From positions 1-36,490 of the forward strand of contig QKEV01000004.1 of assembly GCA_003252295.1 (NCBI GenBank): DNA of 36,490 bases, read 5' to 3'. The notes under the pieces are model-generated. The model was given only the letters and a program-made list of their open reading frames with translations, searched no databases and was not told the DNA's origin. This stretch comes from a bacterium (GTDB lineage: Bacteria > Patescibacteriota > Minisyncoccia > Phycocordibacterales > UBA12088). The position numbers and the translations under genes were made by a program. Shown here in pieces: positions 1 to 36,490 of this stretch (positions are counted from its first letter, which is position 1; the number at the start of each line of letters is the position of its first letter).

Positions 1-701
1 GACTTACGCAACAATACACGCGCAAACTCATGCATTATTGAAAAATTCTTACCCCCTTCCGTATCTTTATTATTAACTAAAATTACAAAAGGTTCTTCGT
101 TAATTAAAGAAAAAGCCCTGCAATCTTCTAACGGAAAACTATCACTAAGACCACTTTTCAAAGTGATAACCCCAGTCTCTTCTATCTTTTCTCTCAGATA
201 TTCAAAAAACCCTTCGTAAGTTTTATATGCAAATTGTTTCTTAATTTCTATACCCAGTTCATCCCTTATGTAGGAAGCTATAGAAATTGGGTTATCTGTT
301 ACTTTATATTTCTTGAATTTAAATTTATTTTCATGATAAGTTTCTGTATATAGCGATGACGCATAATCCTGAATTTTTTTCGCCTTCCTTATTACCAATC
401 TCGTTTCAGGAGTTATGTCTCCACCACTTACTGACCCAAATGTTCTAAAGTCTGGAAGAGTCACATCTTCTTTAGGAGGTTCACTCAAAAAAAACACAGC
501 CAACGGTCTTTTGTATAGAACAGACAATTCCCTGATCTGACTAAATGTAGGGTACTCTGAACCTTCCTCCCAAACCTTAATCTCATCAACTGAAACTTTT
601 GCAGATGAAGGTATTTTTTTCTCAAGCACTTCAAACTTGGGTCCAAAACGATTTATACGAGCCCATTTCATCACTTCTGGTGCATAGGAGATATCATTCA
701 T
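1..701 (-). CDS. XRE-type HTH / ImmA-IrrE (peptidase M78, DUF955)-like protein; C-terminus lies beyond the window edge
   Basis: Own translation of the minus strand from ATG (701-699) gives MNDISYAPEVMKWARINRFGPKFEVLEKK...NKDTEGGKNFSIMHEFARVLLRK. It is open to position 1, so it is absent from the ORF track. The layout and the IMHEFAxxL segment resemble the HExxH region of ImmA/IrrE-type proteins, but the second His is Arg here. Confidence 0.5.
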   Translation of the reverse strand, partial: MNDISYAPEVMKWARINRFGPKFEVLEKKIPSSAKVSVDEIKVWEEGSEYPTFSQIRELSVLYKRPLAVFFLSEPPKEDVTLPDFRTFGSVSGGDITPETRLVIRKAKKIQDYASSLYTETYHENKFKFKKYKVTDNPISIASYIRDELGIEIKKQFAYKTYEGFFEYLREKIEETGVITLKSGLSDSFPLEDCRAFSLINEEPFVILVNNKDTEGGKNFSIMHEFARVLLRK

Positions 702-754
702 AATATAAGTGTATATCAATATAGATACATTACATTTATCGTAATGTGTAAAAA

Positions 755-776
755 CTGTCACTTTTGTCACTTTTTG
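755..776. promoter_or_regulatory. 22-nt motif CTGTCACTTTTGTCACTTTTTG (tandem GTCACTTTT), copy 1
   Basis: Identical 22-mer recurs at 4144-4165. Both copies lie in divergent intergenic regions. Function unknown (operator or promoter element, or part of a transcript). Confidence 0.5.
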
Positions 777-778
777 GT

Positions 779-1825
779 ATGCTGAATATCAACATGAATT
801 CCTTTCAAAAAAAATACAAGGTCCTTAAGGATATCAAAGAAAGAAAGAAATTGACTAAGAAAAAAGATCCCATCAACTTTACTCTCACTTCAAAAGTTGT
901 TGGTGCTAATACAGTTTCAAGTACCGACAGAAGAATGATCATAAGAAAATTGGAAGATGAAAAAGTTATTAAAATTGTTGCACCAACAGAAGAAGCTGAT
1001 TATGTAACTAGTGTTGACTTGCTGGACAGAGTTGACTCTATTTCCATAGAAACACTTCCAAAATTTATATTTATATGTGGATATTACTCACTAATTTCTA
1101 CCGTTCAACAAGTGTCAGGTTTTTTAAAAAACAAAAAATATCTTAATACTGGTTTTATCATTTTGCTTTTAATAACCTTATTATCTGCTGGGTATAAAAT
1201 ATCTGGAATACAAATTGGACCAATCAATCTTGAACCCTCTGAAGAAACACCTCCTCCTCTCTTTAAATACTCTTTTGATTCTAATGAAAAAGTTTTTAAG
1301 GTTACAGGCGATGAAAATGTAGACGTAATCAGTGCAGACTGGTTTATGATTGGTTACTGGGGATGGGAAGAAAACAAGCTCGATTTGAAAAAAGTTAACA
1401 ATCTAGATAAAGAGCTAAGTGTTATGGAAATCCGCGACGCATATGGTACTCCGTTAGTAAACATGCTTCAAAAATGGGGAAAAGATTTAATTGAATGTGA
1501 ATTTTTTAGACTTACTCAAGATGCTTTACCTGTAATGGTAACTACTATTTATGACACAACTGAAAAAACTGGTCTTGAAAACAAAGACCTACTAATCATT
1601 ACTCGAATAGATACCACCAGACCCAATCCAAAAATTTTTATAAGAAATGTCACAGATTACAGTATTGTTAACGATTTTTTTAATAAATATTCTTATCAAA
1701 TTATTGATGCTTCGGAACACATAAAAAATGACTATGAATATAGTAATGAAAACTATACAGGAGGTATTAGGTTAGATAACGGTAAATGTATGATGATTGA
1801 GAATCAACCACTTGGAGGATATTAA
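779..1825 (+). CDS. Hypothetical membrane protein: basic N-terminal region, two predicted TM helices, ~200-aa C-terminal domain
   Basis: ORF track 764-1825 starts at TTG; the first ATG is at 779. Hydrophobic stretches FIFICGYYSLISTV and GFIILLLITLLSAGY. No family recognised. Confidence 0.6.
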   Translation: MLNINMNSFQKKYKVLKDIKERKKLTKKKDPINFTLTSKVVGANTVSSTDRRMIIRKLEDEKVIKIVAPTEEADYVTSVDLLDRVDSISIETLPKFIFICGYYSLISTVQQVSGFLKNKKYLNTGFIILLLITLLSAGYKISGIQIGPINLEPSEETPPPLFKYSFDSNEKVFKVTGDENVDVISADWFMIGYWGWEENKLDLKKVNNLDKELSVMEIRDAYGTPLVNMLQKWGKDLIECEFFRLTQDALPVMVTTIYDTTEKTGLENKDLLIITRIDTTRPNPKIFIRNVTDYSIVNDFFNKYSYQIIDASEHIKNDYEYSNENYTGGIRLDNGKCMMIENQPLGGY

Positions 1826-1920
1826 TGCACGAGACGCGTCGTGAGGTTATTGAAAACTAGTTGAAAATAGCTATACCCTGCTTGGCAGACTGTGGTTCTA
1901 ACCCGAGACGGCCCGCCAAT
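1826..1920 (+). repeat. ~95-nt repeat element, copy 1 (candidate small structured RNA)
   Basis: Starts immediately after the TAA stop codon of the upstream ORF. Aligns with 4169-4262: a 52-nt left arm with 3 mismatches, a 15-nt divergent block, and a 27-nt right arm with 1 indel. Followed by an intrinsic terminator on the + strand. Confidence 0.6.
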
Positions 1921-1927
1921 TAGAGCT

Positions 1928-1970
1928 AGCACGAGACGCGTCAGAAATGACGCGTCTCTGCTCGTTTTGC
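1928..1970 (+). terminator. Rho-independent terminator
   Basis: AGCA(C)GAGACGCGTCA - GAAA - TGACGCGTCTCTGCT forms a 15-bp stem with one bulge, followed by CGTTTTGCTTT. Confidence 0.7.
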
Positions 1971-1984
1971 TTTATAATTTGTAT

Positions 1985-2149
1985 ATGAATGAAAAAGAAT
2001 ATTATTACAACCTGATCAAAGGTTGGCACTCAAAAGCTTCAAGTGATGATTATTTTGGAAAATTCATGTTTGAATACTTAGCATTTATCGCTTACCTTAA
2101 AACTCAGTGGAAAAATGAGCCTGAGTTAATAAGAATGACAGGAAACTGA
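1985..2149 (+). CDS. Small hypothetical protein (54 aa), possibly a gene fragment
   Basis: Internal ATG of track ORF 1892-2149; the upstream part of that ORF runs through the repeat and terminator. Sequence MNEKEYYYNLIKGWHSKASSDDYFGKFMFEYLAFIAYLK... No clear SD and no family assigned. Confidence 0.3.
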   Translation: MNEKEYYYNLIKGWHSKASSDDYFGKFMFEYLAFIAYLKTQWKNEPELIRMTGN

Positions 2150-2299
2150 AAGGTAGTGGTTGTTGATGTGTCTGCAGACACAATTCACTCCACTTTTATC
2201 TATTATACCATTCGGGTTTTTACACCTTCACTTTTTGAGAGTACAGTAAAAACACCGCACTACCTTACACTGTGGTATTTGACTTTAATCCAAAGGACT

Positions 2300-2878
2300 C
2301 TAATTTAGTTTATCGACAAGCATTCGCGCAAGTATGGCTATACGAGCTTCGTCTTTATGTTTTACAAGAGATTGTATGTATTTTTTATCACCCATCGAAA
2401 GATGAGATAGCATTATGCCAGATGACGTAAATGCAAGTATGCCCAAGATCTTGTTTTTTACATCCAAACTACGAGAATAGAGAGCGGTATGAATTGTTTT
2501 TTTATTCAGTAAATATTTACTAGCCACAACCTTGGGAAAGAGCGCACGAAGCGTAGCATTTGTAACTCGGTACTTATTTTTAGAAACATAACTCTCCAAT
2601 AATCTCCCTGACCACTCGTGATCCTTTGACCATCCAAGTAAACTGATTGCTCTTGGTAACTCTTTAGTGTTTTTGTACTTAGCGAGCAAAGACATACACA
2701 GTTCCTTATCTTTTGCTGTTTGAATAAAAGAGGTCTCATGTTTCTGCAAGATCATATCACTGGTACACCACCAATACCCCTTGTCGTATGTCATAACTAA
2801 ATCCACATTTAATTTTTGCTGGTATGTACCCAACAAAGAAACGTATTCTTTCAAGGACTGCATTACATCTTCATTCAT
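2300..2878 (-). CDS. Hypothetical protein (192 aa), downstream of the ATP-grasp gene
   Basis: ORF track. Same strand as the RiPP genes but separated from them by a hairpin. No recognisable motifs and no obvious SD. Confidence 0.5.
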   Translation of the reverse strand: MNEDVMQSLKEYVSLLGTYQQKLNVDLVMTYDKGYWWCTSDMILQKHETSFIQTAKDKELCMSLLAKYKNTKELPRAISLLGWSKDHEWSGRLLESYVSKNKYRVTNATLRALFPKVVASKYLLNKKTIHTALYSRSLDVKNKILGILAFTSSGIMLSHLSMGDKKYIQSLVKHKDEARIAILARMLVDKLN

Positions 2879-2895
2879 TGTGAGTATTGTATAGG

Positions 2896-2925
2896 AAAAT
2901 CGCGGTATTGAAACCGCGATTTTTT
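2896..2925. terminator. Hairpin with flanking A and T tracts (bidirectional terminator-like)
   Basis: AAAATCGCGGT - ATTGAA - ACCGCGATTTT, with a T5 run on the + strand. On the minus strand it follows the ATP-grasp stop codon at 2936. Confidence 0.5.
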
Positions 2926-2935
2926 ATGCCAACTC

Positions 2936-3295
2936 TTAAACCAAATGCCTAACAATGGTCTCACTAATCGGCATTCCAAGTTTAGTTTCCATCCATCCCC
3001 ATCCACCTTGTTGGTTCAGTTCAAGAAAGTAAAACTTGTCATTCACATCCTCAATGAGGTCAAAAACAGCAAATCGTAACTGCAATATCTTTAGCAATTT
3101 TCTACACCTCCCCATAACATCCGTTGGCAATCGATATGGTTTGGATGTCTCAGTTGCTTTTTCATTTTTCCTCCAATCAACATCATTCTTGCTTGCATCA
3201 CCAACACTACAAGCAAAAATTTCCTCATCAACCACAACTACACGTAGTTCCTGTTTTTTCTCGATTTCCTGTTGGAACAAAACAGGAGGATTCAT
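2936..3295 (-). CDS. ATP-grasp RiPP macrocyclase (MdnC/MvdD-like), C-terminal part
   Basis: PVLFQQEIEKKQELRVVVVDEEIFA, DWRK, PYRLP and YFLELNQQGGWGWMETKLGMPISETIVRHL match, from memory, the conserved blocks of microviridin-type ATP-grasp ligases (P.TFQE, ELR..VVG, DWRK, PY.LP, FLE.NP.G.W.E, PIS.AI). Confidence 0.8.
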   Translation of the reverse strand: MNPPVLFQQEIEKKQELRVVVVDEEIFACSVGDASKNDVDWRKNEKATETSKPYRLPTDVMGRCRKLLKILQLRFAVFDLIEDVNDKFYFLELNQQGGWGWMETKLGMPISETIVRHLV

Positions 3296-3852
3296 ATTTC
3301 CAAATGGTTGGCAGTTACCCTGTTTGTAAACAACACGGTATGTTTAGTGCCAGATGACACAATCCTCCCAACCTTTATGGCTTTTGTTATCACCCTCTTG
3401 TGTCTATCCCAAAACTTTCTAAGTTCCACAGAACTGTTAGTGACTATTGTTTCTGGCACCTCAAAACCAACACTCTGCGCAGTCCTGAGCTGCAGAAACT
3501 TTAGATCTGCATTATTAACCGCACTTGGGTAATTCATCCACAGCAATGGTGAGATATCACTTAACGAACCAAGTAGTGTGTCATGTAATTCCTGAATAGC
3601 GAATTGTTGGTATATGTCCTGAAGATTCGAAACAGAAAATGTACCAGCATGACGATACATTGTGTTGTATACGCCAGTAACACTATTTGCAACATCTGTA
3701 AGTTCTGAGGTTACGTGTGTTTGCCAAAGTATTTTATCTTCACCGTATGAATCGGCATCTATGGCAACATGGGGTATGTTTTTTTGAACACAGTAATTCT
3801 GAACAAGAAGTGCGTTGTTGTTGCCTCCTCGCTGAAACAAGACAAGTATCAT
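3292..3852 (-). CDS. ATP-grasp RiPP macrocyclase (MdnC/MvdD-like), N-terminal part
   Basis: KFLQLRTAQSVGFEVPETIVTNSSVELRKFW...VITKAIK...VLFTNRVT aligns with the central block of MdnC-type ligases. I place the start at ATG 3852 (MILVLFQRGG), which has GAGAGGT 4 nt upstream. The track start at 3891 lies inside a hairpin. The stop overlaps the next ORF's start codon as ATGA. Confidence 0.75.
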   Translation of the reverse strand: MILVLFQRGGNNNALLVQNYCVQKNIPHVAIDADSYGEDKILWQTHVTSELTDVANSVTGVYNTMYRHAGTFSVSNLQDIYQQFAIQELHDTLLGSLSDISPLLWMNYPSAVNNADLKFLQLRTAQSVGFEVPETIVTNSSVELRKFWDRHKRVITKAIKVGRIVSSGTKHTVLFTNRVTANHLEI

Positions 3853-3873
3853 AATGACCTCTCTTTTTAAAAC

Positions 3874-3900
3874 AGTCCCGCCATGAGTCATGGCGGGACT
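3874..3900 (-). promoter_or_regulatory. Intercistronic stem-loop between precursor ORF and ligase (attenuator, partial terminator or stabiliser)
   Basis: AGTCCCGCCATGA-G-TCATGGCGGGACT is a near-perfect 27-nt palindrome giving a ~11-12 bp GC-rich stem. On the minus-strand RNA it is followed by GUUUUAAAAAG. Confidence 0.55.
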
Positions 3901-3911
3901 TAGTCAAAATG

Positions 3912-4055
3912 TTAACCAATGCCAGGCAACGGCAAGGTGGGGTTGGGGCCTGCACAGCAGGTATCATCGTCGCATGTCTCAGTTTGGTCGTGTTCGATTT
4001 CCTCTGCAAAAATCATCTGAAAGGGCACATTACCGTTTTCGTTTTGTTCAGACAT
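3912..4055 (-). CDS. Candidate graspetide precursor peptide (47 aa), not in ORF track
   Basis: Own translation gives MSEQNENGNVPFQMIFAEEIEHDQTETCDDDTCCAGPNPTLPLPGIG*. SD AGAGGT lies 5 nt upstream of the ATG at 4055; the stop is TAA at 3914-3912. It sits on the same strand as the ATP-grasp ORF, 59 nt upstream of it. Confidence 0.6.
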   Translation of the reverse strand: MSEQNENGNVPFQMIFAEEIEHDQTETCDDDTCCAGPNPTLPLPGIG

Positions 4056-4095
4056 CTCATACCTCTTTTAGTTAAGTTTCAGTTGACTACTCTCG

Positions 4096-4140
4096 TCTAT
4101 AATCATGTATAACATAGTATTCAAAAAATACAACGGTCAA
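4096..4140 (-). promoter_or_regulatory. Candidate sigma70-type promoter(s) for the precursor/ligase operon
   Basis: Minus strand has TTGACC (4140-4135), an 18-nt spacer and TATGTT (4116-4111). Alternatively TTGAAT (4124-4119), a 17-nt spacer and TATAGA (4101-4096). Pattern match only. Confidence 0.3.
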
Positions 4141-4143
4141 AAT

Positions 4144-4165
4144 CTGTCACTTTTGTCACTTTTTG
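4144..4165. promoter_or_regulatory. 22-nt motif CTGTCACTTTTGTCACTTTTTG, copy 2
   Basis: Identical to 755-776. Lies just upstream of the candidate -35 of the minus-strand RiPP operon and 3 nt before repeat-element copy 2. Confidence 0.5.
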
Positions 4166-4168
4166 AGG

Positions 4169-4262
4169 TGCACGAGACGCGTCGTAAGGTTTTTGAAAAG
4201 TAGTTGAAAATAGCTATACCCCACCTGACGGGGCCTGGTTCTAACCCGAGACGGCCCGCAAT
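4169..4262 (+). repeat. ~95-nt repeat element, copy 2 (candidate small structured RNA)
   Basis: See 1826-1920. The variable block here is CCACCTGACGGGGCC (with the preceding CC it reads CCCC-ACCTGAC-GGGG), against CTGCTTGGCAGACTG in copy 1 (CTGC-TTG-GCAG). Confidence 0.6.
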
Positions 4263-4267
4263 CAACC

Positions 4268-4300
4268 AAAACCAGAGCGTTAGCTCTGGTTTTGTTGTTG
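4268..4300 (+). terminator. Rho-independent terminator
   Basis: AAAACCAGAGC - GTTA - GCTCTGGTTTT followed by GTTGTTGTT. Confidence 0.7.
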
Positions 4301-4455
4301 TTGCGAGAGAGTGTGGTGGTTCGAAAGCCGGAGCAGCGGGTCCCTGCTCGTAATGAAATGAAGAGTGGGGCTGCGAGGCGGGGTCGAAAGTGCTTAGTGT
4401 TTGAGAAGCTTTGCTTTGAATAACACTTAGCAACTCGTGACCGAATCCCACATAA
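4301..4455 (+). other. GC-rich, hairpin-dense non-coding stretch (candidate structured leader or ncRNA, class unknown)
   Basis: Hairpins GAGCAG-CGGGTCC-CTGCTC (4331-4349) and TGCTTAGTGTT...AACACTTAGCA (4391-4432, with an apical AAGC-TTT-GCTT). Possible closing pairs GTGGG (4365-4369) with CCCAC (4446-4450). Only implausible antisense ORFs cover this stretch. Confidence 0.3.
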
Positions 4456-4546
4456 TTTTATAGTAATCTCAGAGCGCAACATGACCACAGGTCGTGTGAG
4501 CAGTGAGATTCCCACCTTCAAAATTCCTCTGCTATACTGGGACTCA

Positions 4547-5302
4547 ATGAATACAAAAGTCACTCCTTTAGAAGGGGTAGAGTTTGATGTTTTGATTAGG
4601 AAAAGAATAAAAGACTTTTGGGGGTATGGTAGTTTAAAGTCTCCCGTGTGGTTTGTAGGTATGGAAGAAGGAGTAGGTGCAGGCACCCCAAGAAAAGACT
4701 TTCTCACTCGTTTTCGCCTTTCTGAAAACAAAGTGACAATCGATATGCGAGAAGGTATGGAAATTTACCCGGATCACATGCGCTGGTTTAAGGATGGAGC
4801 TCCTATTCAACCCACCTGGAAGTACCCTATTGCTCTCTATCTCTACCTGAAAAACAATATGATACCAATGAGAGAAGAGGTACGAGAACATCAAATACAC
4901 ACTCTTGCTGATAGTAAGAAAAAAGAAACTGCATGTATTGAACTCATGCCACTTCCTGCAAACTCAATAAAAGAAAACTCATGGGTCTACGGAAAACTCA
5001 ATGTTCCTAACTTGAGCACTCGCAAGGAATACATAGAAACGTATAAACCAAGACGAGTTGCGAAACTACAAAAACTCATCCAACAACATAAACCAAAGTT
5101 GGTTATCTTCTATTCCCTTACCTATCTGCCAGATTGGAAAAAAGTTATCGGAAAAGAAATAGAGGAAGTAACAAAAGGTATGTACTTCACTCAAACCAAA
5201 GACACCTCCTTCTGTGTTATTCCACAGAGTGTGTCGTTTGGTATGTCATACAAAAGACTGTATGCGTATGGTAAAAAGGTAAAAGATAAGATTATTTTAT
5301 AG
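4547..5302 (+). CDS. Hypothetical protein (251 aa)
   Basis: Track ORF 4481-5302. I prefer the internal ATG at 4547 (MNTKVTPLEG) because the upstream part overlaps the structured region. VWFVGMEEG and ELMPLPANS are faintly reminiscent of uracil-DNA-glycosylase-superfamily motifs; this is not a confident assignment. Confidence 0.55.
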   Translation: MNTKVTPLEGVEFDVLIRKRIKDFWGYGSLKSPVWFVGMEEGVGAGTPRKDFLTRFRLSENKVTIDMREGMEIYPDHMRWFKDGAPIQPTWKYPIALYLYLKNNMIPMREEVREHQIHTLADSKKKETACIELMPLPANSIKENSWVYGKLNVPNLSTRKEYIETYKPRRVAKLQKLIQQHKPKLVIFYSLTYLPDWKKVIGKEIEEVTKGMYFTQTKDTSFCVIPQSVSFGMSYKRLYAYGKKVKDKIIL

Positions 5303-5432
5303 ATATCAGTAAAAAATATATGGAGACCCCCAACCTCTTGCAGACTCACAAACAAATTGGTAGATAAACACACCGATATAGCACTTAAAAACATGATTTC
5401 ATTTGTAAAAATTACCTGTATACTTACCTACC

Positions 5433-6170
5433 ATGAAGAACAAAAAATATATTTCAGGTAGCGTACTCGTTCTAGCGATAATTGCGATAGTTGCGGGTAT
5501 ATTCTACGTACAAGAAAACAACAAAGTACAGATCGTTTCCCGTGATGATCCAACCGATATTGTTGTTGATTTTTACCAAACATGGCTGGATACCGTGCAG
5601 TCAACCAGTACTGATCCATACCAAGCAGGTCTTACAGACAACACACTCTTGAGTAAAGCATTGCAGAAAAAACTATCTCAAGCTCATGAAGCCAGCGACG
5701 TTGACCCGGTACTATGCCAGATTCCAACACCAAGACGGTTTAAGGTTGAAACTGCTTACGAGCAACCTGATGAGATACAAATGAATGTATTCTCCAAAGG
5801 ATCAGAAACGGTAAGTCAGTCAGTGGTTACCATACGACAACTTGACGAAGGTTGGTACATTGATGACATTTCCTGCATCAACGAATCTGACCCTAACACA
5901 GACCGTGAGTTTACCTTTGAACATGAAGGTGTCCTCTCAAAGGATCCCGCATTTGTGACCGATGCAGCATACTGGCACATCATATACATCCAGAACATTG
6001 TTCCTGACAGAGTTGTTCCCCTCTTCTTTGACACAGAAAGTACCTGTATCGACCAAGACAAGAAAGAATCAACTTGCGACCAAAACCAGTTCACCGAAAT
6101 GCAGCATGTCATTGTTCGTGGCAACATGACCGAAGCTGGACTTGAAGTACAGCAAGTTGAGACACTGTAA
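5433..6170 (+). CDS. Membrane-anchored hypothetical protein
   Basis: ORF track. N-terminal TM segment SVLVLAIIAIVAGIF followed by a soluble domain. Confidence 0.65.
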   Translation: MKNKKYISGSVLVLAIIAIVAGIFYVQENNKVQIVSRDDPTDIVVDFYQTWLDTVQSTSTDPYQAGLTDNTLLSKALQKKLSQAHEASDVDPVLCQIPTPRRFKVETAYEQPDEIQMNVFSKGSETVSQSVVTIRQLDEGWYIDDISCINESDPNTDREFTFEHEGVLSKDPAFVTDAAYWHIIYIQNIVPDRVVPLFFDTESTCIDQDKKESTCDQNQFTEMQHVIVRGNMTEAGLEVQQVETL

Positions 6171-6202
6171 CCATTTACCGAAGACTAACTCAGACAGAAA
6201 AC

Positions 6203-6235
6203 AAACCCCCAGGTCACATGTGACCTGGGGGTTTT
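6203..6235. terminator. Bidirectional terminator between convergent genes
   Basis: Perfect palindrome AAACCCCCAGGTCACA/TGTGACCTGGGGGTTT flanked by A and T runs. Confidence 0.75.
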
Positions 6236-6252
6236 GTGGCTATTACCTATAC

Positions 6253-6594
6253 CTACCGTTGCCATACTCTGAGTGTGATACCCTTTTCCGCTGCCATCTT
6301 TTCTGCCTCACCAATGAGTTCTGGAACAGATGAATTGTTACCTTTCGCGAACAAATCTATCCTCGCTTGGTTTTCAGGATTTGCCAGCTTCGGTGCTTGG
6401 GGATGATGAAGATACAACCATGCAATCACCTTCACTTTCCAGTCGTCAGCAGACTCCAGTCTTGCTACAAGAAAATTTTCATGAGATCGCTGCAACTTGA
6501 TTCCCTCTTCTGTGGGCTGTCTGTCACCCTTCTCACTTCCAAACGAGAGAAACCCTTCTCCGTGCTCAATTACTTTCTGAATGTCTTCACTCAT
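6253..6594 (-). CDS. Hypothetical protein (113 aa), paralog of 10576-10884
   Basis: ORF track. DWKVKVIAWLYLHHPQ...ELIGEAEKM parallels DKMVRVNAYFYLKHPK...EIITEAQKM in the other ORF. Confidence 0.6.
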   Translation of the reverse strand: MSEDIQKVIEHGEGFLSFGSEKGDRQPTEEGIKLQRSHENFLVARLESADDWKVKVIAWLYLHHPQAPKLANPENQARIDLFAKGNNSSVPELIGEAEKMAAEKGITLRVWQR

Positions 6595-6740
6595 ACCTTA
6601 TACCTCCTTATGTAAGATATATTCTCTAGCACAGGGCTAGTGTCTACACGCTACTATGCCAGAAGGTAAAAAAATTGTAAATATTTTCTACACGACCACC
6701 ATTTACACTCCAGCTTTAGTAAATATGCTACTATAGCTAC

Positions 6741-7340
6741 ATGAACGATGACTCACGTTTGGCAGACTTCCTCTTTGAACTAGGCACCATGCGAAAGGTG
6801 CTCAGGATGCACCGTCAAACTCTGTTGACTGATGATATGTCAGACAACATCGCGACACACTCACTGCGTGTGACCATGATCGGCTGGCTACTTGCAAAGA
6901 AAGAGAACGCTGACCTCTACAAGGTTGTCATGATGTGCCTACTACATGACCTTGGAGAGATACGAAGCAACGACCACAACTGGATCAACAAGCGCTACAT
7001 GAAGGTGCATGATGAAGAGATCATTGAAGAGCAGCTTGGTACACTACCCTTCCCTGAACTAAAAGAAATTGCACAAGAGTACGAGGAACGGAAAACAAAA
7101 GAAGCTATCATCGCAAAAGATGCTGACCTACTCGACCAAGTCCTCCTTTTGAAAGAGTACGAATGGCAAGGCAACAAAGAAGCAGCGGTATGGCTTCATG
7201 GAAAAGGAGATGATGTGGGCAACGCACAGCTCAAACGACTACAGCTCGACTCATCGAGAGAACTCGGAGAGGCTATCTACGGTAGAAATCCTTCAGACTG
7301 GTGGAACAACCTCTGGACCAGTGAGAACCGTAAAGATTAA
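6741..7340 (+). CDS. HD-domain phosphohydrolase (YfbR-like 5'-nucleotidase type)
   Basis: HSLRV ... LLHDLGE ... D motif pattern of the HD superfamily. Confidence 0.75.
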   Translation: MNDDSRLADFLFELGTMRKVLRMHRQTLLTDDMSDNIATHSLRVTMIGWLLAKKENADLYKVVMMCLLHDLGEIRSNDHNWINKRYMKVHDEEIIEEQLGTLPFPELKEIAQEYEERKTKEAIIAKDADLLDQVLLLKEYEWQGNKEAAVWLHGKGDDVGNAQLKRLQLDSSRELGEAIYGRNPSDWWNNLWTSENRKD

Positions 7341-7349
7341 TATAATTCT

Positions 7350-7772
7350 ATGGAACAAGAGCAAAAACCAAAAGTGGGTGTCGGAGTAATGATCTTTAAA
7401 GAAGGAAAGATTTTACTTGGCAAAAGAAAAGGTTCGCATGGTAGCGGAGAGTACGCCTTTCCCGGTGGACACCTAGAGTACATGGAATCTTTTGTAGATT
7501 GTGCAAAGAGAGAGATAGACGAAGAATGTGGCATAGAAGTTGAAAACATCAGCTTTCAGTATGTTGGAAATATTGTGAAGTACGCACCAAAACACTATGT
7601 ACACATAGGACTCACTGCAGACTGGAAAAGTGGTACACCAAAAGTACTTGAACCAGACAAGGTAGAAACATGGGACTGGTATGATATGGAAGAACTACCT
7701 AAACCAATGTTTGAAATGAGCGAACTAGCGATTAAGTATCATAAAACTGGAGAAAACTATATAGACGAGTAA
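7350..7772 (+). CDS. NUDIX hydrolase
   Basis: Canonical Nudix box GGHLEYMESFVDCAKREIDEECGI (Gx5Ex7REUxEExGU). Confidence 0.85.
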   Translation: MEQEQKPKVGVGVMIFKEGKILLGKRKGSHGSGEYAFPGGHLEYMESFVDCAKREIDEECGIEVENISFQYVGNIVKYAPKHYVHIGLTADWKSGTPKVLEPDKVETWDWYDMEELPKPMFEMSELAIKYHKTGENYIDE

Positions 7773-7789
7773 TGCAACATAAAAAAACC

Positions 7790-7876
7790 ATGACCGCATA
7801 CAACAAACTCGTGAGAGACAGCATCCCGGAAATGCTCGATGGGAAAAATATTCCCTACGACCTCAAGGGTGACTAA
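7790..7876 (+). pseudogene. Truncated MazG-like NTP pyrophosphohydrolase remnant (28 codons)
   Basis: Own translation gives MTAYNKLVRDSIPEMLDGKNIPYDLKGD*. YNKLVRD.IPE is the typical N-terminus of small MazG-type house-cleaning NTPases, but the ORF stops after 28 aa. Confidence 0.45.
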
Positions 7877-7890
7877 AACAAACTCCTTAC

Positions 7891-8067
7891 TTACTCCTTC
7901 CAGTCGGTTATCACCACACTGCTACCCTTCTTTTTGACCACTACTTTTTGCTTACTCTTCCATTTGAGCTCTCGGACTATCTCAATAGGAAGCGAAACTG
8001 TTATGGTACCTCCTCCTGCCTTACCGAGTTTACGAATATTTTTTTCTTCAAGTTTTCTTCGTGTCAT
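7891..8067 (-). CDS. AbrB/MazE/SpoVT-family DNA-binding protein (58 aa), not in ORF track
   Basis: Own translation gives MTRRKLEEKNIRKLGKAGGGTITVSLPIEIVRELKWKSKQKVVVKKKGSSVVITDWKE*. The block ..VSLPIEIVRELKWK...V.V is the SpoVT-AbrB swapped-hairpin signature. Confidence 0.6.
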   Translation of the reverse strand: MTRRKLEEKNIRKLGKAGGGTITVSLPIEIVRELKWKSKQKVVVKKKGSSVVITDWKE

Positions 8068-8083
8068 ATATACACAGTCTAAC

Positions 8084-8123
8084 AGAAATACATATTAAAA
8101 TACGTATTTTAATATGTATTTCT
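8084..8123. promoter_or_regulatory. Perfect 40-bp palindrome in the divergent abrB-like / tyrS promoter region
   Basis: AGAAATACATATTAAAATAC|GTATTTTAATATGTATTTCT. It lies upstream of both flanking gene starts, so it is more likely an operator than a terminator. Confidence 0.5.
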
Positions 8124-8193
8124 TTTTCATGGTGCTTTTTCAGAGAATACGGTACACTAACAACGTTGAATAGTAACTAGTATTTCTAGGTGT

Positions 8194-9414
8194 ATGACCA
8201 AGGTAATAACTGATAAAGAAAAAATAGAAGAGCTACTGATGCGCTCTGTAGCAGAGATACTCCCTTCAAGGGATGGTCTTCGTGAGGCACTCTCATCTGG
8301 TAAGCAGCTCCGTATCTACATAGGTACAGACCCGACTGGTACTTCCCTACACCTCGGACACGCAACCAACTACATGATCCTTGAGAAGTTTCGCAGACTT
8401 GGACACGAGATTATTTTCCTCGTTGGTGACTTTACTGCACGCATTGGTGACCCGACCGACAAGAGCGACTCGGCACGAAAGCAGCTCACCCGTGAGCAGG
8501 TTGTCGAACATGTAAAGACTTGGATGGACCAGGTGCGACCGATTATCGACATAGACAACAAAGAGAACCCTGTTCGAGTCCTCTACAACCACGAGTGGCT
8601 CTCGAAGCTCACCTTTGAGGATGTTGTGAACCTCGCTTCAAACTTTACCGTGCAGCAGATGATAGAACGAGACATGTTCCAGGTGCGCATACAGGAAGGA
8701 AAACCACTCTACATGCACGAACTGTTCTACCCGCTCATGCAAGGATACGACTCTGTTGCTATGGATGTCGACATTGAAATGTGCGGTGCTGACCAGAAGT
8801 TCAATGCACTTGCGGGACGAACCCTTTTGAAGAAACTGAAGGATAAGGAAAAGTTTGTCTTCATTACTACTCTTCTCGAGAATCCGGTCACCAAAGAGAA
8901 GATGATGTCAAAATCAATGGGAACAGGTGTGTTCCTCGACTTTGACGCAGAGCACATGTACGGCGCCATCATGGCTCAAGCTGATGAAAACATGCGGCAG
9001 CTCTTCGTGGACTGCACATGGCTCACACTTGAAGAGATAGAGGAGAAGCTCAAGGGTGACAACCCTCGAGACACAAAAATGCAGCTTGCTCTTGAAATCA
9101 CCAAGATCTACCACGGAGAAGATGCAGCACAGAAAGCACAGAACGCTTTTGTGCAAACATTCCAAAAGAAAGAGGTGCCTGACGACATGCCAGACTTTAC
9201 CGTTACCGCAAAAATGACCCTTATAGACATCTTAACCAAGAGCGGTCTTGCAACTAGCAGGACCGATGCTCGACGCACCGTTGAACAAGGTGCTGTTAAA
9301 CTGAACGGTGAAAAGGTTGCTGTTGACGCACTTGAACAGACTGTAAACCTCAAAGATGGTGAGGTGGTCCTCCAGAAAGGTAAACGCTACTTCCTTCGAC
9401 TTTTACAAAAGTAA
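8194..9414 (+). CDS. tyrS: Tyrosine--tRNA ligase
   Basis: GTDPTGTSLHLGH (HIGH), KMMSKSMG (KMSKS) and a C-terminal S4-like domain (RTDARRTVEQGAVKLNGEKV). Confidence 0.9.
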   Translation: MTKVITDKEKIEELLMRSVAEILPSRDGLREALSSGKQLRIYIGTDPTGTSLHLGHATNYMILEKFRRLGHEIIFLVGDFTARIGDPTDKSDSARKQLTREQVVEHVKTWMDQVRPIIDIDNKENPVRVLYNHEWLSKLTFEDVVNLASNFTVQQMIERDMFQVRIQEGKPLYMHELFYPLMQGYDSVAMDVDIEMCGADQKFNALAGRTLLKKLKDKEKFVFITTLLENPVTKEKMMSKSMGTGVFLDFDAEHMYGAIMAQADENMRQLFVDCTWLTLEEIEEKLKGDNPRDTKMQLALEITKIYHGEDAAQKAQNAFVQTFQKKEVPDDMPDFTVTAKMTLIDILTKSGLATSRTDARRTVEQGAVKLNGEKVAVDALEQTVNLKDGEVVLQKGKRYFLRLLQK

Positions 9415-9477
9415 GCCCATATTGAATACTGTGTCTAAGTGAGTTACGATGTCACGGTGCATTTACTTATATAGCAT

Positions 9478-10515
9478 ATGAGCTTACTTACAGAAATACT
9501 CACCCTCAACGAACAACGTAGCAGCGAGTTCTCTACCCCGGCTGCACATGATGCCCGTGCACTCTACCTTAGTCAGCATCCTACAAAAATGCTCGTTTTC
9601 AAATGTATGGATGGAAGAATAAATCTCCCACTCATCACCGGTGTTCCCATGGGCCGCCTCCATCCTTTTCGAAACATAGGAGGTAAGTTTACCCTGGGTG
9701 ACCCCTACCTCGGACGTCTCGTACTTGACGCAAAAGAGGACGCCATACGAATGGGACGAGAGACACTCGCACTCTGCACGTATCACTACTCAAAAGAGAG
9801 CACTCATAGAGGTTGTGCAGGTCGTGACTATGACAATGACACAGCAAGGAGCGGTGCCTTTGAACTTAAGAAGGAGTTTGAGGAAGTGTTTGGTGCAGAC
9901 AACCAAACTATTGCTGCTATTGTTGTTGCCATAGAAACGGACAACGACGAACTCATTTTCTGTTCAGAAGAAAATGGTGAATTGCATATGAGTGCATGTG
10001 TGGAAGTATCTGAAGAAGAGTTACGTGAGAAACTCTTTGCACTCTATCCAAACCTTACTCACCAAATGGTGCACGATCTTTTACCGCTCGCTCTTGGCAA
10101 CCGCACCCATATTGAAAAAACAAAAAAACGTCCAGTAACTGAACTAGTGCACAATGAAAACATTATTTGTGTAGGACGTGGTTTTGACTGGCTGCACCTA
10201 CCGAACAGAGCACTCATCATAGGTCCATACGGCTACACAGACACCTCGTGGCACAAGGCGGTTGAAGTTGCTGGCACCATTGTCAGCAGCAACTTTAAAA
10301 ACAACGAAAAATTGCAGAACACTGGAGCCCTACTCCTTGTATCAGCATCGTACAAAGATGTGCGTGAGAGAGGTCTCGCTGTAGCAAAAGCAAAGTATTT
10401 TGCACAAGTTGCAGAAACAGCACTTGCTCCAGTTGCCCACGAACTAAAACTTGAAACACTGGTAGGTGTAACAGATATGGAGACCATGAAGTATCACCCA
10501 CTCACGGAGAAGTAA
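9478..10515 (+). CDS. Hypothetical protein with beta-carbonic-anhydrase-like motifs
   Basis: FKCMDGRIN...G.L.PFRNIGG resembles the beta-CA CxDxR ... RNxGN block, and HRGCAG resembles HxxC. At 345 aa it is much longer than typical beta-CAs. Confidence 0.4.
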   Translation: MSLLTEILTLNEQRSSEFSTPAAHDARALYLSQHPTKMLVFKCMDGRINLPLITGVPMGRLHPFRNIGGKFTLGDPYLGRLVLDAKEDAIRMGRETLALCTYHYSKESTHRGCAGRDYDNDTARSGAFELKKEFEEVFGADNQTIAAIVVAIETDNDELIFCSEENGELHMSACVEVSEEELREKLFALYPNLTHQMVHDLLPLALGNRTHIEKTKKRPVTELVHNENIICVGRGFDWLHLPNRALIIGPYGYTDTSWHKAVEVAGTIVSSNFKNNEKLQNTGALLLVSASYKDVRERGLAVAKAKYFAQVAETALAPVAHELKLETLVGVTDMETMKYHPLTEK

Positions 10516-10521
10516 TAAAAA

Positions 10522-10553
10522 ATCCCAAAACCATTTGTATATGGTTTTGGGAT
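10522..10553. terminator. Bidirectional terminator between convergent genes
   Basis: ATCCCAAAACCAT - TTGTAT - ATGGTTTTGGGAT, a 13-bp stem preceded by an A run. Confidence 0.7.
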
Positions 10554-10575
10554 CTCACACCTGAAAAGACGGCGG

Positions 10576-10884
10576 CTACGATCTAATTGAAGCTCTTATG
10601 ACGGCAGCATTTCTATCCCACATTTTTTGGGCTTCAGTAATGATCTCACGAAGAGGCGGATTGATGTTGTCTATAAACTTTTGAACCCGCCGCGCATTAT
10701 TATCATTCAATACGACACGAAATTTCGGATGCTTGAGATAGAAGTATGCATTAACGCGTACCATCTTATCATCATCGTCTTCAACCAGAACCTTTACCAG
10801 GGTATCTTCAGCAACATTCTTTAACTTCCCGGTCTTTAATAAAAAATCTTCACCATACTCTGCAATCGTCTTTTTTTTCTTCAC
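10576..10884 (-). CDS. Hypothetical protein (102 aa from a GTG start), paralog of 6253-6594
   Basis: Track ORF 10576-11004. GGAGG (10895-10891) lies 6 nt upstream of GTG 10884, giving MKKKKTIAEYGEDFL, which aligns with the MSEDIQKVIEHGEGFL N-terminus of the paralog. Confidence 0.55.
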   Translation of the reverse strand: MKKKKTIAEYGEDFLLKTGKLKNVAEDTLVKVLVEDDDDKMVRVNAYFYLKHPKFRVVLNDNNARRVQKFIDNINPPLREIITEAQKMWDRNAAVIRASIRS

Positions 10885-11038
10885 AGCAACCTCCGTTGTT
10901 TTTATTTTTCTGGCAATACACCAGTCCCACACAACAGTTTGCCACTTTTCATATATTTGTAAATACCTACGGGTACATATCTTGCGATGGTGAACAAACA
11001 CCATACCTTCACATACCCCATACTGCTATAGTACTCGT

Positions 11039-11647
11039 ATGAAAATACATCCATTTCATGCACTTGCTGAGGTGAGTCCCGTCATACGACTTCTTACTGC
11101 ATCGGACATCATTTTAGGTGCTGGTATCGGTCTTTTTGGTCCAATCTTTGCCATCCTCATCGCCAATAAGATCAACACAAACAACCCACTCGAGGTCATC
11201 AGTATTGGTACCTCTATATACCTCTTTACTCAGAGCGTTGGGTTAATGCCTCTTGGAATACTCATCGACAAGATCAAGGGAGAGCATGATGACTTTTGGA
11301 TACTATTTGCAGGTAGTCTTGTGTACGTCCTCGTTCCACTACTCTACTTACTCATCACTGAACCATGGCATCTTTTTGTTATCCAGTTTATTTACGGAGT
11401 GGGTACTGCGATGACACTCCCTACCTGGACCGCTATTTTTTCTCGTCACATTGATACCGGCAAAGAAGGTATTGAATGGAGCTTATGGCAATCATCCACT
11501 AACTTGTCATGTGCGATAGCGGCTCCTGTTGGCGGCTTCATCGCTTCATACTATGGCTTTAACGCAATTATGTACTTGGCTTCAGCAATGGCATCATTGA
11601 GCTGTTTATATATATTCCTTATACGAAAAAGTCTCTATAAACGCTAA
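11039..11647 (+). CDS. MFS-type transporter, half-size (N-terminal six-helix half only)
   Basis: Six hydrophobic segments, with a motif-A-like loop GILIDKIKGEHDD after TM2. Ends after ~TM6, and only 76 nt remain before the next gene. Confidence 0.5.
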   Translation: MKIHPFHALAEVSPVIRLLTASDIILGAGIGLFGPIFAILIANKINTNNPLEVISIGTSIYLFTQSVGLMPLGILIDKIKGEHDDFWILFAGSLVYVLVPLLYLLITEPWHLFVIQFIYGVGTAMTLPTWTAIFSRHIDTGKEGIEWSLWQSSTNLSCAIAAPVGGFIASYYGFNAIMYLASAMASLSCLYIFLIRKSLYKR

Positions 11648-11660
11648 CTATAAACTACGT

Positions 11661-11694
11661 CACCCTGATGTACTACTGTACATCAGGGTGTTTT
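11661..11694. terminator. Terminator hairpin between convergent genes
   Basis: CACCCTGATGTAC - TAC - TGTACATCAGGGTG followed by TTTT. Confidence 0.7.
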
Positions 11695-11723
11695 ACGTTA
11701 CTAGTTATTCTTACAATAAACCA

Positions 11724-12581
11724 CTATGACCTTTCGACAACCCTACCAAGCAAGAAACCTTCACTTCCCTTTTGATTACAGTTGTGTGCAAATACAATAC
11801 GACATGAAGCGGGTGCACGAACAGCTTCATCACCATCAGTACCTATGAGTTGCCCCTCTTCCACTTCTTCAAAATTCTGAAACACTTTTGCAAGCACAAA
11901 GCTGTCGGTCTTGGTGAGGTACTGAAAGAACATACGAAGTCGTGTTTGACCCTCCTGTTTTTTTGGTTCACCCTCTATGTGTCCACGTGCTTGTAGAAAC
12001 GACATAATACTCTTCTCTGCAATCTCTACACTCTTGGGATCTTTGTAGTACCCACACTCTATACAGAGACCCATGTGCCCCTTCTGGTTCAGGTAGTACT
12101 CAGTACCTCCCGGTTCAATGGTATCAAAACCGTACACCACAATATCTGTAGGTAATACTGAAGCAAGCACATCTGAGTGCGGTTCACCTATGGCAAACGA
12201 TGGACTCCCTTCTATGGTAGTAGCATGGAGATCCAAGAGTGCATCTGCCTTATCAAAGTACTCCTTAATGAGCTGTACACGCTCATACTCGTAGCTATTT
12301 TTCTCTTCATCAGTGAGCTCTCCATCACTACGGAATAATCGGTTCAAGTTTATATCTGTCTGACGGACATCTCGCTCAATAGCTCGCGGGTTACCGTACC
12401 CAAAGAATACAACACCTTTTTCTATTTTTAACTCTGGCAACAGGTGCTCGAACGCCTCTACACCGCAACGCTCATTACCATGTACACCTGCGAGAATAAC
12501 ACTTACGGGACCAGGTGCTGTCCCCTTTTTTTCAATAAAATCTTCGTACATACAACAAGAAATGTAAGCAAGAATTACCAA
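11724..12581 (-). CDS. Succinylglutamate desuccinylase/aspartoacylase-family (M14-like) zinc hydrolase
   Basis: ILAGVHGNERCG and LDLHATT motifs typical of the AstE/AspA family. The start is uncertain; ATG 12551 (MYEDF) is also possible. Confidence 0.65.
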   Translation of the reverse strand: MVILAYISCCMYEDFIEKKGTAPGPVSVILAGVHGNERCGVEAFEHLLPELKIEKGVVFFGYGNPRAIERDVRQTDINLNRLFRSDGELTDEEKNSYEYERVQLIKEYFDKADALLDLHATTIEGSPSFAIGEPHSDVLASVLPTDIVVYGFDTIEPGGTEYYLNQKGHMGLCIECGYYKDPKSVEIAEKSIMSFLQARGHIEGEPKKQEGQTRLRMFFQYLTKTDSFVLAKVFQNFEEVEEGQLIGTDGDEAVRAPASCRIVFAHNCNQKGSEGFLLGRVVERS

Positions 12582-12625
12582 AAGGTCAACTTACCTGTAC
12601 ACAGTGTTTTATGCTGTTGCTAGAC

Positions 12626-15463
12626 TTACTTCACCACAAGACTCACCATGCGACCCTTCACCACAATCTCGCGCACTACCTCCTTCCCTGCAAGGTGAGG
12701 CTTCACACCATCAACCTCCTTTGCCTTCTTCACGAGCTCGCTGTCCTCTGTATCAGGTGCCGCTTCAAAGGTACCACGCGTCTTGCCGTTCACCTGTACC
12801 GCAACGGTAACTGTTGCCGCTGCAAGTATACTCTCATCACACACTGGCCACTCCTCTAAGTGAATTGAGTCTGTTCCGCCTAGCTCTGACCACAGCTCCT
12901 CGGTGAGATGTGGCGCAAATGGTGCGAGCAGCTTCAAGAATGTTTTGTACTCTTCAGTACCTACCGACGTACGTTTCTCCATATCGTTTGTATGTATCAT
13001 GAGCTGGCTTATAGCAGTATTGAATGAGAAGTCTTGCACATCACGAGCAACTTTTTGTATGGTCTGATGCAGCACCAGTTCATTCATCTCACCATCATCA
13101 CTCACCTTTTCTTTGATGCCGTACACCTTTTCAAGGAAACGACGAGCACCGGTCATGTGGTCAGTTGACCATGCTATCGCCTGCACAAACGGACCCATGA
13201 ACATCTCATACACACGTAGCGTATCTGCACCAACGTTGTCTATCACGTCGTCTGGGTTGATAACATTACCCCAGCGCTTACTCATCTTTCGTCCATCCTC
13301 AGCCTGAATGAGCCCCACGGTGTAGAGTTTTTGGAACGGTTCTATATAGCTCACAGCTCCTATGTCGTAGAGCACTTTATGCCAAAAGCGTGAATAGATG
13401 AGGTGTCGTGTTGCATGCTCCATGCCTCCTACATACATGTCGACAGGAGACCAGTACTGCTCCTTTTTCTTGTCTACTAGCTCTTTATCGTTCTTTGGGT
13501 CAATGTAGCGCAAGTAGTACCATGATGAACCTGCCCACTGCGGCATGGTGTTCGTCTCACGCTTTCCCGGAGCTCCACACGTTGGACACGTAGTGTTCAC
13601 CCACCCTTCAATGTTCGCAAGTGGTGACTCACCGGTTCCCGTCGGCTCGTAGCTCTCAACATCAGGAAGAATGACAGGGAGATCCTCTTCTGGAACAGCA
13701 ACAGGACCACACTTTTCACAATGAATAATCGGAATAGGTTCACCCCAGTATCGCTGTCGAGAGAACACCCAGTCCTGCAAACGGTACTGAGTAGTGAGCT
13801 TACCGCCAGCATGCTTGGTTACTTTCTCTTTTGCTTCCTCTACCGTAAGCCCATCAAACTTTCCTGAGTTCATGAGAAAACCATAGCCAGGTAGTGCTTC
13901 ATCACGTTGCAACAAGCTCCACACTTGCTTTTGATGGTCAGGTATGAGCCTCTCAAGCACCTCAGACTCATCCACCCATACGAGCGTATGCTTCTTTGCT
14001 TCGTCCTCAGGAATCTCACCTTGATTCTTTACACTATCCACCTCAGCAAGAAATACATGAGCAATCGCAAGCCTGTTTTCTTTTTTATGTGATGCACAGT
14101 ATCTAGCAGCTGTAATCCATTCGAGTTTCTTTATGATTGTAACGCCGGCAAGTGCTGCTTCTTCCTCTATCTCAGCAAGTACAGCCTCCTCAGGAGTCTG
14201 CCCTTCCTCTATACCACCCATGATGGCAGTAGTAATACCTTCGAGTGTGCCATGCCAATCCAGGAGCGCATACTTACCCGTTTCTTTATCTTTCAAGTGA
14301 ACTATGACGGTGTCTCGCTTCACTTCAGTAAATCCTTCTTGTGGAGGATTGTTTGAGTCATCAGCACATGGCACCACTACCTGACGGATAGGAAGGTTGA
14401 ACTTTTTTGCAAACGCAAAGTCTCGTTCATCATGAGCTGGGACTGCCATGATGGCACCTGTACCGTAGGTAGCAAGTACGTAGTCAGCAAGGTAAACCGG
14501 TATCTCTTCATTGTTAACTGGGTTTACCGCATAGACACCATCAAGTACTACCCCTGTCTTCTCCTTCCCTTCTGCCGTACGTTCTATCTCTGTCTTCTTA
14601 GCAGTTTGCTCAATGTACACTTCAACCTCTTTTCTATTTGTAACTACTTCAAGAAAATCTGAAACAAAAGCATGCTCAGGAGCAAGTACCATGTACGTAG
14701 CACCAAAAAGTGTATCAGGTCGTGTCGTAAAGACCTCTATCTTCTTGTCACTATCTTTTACCGCAAAGGTGACCGACGCACCCTCACTGCGACCTATCCA
14801 GTTTCGCTGCATCTCCTTTACAGACTCAGACCAAGGCAAATCCTCAAGGTCCTCGAGCAGCCTGTCTGCATACTCAGTTATTTTGAGCACCCACTGTCGC
14901 ATTGGCTTCTTCTCTACTACGGTACCACAGCGCTCACACACGTTACCTTCAAGGTCTTCGTTTGCGAGTCCTGTCTTGCAGCTCGGACACCAGTTGATAG
15001 GTTCATGTGACTCAAACGCTAAACCACGCTCAAACATCTTCACGAACGCCCACTGCGTCCATTTGTAAAACTCAGGGTCAGTTGTGTTTATCTCTCTATC
15101 CCAGTCATAGTTAAAACCAATCTTTTCCAACTGCTCTTTGAAACGTGCCACGTTCTTCTTTACTGCTATTTCAGGATGCACCTTGTTCTTGATCGCATAG
15201 TTCTCAGCAGGAAGACCAAAAGCGTCCCACCCCATTGGATGCAGTACATTGCAGCCACTCATGGACTTGAAACGTGCGTACACATCTGTTGCAATGTACC
15301 CCTTCGGATGACCCACATGGAGCCCATCACCTGATGGGTACGGGAACATATCCATAATAAAGTACTTCTCCTTCCCCTCGTCTTCACGTGTTTTATACAG
15401 GGCGGTATCACTCCACTTCTTTTGCCACTTCTTTTCTATTGCTTTGTGATCGTATGATTTCAT
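12626..15463 (-). CDS. leuS: Leucine--tRNA ligase with an internal Nudix-like insertion
   Basis: PYPSGDGLHVGHPKGY (HIGH), TTRPDTLFGATY (CP1 editing domain), KMSKRWGNV (KMSKS). The track ORF starts at GTG 15484. I prefer ATG 15463 (MKSYDHKAIEKKWQKKW), which matches the usual LeuRS N-terminus. Confidence 0.9.
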   Translation of the reverse strand: MKSYDHKAIEKKWQKKWSDTALYKTREDEGKEKYFIMDMFPYPSGDGLHVGHPKGYIATDVYARFKSMSGCNVLHPMGWDAFGLPAENYAIKNKVHPEIAVKKNVARFKEQLEKIGFNYDWDREINTTDPEFYKWTQWAFVKMFERGLAFESHEPINWCPSCKTGLANEDLEGNVCERCGTVVEKKPMRQWVLKITEYADRLLEDLEDLPWSESVKEMQRNWIGRSEGASVTFAVKDSDKKIEVFTTRPDTLFGATYMVLAPEHAFVSDFLEVVTNRKEVEVYIEQTAKKTEIERTAEGKEKTGVVLDGVYAVNPVNNEEIPVYLADYVLATYGTGAIMAVPAHDERDFAFAKKFNLPIRQVVVPCADDSNNPPQEGFTEVKRDTVIVHLKDKETGKYALLDWHGTLEGITTAIMGGIEEGQTPEEAVLAEIEEEAALAGVTIIKKLEWITAARYCASHKKENRLAIAHVFLAEVDSVKNQGEIPEDEAKKHTLVWVDESEVLERLIPDHQKQVWSLLQRDEALPGYGFLMNSGKFDGLTVEEAKEKVTKHAGGKLTTQYRLQDWVFSRQRYWGEPIPIIHCEKCGPVAVPEEDLPVILPDVESYEPTGTGESPLANIEGWVNTTCPTCGAPGKRETNTMPQWAGSSWYYLRYIDPKNDKELVDKKKEQYWSPVDMYVGGMEHATRHLIYSRFWHKVLYDIGAVSYIEPFQKLYTVGLIQAEDGRKMSKRWGNVINPDDVIDNVGADTLRVYEMFMGPFVQAIAWSTDHMTGARRFLEKVYGIKEKVSDDGEMNELVLHQTIQKVARDVQDFSFNTAISQLMIHTNDMEKRTSVGTEEYKTFLKLLAPFAPHLTEELWSELGGTDSIHLEEWPVCDESILAAATVTVAVQVNGKTRGTFEAAPDTEDSELVKKAKEVDGVKPHLAGKEVVREIVVKGRMVSLVVK

Positions 15464-15552
15464 ATTTGCTACTGAGGATAACACCCCCTATTAATTGTCT
15501 AATACACTATATACTGTATATACGAGCAGCTACTCGTGCAAATAACTATACA

Positions 15553-16260
15553 ATGAATATAAAGAATCCCAAAAAGTACGAACATTTGTTTTTTGACCTT
15601 GATGACACGGTTACAAGGAGTCGCTCCCCTATTACAATAAAGATGAAGGAACGGATGCAAAAACTGCCTCAGACCATAGCTATCATCTCCGGAGCCAGTG
15701 TTGACCAGATACGTGCACAGGTTGGTGACGACCTCGAGTGCTTCTGCATGGGACAAACCGGCAACCATACTGTTTTTGGGGACAAGACGCTTTGGCAGGA
15801 TGTTTTGAATCCTGACAAGGTTATAGAGATCATGGACCACGTAGCAAAGTTTAAACTCCCATGGGATGTGCCGGATGAAAACGACCTTTTGGAAAACCGG
15901 GGTTCACAGATATCTTTCTCAATATACGGACACCATGCACCTACTGACGAGAAAGCTGCATTTGATCCTGATAGGAAGAAACGTGAACAGTTACTCAAGG
16001 AAAACCCATTTGATTCTGAAGATGTTGATGTAAAGATTGCAGGATCAACCTCCTTTGACTACATACGAAAAGGACGACACAAGGGGTACCAGATAGAGCG
16101 ACTCATTGAACGCATGGGTTGGGACAAGGATACCTGTCTCTACCTCGGAGATGCACTCTTTGAAGGTGGTAATGACTACTCTGTCGTAGGTGTTATAGAC
16201 ACCCTGCCAGTAAAAAACCATCTTGATACATACGAAAAACTCAAAGACTTTTTGCTGTAA
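15553..16260 (+). CDS. HAD-IIB hydrolase, phosphomannomutase-like
   Basis: FFDLDDTVT, ISGAS, STSFDY..KG..KG and LGDALFEGGNDYSV. The start is taken at ATG 15553, because the track start at 15388 overlaps leuS. Confidence 0.6.
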   Translation: MNIKNPKKYEHLFFDLDDTVTRSRSPITIKMKERMQKLPQTIAIISGASVDQIRAQVGDDLECFCMGQTGNHTVFGDKTLWQDVLNPDKVIEIMDHVAKFKLPWDVPDENDLLENRGSQISFSIYGHHAPTDEKAAFDPDRKKREQLLKENPFDSEDVDVKIAGSTSFDYIRKGRHKGYQIERLIERMGWDKDTCLYLGDALFEGGNDYSVVGVIDTLPVKNHLDTYEKLKDFLL

Positions 16261-16289
16261 CGTATAGCAAACTCTTTGACTTACACATT

Positions 16290-16319
16290 ATTCTGTTGTA
16301 TGGTAACAACAGAATTTTT
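16290..16319 (+). terminator. Rho-independent terminator
   Basis: ATTCTGTTGT - ATGGTA - ACAACAGAAT followed by TTTTGTTTT. Confidence 0.7.
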
Positions 16320-16351
16320 GTTTTGAACTTTTAAAAAATGAGGAAGAGATC

Positions 16352-16582
16352 ATGGAAACAGAAGACGAGCTCACCATCCTAAAAGAGTTTTGTTTGAGGT
16401 TCATACTACTTGCATTGTTTGCAGCTATAGTATTTGGCTTTGAGACACTTTTTATTGGCAGAGTTTCAAATTTTTCGGGATACGTTATGTATGCAATAAC
16501 TTTTCTTGCATGTATTAGAATTAAACCGTTTCTGATTAAACTTTTGTCGAAAATAACAAAGGAGGATGTTCAATGGCAATAG
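16352..16582 (+). CDS. Small hydrophobic protein (76 aa)
   Basis: ORF track, two hydrophobic segments. Overlaps the next ORF by 10 nt (translational coupling). Confidence 0.45.
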   Translation: METEDELTILKEFCLRFILLALFAAIVFGFETLFIGRVSNFSGYVMYAITFLACIRIKPFLIKLLSKITKEDVQWQ

Positions 16583-16809
16583 ATTTACTGACAAAAGAAA
16601 TGCTGTATGCGTTTGTATCTTTGATGCTTGATTTAGCAGCACTTGTAGTGGTTGGTTTGATATTTTGGGTCATAATTTCCATAGCGTCATATATTGAACT
16701 GGTCCTCATGAACTGCAACTGGTGTGTCATCACTATTTGCATCACCACACTCCTTTTGTTGTTCATTAAATACCCTGACCCCTTAAAAAGGTTACGGGAC
16801 AAACTGTAG
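16573..16809 (+). CDS. Small hydrophobic protein (78 aa)
   Basis: ORF track, two to three hydrophobic segments. AGGAGGATG lies upstream of the ATG. A terminator follows. Confidence 0.5.
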   Translation: MAIDLLTKEMLYAFVSLMLDLAALVVVGLIFWVIISIASYIELVLMNCNWCVITICITTLLLLFIKYPDPLKRLRDKL

Positions 16810-16811
16810 AC

Positions 16812-16843
16812 CTACCCCGCTGTTGTACTGGCGGGGTAGTTTT
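16812..16843 (+). terminator. Rho-independent terminator
   Basis: CTACCCCGC - loop - GCGGGGTAG followed by TTTT. Confidence 0.7.
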
Positions 16844-16927
16844 CTATTTGGAATTGACTTTGCTAATGGATACCTATATAAGGAGAAAAGAAAAACATTC
16901 AGATAAACTCAACTGAGAGGTGTACTA

Positions 16928-17320
16928 ATGAAAAAAATAATTCTTATGTTATTGCTTCCTAGCCTGGTACTGTACTCATGCGTGGCTCAAGGTTCAAACG
17001 ATATAACAGATGAGTATACTTCTGGAAATGCATACATCATCTTACCAACTGTTGTTGATAGGACAGATAAGACAATAACCATTGTGTACTTCCTTCAACA
17101 ACCGATTATGATGGGGTTCCAACATAAGGTTAAAAATGAACTTCTGAGCAACAAGGCAATAACCATCGCAACGGTCGTCTCAGGAACGATCTCACTCACT
17201 GTTACAAACACCTGTGAACAAAACGAAACACAGGTAAACAACTTTGTTGCCAGTATACTTAAAAGGTATTACAACAAGAAGACATTGGTTGTTATTGATC
17301 CTGACCTGTACCGTCACTAA
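16928..17320 (+). CDS. Putative lipoprotein
   Basis: Signal peptide MKKIILMLLLPSLVLYSC with a lipobox-like LYSC. GAGAGG lies upstream of the ATG. Confidence 0.6.
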   Translation: MKKIILMLLLPSLVLYSCVAQGSNDITDEYTSGNAYIILPTVVDRTDKTITIVYFLQQPIMMGFQHKVKNELLSNKAITIATVVSGTISLTVTNTCEQNETQVNNFVASILKRYYNKKTLVVIDPDLYRH

Positions 17321-17327
17321 CTCTGTT

Positions 17328-17366
17328 ACCCCTACTGATTGAAAACCGGTAGGGGTGCTGTTTTTT
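17328..17366. terminator. Terminator between convergent genes
   Basis: ACCCCTAC - loop - GTAGGGGT followed by GCTGTTTTTT. Confidence 0.65.
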
Positions 17367-17402
17367 ATTCATAATAATTAATAAAAATTGAGTATCTATT
17401 AA

Positions 17403-17627
17403 TTAGAGCGAGTCTAAAAAGACTCTGTTTTTATCCGGATCAAAGAAAACCCCTTCCCTATAATGAGAATACTTCTCATACCCAGGTACTGCATCAATAA
17501 CAACATCATCACTTGTCACAACCCAAAAGTGCCGAGTATCCTCACCGAGTCCTGGCCCCACCATCATTTGTGACCCAGGATTATTTTTGTAGTTTTTCCA
17601 TGCTTCACGTAAACATCTCTGCCTCAT
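17403..17627 (-). CDS. Hypothetical protein (74 aa)
   Basis: ORF track; 9 nt downstream of the 91-aa ORF on the same strand. Confidence 0.45.
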   Translation of the reverse strand: MRQRCLREAWKNYKNNPGSQMMVGPGLGEDTRHFWVVTSDDVVIDAVPGYEKYSHYREGVFFDPDKNRVFLDSL

Positions 17628-17636
17628 AAAAAAATT

Positions 17637-17912
17637 TTATGCAGTCCAGTGTTGCATAATGTCTCTATAATGAGTCGCGTTATCTACACCAAATAATTCC
17701 CTGCTTTTTGTATCGCTTATACTCTTCATTTCTTCAGTCATATTGTTCCAGTTTTCCCAAATTCGTTTCTGCTCATCTAATGTTGGTTCTTTATGAATTA
17801 ACTCAATACCAGTTTCAGCTCTCCAGAGATGGGGTGAATCCTTCAACAATATCTCTGCTTTTTCGGGATATATCTTTTTTATCTCTTCAACTGTGTACGG
17901 TCTTTGGTACAT
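17637..17912 (-). CDS. Hypothetical protein (91 aa)
   Basis: ORF track; no recognisable motifs. Confidence 0.45.
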   Translation of the reverse strand: MYQRPYTVEEIKKIYPEKAEILLKDSPHLWRAETGIELIHKEPTLDEQKRIWENWNNMTEEMKSISDTKSRELFGVDNATHYRDIMQHWTA

Positions 17913-18004
17913 GACTCTGTGTATATAATAAACAACAACTTTTAGTTACCCTTCAGTTTAAGTATAAATTCTGTGAAATACAATGCAGAAATACGCTAAA
18001 AATT

Positions 18005-18135
18005 CTCAGAGCGCAAAATCTTAGGATAGTTCAAGGTATTCAAAGAAAAACGACTGAACTGAAATGTATGGGTAATACTTTGAAAGAGGTTTTCTGTAGA
18101 ATACCGAAGAAATATTCAAGATTTTGCGCTCTGAG
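18005..18135. repeat. 131-bp element with perfect 18-bp terminal inverted repeats (MITE-like, or a structured ychF 3' UTR)
   Basis: CTCAGAGCGCAAAATCTT (18005-18022) is the exact reverse complement of AAGATTTTGCGCTCTGAG (18118-18135). The right end abuts the ychF stop codon. Confidence 0.6.
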
Positions 18136-19230
18136 TTAAATCTTAAAAATTATAACGTCACCGTCCTGAACTAAGTATTCCTTCCCCTCCAGTCTCAGTA
18201 ATCCCTTCTCTCTCGCCCCTGCATACCCTCCTTCACGCAGGAGTTCCTCACATCCTATCACCTCTGCACGTATAAACTTCTCCTCAAAGTCACCATGTAT
18301 CGCTGCTCCTGCCTGTGGTGCAGTTGAGTCTTTCTTTACCGTCCACGCCCTTGTCTCCGGTTCTCCTGTTGTAAAGTAAGTGATGAGACCGAGCATGTCG
18401 TATCCTGCACGTATGAGATCATTTATGCCATTATCAAGCACACCATACTCCTGACGAAACACTTCCTGATCCTCGTGAGCAAGTTCACGAAGCTCACCTT
18501 CGACATTCGCATCAACACAGACGTACTTTGCACCAGTCTCCTCAAAAAATTGCATGAGATCATGCCAGCGCTCATCGCTCTGCTCATCAAAGTTGTATCC
18601 ACCAGCTTTCTTGTTCAAAACGTAGAGTATTGGTTTTATGGTAATGAGACCAAGGAGCTTCAACACTTTTTGTTCGTCCTCATCAACGTTTGGTTTGAGT
18701 AGCTTCCCTGCCTCGAGGAGTTGTGTCGCTTTCTCGAGGACTGTCTTTTCTGCTATTGCCTGCTTATCACCACGCTTCACCTCTCGTTCAAGACCACCCA
18801 GTCGCTTCGTAACCGTCTGTAAATCAGCCATGATGAGCTCAAGGTTGATCACCTCTATATCTTCAAGAGGATTTACCGCACCATGCACATGAGTGATGTT
18901 CGTATCATCAAAAATACGCACCACTTCAGCTATTGCATCTGTCTCACGTATATTGCTCAAAAATTGATTGCCGAGCCCCTCACCTGCACTCGCACCTTTT
19001 ACGAGTCCTGCAATATCAACAAACTCCACCACTGCCGGAATGGTCTTTGCTGAGTGGCTCATCTCGCTCAAACGATCCAGCCGCGCATCAGGCACCGCAA
19101 CCACACCCACTGACGGGTCAATGGTACAGAATGGAAAGTTCTCTGCAGCAACCTGTTTTTCTGTGAGTGCATTAAAAAGCGTTGATTTACCAACATTTGG
19201 AAGACCTACAATTCCTACTGAAAGTGACAT
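18136..19230 (-). CDS. ychF: Redox-regulated ribosome-binding ATPase YchF
   Basis: VGIVGLPNVGKSTLFNALT (G1), a TGS-like C-terminus, typical 364-aa length. Confidence 0.9.
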   Translation of the reverse strand: MSLSVGIVGLPNVGKSTLFNALTEKQVAAENFPFCTIDPSVGVVAVPDARLDRLSEMSHSAKTIPAVVEFVDIAGLVKGASAGEGLGNQFLSNIRETDAIAEVVRIFDDTNITHVHGAVNPLEDIEVINLELIMADLQTVTKRLGGLEREVKRGDKQAIAEKTVLEKATQLLEAGKLLKPNVDEDEQKVLKLLGLITIKPILYVLNKKAGGYNFDEQSDERWHDLMQFFEETGAKYVCVDANVEGELRELAHEDQEVFRQEYGVLDNGINDLIRAGYDMLGLITYFTTGEPETRAWTVKKDSTAPQAGAAIHGDFEEKFIRAEVIGCEELLREGGYAGAREKGLLRLEGKEYLVQDGDVIIFKI

Positions 19231-19577
19231 AATGATGAGAAGTGTAGCAGGTTCTCAGTAAATTTGCGAATGTTTGACAAAAACAACCGGCTCGCTATGC
19301 TACAAATAGAACACGTAGCATATCTATCAACTATTTCAGATAGAGAAAGTAATGAATATAAAGGTAAAAAGAATTTTGTATGACCTATAGTATCTTGATC
19401 CAAGTCTTGCACGACTTACAGTAGGCATACTCATATCTACACTTCTTCTTCTCACATTAACACAAGAAGTACCCTGTTTGATACAAGAGGTCTGTGGTTG
19501 GTCATCTTTACTAGGTTCTATCTTGTATAGTTTTTACTTAAAAAGAGTGATTACTACTTTTTGAGGAGGTAAAGAAA

Positions 19578-19772
19578 ATGAATACCTGTAAAAAGTTTTT
19601 TATGGACCTTATCTGGCTTGACGTGAGCACAGCAAGAATTATTCTTCTACTCATTGTCGCAGCACTGCTCACCCCGATTATGAGTGCTGAGGTATTGCTT
19701 GAAACGAAAAAAAATCTGTCGGTAATACTTTCAGGAATCTGTTTAATGTGGGGTGCGTTCATTCGCATCTAA
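19578..19772 (+). CDS. Small membrane protein (64 aa)
   Basis: ORF track. GGAGG lies 8 nt upstream and a terminator follows directly. Two hydrophobic segments. Confidence 0.5.
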   Translation: MNTCKKFFMDLIWLDVSTARIILLLIVAALLTPIMSAEVLLETKKNLSVILSGICLMWGAFIRI

Positions 19773-19792
19773 CTACATTAAGTCAATACACA

Positions 19793-19822
19793 AGGACCCC
19801 TTTCGGGGTCCTGAGTTTTTTT
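19793..19822 (+). terminator. Rho-independent terminator
   Basis: AGGACCCC - TTTC - GGGGTCCT followed by GAGTTTTTTT. Confidence 0.75.
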
Positions 19823-19908
19823 ATTATTGACTATAAAATATATTAGGTTATAACTATAGCCAGAATTTATAAAAAAGTGTACTGACTACAAACATAGGAG
19901 AAAATGCT

Positions 19909-20247
19909 ATGACTGAAGAAAAGACAGAGCAACAAGCAGAAAAAATCAGTGATTTAGTTGCCCTCAAGTTTGAAAGTGAAGAACCATGGGCAAGACTCGG
20001 ACGGGTTAAGCTCACTGAAAAAAACTTTTTAGAACACGTCGACGCAATTGATCTTGAAGAACGTAAGTGGACACCAAAGAAAGAGAAATTCAAAATTGGT
20101 ATCGGATGTAGCACCTATCACTGCAGAAACAAAACTGAACTGGTTATTGGTATTTTTAACACCAATGACCCTGAAGAAATGGGTGCTATGGAAAAAACCA
20201 TCAAGATGATCATTCTTGATAGAACATTTGCTTTCTATCTTTCATGA
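19909..20247 (+). CDS. Hypothetical protein (112 aa), tandem paralog 1
   Basis: ORF track. AGGAG lies upstream. The stop overlaps the next start codon as ATGA. Confidence 0.55.
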   Translation: MTEEKTEQQAEKISDLVALKFESEEPWARLGRVKLTEKNFLEHVDAIDLEERKWTPKKEKFKIGIGCSTYHCRNKTELVIGIFNTNDPEEMGAMEKTIKMIILDRTFAFYLS

Positions 20248-20606
20248 GAGCCATACTCACGGAGGCAACCATGACACAAGTTAAAAATGAGTTGAAACAG
20301 GTACTTAGTCACAGACATGAAGATCTTGTAATACTCACCTACACTGAGAAGCGAGATGGTGTACAGGCAAAGCCGTTGGATATCAATCATCTCCCTACAG
20401 GTGTTTGCCTTGATTATGGGAGAGGTACATGGGGGGTTAAGGTGGACAGCAAAGGTACTACGATAACCTATACAATCGGCGAAAGCCACAAGATCACCAA
20501 TTGTCCAATCCCTGTTATTGGTATCTACGATGGGAACGACAGATCACACATGAGAACTTGTCTAAGTGATATACAGCAAGCTCTAGCTCTATTGGAAGGG
20601 CGGTAG
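20244..20606 (+). CDS. Hypothetical protein (120 aa), tandem paralog 2
   Basis: ORF track. IPVIGIYDGNDRSHM parallels ELVIGIFNTNDPEEM in the preceding ORF. An alternative start at MTQVK is possible. Confidence 0.55.
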   Translation: MRAILTEATMTQVKNELKQVLSHRHEDLVILTYTEKRDGVQAKPLDINHLPTGVCLDYGRGTWGVKVDSKGTTITYTIGESHKITNCPIPVIGIYDGNDRSHMRTCLSDIQQALALLEGR

Positions 20607-20627
20607 TAGCACACTTAGTAAAACCAT

Positions 20628-20656
20628 AAGGACCCTTTTTGGGGTCCTTAGTTTTT
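20628..20656. terminator. Terminator between convergent genes
   Basis: AAGGACCC - TTTTTG - GGGTCCTT followed by AGTTTTTT. Closely resembles the terminator at 19793. Confidence 0.7.
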
Positions 20657-20889
20657 TATCCTTGCATCGCCTCCTGCAGCTCCTTCTGATACTTCTTACT
20701 CACCTCCATCATGGCGAGCATCTGATCCTTTCCTTCTTTCTTAATCTTATGCTCCATCTCCTTACTCATTTTCACAAAGAGGTCTGGGTTATTCTCCAAG
20801 AGTCGCATTACCATTTCTTGCTGCTCCTTCGGCATATTTTTAAGCTGACGTTCAGCTGCTTTTTTTATGAGAAAATTTTTTACTGACAT
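20656..20889 (-). CDS. Small charged hypothetical protein (77 aa), last gene of the atp transcription unit
   Basis: ORF track; Lys/Glu-rich and helical-looking. Confidence 0.45.
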   Translation of the reverse strand: MSVKNFLIKKAAERQLKNMPKEQQEMVMRLLENNPDLFVKMSKEMEHKIKKEGKDQMLAMMEVSKKYQKELQEAMQG

Positions 20890-20927
20890 AGTTTTTTCTA
20901 TTAGATACTTATGAATGACTATCTCTA

Positions 20928-21161
20928 CTAGAGTAACACAGCCACACGATCTTTCGTAACCTCGAGCATACCGCTTGCAACTTCATGAGTAAATATTTCT
21001 TCAGAATCTTTTTTCACAACAAGCCGTCCTTCACGAAGTGCGGTTACAAGTGGTACATGATTCGGTAGAACAGTGAGCTCACCTTCAGCACCAGGAATCA
21101 CTACAGCATCAGCCTCGCCGCTCCAAATAATACCGTTTACTTTGACAATGTGTACCTGCAT
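20928..21161 (-). CDS. atpC: F1 ATP synthase epsilon subunit, N-terminal beta-sandwich only
   Basis: Position after atpD. G.L.VLPNH.PL...L..G block. Only 77 aa. Confidence 0.8.
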   Translation of the reverse strand: MQVHIVKVNGIIWSGEADAVVIPGAEGELTVLPNHVPLVTALREGRLVVKKDSEEIFTHEVASGMLEVTKDRVAVLL

Positions 21162-21176
21162 ACGTACTAAGCAATA

Positions 21177-23533
<2,357 letters not shown>

Positions 23534-23536
23534 GTT

Positions 23537-25102
23537 TTAATTGTTGAATAAACCCTTGTGTGCCTCTTTGAATTGATCAAATGCTCGTGTAAGTTTCTCT
23601 TTTGTAGCATCACTCACCTCACCCGTATCCTTGATATCCTTCAATGAGTCAGCGTGCTGATTTTCCAAATACTCGATGAGTTTATCTGCAGCTGTCTGTG
23701 TATCCTCAACTTTCACTTCATCAAAGAGTCCTTCATTTGCAGCAATAATAGTTACTACCTGCTTCTCAACAGTGAGTGGTTTTGAGTGTGGTTGCTTCAA
23801 AACTTCTACGAGTCGTGCTCCTTTGTCGAGACGTCGCTTGGTATCCTCGTCGAGATCACCAGCAAACTGTGCAAACGCTTCAAGTTCTCGGTACTGTGCA
23901 AGCTCGATACGCATCTTACCTGCAACACTCTTCATTGCCTTGGTTTGTGCAGAACTACCAACACGAGAGACTGAGAGTCCTACGTTAATAGCTGGTCGCA
24001 CACCCTTGTTGAAGAGGTCAGTCTCGAGAAAGATTTGTCCGTCAGTAATAGAAATAACGTTTGTTGGAATGTATGCAGATACGTCACCCTCTTGCGTCTC
24101 AATAATTGGTAGTGCAGTAATAGAACCACCACCTAGCTCTTTTGAAAGCTTTGCACTTCTCTCGAGTAATCGTGAGTGAAGGTAGAAAATATCTCCAGGG
24201 AATGCTTCACGACCAGGTGGACGTCGAAGCAAGAGTGATACCTCACGGTACGCTACTGATTGTTTAGAGAGGTCGTCGTAGATCACAAGCACATCCTTAC
24301 CCTGTTCCATAAAGTACTCACCCATAGAAACTCCTGCGTATGGTGCTAAGAACTGCAATGCTGCAGGATCACTCGCTGGTGCATTCACAATAATGGTAAA
24401 GTCCATCGCACCTGCTTCTTTGAGCTTTGCCATAATGCGAGCTGTCTTTGATTCCTTTTGACCAATAGCAACATAGATACAAATTGGTCGACGTTCCTCC
24501 GGCTCGTTTAGCTGATTTAAAATGGTGTCGATAGCAACTGTAGTCTTCCCAGTAAACCTGTCGCCAATAATGAGTTCACGTTGTCCTCGTCCGATAGGTA
24601 TCATTGAGTCAATGGCTTTCAGTCCGGTCTGTAGCGGACTCTTTACTGGAGAACGTTCCATCACGCTGTGAGCTGGCCGCTCTACTGGGTACATCTTTTG
24701 AGTTTCAATAGGACCCTTGCCATCGATTGGTTCACCAAGCGTGTTCACTACACGGCCAACAAGTGCCTCACCTACAGGAACAGAGAGTACGCGACCTGTT
24801 GAACGAACCGTCATTCCTTCTTTTACTTTTCTTGTGTCACCAAGAACAACAGCTCGAACAGAGTGCTCTTCAAGGTTAAGTGCCATACCAAAGACACGGT
24901 CAGAGTCTGCTATGGTTTCAGACAGAGAAATGTCGCTCGAGGTATCGAACTCAAGCATTTCTGCCATAAGTGCATGCGGAAGGCCATCGATCTCTGCGAC
25001 GCCATCACCGACTGAAACCACAGTTCCCACTCCCTCAGGAGTAGTGGTGGTCTCAAAAGATTCTATTTGTTTACGTAGTTTTTCTACAATCGTGGTAGTC
25101 AT
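23537..25102 (-). CDS. atpA: F1 ATP synthase alpha subunit
   Basis: [15 protein letters not shown] Walker A and overall alpha-subunit blocks. Confidence 0.95.
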
Positions 25103-25109
25103 GACTATT

Positions 25110-25508
25110 TTAGTTAGTAATTAAGTTGTTATACAAAGTTAAGAGTGAACGTTTGTACGTTCGATCAATACGAGATCCCTTTGCTCTGAGCTCGTATCCA
25201 CCTATAAGGGTGTCATCTGTTACGATCTTTCTTGGAAGAGATGCTGCACCAAGTACCTCTGCATCACGTTGTATATCATTCATAAATGCTTCAGCGTCAG
25301 TATCTTTTGCAACACGAACAAGTAGTTCGTCTATTCCTCCCCGCCTCTTCTGTATCTTTTCGAGTTCAAGTAACACCTTTCCTAGTAGTCGTTCATGACC
25401 CTTCTCTTTGAGTAACGATATAGTCTGCGTCACAATACGAAGAACCTCCTCCTCACTTTTATTTCGTGATGCGATGTAAAGTGCTTCTGCGTATTGTGTA
25501 GCTTTCAT
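25110..25508 (-). CDS. atpH: F1 ATP synthase delta (OSCP) subunit, short form
   Basis: Operon position. C-terminal [22 protein letters not shown] matches the delta-subunit signature. 132 aa. Confidence 0.75.
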
Positions 25509-25513
25509 ACGTA

Positions 25514-25966
25514 TTACTTTTGAGTTCCGTTGCGAAGTGTTTTTTCAACTCCTAAAACAATAAGGCGAGCAATCTCTTCTTTACTCTCTTCAAGTGCACC
25601 TCGTTTGATCTCCTCTCCTTTCATAGCTGCCTCAGTGAGAAGTCGATCATACTTTTGCTGCCCTTCTTTTATAATATCTGCTTCTTTCTTTTTAGCAGAC
25701 TCACGAGCTGCTCCCACTATCTTATCCGCCGTGATGGAAGCTTCAGCAATAATGTCAGACTTTTTCGCGTCTGCATCTTTGAGTGCTGACTCTGCTCGTT
25801 CAGCATCTGCAACACCTTTTATGATCTGTGCACGTCTGCTCTCGATTAGAGCAACGAGTGGTTTGTAGAGCACGTACCATAGGAGCGCAGCAAGGACAAC
25901 AAAGTTTACGGTTTGCACTAGGAGTATTCTCCAATCAATACCAAATGTATCAATAAGTTGCTCCAT
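25514..25966 (-). CDS. atpF: Fo ATP synthase b subunit
   Basis: N-terminal TM helix followed by a long charged helix; operon position. Confidence 0.8.
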   Translation of the reverse strand: MEQLIDTFGIDWRILLVQTVNFVVLAALLWYVLYKPLVALIESRRAQIIKGVADAERAESALKDADAKKSDIIAEASITADKIVGAARESAKKKEADIIKEGQQKYDRLLTEAAMKGEEIKRGALEESKEEIARLIVLGVEKTLRNGTQK

Positions 25967-25972
25967 TATGCT

Positions 25973-26203
25973 TTACGTAAATTTGATAATAAATCCAACT
26001 ACAACTGCAAAAATTGCAAGTGCCTCGGTAAAGGCAATACCAATAAACATAGTGGTCTGGACCTTGCCAGATGCATCTGGATTGCGACCGATTGCTTCGA
26101 GCGCCTTACCTACAAGGTTTCCAATACCTAAGGCAGGGCCAATAACGCCAATGCTGACAACAATTGCCATAGCTAGCGCTTTTACTGCTTCAATGTCTTC
26201 CAT
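25973..26203 (-). CDS. atpE: Fo ATP synthase c subunit
   Basis: Two-helix hairpin, GRNPD loop, carboxylate Glu in AFTEALAIF. Confidence 0.9.
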   Translation of the reverse strand: MEDIEAVKALAMAIVVSIGVIGPALGIGNLVGKALEAIGRNPDASGKVQTTMFIGIAFTEALAIFAVVVGFIIKFT

Positions 26204-26290
26204 GTTTTTTTACTATTACTATTAATTATGTATAAGGGGTGCATGCACCCATACAAAGTCCAGCGTTGCAGAACCTTGTACGGAAGCGTG

Positions 26291-27217
26291 CTAGTGTGCC
26301 GTACTAATTGCTAACTTGATAAAGAATAATGTTAAAAGAGCAAATATGGATGCTTGTATGAATCCAACAAAGACCTCATAGAGCATAAGTGGAACAGGTA
26401 GTACGAACGGAACAAAGAACATAGCAACTAGTATAAGTGTCTTTCCTGCAAACATGTTTCCAAAGAGACGGAATGAAAAGGAAACGAGACGTGCGAGTTC
26501 TGAAATGAGCTCAATGATACCAACAAGAAAGTTGATCGGTGAAGAAAAATTAAAAAACTTTCCTGCGTACGATGCAACACCAAGGTACAGTATGCCTGAA
26601 ATCTCTATCGCAAAGAAAGCAATGATAGCAAGTGCAAGTGTAAAGTTAAGGTCAACTGATACTGGATGGAAGAGTGCTATGGTTGCTGCATGTACAGCAC
26701 CTGTTGCTGCGTGTTCTGTAGTTACCTCATCCTCGGTAGTAACATCTTCCAAGTCACCAACAAGTGGATGTGTCATTGTTTCCTCAGCGTGAGCACTTTG
26801 TGGGTTAAAGGTAAGTTCTTCAGTAAGGTATATAGAACCAATACCAGGAATTAAACCAAACCAATTGCCAATAAGTATAAAGAAAAATAGGGTTGTAATG
26901 AGTGGGAAGAAACGTCTTGCTAATTCACGACTCTCAAGCACCTCCTCCATGTAATCAAGTAGAAAAGAAAAAACGAGTTCAAAAAAGGTCTGCGTTTTGC
27001 TCGGTATCCTCTGTATATTTTTACCAACAAAGTATGCAGTCACACCAATGACCAACATCACTATCCAAGCCATGAGCATCGTGTTCGTAATAGGAAACCC
27101 GAAAACCTCGGCTATTTTTTCTGCTTTCAGTGCAATATGAATTCCTCCTTCCATGGCAAAAACTAACACAAAAAAACACAAAACGTCCTTATATTGACGC
27201 ATGTGACGTTCACCCAC
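26291..27217 (-). CDS. atpB: Fo ATP synthase a subunit
   Basis: Essential Arg block SFSFRLFGNMFAG. The start is uncertain: ATG 27217, 27202 or 27154. Confidence 0.85.
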   Translation of the reverse strand: MGERHMRQYKDVLCFFVLVFAMEGGIHIALKAEKIAEVFGFPITNTMLMAWIVMLVIGVTAYFVGKNIQRIPSKTQTFFELVFSFLLDYMEEVLESRELARRFFPLITTLFFFILIGNWFGLIPGIGSIYLTEELTFNPQSAHAEETMTHPLVGDLEDVTTEDEVTTEHAATGAVHAATIALFHPVSVDLNFTLALAIIAFFAIEISGILYLGVASYAGKFFNFSSPINFLVGIIELISELARLVSFSFRLFGNMFAGKTLILVAMFFVPFVLPVPLMLYEVFVGFIQASIFALLTLFFIKLAISTAH

Positions 27218-27289
27218 TACTTGCTAGAAAGCAAGGAAAAGAGCGAACGCATTGCTACTATAACACAGAACGTACCGATAACTACGTGA

Positions 27290-28126
27290 CTACTGTGGAG
27301 ATGTATGGTCTGCCATTTCCTCTTCTTCAAGAGAAGTGTCAGGCACCATTTGCACATCACATGCACCTTGTTCTGGTACAGTAACTATTGTTTGTATAGC
27401 GAGCACACCTTCTTCAAGATATCCTGAAAACACGACAAAAACTCCTCCTTGTACCTTTTCTTCTCGCTCCCTCTCACGATAGATTGCTTTGAGAGCTGCA
27501 TATGACGGAGATGTGCTAACAATACTATACTCATCTCCTGCACAACTGGTAAACGACATGCTCTCATCACTAAATGAGTACCAGCCAGTGAACACCTCAT
27601 CATCTTCTCGTAGCACTGACACCTTTCGAAATACCACACCGGAGACAATGTAGTATTCGTACACAGTAGATGACAGTTCCATTTGCTCCGATGTGTATGA
27701 AAGTGCAATGTATTCGTTACGTATCACAACCGACATCGGAAGACCTCTATCGAGTGGTATGGTCTCGAGACCCATGAAACCACGTTCATCCTGAAGCGCA
27801 ACACCAATAAAGTATGATGTTGCACCATCCTCATAACTCAATAGAACTACTGCATCATCATATCCATCCCCATTCAGATCACCATAGTACGGTTCACCTG
27901 TAACTCGTAATGTTCCAGCATCTGTCAAAGCCTCTCCATCAACAAGTTTATGTTCATGTTCAAGTACTCGATAGGTAGCATTTTGTGGTGAATCTGGTAA
28001 TGAAAGTATTTCTTTGATCTCTTCCTGTGTAAGAGGCACAACACGATCCTCTCTACTGAGCCAAACTAGGAGTACTATAGCCATCACAACCAAAAGTGAC
28101 AATACAATATATATAGTCTTTTTCAT
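27290..28126 (-). CDS. Membrane-anchored hypothetical protein with an FG-GAP/VCBS-like DxDxDG segment
   Basis: Start taken at MKKTIYIVLSLLVVMAIVLLV (ATG 28126), which removes the overlap with the transketolase gene. Contains GDLNGDGYDDAVV. Confidence 0.6.
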   Translation of the reverse strand: MKKTIYIVLSLLVVMAIVLLVWLSREDRVVPLTQEEIKEILSLPDSPQNATYRVLEHEHKLVDGEALTDAGTLRVTGEPYYGDLNGDGYDDAVVLLSYEDGATSYFIGVALQDERGFMGLETIPLDRGLPMSVVIRNEYIALSYTSEQMELSSTVYEYYIVSGVVFRKVSVLREDDEVFTGWYSFSDESMSFTSCAGDEYSIVSTSPSYAALKAIYREREREEKVQGGVFVVFSGYLEEGVLAIQTIVTVPEQGACDVQMVPDTSLEEEEMADHTSPQ

Positions 28127-28175
28127 GAGTGGTATTGTATCACAACAGACATATGCGGCATCTACTGATAGATGT

Positions 28176-29180
28176 TTAACGAGATAGAACTCGTTTGCAA
28201 GCAAGCATAATACCCTCAATGTTTAATCCGTAGTTATCCAAAAGCTCCTCTGCAGTTCCTGACTGTCCAAACTGATCATGCACCGCAACCATCTCCACAG
28301 GAAGCGGTGTGTTTTGTGCAAGTATTTCCGCAATCGTACCCCCGACACCACCAAGTATTTGGTGCTCCTCCACAGTCACGACTCGCCCTGCCCGTCTTGT
28401 TGCCTCAAGCACCATCTCTATATCCATTGGTTTAATAGAGTGTACATTGAGTACACTCGTACCAATTCCCTCGCGCTCTAATTCTCGCGCTGCAAGAAGT
28501 GCATCATGCAGTATCGGACCAACCCCAATGATGGCAACCTGGGGACTGTCTGAGTGCCAGAGGTACTCAGCCCTACTTTGTCGAAATGGTGTTTCAGTTG
28601 TTGTAAAGTGTGGCACCTTTGGTCGAGTAAAACGAATATAGGTAGGTTTACCGTTTGTACTTGCAGCAACGACCGCTTTTCGTGCCTCCTCTTTGTCACA
28701 AGGTACTATGATCTGCATATTTGGCACCACTCGCATGAGTGTTATATCTTCAAGTGCCTGATGCGTTGCACCATCAGGACCAACCGAGACACCTGTATGC
28801 ATACCCATGATCTTCACCGGCAAATCTGAAAGCGCAATAAGTGTTCGTATCTGCTCCCAATTTCTCCCAGGACTGAACGCTGCATATGCTGCTATGTACG
28901 GTATTTTCCCATAGTTCGCAAGACCAGCAGCAACTCCTGCCATATTCTGCTCAGCAACACCAAGCTCAATGTATCGTTCTGGGTACCTATCTTTAAATGC
29001 AGCAACCTTTACTGATTCGCTCACATCAGCACTCAACACCACAACCCGTTCATCTTTTTCTGCAAGTTCAAGGAGTCCCTCAGAGAGACCATCACGAAGT
29101 GATGCATACGGCACCTTCCCTATGTCAAACACATCTGTGTGCAATTTTTGATCATTTGGTACCATGCTACTTTTCATCAC
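28176..29180 (-). CDS. tkt: Transketolase, C-terminal (pyrimidine-binding plus C-terminal domain) subunit
   Basis: LGVAEQNMAGVAAGLA, GPDGATHQALEDI. The start is either ATG 29180 (14-nt overlap with the upstream gene) or ATG 29165 (1 nt after the upstream stop). Confidence 0.85.
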   Translation of the reverse strand: MMKSSMVPNDQKLHTDVFDIGKVPYASLRDGLSEGLLELAEKDERVVVLSADVSESVKVAAFKDRYPERYIELGVAEQNMAGVAAGLANYGKIPYIAAYAAFSPGRNWEQIRTLIALSDLPVKIMGMHTGVSVGPDGATHQALEDITLMRVVPNMQIIVPCDKEEARKAVVAASTNGKPTYIRFTRPKVPHFTTTETPFRQSRAEYLWHSDSPQVAIIGVGPILHDALLAARELEREGIGTSVLNVHSIKPMDIEMVLEATRRAGRVVTVEEHQILGGVGGTIAEILAQNTPLPVEMVAVHDQFGQSGTAEELLDNYGLNIEGIMLACKRVLSR

Positions 29181-30003
29181 CTAACTCTTGTAACCAGGCT
29201 TCTACCTCACGCTCATTTGGTACACGCCCGTGCCACATGTAGTCGCCCTCGATATCTGACACCCCTTTACCGGAAACAGTATGTGCAATAATAACAGTTG
29301 GCTTTTCACTCTCCATACGGGCGCGTTCCACCGCATCACAAAACATTTCGACGTCGTTACCATCAACAAGTATACTATTCCAACCAAACGCTTCATACTT
29401 CTCACCGAGAGGTTCAACCGGCATTACCTCCTCAGTACCACCACTTATCTGAATACTGTTCCTATCAATTACCGCTGTGAGATTTGCAAGTCGCTCTTTT
29501 CCAGCAAGCATTGCTGCTTCCCACACAGCACCGCACTGCTGTTCCCCGTCAGACATGACGCAGTAGGTATGATTGTTTGCAATATCCATACGTACACCGA
29601 GTGCTATACCAACTGCTTGTGAAAGCCCTTCACCAAGAGGACCGCTCGTTGTCTCCACTCCAGGAAGGTGCAGACGCTCAGGATGTCCCTGTAGACGTGA
29701 ACCAAACTGACGAAGTGTCTGTAGTTCATCAACATCAAAGTATCCAGCAAGTGCCATTGCAGCGTAGCGTACCGGTGCAACGTGACCATTGCTCAAGATG
29801 AGTCTGTCTCGTTCCTCCCATTCTGGATTCTTTGGGTCGTGTTTAAGTATGTGAAAATAGAATGCTGCAAAAATATCAGCCAGACCGAGAGGTCCTGCAG
29901 TGTGGCCACTTTTTGCTTTTCCTAGCATAGTGATAACCTCTCTGCGAATTACTCTGGCATGATGCTCAAGATGAGCAACATCTGTCTCACTCAAAAAACT
30001 CAT
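29167..30003 (-). CDS. tkt: Transketolase, N-terminal (TPP-binding) subunit
   Basis: SGHTAGPLGLADIFAA, LSNGH, GPLGEGLS, MSDGEQQCG. Confidence 0.85.
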   Translation of the reverse strand: MSFLSETDVAHLEHHARVIRREVITMLGKAKSGHTAGPLGLADIFAAFYFHILKHDPKNPEWEERDRLILSNGHVAPVRYAAMALAGYFDVDELQTLRQFGSRLQGHPERLHLPGVETTSGPLGEGLSQAVGIALGVRMDIANNHTYCVMSDGEQQCGAVWEAAMLAGKERLANLTAVIDRNSIQISGGTEEVMPVEPLGEKYEAFGWNSILVDGNDVEMFCDAVERARMESEKPTVIIAHTVSGKGVSDIEGDYMWHGRVPNEREVEAWLQELGDEK

Positions 30004-30018
30004 ATATATAGTATAGTA

Positions 30019-30717
30019 CTACTCCTTACTATGTTTTGAAACAATGCTTTCCAGATGTGCAATCGCACCCTCAGGAGAACCAAAGTTAAAAACAGCTGAG
30101 CCTGCAGCAAATCGTGTCGCCCCTGCTGCACAGAGCTCCGGTAATGTTTCAGCATTTACACCAATATCAACACCAACGGTCAAATGAGGCCAACGTTTTC
30201 GTATTTCGCGTATTTTGTTTGCTACCCCCTCCTCGAGTGAGACACCATGGTAGCCAATACGATCACTTCCCATTACTTGTACAAATAGTGCTCGATGTAC
30301 ATATGGTTCAAGTACATCGATGTTTGTTGATGGCTTCAGTGCAAGTGCCATCTCAAGACGACGGTCAAAACACTCCTTTTGTATCTCCTCCAGCTTTTCT
30401 GTGCTCTCTACATGAAAAATAAGACACGCTGCTCCAGCAAGCGCCCATTGCTGTATAGACTCCTCAGGGTTTTTTATGAGCAAGTCAATCTCAAATTCAA
30501 AATCTTGCCAGTACGGCAAACCCTGGTCGTCTTTTCTAACAGCCTCAAAAGCATCACGTTCAACACCAATGTATGGCCAACTTGTTCTCGGTGCATACGT
30601 GCCATTCATGACATCTATTTGTACACGCTTTACTGCACCATGCACCTCCTTGAGCCTTGAACGCAAGTGTTCAAGTGAATCAGGAATAATTGCTGGAACA
30701 ATACATTGTAACCTCAT
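30019..30717 (-). CDS. rpe: Ribulose-phosphate 3-epimerase-family protein (divergent)
   Basis: IDVMNGTYAPR (compare DVMDGxFVPN), FHVES, VDIGVN and AGSAVF blocks in the Rpe order. Confidence 0.65.
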   Translation of the reverse strand: MRLQCIVPAIIPDSLEHLRSRLKEVHGAVKRVQIDVMNGTYAPRTSWPYIGVERDAFEAVRKDDQGLPYWQDFEFEIDLLIKNPEESIQQWALAGAACLIFHVESTEKLEEIQKECFDRRLEMALALKPSTNIDVLEPYVHRALFVQVMGSDRIGYHGVSLEEGVANKIREIRKRWPHLTVGVDIGVNAETLPELCAAGATRFAAGSAVFNFGSPEGAIAHLESIVSKHSKE

Positions 30718-31190
30718 GCCTGTTTTGGTAAATTTTCGATCTTACTGATTCTCCTTACATGACGTTCCTCTGAGAGGTACTCTGTTTCCAACCAACGAAG
30801 GATCGCGACCTCCGTCCTATGTTTATCTAAAAAACGTGCCCCGAGTGAAAGTATATTTGCGTTGTTGTGTGTTCTTGTGAGTGCAATCAAGTCACCACCT
30901 TCGTCGCCACCACTTGGTTCACCGTAATAGACTACAGCACGTACATGCGGAAAACGATTCGCCACGATCGCCTCCCCTTGACCAGAACCACCAAGAATAA
31001 TGGCTCGGACGTTATCTGGATCTGATGAAACTTTTTGAGCAGCGAGTGCTATGTAATCTGGATAATCATCGGCAGGCTGATACTCATGCGCACCAACATC
31101 ATCAACATGATACCCTTTCTTAAGGAGTACTCCTTTCAAGTACTCCTTAAGTTCAAAACCTGCATGATCTGTTGCAAGTACTATTTGCAT
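30714..31190 (-). CDS. rpiB: Ribose-5-phosphate isomerase B
   Basis: MQIVLATDHAGFELKEYLK ... ILGGSGQGEAIVANR. Start at ATG 31190. ATGA overlap with rpe. Confidence 0.85.
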   Translation of the reverse strand: MQIVLATDHAGFELKEYLKGVLLKKGYHVDDVGAHEYQPADDYPDYIALAAQKVSSDPDNVRAIILGGSGQGEAIVANRFPHVRAVVYYGEPSGGDEGGDLIALTRTHNNANILSLGARFLDKHRTEVAILRWLETEYLSEERHVRRISKIENLPKQA

Positions 31191-31234
31191 ACTATATATA
31201 TTACCACACCACCCTTGCACGTGACTTAGTTGGT

Positions 31235-32281
31235 TTATTTTCCAGTAGCGTACCTTCCTGTCTTTACTACATGTTCAACAAGTGAGTAAGTATAGCCCAT
31301 TTCATTATCATACCAAGCACAAACTTTAACGAGCGTCTCATCTACTACACGCGTCATACCAAGATCAGCAATACTTGCATATGGTTGTCCAAGAATATCA
31401 CTCGAAACGAGATCGTCTGAACTTGCAGTGAATACTTTCTTCCACCGCTCATCTTCAGCTGCTAGTCGCAGAATGCCGTTTACTTCCTCCACAGATGTTG
31501 GTCGCTTTGCAATAAACGTTACGTCAGCAATAGAACCAGCAATAACAGGCACACGCATTGCCAGACCATCAAACTTACCTTTAAGGTCAGTTATCACTTC
31601 GGTTACCGCCGTCGCTGCACCTGTAGTGCTTGGAATGATGTTTTGTGCTGCAGCACGTCCTTTTCGATAATCCTTAGGTGAAGGAACATCAACAGTTGTT
31701 TGTGTTGCTGTGTAAGCATGTATGGTATTGAGCATAGCTTTTTCTATACCTATCGTCTCGTGCAGTATCTCAATAACAGGAGAAGCACCGTTAGTGGTAC
31801 ATGAACCATTAGAACTAATTACACTGTTGCGTAGTGCGTCTTCATTGATACCCATAAGCGACGTTGCACCAACTATCCCCGCCTCGCTCGGTTCACCCTT
31901 TGCTGGTGCACTTATGACAACTCGCTTTGCGCCTGCATCAATATGCATTTTTGCCTTTATGTACTCACGAAATACTCCTGTTGCCTCAACCACAACATCT
32001 ATCTGCATATCTCCCCACGGAAGCTTACTTGGATCCTTCTCCATGAACACTGGTACATCGCGCCCACCCACTGTTAAGAGCGTACGCCAGTCTTCCTTGC
32101 GAGTGCCGACCTCAAATGAAGGTCTGCCATATGCCGTATCGTACTTCAAAAGATAAGCAAGGTTCTCAACATCCGAGAGATCATTAACTGCAACAACTTC
32201 GATTTCTGGATTACTCTCAGCAATACGAAGGAAGGAACGACCAATGCGTCCAAAACCATTTATGGCAACACGAATAGGCAT
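31235..32281 (-). CDS. gap: Glyceraldehyde-3-phosphate dehydrogenase, type I
   Basis: VAINGFGRIGR, SNGSCTTNG (catalytic Cys), WYDNEMGY. Confidence 0.9.
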   Translation of the reverse strand: MPIRVAINGFGRIGRSFLRIAESNPEIEVVAVNDLSDVENLAYLLKYDTAYGRPSFEVGTRKEDWRTLLTVGGRDVPVFMEKDPSKLPWGDMQIDVVVEATGVFREYIKAKMHIDAGAKRVVISAPAKGEPSEAGIVGATSLMGINEDALRNSVISSNGSCTTNGASPVIEILHETIGIEKAMLNTIHAYTATQTTVDVPSPKDYRKGRAAAQNIIPSTTGAATAVTEVITDLKGKFDGLAMRVPVIAGSIADVTFIAKRPTSVEEVNGILRLAAEDERWKKVFTASSDDLVSSDILGQPYASIADLGMTRVVDETLVKVCAWYDNEMGYTYSLVEHVVKTGRYATGK

Positions 32282-32567
32282 ATGAAATAAACTCTAATGA
32301 ACTTTAATAATGTGTACCTAAAGTATACCAACTCTCCCCTCACCTGAGTGGGTAGATATACACAAAGTCATTCCTATAAATCTTACCCATCATCGGTAAC
32401 AAGTGAATAGAAGTTGCATACCAAACACGACTTTGCTATAGTCATGTACAAGACTACTCCTACGACACGTATGCAGAACTGCGTAACTCCTCATAGGTGT
32501 AACTACTAGTGCGTAAGCACAAGAAAAAAATTATCACTAATAATTATACAAAAACTATATTACACGT

Positions 32568-34592
32568 ATGTCATCTCAACCTGCGCGAAGAAAAACCTCC
32601 ACAAATTCGCGAAACAACAATAGGCGACCATCTATACGAACGCTTGATGATACAGGTGCAAATTCATCGGCACCACAAGGTGAAAAGACGGCTAAGTCTG
32701 ATGCATCCACATCACGCACTAGACGCTCTCGACCGTATGTAGCACATGGACCAGGTGTTCGTGGTGCTACCAAAAAGAACACACCTGCAAAAAAGAATGT
32801 ACGAAAAACTGCTAAGAAAGGTGGCAGGAATGTTACCAAGTACAACTCAAAGCTACCAAGCAAAGCACCACTCAATAACCTTCCAGCAAAAAAACTCGAT
32901 GTATACATTCCACCGGTACCAAAGAACGGTGTTCGTGTCATACCACTTGGTGGTGTAGAAGAGGTGGGAAAAAACATGATCATTGTAGAAACCCCCGAAG
33001 ACATCATTGTCTGTGACGCTGGTTTCCAATTTATCTCTGATGAAGAGTCACCAGGTGTTGACTACATCCTTCCAAATACACGCTACCTTGAAGACCGTAA
33101 AGATAAGGTTCGGGCTATCGTGATTACTCACGGTCACCTCGATCATATAGGTGGACTTCCCTACATCCTTGAACGCCTCGGTAATCCACCAGTGTACTGC
33201 ACAGAGGTAACAGCGTTACTTGTTAAAAAACGTCAGGAAGAATTCCCACACCTGCCAAAACCAGACATTAAGGTTGTTGACCGTATCTCAAAGGCAACCA
33301 TGGGAAGTACGATTGTACGCTTCTTCCCCGTTACTCACTCTATCTCCGATTCATGCGGTGTTATTGTTGAAACAGAATTTGGAAATATTGTAGTTTCAGG
33401 TGACCTTAAACTTGAACACGAAGATGGTATACCAAGTACACGTGAGCAGAAAACTTGGTCTTCAGTCGGCAAGGGTAAGAACATACTCCTTTTTGCTGAT
33501 AGTACGAATGCTGAAAAAGATGGGTTTTCAATTCCCGAATCAAAGGTAAACACTACCCTTGAAGAGATCATTCGTGGTGTACAAGGACGTCTCATTATTG
33601 GCACCTTCGCTAGTCAGTTTGAACGACTCATTCACATCATTACCGTATGTGAGAAGCTCAACAAAAAAGTTGTTACAGAGGGACGTTCTATTAAGACTAA
33701 TGTTGAGATAGCAAAGCTTGCAAAACGGCTTAACGTAAAACCAACAACCTTCATTACACCAGATCAGATAAGTGACTACCCTGCTGAACGTATTGTCATT
33801 CTTGCAACTGGTGCACAAGGTGAGGAGTTTGCTGCACTTATGCGTATTGCGACAAAGAAACACCGCTTCATAACACTCAGTGACCGTGACACGGTTGTAC
33901 TTTCAAGTTCTATCATTCCTGGAAATGAAATATCAGTACAGCACCTCAAAGACAATCTCTACCGACATGGTGTTCGACTCATCCACTACCGTGCAAGCGA
34001 TGTTCACTCTACTGGTCACGGAAATACTGGTGAACTCGTATGGATCCGTAAACAGGTAAATCCAAAGTTCTTCATGCCAGGCTACGGCTACCACTCCATG
34101 CTTCGCTGTCACGCACAAGCAAACATTGATGCTGGTTTTCCAAAAGAAAATGTCATCATTCCTGATAACGGCACTATTGTTGATTTTATAGAAGGTAAAG
34201 AAGCAAAGGTACTCGACGTACGTGCTCCACACTCAACCATGATGGTAGACGGACTCTCTGTGGGCGACATGCAGGATGTTGTGATACGAGATCGAAGGAC
34301 ACTCGCTCAGGATGGTATGTTTGTTATCATCGCAACTGTAAATGCTCGCACCGGAGAACTGCGTAAATCACCAGATATTATTTCACGAGGATTTGTGTAC
34401 CTACGAGAGAGCCAAGAACTCTTGGGAGAAACACGAGTCATTGTAAAGAAAGCTATTTACGACACAACCAAAAACGCGAACCCGATAAACTTCGAGTACG
34501 TAAAGCAGAACATTGCTGAACAAGTTGGACGTTTCCTCCTACAAAAAACTAACAAGCGACCTATCGTCATCCCTGTGGTACTTGGGTTATAG
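32568..34592 (+). CDS. rnj: Ribonuclease J with a basic N-terminal extension
   Basis: IPLGGVEEVGKNM and ITHGHLDHIGGLPY (metallo-beta-lactamase HxHxDH), with beta-CASP and C-terminal domains. The core starts at about aa 121. Confidence 0.85.
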   Translation: MSSQPARRKTSTNSRNNNRRPSIRTLDDTGANSSAPQGEKTAKSDASTSRTRRSRPYVAHGPGVRGATKKNTPAKKNVRKTAKKGGRNVTKYNSKLPSKAPLNNLPAKKLDVYIPPVPKNGVRVIPLGGVEEVGKNMIIVETPEDIIVCDAGFQFISDEESPGVDYILPNTRYLEDRKDKVRAIVITHGHLDHIGGLPYILERLGNPPVYCTEVTALLVKKRQEEFPHLPKPDIKVVDRISKATMGSTIVRFFPVTHSISDSCGVIVETEFGNIVVSGDLKLEHEDGIPSTREQKTWSSVGKGKNILLFADSTNAEKDGFSIPESKVNTTLEEIIRGVQGRLIIGTFASQFERLIHIITVCEKLNKKVVTEGRSIKTNVEIAKLAKRLNVKPTTFITPDQISDYPAERIVILATGAQGEEFAALMRIATKKHRFITLSDRDTVVLSSSIIPGNEISVQHLKDNLYRHGVRLIHYRASDVHSTGHGNTGELVWIRKQVNPKFFMPGYGYHSMLRCHAQANIDAGFPKENVIIPDNGTIVDFIEGKEAKVLDVRAPHSTMMVDGLSVGDMQDVVIRDRRTLAQDGMFVIIATVNARTGELRKSPDIISRGFVYLRESQELLGETRVIVKKAIYDTTKNANPINFEYVKQNIAEQVGRFLLQKTNKRPIVIPVVLGL

Positions 34593-34599
34593 TTAGGTA

Positions 34600-35793
34600 A
34601 TGGAGTACATTTTACGACGTGTACATAGAGCAGGTATATTTGGTTGGCTCTATGTAATGACGCTCTTTCATGCGTTTCACTTTTACGCGGTACACTTTAT
34701 CAACTCAAGCTTCCTTGAAACCTACCTTTCGCAAGATCAGGTTGGTTTTATGGTTGCTGTTAGTAATGCTCTCACCCTAATCGTCCTCCTCACCACAGTC
34801 CTCTTCCTGAAGCAGATTGGTAACTACTACACAGCACTCATCGTTACTGGAATAAACTTCATTGCAACACTCGGACTTGCACTTATTACTGATATTGGAT
34901 GGGTCTTTATCTTCTACGTACTGCACACTATAATGCTCCCCGTTACCCTCTTTTGCTTTGATGTATTTATTGAAAGTTTTACAAAAGATGAAAGCACAAC
35001 AGGATCAATACGTGGTTTTTTTCTCACCATCTCTCTCTTTGCAGCACTCATTGCTCCAATCGTTTCTGGACAGATTGTTGGTGCTAGTAACAGCTACCGT
35101 TACGTATACCTAGCAGGTGCACTCTACCTCATCCCTGTTCTCACTCTGCTCGTCATACGTTTTCGAACCTTTACCGATCCTCAATACAACGTACTTTCTC
35201 TCTCTGAAATGGTACGTTCCCTCAGAAGCAATCGTGACATTTTCCATGTCACCATGGCTCATTTTTTTCTTCGCTTCTACTTCTCATGGATGGTGGTGTA
35301 CATGCCTATCTACCTCCATCAGGTCATAGGTTTCTCATGGGTGGACATTGGCTACATTCTCTTCTTCATGGTCATTCCTTACGTACTCATCGAGTACCCG
35401 GCAGGCATTATTGCTGACAGGTACCTTGGTGAGAAAGAGCTCATGGTGACCGGTTTTCTCATCACGGGAGTAACGACACTTGGTATATTCTTCCTCACAT
35501 CAACAAACATCCTTGTTTGGAGTCTCGCACTCTTCATGACCCGTGTCGGGTGTGCATTTGTTGAGAGCATGACTGAAACATACTTCTTCAAACAAATAGA
35601 TGGTGATGATACAAGCATCCTTTCAATCTTCAGAATGCTTCGCCCTCTCGCCTACACTGTTGGACCATTTAGTGCAGGTGTTCTCCTCTACTTTGTGAGC
35701 GGCAATATGGGACTTCAGTACCTCTGGCTTATTCTCGGTATCTTCACCTTCTTTGGCATCATCAACGCCGTATCACTCAAAGACAGTCGTTAG
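34600..35793 (+). CDS. MFS transporter (about 12 TM)
   Basis: ORF track. Repeated hydrophobic helices, with an AGIIADRYLGEKE motif-A-like loop in the second half. Confidence 0.75.
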   Translation: MEYILRRVHRAGIFGWLYVMTLFHAFHFYAVHFINSSFLETYLSQDQVGFMVAVSNALTLIVLLTTVLFLKQIGNYYTALIVTGINFIATLGLALITDIGWVFIFYVLHTIMLPVTLFCFDVFIESFTKDESTTGSIRGFFLTISLFAALIAPIVSGQIVGASNSYRYVYLAGALYLIPVLTLLVIRFRTFTDPQYNVLSLSEMVRSLRSNRDIFHVTMAHFFLRFYFSWMVVYMPIYLHQVIGFSWVDIGYILFFMVIPYVLIEYPAGIIADRYLGEKELMVTGFLITGVTTLGIFFLTSTNILVWSLALFMTRVGCAFVESMTETYFFKQIDGDDTSILSIFRMLRPLAYTVGPFSAGVLLYFVSGNMGLQYLWLILGIFTFFGIINAVSLKDSR

Positions 35794-35805
35794 TTACTTC
35801 AAATA

Positions 35806-35840
35806 ATCCTGTATGAAAGAACCCTTCTTTCATACAGGAT
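35806..35840. terminator. 15-bp stem hairpin between convergent genes
   Basis: ATCCTGTATGAAAGA - ACCCT - TCTTTCATACAGGAT. It has no strong T tract. Confidence 0.5.
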
Positions 35841-35850
35841 ATATTGTGTT

Positions 35851-35890
35851 AATTAGGTATGTAATTAATTATATACCTAATTACATACCT
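35851..35890. repeat. AT-rich nested inverted repeats
   Basis: AGGTATGTAATTA (35855-35867) pairs with TAATTACATACCT (35878-35890). An alternative pairing is AATTAGGTAT (35851-35860) with ATACCTAATT (35873-35882). Confidence 0.5.
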
Positions 35891-35902
35891 GTTTGGCGAG
35901 GA

Positions 35903-36490
35903 TTATGCCTGTGGTGCATCTTCCGGTACTGACGATACCTCTTGAGTTGGTTCCTCCCCTGTTGTGGCTACCGGTGTGGTGTTGTCGGTGGTTACCTCTA
36001 TGTTGGTAGGGGTGTCAGGGGTGTCGGTATTAGTTGACGTGTCGGTTGGTACCTCCTCCGTCGTAGTGTCGGTTGGTGTGTCGGTCACTGGTACCTCAGT
36101 GGTAGTGTCAGCTGGTGTGTCAGGGGTTGTGGTGTCTGTTGGAACCTCTTCGGTGGTGGTATCAGTAGTACCTTCTACTGTATCAGTAGTGGTATCTGCG
36201 GTATCAGTTGGAGTCGTATCAGGAACCATCACCTGTTCCTCTTCCTCTATGAGTGTGTCGGTTGGAGGTGCTGCCTCACAGTAACCCTGTGTTTCTACAA
36301 AACTATTGTCTACCACACGAACACAGTATGGCACTCCATTCGCCTTATCATACAACTGTATACCTGTCGGTAACTCTTCAGTACCAACCGTAAGTTCATC
36401 AGTGAAGAAGGACTTAAAGGATACGATTTGGTCTCCAATGTTCACCCCGAAGTCTTTCAATCCATCAATCACAATAGCCACCAGTGAGTT
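35903..36490 (-). CDS. Thr/Asp/Pro-rich repeat protein (probably secreted or surface), N-terminus outside window
   Basis: The track ORF starts at GTG 36481, but the frame stays open to the window edge. Degenerate TDTTTEEVPTDT-type repeats. Confidence 0.55.
   Translation of the reverse strand, partial: NSLVAIVIDGLKDFGVNIGDQIVSFKSFFTDELTVGTEELPTGIQLYDKANGVPYCVRVVDNSFVETQGYCEAAPPTDTLIEEEEQVMVPDTTPTDTADTTTDTVEGTTDTTTEEVPTDTTTPDTPADTTTEVPVTDTPTDTTTEEVPTDTSTNTDTPDTPTNIEVTTDNTTPVATTGEEPTQEVSSVPEDAPQA

Follow-up and report, generated by a model that had tools for sequence, protein, structure and literature searches.

A non-coding element that may mark cassette ends in phage-satellite-like islands of Patescibacteria

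Results

Two copies of a direct repeat bracket a RiPP locus

The window, i.e., the whole stretch of 36,490 nucleotides of contig QKEV01000004.1 (assembly GCA_003252295.1) analyzed here, is ordinary chromosome outside an island of 6 kb, the features of which are listed in Table 1. Two units lie on the + strand of this island. Unit 1 is composed of a 20-nt motif, an ORF, a ~95-nt element, and a terminator, in this order, unit 2 of the motif, the element, and a terminator, and the RiPP genes are located between the two units. The ORF of unit 1 has homologs (P0002-P0007) with about 55% identity, and in its exact form 794-1825 it is known from a single contig. The palindrome preceding the first motif is a putative operator. 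A recombinase cannot be recognized anywhere in the island, including the segment 1921-4168, and no integrase family is found among the window ORFs between positions 1 and 7340. For the ORF 3-701 on the - strand, an XRE/ImmA identity had been guessed by eye and was not confirmed by Pfam. Only one other contig, the independent Logan contig L001, contains DNA of the window; the arrangement is the same there, and copy 2 of the element is identical.

Table 1. Features of the island, with positions in the window.
Feature	Position	Strand	Remarks
Palindrome CATTAC-N7-GTAATG	728..746	+	directly 5' of motif copy 1; counterpart of GTTACA-N6-TGTAAC upstream of the motif in relatives; putative operator
Motif copy 1, TGTCACTTTTGTCACTTTTT	756..775	+	exact match; two direct TGTCAC half-sites; promoter/operator-like head of unit 1
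Cargo ORF of unit 1	779..1825	+	348 aa from ATG 779; no Pfam family; starts 3 nt past the motif; stop abuts element copy 1
Element copy 1	1826..1920	+	box R1 1827-1840; divergent block 1878-1892; GGTTCTAAC 1894-1902; box R2 1901-1912
Box R3, third exact GCACGAGACGCGTC	1929..1942	+	identical to the element's initial 14 nt; also the 5' arm of terminator 1
Terminator 1	1933..1968 (hairpin 1933-1958)	+	intrinsic terminator-like hairpin and T-run after copy 1; 11 pairs, 7 GC
Cargo between the copies	1985..4055	- (1985-2149 on +)	
54-aa ORF fragment	1985-2149	+	
192-aa ORF	2300-2878	-	
RimK-type ATP-grasp	3292-3891 and 2936-3295	-	split by a 13-nt deletion
Precursor-like peptide	3912-4055	-	47 aa
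Motif copy 2, TGTCACTTTTGTCACTTTTT	4145..4164	+	directly 5' of element copy 2
Element copy 2	4169..4262	+	box R1 4170-4183; divergent block 4221-4235; box R2 4244-4255
Terminator 2	4267..4294	+	intrinsic terminator-like hairpin after copy 2; 12 pairs

A repeat search of the window identifies the two copies as an ungapped direct repeat of 91 nt with 87% identity (1826-1916 and 4169-4259). On direct reading, the left arms differ at 3 of 52 positions and the right arms are identical over 27 nt, after which copy 1 has one extra C, while the equal-length blocks between the arms, CTGCTTGGCAGACTG and CCACCTGACGGGGCC, match at 6 of 15 positions. Within the window each arm is unique to the two copies, the chance expectation being 0-0.08 matches. 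Nine of the 12 mismatches between the copies fall into the one 15-nt block (p ~1e-6 for a fixed block and ~9e-5 after a scan of all blocks). CGAGACG is present in the left and in the right arm. Thus the arms, the divergent core, the recurrent CGAGACG, and the terminator after each copy on the + strand are all as the original prediction had described them. The 20-mer TGTCACTTTTGTCACTTTTT is a second repeat, which that prediction had missed and which became the key to finding the family. In addition, the 14-mer GCACGAGACGCGTC occurs exactly three times in the window, at 1827, 1929, and 4170; the 2.2 kb of cargo between the copies at 1826 and 4169 is bordered more closely by the exact 14-mers at 1929 and 4170.

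The original prediction could assign the copies to no known RNA family, and this holds: Rfam gives no match in the whole window at the gathering threshold and, at E<=10, nothing overlapping either copy and no match to the tRNA model in the window, in which ARAGORN likewise predicts 0 tRNA or tmRNA genes. A larger RNA that would begin with the element and include the GC-rich segment 4296-4460 was considered and discarded, as this has no Rfam match and a single weak homolog (L194).

The element belongs to a widespread non-coding family

Further copies, the existence of which the original prediction had left to be checked, are found widely. Searches with nhmmer identify 78 homologous elements of ~100 nt in 61 loci, almost all of them from MAGs of Patescibacteria; since the loci were collected by means of the exact 20-mer, this sample is biased toward motif-bearing copies. 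Copy 1 matches the family profile with E=3.5e-22 over 1823-1927 and copy 2 with E=3e-19, and the region of box R3 gives a weak match at 1927-1943. BLAST detects homologs in L036, L050, L071, and L063. Exact-pattern scans with pieces of the element yielded no match in genome contigs or viral contigs and only a chance match inside a CDS in metagenome contigs, because the arms vary too much to be matched exactly. In 25 related genomes, the element does not occur around the TyrRS gene. Literature searches on CPR prophages with serine recombinases and on LOOT RNA revealed no description of the element, which is an uncatalogued, widespread non-coding family.

The 20-mer itself occurs in more than 119 genome stretches and in three IMG/VR viral contigs. 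At 44 of 127 sites the element follows the motif within 40 nt, and at 12 more sites ORFs intervene; an ATG lies within 3 nt of the motif at 11 sites, and 34 of the 57 family motif sites have a palindrome of the kind found at 728-746 not more than 50 nt upstream. The usual order consists of the motif, optional ORFs, the element, and often a terminator. Two to four co-oriented copies with a spacing of 0.5-5.6 kb are encountered in 11 of the 61 loci, and copies inside one locus are usually mutual nearest relatives. Of 28 copies lacking the motif, 27 follow an ORF of the same orientation, the median distance being 15 nt. Terminator-like hairpins starting within 30 nt downstream accompany 16 of 64 elements versus 10 of 384 random segments. 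The orientation of the element is fixed, its boundaries are sharp at a length of ~100 nt, and its nucleotide conservation is high between genomes with proteins of 40-60% identity. Transcription of the + strand is plausible given the fixed orientation, the promoter-like motif upstream, and the excess of terminators downstream.

Genes recurring in the neighborhood of the family code for a recombinase (Resolvase+Recombinase+Zn_ribbon_recom), which in the relatives is of the large serine type, for Terminase_6C, for ParB_N+N6_N4_Mtase, and for LexA_DNA_bind+Peptidase_S24, and the defense cargo includes Cap15 with a weak SMODS match. Islands with the element resemble phage satellites. In 18 family loci, the only Rfam matches are LOOT RNA (RF03000) and tRNAs, located away from the element. 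LOOT RNA, for which the searched literature offers no description of a function, is absent from the window; in related islands it lies upstream of homologs of the window gene 4547-5302 and adjoins the serine recombinase. Although both are non-coding and come from one island family, LOOT RNA differs from the element in sequence and in having a well-supported fold; LOOT matches occur only in the related islands and not at the element of the window, which is not a LOOT RNA.

The element lacks a conserved RNA fold

For 62 family members RNAalifold finds 0 consensus pairs, and for the 20 closest members only two helices of 3-4 bp (7 pairs, -2.3 kcal/mol). The mean folding z-score of the whole element is -0.41 and that of the core -0.55; for the window copies, as DNA or RNA, z is about 0. 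Each core had been predicted to form its own hairpin, and the 4-bp hairpins do exist; however, they are at chance level, as composition-matched shuffles also form Watson-Crick stems of at least 4 bp, in 19% of cases for the core of copy 1 and in 28% for that of copy 2, and they are not a trait of the family, in which 8 of 62 members possess such a core stem versus 11.9 +/- 3.2 in shuffles. With a fixed register, pairing of the core hairpin is no better than in column shuffles, which is equally true for a 5' hairpin. A T-arm-like helix pairs in 58% of the cells, as do shuffles, and the long-range helix CGUC..GGUUA/UAACC..GACG from the MFE fold of the window pairs in 49%, below the shuffle mean. 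A palindrome inside box R1 (columns 20/33) was rejected as well (Fisher p=0.09).

Covariation, which had been suggested as a check especially for the core, provides no Watson-Crick signal: none of the leading MI pairs has a consistent Watson-Crick pattern, and the strongest covarying column pair is of the same-base type and connects the two boxes (AA 19, GG 17, TT 8). Accordingly, box R1 matches its own R2 at 7.77 of 12 positions as compared to 6.52 +/- 0.15 with shuffled partners (maximum 7.02 in 2000 shuffles). The information content of the core is 1.12 bits in its first half, which ranks family-wide among the better conserved parts of the element, and 0.45 bits in its second half. The least conserved part family-wide is the AU-rich middle of the left arm (0.47 bits), yet it is near-identical between the window copies. 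The family shows neither the variable block between fixed flanks that characterizes diversity-generating or specificity-swapping modules nor the conserved structure with compensatory changes of structured sRNAs or riboswitches. Within 4-8 kb, the longest antisense match is 9.9 nt versus 9.4 nt for shuffled sequences, i.e., there is no excess of local targets. The element has no conserved RNA fold and does not represent a structured RNA with an exchangeable stem. Of the originally proposed small transcribed RNA family with a swappable specificity or stem module, the family thus stands and the swappable module is without support.

Discussion

We consider it about as probable as all other explanations together, i.e., with a probability of roughly one half, that the two copies are paralogous ~100-nt non-coding elements marking the ends of cargo cassettes in phage-satellite-like mobile islands of Patescibacteria (CPR). 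According to this preferred interpretation, the RiPP cargo is enclosed by two cassette-boundary modules in tandem. A canonical unit consists of a putative repressor-type operator/promoter (palindrome and TGTCACTTTTGTCACTTTTT), none to a few cargo ORFs, the element, and often an intrinsic terminator, and such units, together with bare cassettes of ORF(s) and element, form co-oriented tandem arrays. The element would be read through as the 3' end of the transcript of each unit, and an island-encoded factor might recognize its conserved sequence, above all its two direct, co-varying boxes GCnCGAGnnG, rather than a fold. The shared ends could provide homology or a site for adding, duplicating, or swapping cassettes. 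The alternative of the original prediction, direct repeats remaining after the 2.3-kb segment with the RiPP genes had inserted or recombined, comes closer to these comparative data than its RNA module; however, the repeats are best read as putative functional modules borne by the units themselves and not as scars of a single event. Several observations count against a cassette boundary: the 6-kb island of the window is devoid of a recognizable recombinase, an inverted box that could form a crossover palindrome after the element is near background frequency, only 11 of the 61 loci have more than one copy within 8 kb, the divergence of the window copies (9 of 15 positions) is clustered in the core, and no empty-site allele or circular junction was found, for which reason no recombination event is documented.

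Possible, though clearly less probable, is that the element is a stand-alone sRNA gene of the island, coding for a largely unstructured base-pairing or protein-binding RNA that acts in trans or in cis. The GCnCGAG boxes would then be duplicated seed or binding motifs, the window copies paralogous sRNA genes, and copies after ORFs 3'-UTR-derived. The promoter-like motif directly upstream in 44 cases and the tenfold excess of downstream terminators fit a plain sRNA gene equally well; sharp boundaries, the length of ~100 nt, strict co-orientation with upstream genes, and the high nucleotide conservation are in line with it, and duplicated seeds would likewise produce same-base covariation. In contrast, the missing fold and Watson-Crick covariation and the lack of complementary targets in the vicinity argue against an sRNA, and repetition after successive unrelated cargo genes would not be expected for such a gene.

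It seems unlikely that the element is an attachment-site module, in which the site-specific recombinase of the islands would use an attB-like landing pad resembling a tRNA 3' end; each incoming island would bring its own copy, and an integrated, by now non-autonomous island of 2.3 kb would have the window copies as its attL/attR-type repeats. Direct repeats do flank the accessory-gene segment, and in L140, L143, L226, L129, and L186 large serine recombinase genes adjoin motif and element. L037 has a genuine tRNA-Gln in place of the element, 2 nt before CTCGTGC-TA-GCACGAG and an element-like 5' fragment; the last 25 nt of the element agree with the 3' end of tRNA-Gln at 15 of 25 positions with equal spacing to the terminal CCA, and in L163 a tRNA 3' fragment follows the element. 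However, large serine recombinases need only 2 bp of crossover identity and are not known to make 90-nt repeats, neither ARAGORN nor the Rfam tRNA model recognizes the element as a tRNA, and the junction sequences differ after copy 2, L140, and L037. Also, the island of the window has no recombinase, and neither an empty site nor a circular form of it was found. A crossover palindrome is rare: an inverted box directly after the element, as in CTCGTGC TA GCACGAG of L037, occurs in about 4 of 54 elements, near background, and a palindromic site of inverted box and box is clear in L037 and L164 and has one mismatch in L145, L163, L180, and L194, with no family-wide enrichment.

Stacked islands have known analogs, SCCmec-type composite islands among them. 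In Prochlorococcus, tycheposons are tandem integrative islands flanked by partial tRNA repeats (bioRxiv 10.1101/2020.12.28.424599), a precedent for an attachment site. Similar to the islands described here, PICI-like or cargo elements are stacked at one site with direct repeats between units, some units lack an own recombinase, and the cargo is adaptive or defensive. In contrast to tycheposons, the repeat is neither a piece of a tRNA nor a core of 15 bp but a complete ~100-nt element that has a promoter-like motif of its own, and its likeness to the 3' end of tRNA-Gln is only loose. The units are also reminiscent of phage morons (promoter-gene-terminator insertions in the concept of Hendrix and Juhala), which are likewise self-contained, carry accessory genes in a mobile genome, and have a promoter and a terminator at opposite ends; however, we know of no conserved 100-nt non-coding element common to moron units and genomes.

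Integrons are similar in that a head promoter is followed by co-oriented cassettes with accessory or defense cargo, each closing just past the ORF stop with a site of ~100 nt with conserved ends and a variable middle, and co-oriented arrays with a site close after each ORF are indeed observed (11 loci; 27/28; median 15 nt). Unlike attC, however, the element has direct-repeat boxes instead of inverted R''/R' core sites; inspection of either strand of the window copies reveals no RYYYAAC/GTTRRRY core motifs, and the element has no attC-type arm complementarity or hairpin-forming potential. Furthermore, the associated recombinase is a large serine recombinase and not an IntI tyrosine recombinase, and many units have their own promoter and terminator. 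A further, improbable reading is that element and head motif constitute a Patescibacteria-specific, integron-like capture system without attC hairpins or tyrosine integrase. Cassettes would be captured beside the ~100-nt site, both direct boxes of which co-vary and would match that of the cassette junction; recognition would be by the serine recombinase, by another island protein, or by the transcript of the element itself as a bridge-RNA-like guide.

Even less credible is a cos/pac-like packaging site or a replication origin of the satellite-like islands, with the boxes and TGTCAC repeats as protein-binding iterons. Genes for the large subunit of a terminase and for an HTH protein are indeed present in the islands, the multiple direct boxes co-vary by same bases, and TGTCAC/TGTAAC half-sites are direct and inverted; yet the element is not adjacent to terminase genes, no replication initiator is identified beside it, and several copies per array, also right after unrelated cargo ORFs, are unexpected for a single cos or ori. 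The structured small RNA with a swappable central 15-nt hairpin is largely refuted, for although both cores are able to form a 4-bp hairpin and the mismatches are significantly clustered there, such stems form in 19-28% of shuffles and in fewer members of the family (8 of 62) than expected (11.9), pairing in a fixed register equals that of shuffles, a consensus structure is lacking, and conservation across the family extends to the first half of the core.

The mobile elements of Patescibacteria, bacteria with tiny genomes, are poorly characterized. The present data connect islands with serine recombinase, terminase, ParB-methylase, and LexA-like genes, with defense cargo, and, in the case of the window, with a RiPP locus to a conserved non-coding element and to a head motif of 20 nt that is nearly invariant. 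In practice, this module can serve to locate cargo hotspots in CPR metagenomes, and the islands give LOOT RNA a genomic context. If the element is a recombination site, the architecture of this site would be new among cassette systems; if the element is an RNA, it would represent a new, widespread RNA class encoded by mobile elements.

Sequence and Setting of the Repeat

A search of the window for repeats recovers a direct, ungapped repeat of 91 nt with 87% identity (1826–1916 vs. 4169–4259), and every detail of arms, core, indel, CGAGACG heptamers and terminators in the original prediction holds on reading of the sequence. The left arms differ at 3 of 52 positions, the right arms are identical over 27 nt with a 1-nt indel thereafter, CGAGACG is present in left and right arms alike, and the 15-nt cores between them agree at 6 positions. 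Nine of the 12 mismatches fall into this single 15-nt block, a clustering far above chance (p ~9e-5 after scanning). The window holds no further copy of either arm, ~0 being expected by chance. Two features had been overlooked: the 14-mer with which the element begins, GCACGAGACGCGTC, occurs a third time in the first terminator, and the 20-mer TGTCACTTTTGTCACTTTTT, here called the motif, occurs twice.

Features of the window and of related loci (L numbers)
Locus	Position	Feature	Remark
Window	756–775	motif	directly 5' of ORF 779–1825
Window	779–1825	ORF	end is the exact start of copy 1
Window	1826–1920	element, copy 1	
Window	1878–1892	core of copy 1	
Window	1929–1942	third occurrence of GCACGAGACGCGTC	5' arm of terminator 1
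Window	1933–1958	terminator-like hairpin after copy 1	intrinsic type
Window	1985–2149	54-aa ORF	weak Pfam match, under cut-off
Window	2936–3295, 3292–3891	two parts of the ATP-grasp gene	
Window	4145–4164	motif	directly 5' of copy 2
Window	4169–4262	element, copy 2	
Window	4221–4235	core of copy 2	
Window	4267–4294	terminator-like hairpin after copy 2	intrinsic type; differs from that of copy 1
Window	4296–4460	non-coding, G-skewed region	GC up to 58%
Window	4547–5302	gene for a 251-aa protein	4481–5302 in the ORF list
Window	8194–9414	TyrRS gene	
L036	3055–3168	LOOT RNA (RF03000)	directly 5' of homologue of gene 4547–5302
L037	5824–5950	LOOT RNA (RF03000)	directly 5' of homologue of gene 4547–5302
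L040	5811–5937	LOOT RNA (RF03000)	directly 5' of homologue of gene 4547–5302
L193	146–258	LOOT RNA (RF03000)	motif-bearing island locus
L237	365–497	LOOT RNA (RF03000)	motif-bearing island locus
L140	3492–3605	LOOT RNA (RF03000)	motif-bearing island locus
L154	5578–7103	cargo pair	
L162	4557–6054	cargo pair	

The TyrRS is 60–77% identical to those of Patescibacteria/Parcubacteria MAGs, and the region from ~8 to 36 kb is ordinary chromosome encoding LeuRS, ATP synthase, GAPDH, and RNase J. The first ~6 kb consist of accessory genes with few Pfam matches and include the RiPP locus of the original prediction, with its 47-aa peptide and RimK-type ATP-grasp. Window positions 2755–6232, copy 2 included, recur with 99.6% identity in L001, an independent Logan contig. 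This contig contains 13 nt (542–554) that are missing from the window at 3292–3296, and the deletion cuts the ATP-grasp gene, which encodes 309 aa in L001, into two ORFs; the RiPP maturase of the window is therefore likely to be a pseudogene or to represent a strain variant. The 54-aa ORF appears to be the remaining N-terminal part of a longer gene, which fits decay within an island.

A Family of Motif and Element Units

Exact-pattern scans with pieces of the element identified no relatives in genome, viral, and metagenome collections; the first relatives came from loci retrieved via neighboring proteins. With BLAST, the end of L036 aligned to motif plus element (102 nt, 76%), L050, L071, and L063 gave partial copies, and all four loci contain the exact 20-mer. 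This 20-mer is present in more than 119 genome stretches, the majority from Patescibacteria MAGs, and in three IMG/VR viral contigs. In most CPR loci the same ~100-nt sequence lies 3' of the motif, with the consensus GCnCGAGAnGCGTCG..AAAA..CCTTACAGGGCTTGAC..ACGGTTCTAGCnCGAGnnGGCCnGC, and a profile search (E < 1e-3) yielded 78 matches in 61 loci. In the Bacteroidota Dysgonomonas and Prevotella (L125, L128, L132, L134, L135, L141, L149, L152, L155, L156, L158, L161, and others), the exact motif forms a dispersed multi-copy repeat from which the ~100-nt element is absent, and a AAAGTAACA-like sequence again precedes the 20-mer.

Among 127 exact motif sites, the element follows within 40 nt 3' at 44, and one or more ORFs are interposed at 12. 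At element-associated motif sites, an ATG lies at most 3 nt from the motif in 11 of 57 cases (position 779 in the window), and a palindrome of the GTTACA-N-TGTAAC type just 5' of it in 34. Elements lacking a motif begin a median of 15 nt after the stop of an upstream ORF, and in 27 of 28 cases this ORF has the same orientation. A strict terminator-like hairpin starts within 30 nt after 16 of 64 elements, vs. 10 of 384 random segments, and 11 loci harbor two to four co-oriented elements spaced 0.5–5.6 kb apart. The unit therefore consists of motif, optional cargo, element, and often a terminator, and such units, or cassettes of ORF(s) plus element, are stacked in tandem. Two such units are present in the window, and the RiPP genes lie between them. 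Homologues of ORF 779–1825 in L028, L034, and L035 are followed (at 3681–4020, 1003–1200, and 1032–1090, respectively) by TCGCC(GCC)AA and then, against an AT-rich background, by GC-rich inserts of very different lengths that have no Rfam match.

RNA Fold, Core, and Boxes

The proposal of a small RNA with a self-complementary, swappable core found no support in the family-wide analysis. RNAalifold predicted no pairs for 62 aligned members and, for the 20 closest, just two helices of 3–4 bp (−2.3 kcal/mol), essentially without compensatory change. The element had a mean folding z of −0.41 and its core segment one of −0.55; the two window copies alone (z −0.13 and +0.12) fold no better than shuffles, the good z of longer stretches being due to the terminators. 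Four candidate helices (a long-range helix of the window, the core hairpin, a T-arm-like helix, and 5' or alternative hairpins) all pair in 49–61% of cells, like column shuffles. Core stems of at least 4 bp exist in 8 of 62 members vs. 11.9 ± 3.2 in shuffles, and shuffling the cores of copies 1 and 2 yields one in 19–28% of cases. A swappable core is therefore unsupported. Across the family, conservation is good in the first half of the core (1.12 bits), poor in its second half (0.45 bits), and lowest in the AU-rich middle part of the left arm. Since copies 1 and 2 are near-identical in just this part, the clustered core divergence in this genome looks like a replaced patch.

The Rfam search suggested in the original prediction was carried out and revealed no known family: Rfam 15 gave no match at gathering score anywhere in the window and none overlapping either copy at E ≤ 10, and ARAGORN detected no tRNA or tmRNA in the window. 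That the element is a plain small RNA gene, a reading to be weighed with its probable transcription and the terminators on one side and these fold results on the other, is second in probability to that of a boundary or anchor.

Among aligned members, covariation is strongest between the two CGAGACG-containing boxes and is of the same-base type, for example in columns 25/103 (AA 19, GG 17, TT 8) and 22/100 (GG 47, AA 8). A box agrees with its own partner at 7.77 of 12 positions vs. 6.52 ± 0.15 for shuffled partners, a value reached in 0 of 2000 shuffles; kinship among the sequences can inflate such covariation. Whole-box switches, to GCTCAAAG, GCTCTAG, or GACYGAG, affect both boxes together. 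This covariation points to recognition of the box sequence by a common partner (protein or shared complementary sequence) and not to a helix between the boxes.

Islands and Their Cargo

Clustered ORFs of the 61 loci, assigned by Pfam, include ParB_N+N6_N4_Mtase (19 loci), a small HTH protein with a weak AlpA match (14 loci), and, in 10 loci each, a Terminase_6C protein, a large serine recombinase, and a LexA_DNA_bind+Peptidase_S24 repressor. The usual gene order is recombinase, terminase, HTH, ParB-methylase | LexA-like, cargo, motif, element. From these recurrent neighbors it follows that the islands are integrative and phage-satellite-like or small prophage-like. In L154 and L162, a nucleotidyltransferase (weak SMODS match) and a Cap15-type effector, consisting of TM helices and a cyclic-dinucleotide receptor domain, are encoded between the LexA-like repressor gene and motif plus element, and this pair shows that the position is a defense-gene hotspot.

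In such islands, homologues of gene 4547–5302 adjoin the recombinase behind LOOT RNA, and a large serine recombinase lies beside LOOT in L036, L037, L140, and L237. Just 5' of the start codon, a LOOT helix arm recurs in a form that shows compensatory changes (CCCGCTAGAG vs. CCTAGTAGAG), which suggests a cis-regulatory switch. The window has neither recombinase nor LOOT and carries a decayed or non-autonomous stretch of such an island. For the gene listed as 4481–5302, the database protein begins at the second ATG, 4547, from where homologues align, and the non-coding region upstream is therefore ~250 nt long. Part of it, between terminator 2 and the gene, occupies the place of LOOT in related islands; this part folds better than shuffles (z −3.7), has no Rfam match and has a single weak homologue, 3' of the element in L194 (65% over 119 nt).

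Origin and Best-Supported Reading

Copies in one locus are mutually closest in 11 of 20 cases (mean identity 0.72 vs. 0.57). The window pair reaches 0.87, the next relative, L036, being at 0.68, and L233 and L124 keep two distinct, orthologous element types. Exact 14-mers at 1929 and 4170 flank the 2.2-kb cargo, compatible with recombination in the 5' box of the element; neither an empty-site allele nor a recombinase was found as proof of it. A palindrome of inverted box plus box, directly after the element or, in L037, after a real tRNA-Gln, had suggested a serine-recombinase crossover site and is present in a handful of loci only. In L037 (2490–2600), the perfect palindrome CTCGTGC-TA-GCACGAG starts 2 nt after tRNA-Gln(UUG) and is succeeded by GCACGAGACGCTTAGAAAT, almost equal to window 1929–1948; an island may thus join a tRNA gene here. 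The last 25 nt of the element resemble the tRNA-Gln 3' end at 15 positions, at the same distance to CCA, a lead to an attB-mimic origin and not demonstrated kinship. A true att site is improbable, and each remaining reading is less probable still.

The insertion or recombination alternative of the original prediction comes nearer the mark than its swappable-stem RNA, and the repeat itself is confirmed. Integron cassette arrays share the layout described here and differ in site and enzyme; together with tRNA-flanked tandem islands such as tycheposons (bioRxiv 10.1101/2020.12.28.424599), they are among the closest analogues. The element is probably transcribed and probably recognized via its sequence; it may act as a DNA site, whether recombination anchor or landing pad, or as an RNA, and the reading as a boundary or anchor is given a probability of about 0.5. 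In the best-supported interpretation, it is a new module that is widespread in mobile islands of the CPR and marks the boundaries of their cargo cassettes.

Follow-up and report, generated by a model that had tools for sequence, protein, structure and literature searches.

Near one end of a 36,490-nt stretch of DNA (contig QKEV01000004.1 of assembly GCA_003252295.1, positions 1 to 36,490; hereafter the window), two adjacent ORFs on the minus strand together resemble an ATP-grasp ligase of the microviridin type. They raise the questions of whether an organism with an apparently streamlined genome carries a RiPP macrocyclase, what belongs to the locus, and why the ligase is encoded in two pieces. 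Our answer is that the locus is probably a graspetide (omega-ester/amide RiPP) cassette of a small, uncharacterised sub-family in Patescibacteria, and that its ligase gene was most likely inactivated very recently. Graspetides are protease-inhibitor-like cyclic peptides. Related loci and proteins are referred to below by the prefixes L and P.

Family assignment of the ligase

The two ligase ORFs (3891..3292 and 3295..2936) are arranged head to tail in different frames, and joined they give a protein of 305 aa. The N-terminal piece (nt 3292–3852, minus strand; 186 codons and a TGA) comprises the N-domain and a central part with the ATP-binding lysine (VITK), and the C-terminal piece (nt 2936–3295, minus strand; 119 aa) carries the FQxEIxKKxELRV hinge, the DWR motif and the D...E.N ligands of Mg2+. 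The start codon is placed at the ATG at nt 3852 because the intact close relatives (P0001, P0002 and P0004) open with MILILFQRGG; a likely ribosome-binding site, GAGAGG, lies 7 nt 5' of it. The conserved blocks of microviridin-type ligases that the initial annotation had recognised across the two ORFs are all present (LKFLQL, VPETIVTN, VITK, VLFTNRVT, PPVLFQQEIEKKQELRVVVV, DWRK, PYRLP, YFLELNQQGGWGWME and PISETI). Alignments show invariant columns at K157, Q194, K199, E202, R204, D226-W-R228, D265, E278 and N280.

Profile searches, proposed at the outset as a check of the assignment, placed RiPP maturases first. The best NCBIfam model was TIGR04187 (198.7 bits, E = 1.3e-58), followed by MvdC (178.8), MvdD (143.2) and grasp-with-spasm (86.1), while the ATP-grasps of primary metabolism scored far lower (RimK 55.1 and glutathione synthase, GshB, 22.5 bits), and a best match to RimK, GshB or Ddl was not found. 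In Pfam, the RimK-like ATP-grasp domain is matched above its cut-off, and the C-terminal piece scores 27.9 bits against it. A sequence search of the PDB returned CdnC (1e-29), AMdnB (4.5e-28), MdnC/MdnB (1e-27 and 1e-22) and PruB (6e-21), with PsnB also among the best matches, and the alignments to models and structures cross the junction of the two ORFs uninterrupted. An AF2 model was built for P0001, an intact relative (pLDDT 72.7), and a Foldseek comparison with known folds ranked all six solved graspetide ligases above LysX/ArgX, RimK and Ddl. It is well supported by these data that the window protein is a RiPP-type (MdnB/MdnC/CdnC-like) ATP-grasp and not a RimK, GshB or Ddl.

The narrower label of MdnC/MvdD-type was only partly upheld. 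RiPP-maturase models and structures do rank first, but the ligase falls under the curated cut-off of every RiPP-maturase model, including TIGR04187 (350 bits), MvdC (TIGR04185, 425 bits) and MvdD (TIGR04184, 475 bits), and it therefore represents a separate sub-family and no orthologue of MdnC or MvdD. The match to TIGR04187 spans ligase residues 56–303 only. The pre-ATP-grasp N-domain of MvdD (PF21068) has no match in the window ligase at E ≤ 1, and the N-domain of the structural model is of low confidence at residues 39–107; PF21068 is present in more distant relatives (P0005–P0009).

The 13-nt deletion and the split reading frame

DNA alignments with L001 and L004 place a 13-nt deletion at nt 3297–3298 (minus strand). 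The 13 nt absent from the window read AAAGCGACATCGC in L001, and the gap lies between TTGGAA and ATATGAAT. The deletion shifts the frame and yields an ATATGA stop/start overlap, and it removes about four residues of a length-variable loop, which in the P0001 model is a surface loop between helix 181–186 and the hinge strand 190–199. The closest relatives of the ligase are intact proteins of 309 aa (P0001, 83% identity; P0002, 80%; P0004, 51%). The longer, in-frame form is also found in more distant relatives, and so the deletion arose in the lineage of the window. The initial annotation had spelled out neither the difference in frame and its cause nor the conservation of the 192-aa neighbour that is described below.

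The deletion is the sole lesion in the ligase gene. Compared with L001, dN/dS is 0.14 for the N-terminal part and 0.08 for the C-terminal part; compared with L004 it is 0.11 overall, and between two intact genes it is 0.136. The split protein (P0003) is seen in this contig alone. The window's long housekeeping genes, among them those for LeuRS (952 aa), RNase J (674 aa), AtpA and AtpD, have unbroken frames; the level of random indel error is thus low, which speaks against a noisy assembly. Most likely the split, which is recorded in a single assembled sequence, is genuine and arose very recently, inactivating an accessory, mobile cassette, and ligase function would have been lost in this genome.

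Two forms of recoding were considered and ruled out. Programmed frameshifting finds no X XXY YYZ slippery site at CAUUUGGAAAUAUGA, and recoding of the TGA (genetic code 25) keeps the wrong frame upon read-through and leads to a stop 18 codons on.

It is rather unlikely, though a possibility of some weight, that the 13-nt gap instead reflects an error of assembly or consensus calling, or a minority variant, in which case the organism would have an unbroken ligase gene (309 aa) and a functional cassette. The isolation of the lesion, the dN/dS values as low as between intact genes, the restriction of P0003 to this contig and the intact state of the precursor and partner genes, both under purifying selection, would all fit such an error. 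A clean loss of 13 nt away from any homopolymer or repeat would, however, be atypical of an assembler or basecaller, and no large housekeeping gene of the window carries a frameshift. Decay of genes in this variable region does happen, as a truncated MFS gene (nt 11039–11647) shows.

Considerably less probable is that the split gene is functional as it stands, the ATATGA coupling the stop of the 186-aa frame to the start of the 119-aa frame, and the two fragments forming an active two-chain ATP-grasp. The low dN/dS of both halves, neither of which shows relaxed selection, is predicted equally by a recent lesion, and the native Met codon that remains as an ATG overlapping the new TGA is preceded by sequence with no Shine-Dalgarno motif or slippery site. 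The break does fall in a surface loop of variable length between sub-domains, but there is no second case in the sub-family, where all the other genes are single ORFs, and we know of no split graspetide ligase. In this genome the ligase is frameshifted, and the cassette should be credited with a functioning biosynthesis only after the reads have been checked.

Precursor, partner and genomic setting of the module

The gene for the precursor peptide (nt 3912–4055, minus strand; 47 aa, MSEQNENGNVPFQMIFAEEIEHDQTETCDDDTCCAGPNPTLPLPGIG) was recognised in the ORF list and by its homologues at sub-family loci. It ends 59 nt upstream of the start codon of the ligase, and a precursor directly upstream of the ligase bears out the description of the region as a minimal RiPP locus. 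The peptide comprises a leader (PFQMIFAE..E.D), a variable middle and a C-terminal PTLPLPxxG, its core is TETCDDDTCCAGPNPTLPLPGIG, and it contains Thr, Asp and Glu; the leader is kept in 6 lineages. No NCBIfam model matches it.

Homologous peptides adjoin every sub-family ligase for which flanking DNA is available (L001, L002/3, L004, L088-90, L091/2 and L094), loci that amount to only about 6 independent lineages. Across the sub-family, the leader takes the form [PSL]FQ[ML]hF followed by a conserved acid, the middle consists of 10–20 residues that vary even in their content of Thr, Asp, Glu and Cys, and the C-terminus is invariant (QP[TS]LP[LI]PxxG-stop). Outside the leader only three positions are conserved: an acid nine residues past the FQ motif, the Thr/Ser within PTLPLP, and the Gly at the C-terminus. 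A six-frame translation of 934 kb from 104 sources contained the C-terminal motif 13 times, in each case beside a sub-family ligase and together with the leader motif, and the motif was not found beside any of the approximately 85 other graspetide ligases in the same DNA. Among three close relatives, amino-acid changes number 0–1 in the leader and 2–5.5 in the middle; positive selection on the core was ruled out, pN being no greater than pS.

The initial annotation had described a stand-alone precursor-plus-ligase module, and this part of it needs to be revised. The module has three components, the 192-aa ORF downstream of the ligase (nt 2300–2878, minus strand) being the strictly linked third. 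The order of precursor, ligase and a partner of about 195 aa is repeated in L001, L002/3, L088-90 and L091/2, and L094 carries the same three genes with the precursor on the opposite strand. The partner family has about 20 members, and its gene is directly downstream of an ATP-grasp of 309–316 aa in every context read. Compared with L001, the partner gene has a dN/dS of 0.19, indicating purifying selection.

No model in Pfam, NCBIfam or PHROG matches the partner family. An AF2 model of the window partner (pLDDT 91.9, pTM 0.87) predicts an all-alpha solenoid of the armadillo/HEAT-like kind with one small hairpin, and the protein has no signal peptide or lipobox. Its best fold matches in the PDB are designed armadillo-repeat proteins and importin-alpha, with a TM-score of only about 0.47, and so a fold class has been identified and not homology. 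Designed armadillo repeats and importin-alpha are peptide-binding scaffolds. A relationship to DUF6624 or 'cluster 23' gained no support, PF20329 being matched by none of 17 members of the partner family, and one to the TPR-like gene in the same position at a Niyogibacteria locus was rejected (hhalign probability 0.1).

A consensus scan found a sigma-70-like promoter 5' of the precursor gene (TTGACC, 18 nt, TATGTT; nt 4111–4140, minus strand), which is a pattern match only. The gap between precursor and ligase contains an inverted repeat that forms a GC-rich hairpin of 12 bp followed by UGUUUU (nt 3874–3900, minus strand; fold −27.4 kcal/mol, z = −5.7), and the gap between ligase and partner an 11-bp hairpin followed by UUUUCC (nt 2896–2923, minus strand; −19.5 kcal/mol, z = −4.7). 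RiPP operons commonly have a leaky terminator behind the precursor gene, and the hairpin between precursor and ligase looks like one, or like an attenuator. The initial annotation correctly saw no adjacent GNAT acetyltransferase, ABC transporter/peptidase or second ligase: models for these gave no match in the neighbouring ORFs (2300-2878, 4481-5302, 764-1825 and 1892-2149), and there is no protease or exporter near the module.

The module is bracketed by two direct copies of a 91-nt repeat (R), which are 87% identical. Copy 1 of the flanking element consists of the R repeat and a terminator-like hairpin (nt 1826–1970, plus strand); copy 2 (nt 4139–4305, plus strand) has in addition a 27-nt box, and is divergent from the precursor gene. 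Copy 2 is conserved beside the precursor gene in L001, where an R repeat lies upstream of an IS110 transposase. A bridge-RNA of IS110 was not adopted as an explanation for the repeat, because the homology between the window and L001 stops 73 nt before the transposase gene and the window has no transposase. An origin from a tRNA or att site was also rejected (ARAGORN found no tRNA or tmRNA). Rfam returned nothing at the gathering threshold and nothing over the R repeats at E ≤ 5, and an exact-pattern scan of viral contigs gave no match to the repeat.

In five contexts (L001, L002, L003, L088/89 and L094), transposase or integrase genes (IS110, rve, DDE and Mu-type) lie no more than a few kb from the module, and in relatives its position is frequently inside or next to a ribosomal-protein operon. 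From these neighbours and sites, the cassette is judged to be accessory and probably mobile. In the window, GC content is 33–41% over the first 4 kb, which include the module, compared with 44–49% over much of the remainder, and the low-GC stretch is rich in ORFans. Synteny with the nearest genomes is lost on the module side of LeuRS, so that no empty-site comparison could be obtained from the closest genomes.

Judged by its genes, the contig is patescibacterial (CPR), in agreement with the CPR-like character first noted for it. The named best matches of LeuRS are to Minisyncoccia, Patescibacteria, Parcubacteria and Moraniibacteria (57–65% identity), and the protein carries a NUDIX insertion that is also present in the relatives nearest to it (up to 73% identity). 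Elsewhere the window encodes housekeeping functions such as F-ATPase, TyrRS, YchF, GAPDH and RNase J.

The sub-family has a narrow distribution. At a full-length score of >198 bits it comprises about 13 clusters at 50% identity among 1.84 billion representatives, a search in which 10,818 ATP-grasp relatives were returned at E ≤ 0.001. A scan of JGI metagenomes found three sub-family loci only, two of them already known. The GTDB species representatives contain no close relative (best match 38% identity), and 10 of the best 80 loci there are patescibacterial or saccharibacterial. The sub-family is small and rare, and undescribed in the databases and in the parts of the literature that were searched. 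Its distinguishing traits are the armadillo-like partner and a precursor with both leader and follower motifs.

Proposed mechanism and comparison with known systems

It is hardly credible that the module has nothing to do with RiPPs and that a RimK/LysX-like ligase modifies a protein (the partner or a ribosomal protein), with the small ORF incidental: the Pfam match is to a generic RimK-like domain only and the module adjoins ribosomal-protein genes in several CPR genomes, but RiPP maturase models beat RimK by >140 bits, a small ORF with a microviridin-like leader is present at all of the loci and exclusive to them, and the structural neighbours of the enzyme are graspetide ligases bound to leader peptides.

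Taking the locus as a graspetide cassette, a plausible pathway can be proposed. The promoter near nt 4111–4140 would drive the minus-strand genes in the order precursor, leaky hairpin, ligase and armadillo-like partner. From its homology to MdnC, CdnC and PsnB, an intact ligase would bind the PFQMIFAE leader and convert a side-chain carboxylate into an acyl phosphate, from which a lactone or lactam would be formed with a Thr or Ser (or Lys) of the same peptide. If the ring chemistry follows these relatives, the invariant Thr of PTLPLPxxG is the likeliest ring residue, paired with the conserved acid of the E.D stretch or with an acid of the variable middle. The topology is a guess, because the residues that would form the ring lack the usual pattern of conservation and the middle of the precursor varies even in Thr, Asp and Glu. 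Since the partner is of a peptide-binding helical-repeat type and strictly co-inherited, it may grip the invariant motif at the C-terminus of the precursor or lend the ligase stability.

A more specific proposal, which we regard as possible but offer only tentatively, is a partner-dependent graspetide system in which the leader is clamped by the ligase, the follower (QPTLPLPxxG) is clamped by the armadillo-like partner, and the ring forms across or next to the variable middle. With both ends held, the invariant Thr might pair with the leader-proximal acid, or even with the carboxylate of the C-terminal Gly. If this were true, the module would be a compact and mobile scaffold for diverse peptide loops in CPR cells. 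More generally, the sub-family is a very small and well-delimited test case of about 1.8 kb, and the combination of a linked armadillo-like partner with a precursor conserved at both ends might bring to light a novel type of substrate recognition, as well as a scaffold useful in engineering.

Graspetide clusters of the CPR have already been described (Makarova et al. 2022, Biol Direct 17:7, PMC8939145). The ATP-grasp ligases fall into two branches there, and the clusters combine short precursors with accessory proteins of the TPR and 'cluster 23' kinds and with enzymes of the UbiE or SPASM type; the same authors raised the question of whether graspetides of CPR episymbionts serve in host interaction or competition. 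The initial annotation took RiPP biosynthesis to be rarely described in such genomes. That was overstated, and in view of these published clusters and of the GTDB loci counted above the argument from rarity is weak. The window locus and those of the survey have in common a CPR host, a small size, a short precursor whose leader motif is hydrophobic and follows a Pro, a single ATP-grasp, and an accessory gene that is uncharacterised or encodes a helical repeat (TPR); a UbiE-type methyltransferase is sometimes present in relatives, as it is in L088. The leader motif of the survey (Phhx(1,2)h) is similar to PFQMIF of the window (P-h-x-h-h-h), but the correspondence is not strict, and in L088 and L091 the P is replaced by S. 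Many 'cluster 23' proteins carry a signal peptide or lipobox, whereas the window partner has neither and does not match DUF6624, and the core of the window precursor departs from the TxxxTx(6-10)Dx(1-4)D of the CPR loci. The motifs FQMIFAE and PTLPLP of the precursor, NQQGGW of the ligase, and RALFP and KNKALG of the partner are absent from the supplementary text of that survey, as far as it was available, and the precursor, ligase and partner motifs of the sub-family are likewise absent from the available supplementary text of a second survey (Carter et al. 2026, PMC13097080), which lists RODEO groups rich in candidate phyla.

The microviridin and chryseoviridin macrocyclases with known structures, MdnC, MdnB, AMdnB and CdnC (PDB 5IG9, 5IG8, 7M4S and 7MGV), share the ATP-grasp fold and the catalytic residues with the window enzyme, and the PFFARFL leader of microviridins resembles PFQMIFAE. 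Sequence identity, however, is only 20–26%. Microviridin clusters have two ligases, a GNAT and an ABC-transporter/peptidase, while the window locus has one ligase, none of the others, and an additional, obligate-looking partner, and its core lacks the microviridin motif TxKxPSDx(D/E)(D/E). The SAV_5884-family maturases (TIGR04187) supply the top curated model for the window ligase (198.7 bits); they act with GRASP_targ precursors (TIGR04186), in contrast to the window precursor with its lack of any NCBIfam match.

The closest parallel to the partner is found in rosaritide biosynthesis, where a co-occurring partner is needed for the stability and activity of the ligase (MirB/MirC; Carter et al. 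2026, PMC13097080). Both systems encode a strictly co-occurring, non-ligase protein beside the synthetase. The window partner, a predicted armadillo-like solenoid outside any family model, differs from that of rosaritide, which is a divergent PpiC-type PPIase and belongs to another graspetide group.

Repeats and hairpins around the graspetide module

The graspetide module is flanked on both sides by 91-nt direct repeats (nt 1826–1916 and 4169–4259) that share 87% identity, and each is followed by a strong, terminator-like hairpin on the plus strand, reaching to nt 1970 and nt 4305, respectively. The repeats have a variable middle and common blocks (GCAYGAGACGCGTCG...GCTATAYCC...CCCGAGACGGCCCGC), and a counterpart is found on the minus strand of L001 (nt 1393–1478), a contig of a close relative. 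Searches with the repeats returned no matches to Rfam, tRNAs (ARAGORN) or viral contigs (exact-pattern scan); they could encode a small RNA or serve as a site of cassette recombination. A 27-nt box (2x GTCACTTTT) is present at nt 750–776 and again at nt 4139–4165, where it directly adjoins the second repeat copy. Between the box and the first repeat copy lies a 353-aa, membrane-like ORFan.

Downstream of the second copy, about 180 nt of non-coding sequence (nt 4300–4480) is richer in GC and contains two GAAA-loop hairpins. The fold of nt 4139–4480 is more stable than those of shuffled sequences on both the plus (z = −3.4) and minus strands (z = −4.2). Homology between the window and L001 stops at window nt 4324, the point at which an IS110 element starts in L001.

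Other features of the window

A 202-aa ORF (nt 11,039–11,647, plus strand) aligns to no more than positions 6–172 of the 347 in the MFS_1 profile, its N-terminal half, and is probably a truncated transporter gene, which would make it a second indication that genes are decaying in the variable region of the window. Adjacent plus-strand genes for an HD-domain protein (YfbR-like 5'-deoxynucleotidase) and a stand-alone NUDIX hydrolase (nt 6741–7772) form a nucleotide-sanitising pair that adjoins the ORFan region. The leucyl-tRNA synthetase (nt 12,626–15,484, minus strand) carries a NUDIX domain (residues 410–518) inserted past the editing domain. This insertion is common to most of the best 120 homologues, all Patescibacteria-like, some of which also have an alpha/beta-hydrolase fusion. 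Perfect or near-perfect palindromes of 32–46 nt (nt 6203–6234, 8081–8126 and 35,802–35,890) are placed between adjacent or convergent genes and are likely to be bidirectional terminators.

Module position in other CPR genomes

In other CPR genomes, graspetide modules are repeatedly inserted into, or adjoin, clusters of translation genes (L005, nt 7751–9427; L088, nt 4769–7388; L091, nt 4783–6600). Example sites include the str/S10 cluster, between an aminotransferase gene and tuf; a position immediately 5' of rpsS, together with GNAT and UbiE-methyltransferase genes; and one flanked by a KH-protein gene and trmD. One relative (L094) has divergent precursor (nt 2902–3048, minus strand) and ligase genes (nt 3187–4134, plus strand), and DDE, IstB/Mu, resolvase and rve genes surround the module there.

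Follow-up and report, generated by a model that had tools for sequence, protein, structure and literature searches.

A conserved 47-codon gene beside a graspetide-type ATP-grasp ligase in a Patescibacteria contig, and its likely role as a precursor

The stretch of DNA considered here, referred to throughout as the window, comprises 36,490 nucleotides (positions 1 to 36,490 of contig QKEV01000004.1). Near its left end, on the minus strand, a reading frame of 47 codons precedes a gene for an ATP-grasp ligase. The question raised by this locus is whether so short a frame is a gene at all and, if it is, whether its product is the substrate of the enzyme encoded behind it. A preliminary description, made from the sequence of the window alone, had proposed that it specifies the precursor of a graspetide, i.e. 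of an omega-ester or omega-lactam peptide.

The peptide gene, its conservation and its surroundings

When the sequence was re-read, the ORF, its Shine-Dalgarno sequence and the 59-nt spacer that separates it from the ligase start (ATG 3852) were all as the preliminary description had given them; the stop codon is TAA (3914-3912, minus strand). The ligase start was set at ATG 3852 by alignment with homologues that begin MILVLFQRGG, and the in-frame ATG at 3891 was not taken. The size of the ORF is not significant by itself, given that 102 ORFs of at least 30 amino acids overlap the first 9 kb of the window; it is taken to be more than a chance frame because it is conserved. The features discussed are collected in Table 1.

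Table 1. Positions of the peptide gene, the ligase, the third gene and the associated signals in the window
Feature	Position	Strand	Remarks
192-aa armadillo/HEAT-like alpha-solenoid protein, putative partner or peptide-binding protein	2300..2878	-	Co-occurs with the ligase
Second terminator-like hairpin, ATCGCGG-N7-CCGCGAT followed by TTTT	2899..2920	-	In the interval between ligase and third gene; kept in L001
Ligase, C-terminal part, 119 aa	2936..3295	-	Model positions 200-318; DWR and ExN metal-binding motifs
Ligase, N-terminal part, 186 aa	3292..3852	-	TIGR04187, TIGR04185, TIGR04184, model positions about 12-192; ORF ended by a TGA that the frameshift creates
Site of 13-nt deletion	3296..3298	-	AAGCAACTTCACA in L031; KATSH lost and frame shifted
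12-bp GC-rich hairpin followed by GUUUU, terminator- or attenuator-like	3869..3900	-	-27.4 kcal/mol, z = -5.7
47-aa peptide gene, putative graspetide-like precursor	3912..4055	-	ATG start, 47 codons; encodes MSEQNENGNVPFQMIFAEEIEHDQTETCDDDTCCAGPNPTLPLPGIG
Shine-Dalgarno sequence AGAGGT	4066-4061	-	5 nt ahead of the ATG at 4055
Promoter-like upstream region kept with L001	4085..4140	-	Candidate TTGACC-18-TATGTT at 4140-4111; consensus match only

A search of 5.8 billion protein clusters gave two homologues of the peptide that had been called as proteins; on both contigs, the peptide gene is followed by an ATP-grasp gene of 309-323 amino acids and then by a gene for a protein of 195-205. In all, nine distinct homologues are recognized; they are 25-48 amino acids long, carry a net charge of -5 to -10 and are almost without lysine. 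The preliminary description had expected a conserved small ORF beside homologous ligases, and one was found at every ligase locus with upstream sequence (9/9); next to ligases at 42-80% identity, an ORF of 47-48 amino acids lies just upstream wherever the sequence extends that far. An HMM built from six of the peptides has a single match in the window (E 5e-30), and also one match each, with E values of 1e-21 to 1e-30, upstream of the ligase in four loci (L008, L011, L013 and L030) that had been retrieved via the ligase and not via the peptide. Two divergent copies score weakly (E 0.005 in L036 and 0.31 in L039) and were accepted on position and motifs, their loci having been retrieved via the third gene described below. 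The peptide of L036 has 48 amino acids and is encoded on the strand opposite to its ligase; that of L039, with the sequence MDFLLQYAVDLSEESEQPTLPFSFG, has 25 and is the smallest member.

There is also evidence of selection on the 47 codons, for which the preliminary description had suggested looking. Pairwise dN/dS (Nei-Gojobori; window against its 80-87% identical relatives) is 0.06-0.13, which indicates strong purifying selection. The peptide genes of the window and L001 differ by 12 synonymous and five non-synonymous changes, and all five of the latter fall in residues 25-37. Positive selection on this variable middle found no support, as dN is well below dS there too. The alternative that the ORF arose by chance within an intergenic leader can appeal to the abundance of small ORFs and to the two plus-strand ORFs that overlap the region. 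However, the substitutions track the codon phase of the minus strand, with the dN/dS values just given, and the peptide is kept down to 32-45% identity with a Shine-Dalgarno sequence in front. The conservation of the homologues and the dN/dS values refute this alternative, the probability of which is negligible, and these sequence comparisons establish the 47 codons as a genuine gene that has been conserved.

Conservation with L001 starts approximately 90 nt upstream of the peptide start codon. Besides the promoter candidate in Table 1, a second promoter-like sequence, TTGAAT-17-TATAGA, was read by eye upstream of the peptide gene. The hairpin between peptide gene and ligase differs from that of L001 in ways that preserve pairing, and an equivalent hairpin of other sequence, of -24 to -28 kcal/mol, follows the peptide gene in all eight co-oriented loci. 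A precursor gene, a hairpin and an enzyme gene, in that order, form a known layout of RiPP and bacteriocin operons, in which precursor mRNA is kept in excess. On the other side of the peptide gene, a non-coding spacer of approximately 330 nt (4150-4480), richer in GC at approximately 44%, separates it from a divergent 273-aa ORF (4481..5302, plus strand); it includes a 12-bp hairpin at 4267-4294, and only its proximal 90 nt or so are kept with L001. An Rfam scan of positions 1-9000 found nothing relevant to the hairpins or to this spacer.

The ligase, the third gene and the distribution of the cassette

The preliminary description had called the neighbouring enzyme an MdnC/MvdD-type ATP-grasp gene. 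Its placement in the graspetide-synthetase clade holds, given the TIGR04185, TIGR04187 and TIGR04184 matches and the reach of the family profile, the best match of which is MdnB (5IG8, E 2.8e-42), followed by AMdnB (7M4S, 2.3e-41), CdnC (7MGV, 2.3e-39), MdnC (5IG9, 3e-37) and PsnB (7DRM, 1.6e-13). Both parts of the ligase match the NCBIfam models of MvdC, MvdD and the SAV_5884 maturase (1e-15 to 3e-31), although the halves score far below the curated cut-offs (e.g. 108 versus 425). Seven members of the family share an invariant set of residues, K157, K203/204, R208, D230-W231-R232, D269 and E282-x-N284, all of which are present in the halves encoded by the window. A D-F/W-R ('DFR') motif is described as critical for graspetide synthetases (PMC13097080). 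On the strength of these profile and motif matches, the neighbour is a graspetide-type ATP-grasp ligase.

What needs correction in the earlier claim is the state of the neighbouring gene, and with it the mention of two ligase ORFs: the two are halves of one gene, split by a 13-nt deletion, and intact relatives have a single ligase gene. In all seven ligase relatives, the enzyme is a single ORF of 309-316 amino acids. The gap was found by DNA alignment to L001. L031, a contig assembled from two other samples and syntenic with the window, is identical to it at 3478 of 3478 aligned bases outside the 13-nt gap and encodes an intact ligase of 309 amino acids. The deleted KATSH sits in a variable linker, and the two halves share an ATGA stop/start overlap (3292-3295) at a native methionine. 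An AlphaFold model of the ligase, made from seven sequences, has a pLDDT of 64.8, with low confidence at residues 169-193 around the deletion. The ligase of the window is split either by a very recent frameshift or by an assembly error, and the pathway in this assembled genome is probably inactive, or else reliant on reassembly of the enzyme from two pieces.

The ligase is followed, on its 3' side, by a third gene in every locus that extends that far, encoding proteins of 191-209 amino acids. Searches of Pfam and NCBIfam with the 192-aa protein of the window found no family. With 29 clusters at 90% identity and 85 representatives at E < 1e-3, the family is a small one, and its named members are proteins of Paceibacterota MAGs. 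An AlphaFold2 model (pLDDT 92.6) is an all-alpha solenoid of 11 helices with one beta-hairpin. The best PDB matches found with Foldseek are designed armadillo repeat proteins and importin-alpha, although these matches are weak (E approximately 1e-3, TM 0.45-0.49). Assignment of the third gene to cluster 23 (DUF6624) was considered and rejected: the motifs differ, there is no Pfam DUF6624 match, and distant homologues match Pfam HEAT_2 instead. Armadillo-type scaffolds, including designed armadillo repeat proteins and importin-alpha, bind extended peptides, and for this reason the modelled fold suggests that the 192-aa protein is probably a partner or a peptide-binding protein.

Peptide gene, ligase (309-318 amino acids) and third gene are found together in L001, L002-5, L008-10, L011, L013, L036 and L039; L030 and L031 have the peptide gene and the ligase on contigs that end before the third gene. 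Loci retrieved via the ligase and loci retrieved via the third gene independently carry the peptide. The cassette spans approximately 1.85 kb (about 2300-4150 in the window). In two divergent cassettes, the peptide gene is immediately preceded by one for a GNAT acetyltransferase (L008-L010, 4982-5629; L036, 1695-2159), and in L008-10 a UbiE-like methyltransferase gene lies 3' of the third gene (7692-8393). These may be tailoring enzymes; both are absent from the window. The third gene occurs alone in L034/L035 and L038.

The taxonomy of the cassette is based on contig labels and, for the window, on its TyrRS, which shares 60-77% identity with its counterparts in Patescibacteria MAGs that carry the labels Yanofskybacteria, Taylorbacteria, Saccharibacteria and Moranbacteria. 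Other housekeeping genes in the window encode LeuRS, YchF, ATP synthase, transketolase, GAPDH and RNase J. The LeuRS ORF (12626-15484, minus strand, 952 aa) has a NUDIX match at residues 410-518, at the junction of editing domain and catalytic core, an unusual insertion. Positions 1-5400, which include the cassette and two ORFs without Pfam matches (764..1825 and 4481..5302), have a GC content of 32-40%, versus 44-49% in the housekeeping genes and elsewhere in the window, which suggests that the low-GC left end is an acquired island. Cassettes elsewhere adjoin IS110, rve, IS21 or DDE transposases. Taken together, the low GC content and the transposases beside cassettes in other loci suggest a mobile module of approximately 1.85 kb. 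Scans of GTDB genomes found one close ligase locus only, which is truncated (L018), and two third-gene loci. The cassette is rare, so far seen only in Patescibacteria-like contigs and often beside transposases.

These observations bear on whether the cassette of the window is a dead remnant, its peptide gene being intact only because inactivation is recent. We would give this about an even chance. The ligase is split by a frameshifting deletion, the cassette lies in a low-GC island, and decayed copies are found elsewhere: a Saccharibacteria-labelled MAG retains the last 131 amino acids of the ligase and the third gene without a peptide gene (L018, 4004-4399), and in a Paceibacterota MAG the third gene is frameshifted and the ligase absent (L033, 3391-3968). 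On the other hand, the deletion may be due to misassembly or belong to a minority variant, as the otherwise identical L031 contig is intact, and the C-terminal half begins at a native methionine with an ATGA overlap, so that coupled translation and assembly from two pieces are possible. It should be noted that such decay would bear on present activity and not on the identity of the ORF.

Anatomy of the peptide and the reaction proposed for it

The peptide comprises a putative recognition helix (F12-F16), an acidic variable middle (approximately residues 25-37) and a conserved C-terminal NPTLPLPGIG. In the nine peptides, the helix conforms to F-[QL]-h-h-[FY]-[AV], in which F12 never varies and position 16 is occupied by Phe or Tyr. 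The preliminary description had likened PFQMIF to the microviridin recognition motif; the Phe-x3-Phe/Tyr spacing is indeed conserved, but the proline is not, and the fit to the Phhx(1,2)h signature (PMC8939145) is not a strict one. An acidic stretch follows the helix across the family (IEHD in the window). From helix to tail, the peptides vary in both length and sequence, over 10 to 26 residues.

The core proposed earlier, TETCDDDTCC, falls in the least conserved segment of the family, and its three cysteines occur only in the three closest sequences. What had been called a Pro-rich tail is the most conserved part: [QND]-P-[TS]-L-P-x-[PS]-x-h-G forms the end of all nine peptides, glycine is the last residue in each, and the Thr/Ser of QP(T/S)LP is the sole invariant hydroxyl in the family. 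Offsets of acidic residues from this Thr range from -2 to -26, none being common to all nine. A second pattern, [ST]-x(1-5)-[DE] after the helix, is also present in all nine (T25...D29-31 in the window), although composition alone could yield it. The peptide of the window has a net charge of -10 and no lysine; since the family as a whole is almost without lysine, esters rather than lactams would be expected if the products are graspetides.

A search of Pfam-A and NCBIfam with the peptide, curated precursor models included, gave no family at E <= 0.1. The earlier observation that the peptide does not match the cores of microviridin, plesiocin or thuringinin is borne out, all three patterns being absent from its sequence. 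The suggestion of a new class is reasonable: no known precursor family matches, and the motifs do not occur in the supplements of the two largest surveys of graspetides, as far as these were covered.

We consider it likely, from position, composition and conservation, that the graspetide-type macrocyclase encoded next to it has the 47-aa product of this ORF as its ribosomal substrate, or precursor. In the scheme that we favour, the peptide gene would be transcribed from its own promoter, and a leaky hairpin terminator would keep peptide mRNA above ligase mRNA. The N-terminal amphipathic helix, F12-Q-M-I-F16-A-E, would dock on the ligase in the manner of the microviridin leader helix, and the ligase would phosphorylate side chains of Asp/Glu within the strongly acidic segment. 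Attack by a Thr/Ser hydroxyl would then give one or more omega-ester macrolactones. The first candidate for the donor is the Thr/Ser of QP(T/S)LP; the second is that of the [ST]-x(1-5)-[DE] pattern. The solenoid protein, as a partner, would probably bind the extended Pro-rich C-terminal motif or stabilize the ligase. Counted against this reading are the variable spacing of donor and acceptor across the family, the unconserved proline of the leader, the low NCBIfam scores of the ligase halves, the weakness of the Foldseek matches of the third protein, the opposite orientation of the peptide gene in L036, the interrupted ligase of the window, the cassette's lack of a protease or exporter gene, and the occurrence of the third-gene family without a ligase in L034/35 and L038.

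Could the peptide be a substrate for a different reaction? Activation of alpha-carboxylates is within the general reach of ATP-grasp enzymes, RimK and LysX being examples. The carboxylate of the C-terminal glycine might accordingly be activated, to give a lariat lactone from Thr to the C-terminus or a ligation to another molecule or protein, while the armadillo-like protein holds the QPTLPxPxxG tail. That glycine ends every peptide, that the tail is the most conserved segment and that no acidic residue has a fixed position relative to the motif Thr all fit such a reaction, as does the existence of RimK and LysX, though these are only weak relatives of the ligase. We regard it nevertheless as quite improbable: the ligase clusters firmly with MdnB, MdnC, CdnC and PsnB, which activate side-chain carboxylates, and keeps the DWR motif of such enzymes; acidic residues are plentiful in every peptide; and a recognition sequence would explain the conserved tail equally well.

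Alternatively, the small protein might be an accessory or regulatory peptide, such as a chaperone-like helper of the kind proposed for the Bacteroidetes 'LPL' family, with the true substrate encoded elsewhere. Small proteins that are not precursors do occur in ATP-grasp loci, and there are CPR loci in which no precursor can be found (PMC8939145); the peptide contains the tripeptide L-P-L, and in one locus its gene is on the opposite strand. Membership of the LPL family itself, to which this tripeptide pointed, is ruled out by the published alignment (PMC8939145): LPL proteins are basic proteins of 52-79 amino acids with a KLPL motif near the N-terminus and a link to SPASM enzymes, and they show no similarity to the peptide. 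As to an accessory role more generally, the smallest member, with 25 amino acids, is too small for a folded chaperone; helix, acidic and hydroxyl-rich segment and a terminator hairpin before the enzyme gene are precursor-like in composition and position; and the cassette holds no other conserved candidate substrate. The probability of an accessory role is very small.

Within the preferred reading, that of a precursor, a bolder proposal can be made for the architecture, which we put forward as unlikely in its full form. The helix and the C-terminal QP(T/S)LPxPxxG-COOH may be anchors on either side of a variable acidic loop, 10 to 26 residues long, with the armadillo-like protein reading the 'follower' motif. 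Cross-linking of the motif Thr, possibly to the carboxylate of the terminal Gly or to a distant acid, would close a large display loop, and the product might be used by episymbiotic Patescibacteria against hosts or competitors.

Patescibacteria have tiny genomes with few biosynthetic genes, and because of this any peptide-modification genes that are retained probably matter for an epibiotic lifestyle. The cassette also offers a very small, defined system that is open to synthesis, with a peptide of 25-48 amino acids, a ligase of approximately 310 and an armadillo/HEAT-like protein of approximately 190.

Relation to known graspetide systems

Judged from sequence and predicted fold, the cassette most likely represents a graspetide-like group of Patescibacteria that is rare and apparently uncatalogued. 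Its precursor has an unusual layout, its companion is armadillo/HEAT-like, and the known precursor classes would gain one. The advance is incremental: the RiPP class is a known one, and clusters of it had been predicted in this little-studied phylum as early as 2022.

In the microviridin pathway (group 1; MdnA; MdnB/MdnC = MvdC/MvdD), as in the cassette, a small precursor gene lies immediately before one for an ATP-grasp ligase, the clade being the same in both, and the leader has an aromatic-x3-aromatic helix, of which PFFARFL is the microviridin form. The GNAT enzymes whose genes adjoin the peptide gene in L008-10 and L036, though not in the window, are reminiscent of MdnD. The differences are that a single ligase is present rather than two, and that this ligase falls far below the MvdC/MvdD equivalog cut-offs; that the peptide has no lysine (no lactam is expected) and no TxKxPSDx(D/E)(D/E) core; that the conserved motif closes the peptide at its C-terminus; and that the cassette includes the additional armadillo/HEAT-like protein. 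With plesiocin/PsnB (group 2) and thuringinin (group 3), the common features are a single ligase and ester-only chemistry, esters being what is predicted for the peptide described here. However, neither a TTxxxxEE nor a TxxTxxTxxExxDxD repeat core can be read from its sequence, and the match of the ligase family to PsnB is much weaker than that to MdnB.

More distant relatives of the ligase (25-32% identity) occur in Dyella, Rhodanobacteraceae, Legionella and a soil contig. Small ORFs with leaders of the RPFAR(L/M) type or the GG type lie upstream of them (L019, 3418-3606; L021, 3401-3577; L020, 3135-3374 and 5955-6131; L027, 2295-2453), and from their sequences these look like further graspetide precursors. 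Such ordinary-looking upstream precursors place the ligase family inside the graspetide radiation.

Graspetide clusters of the Candidate Phyla Radiation were predicted in 2022 by Makarova et al., in branches 1 and 2 (PMC8939145), and RODEO groups 27 and 42 of Carter et al. (2026) include candidate phyla (PMC13097080). For many branch 2 loci, precursors were not found, and the authors suggested that small ORFs had been missed (PMC8939145). The calling of ORFs of fewer than 50 codons can supply the missing substrates of orphan ligases. The cassette resembles the published CPR clusters (PMC8939145, PMC13097080) in its host phylum, in its compactness, with an ATP-grasp gene and an uncharacterized companion, and in the UbiE-like methyltransferase that is sometimes adjacent, as in L008. 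It differs in the companion: that of the published clusters (cluster 23 / DUF6624) shows DQxxR-type motifs and, in many cases, a lipoprotein signal, and neither is found in the 192-aa protein. In group 42, the companion is likewise DUF6624, and the example precursor, MKKNSTPKPLILDRL...GFTTHGTPNDPDSGGTD, is unrelated to the peptide described here. The peptide, ligase and third-protein strings are absent from the supplements of PMC8939145 and PMC13097080, as far as these were covered.

Finally, synthesis of a graspetide that depends on a partner protein has precedent: the first such cases were reported by Carter et al. (2026; PMC13097080), and 35% of the clusters of group 8 include a HEAT repeat protein. 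In the rosaritide system (MirA/MirB/MirC; PMC13097080), as in the cassette, the synthetase keeps D-F/W-R and co-occurs strictly with a protein that looks non-catalytic, proposed there to be a chaperone or substrate-delivery partner. The host of rosaritide is Micromonospora rather than a member of the Patescibacteria, and its partner is SurA/PpiC-like, whereas the putative partner described here is a 192-aa armadillo/HEAT-like solenoid; the cassette may thus add a second, unrelated case of partner-protein-dependent graspetide synthesis.
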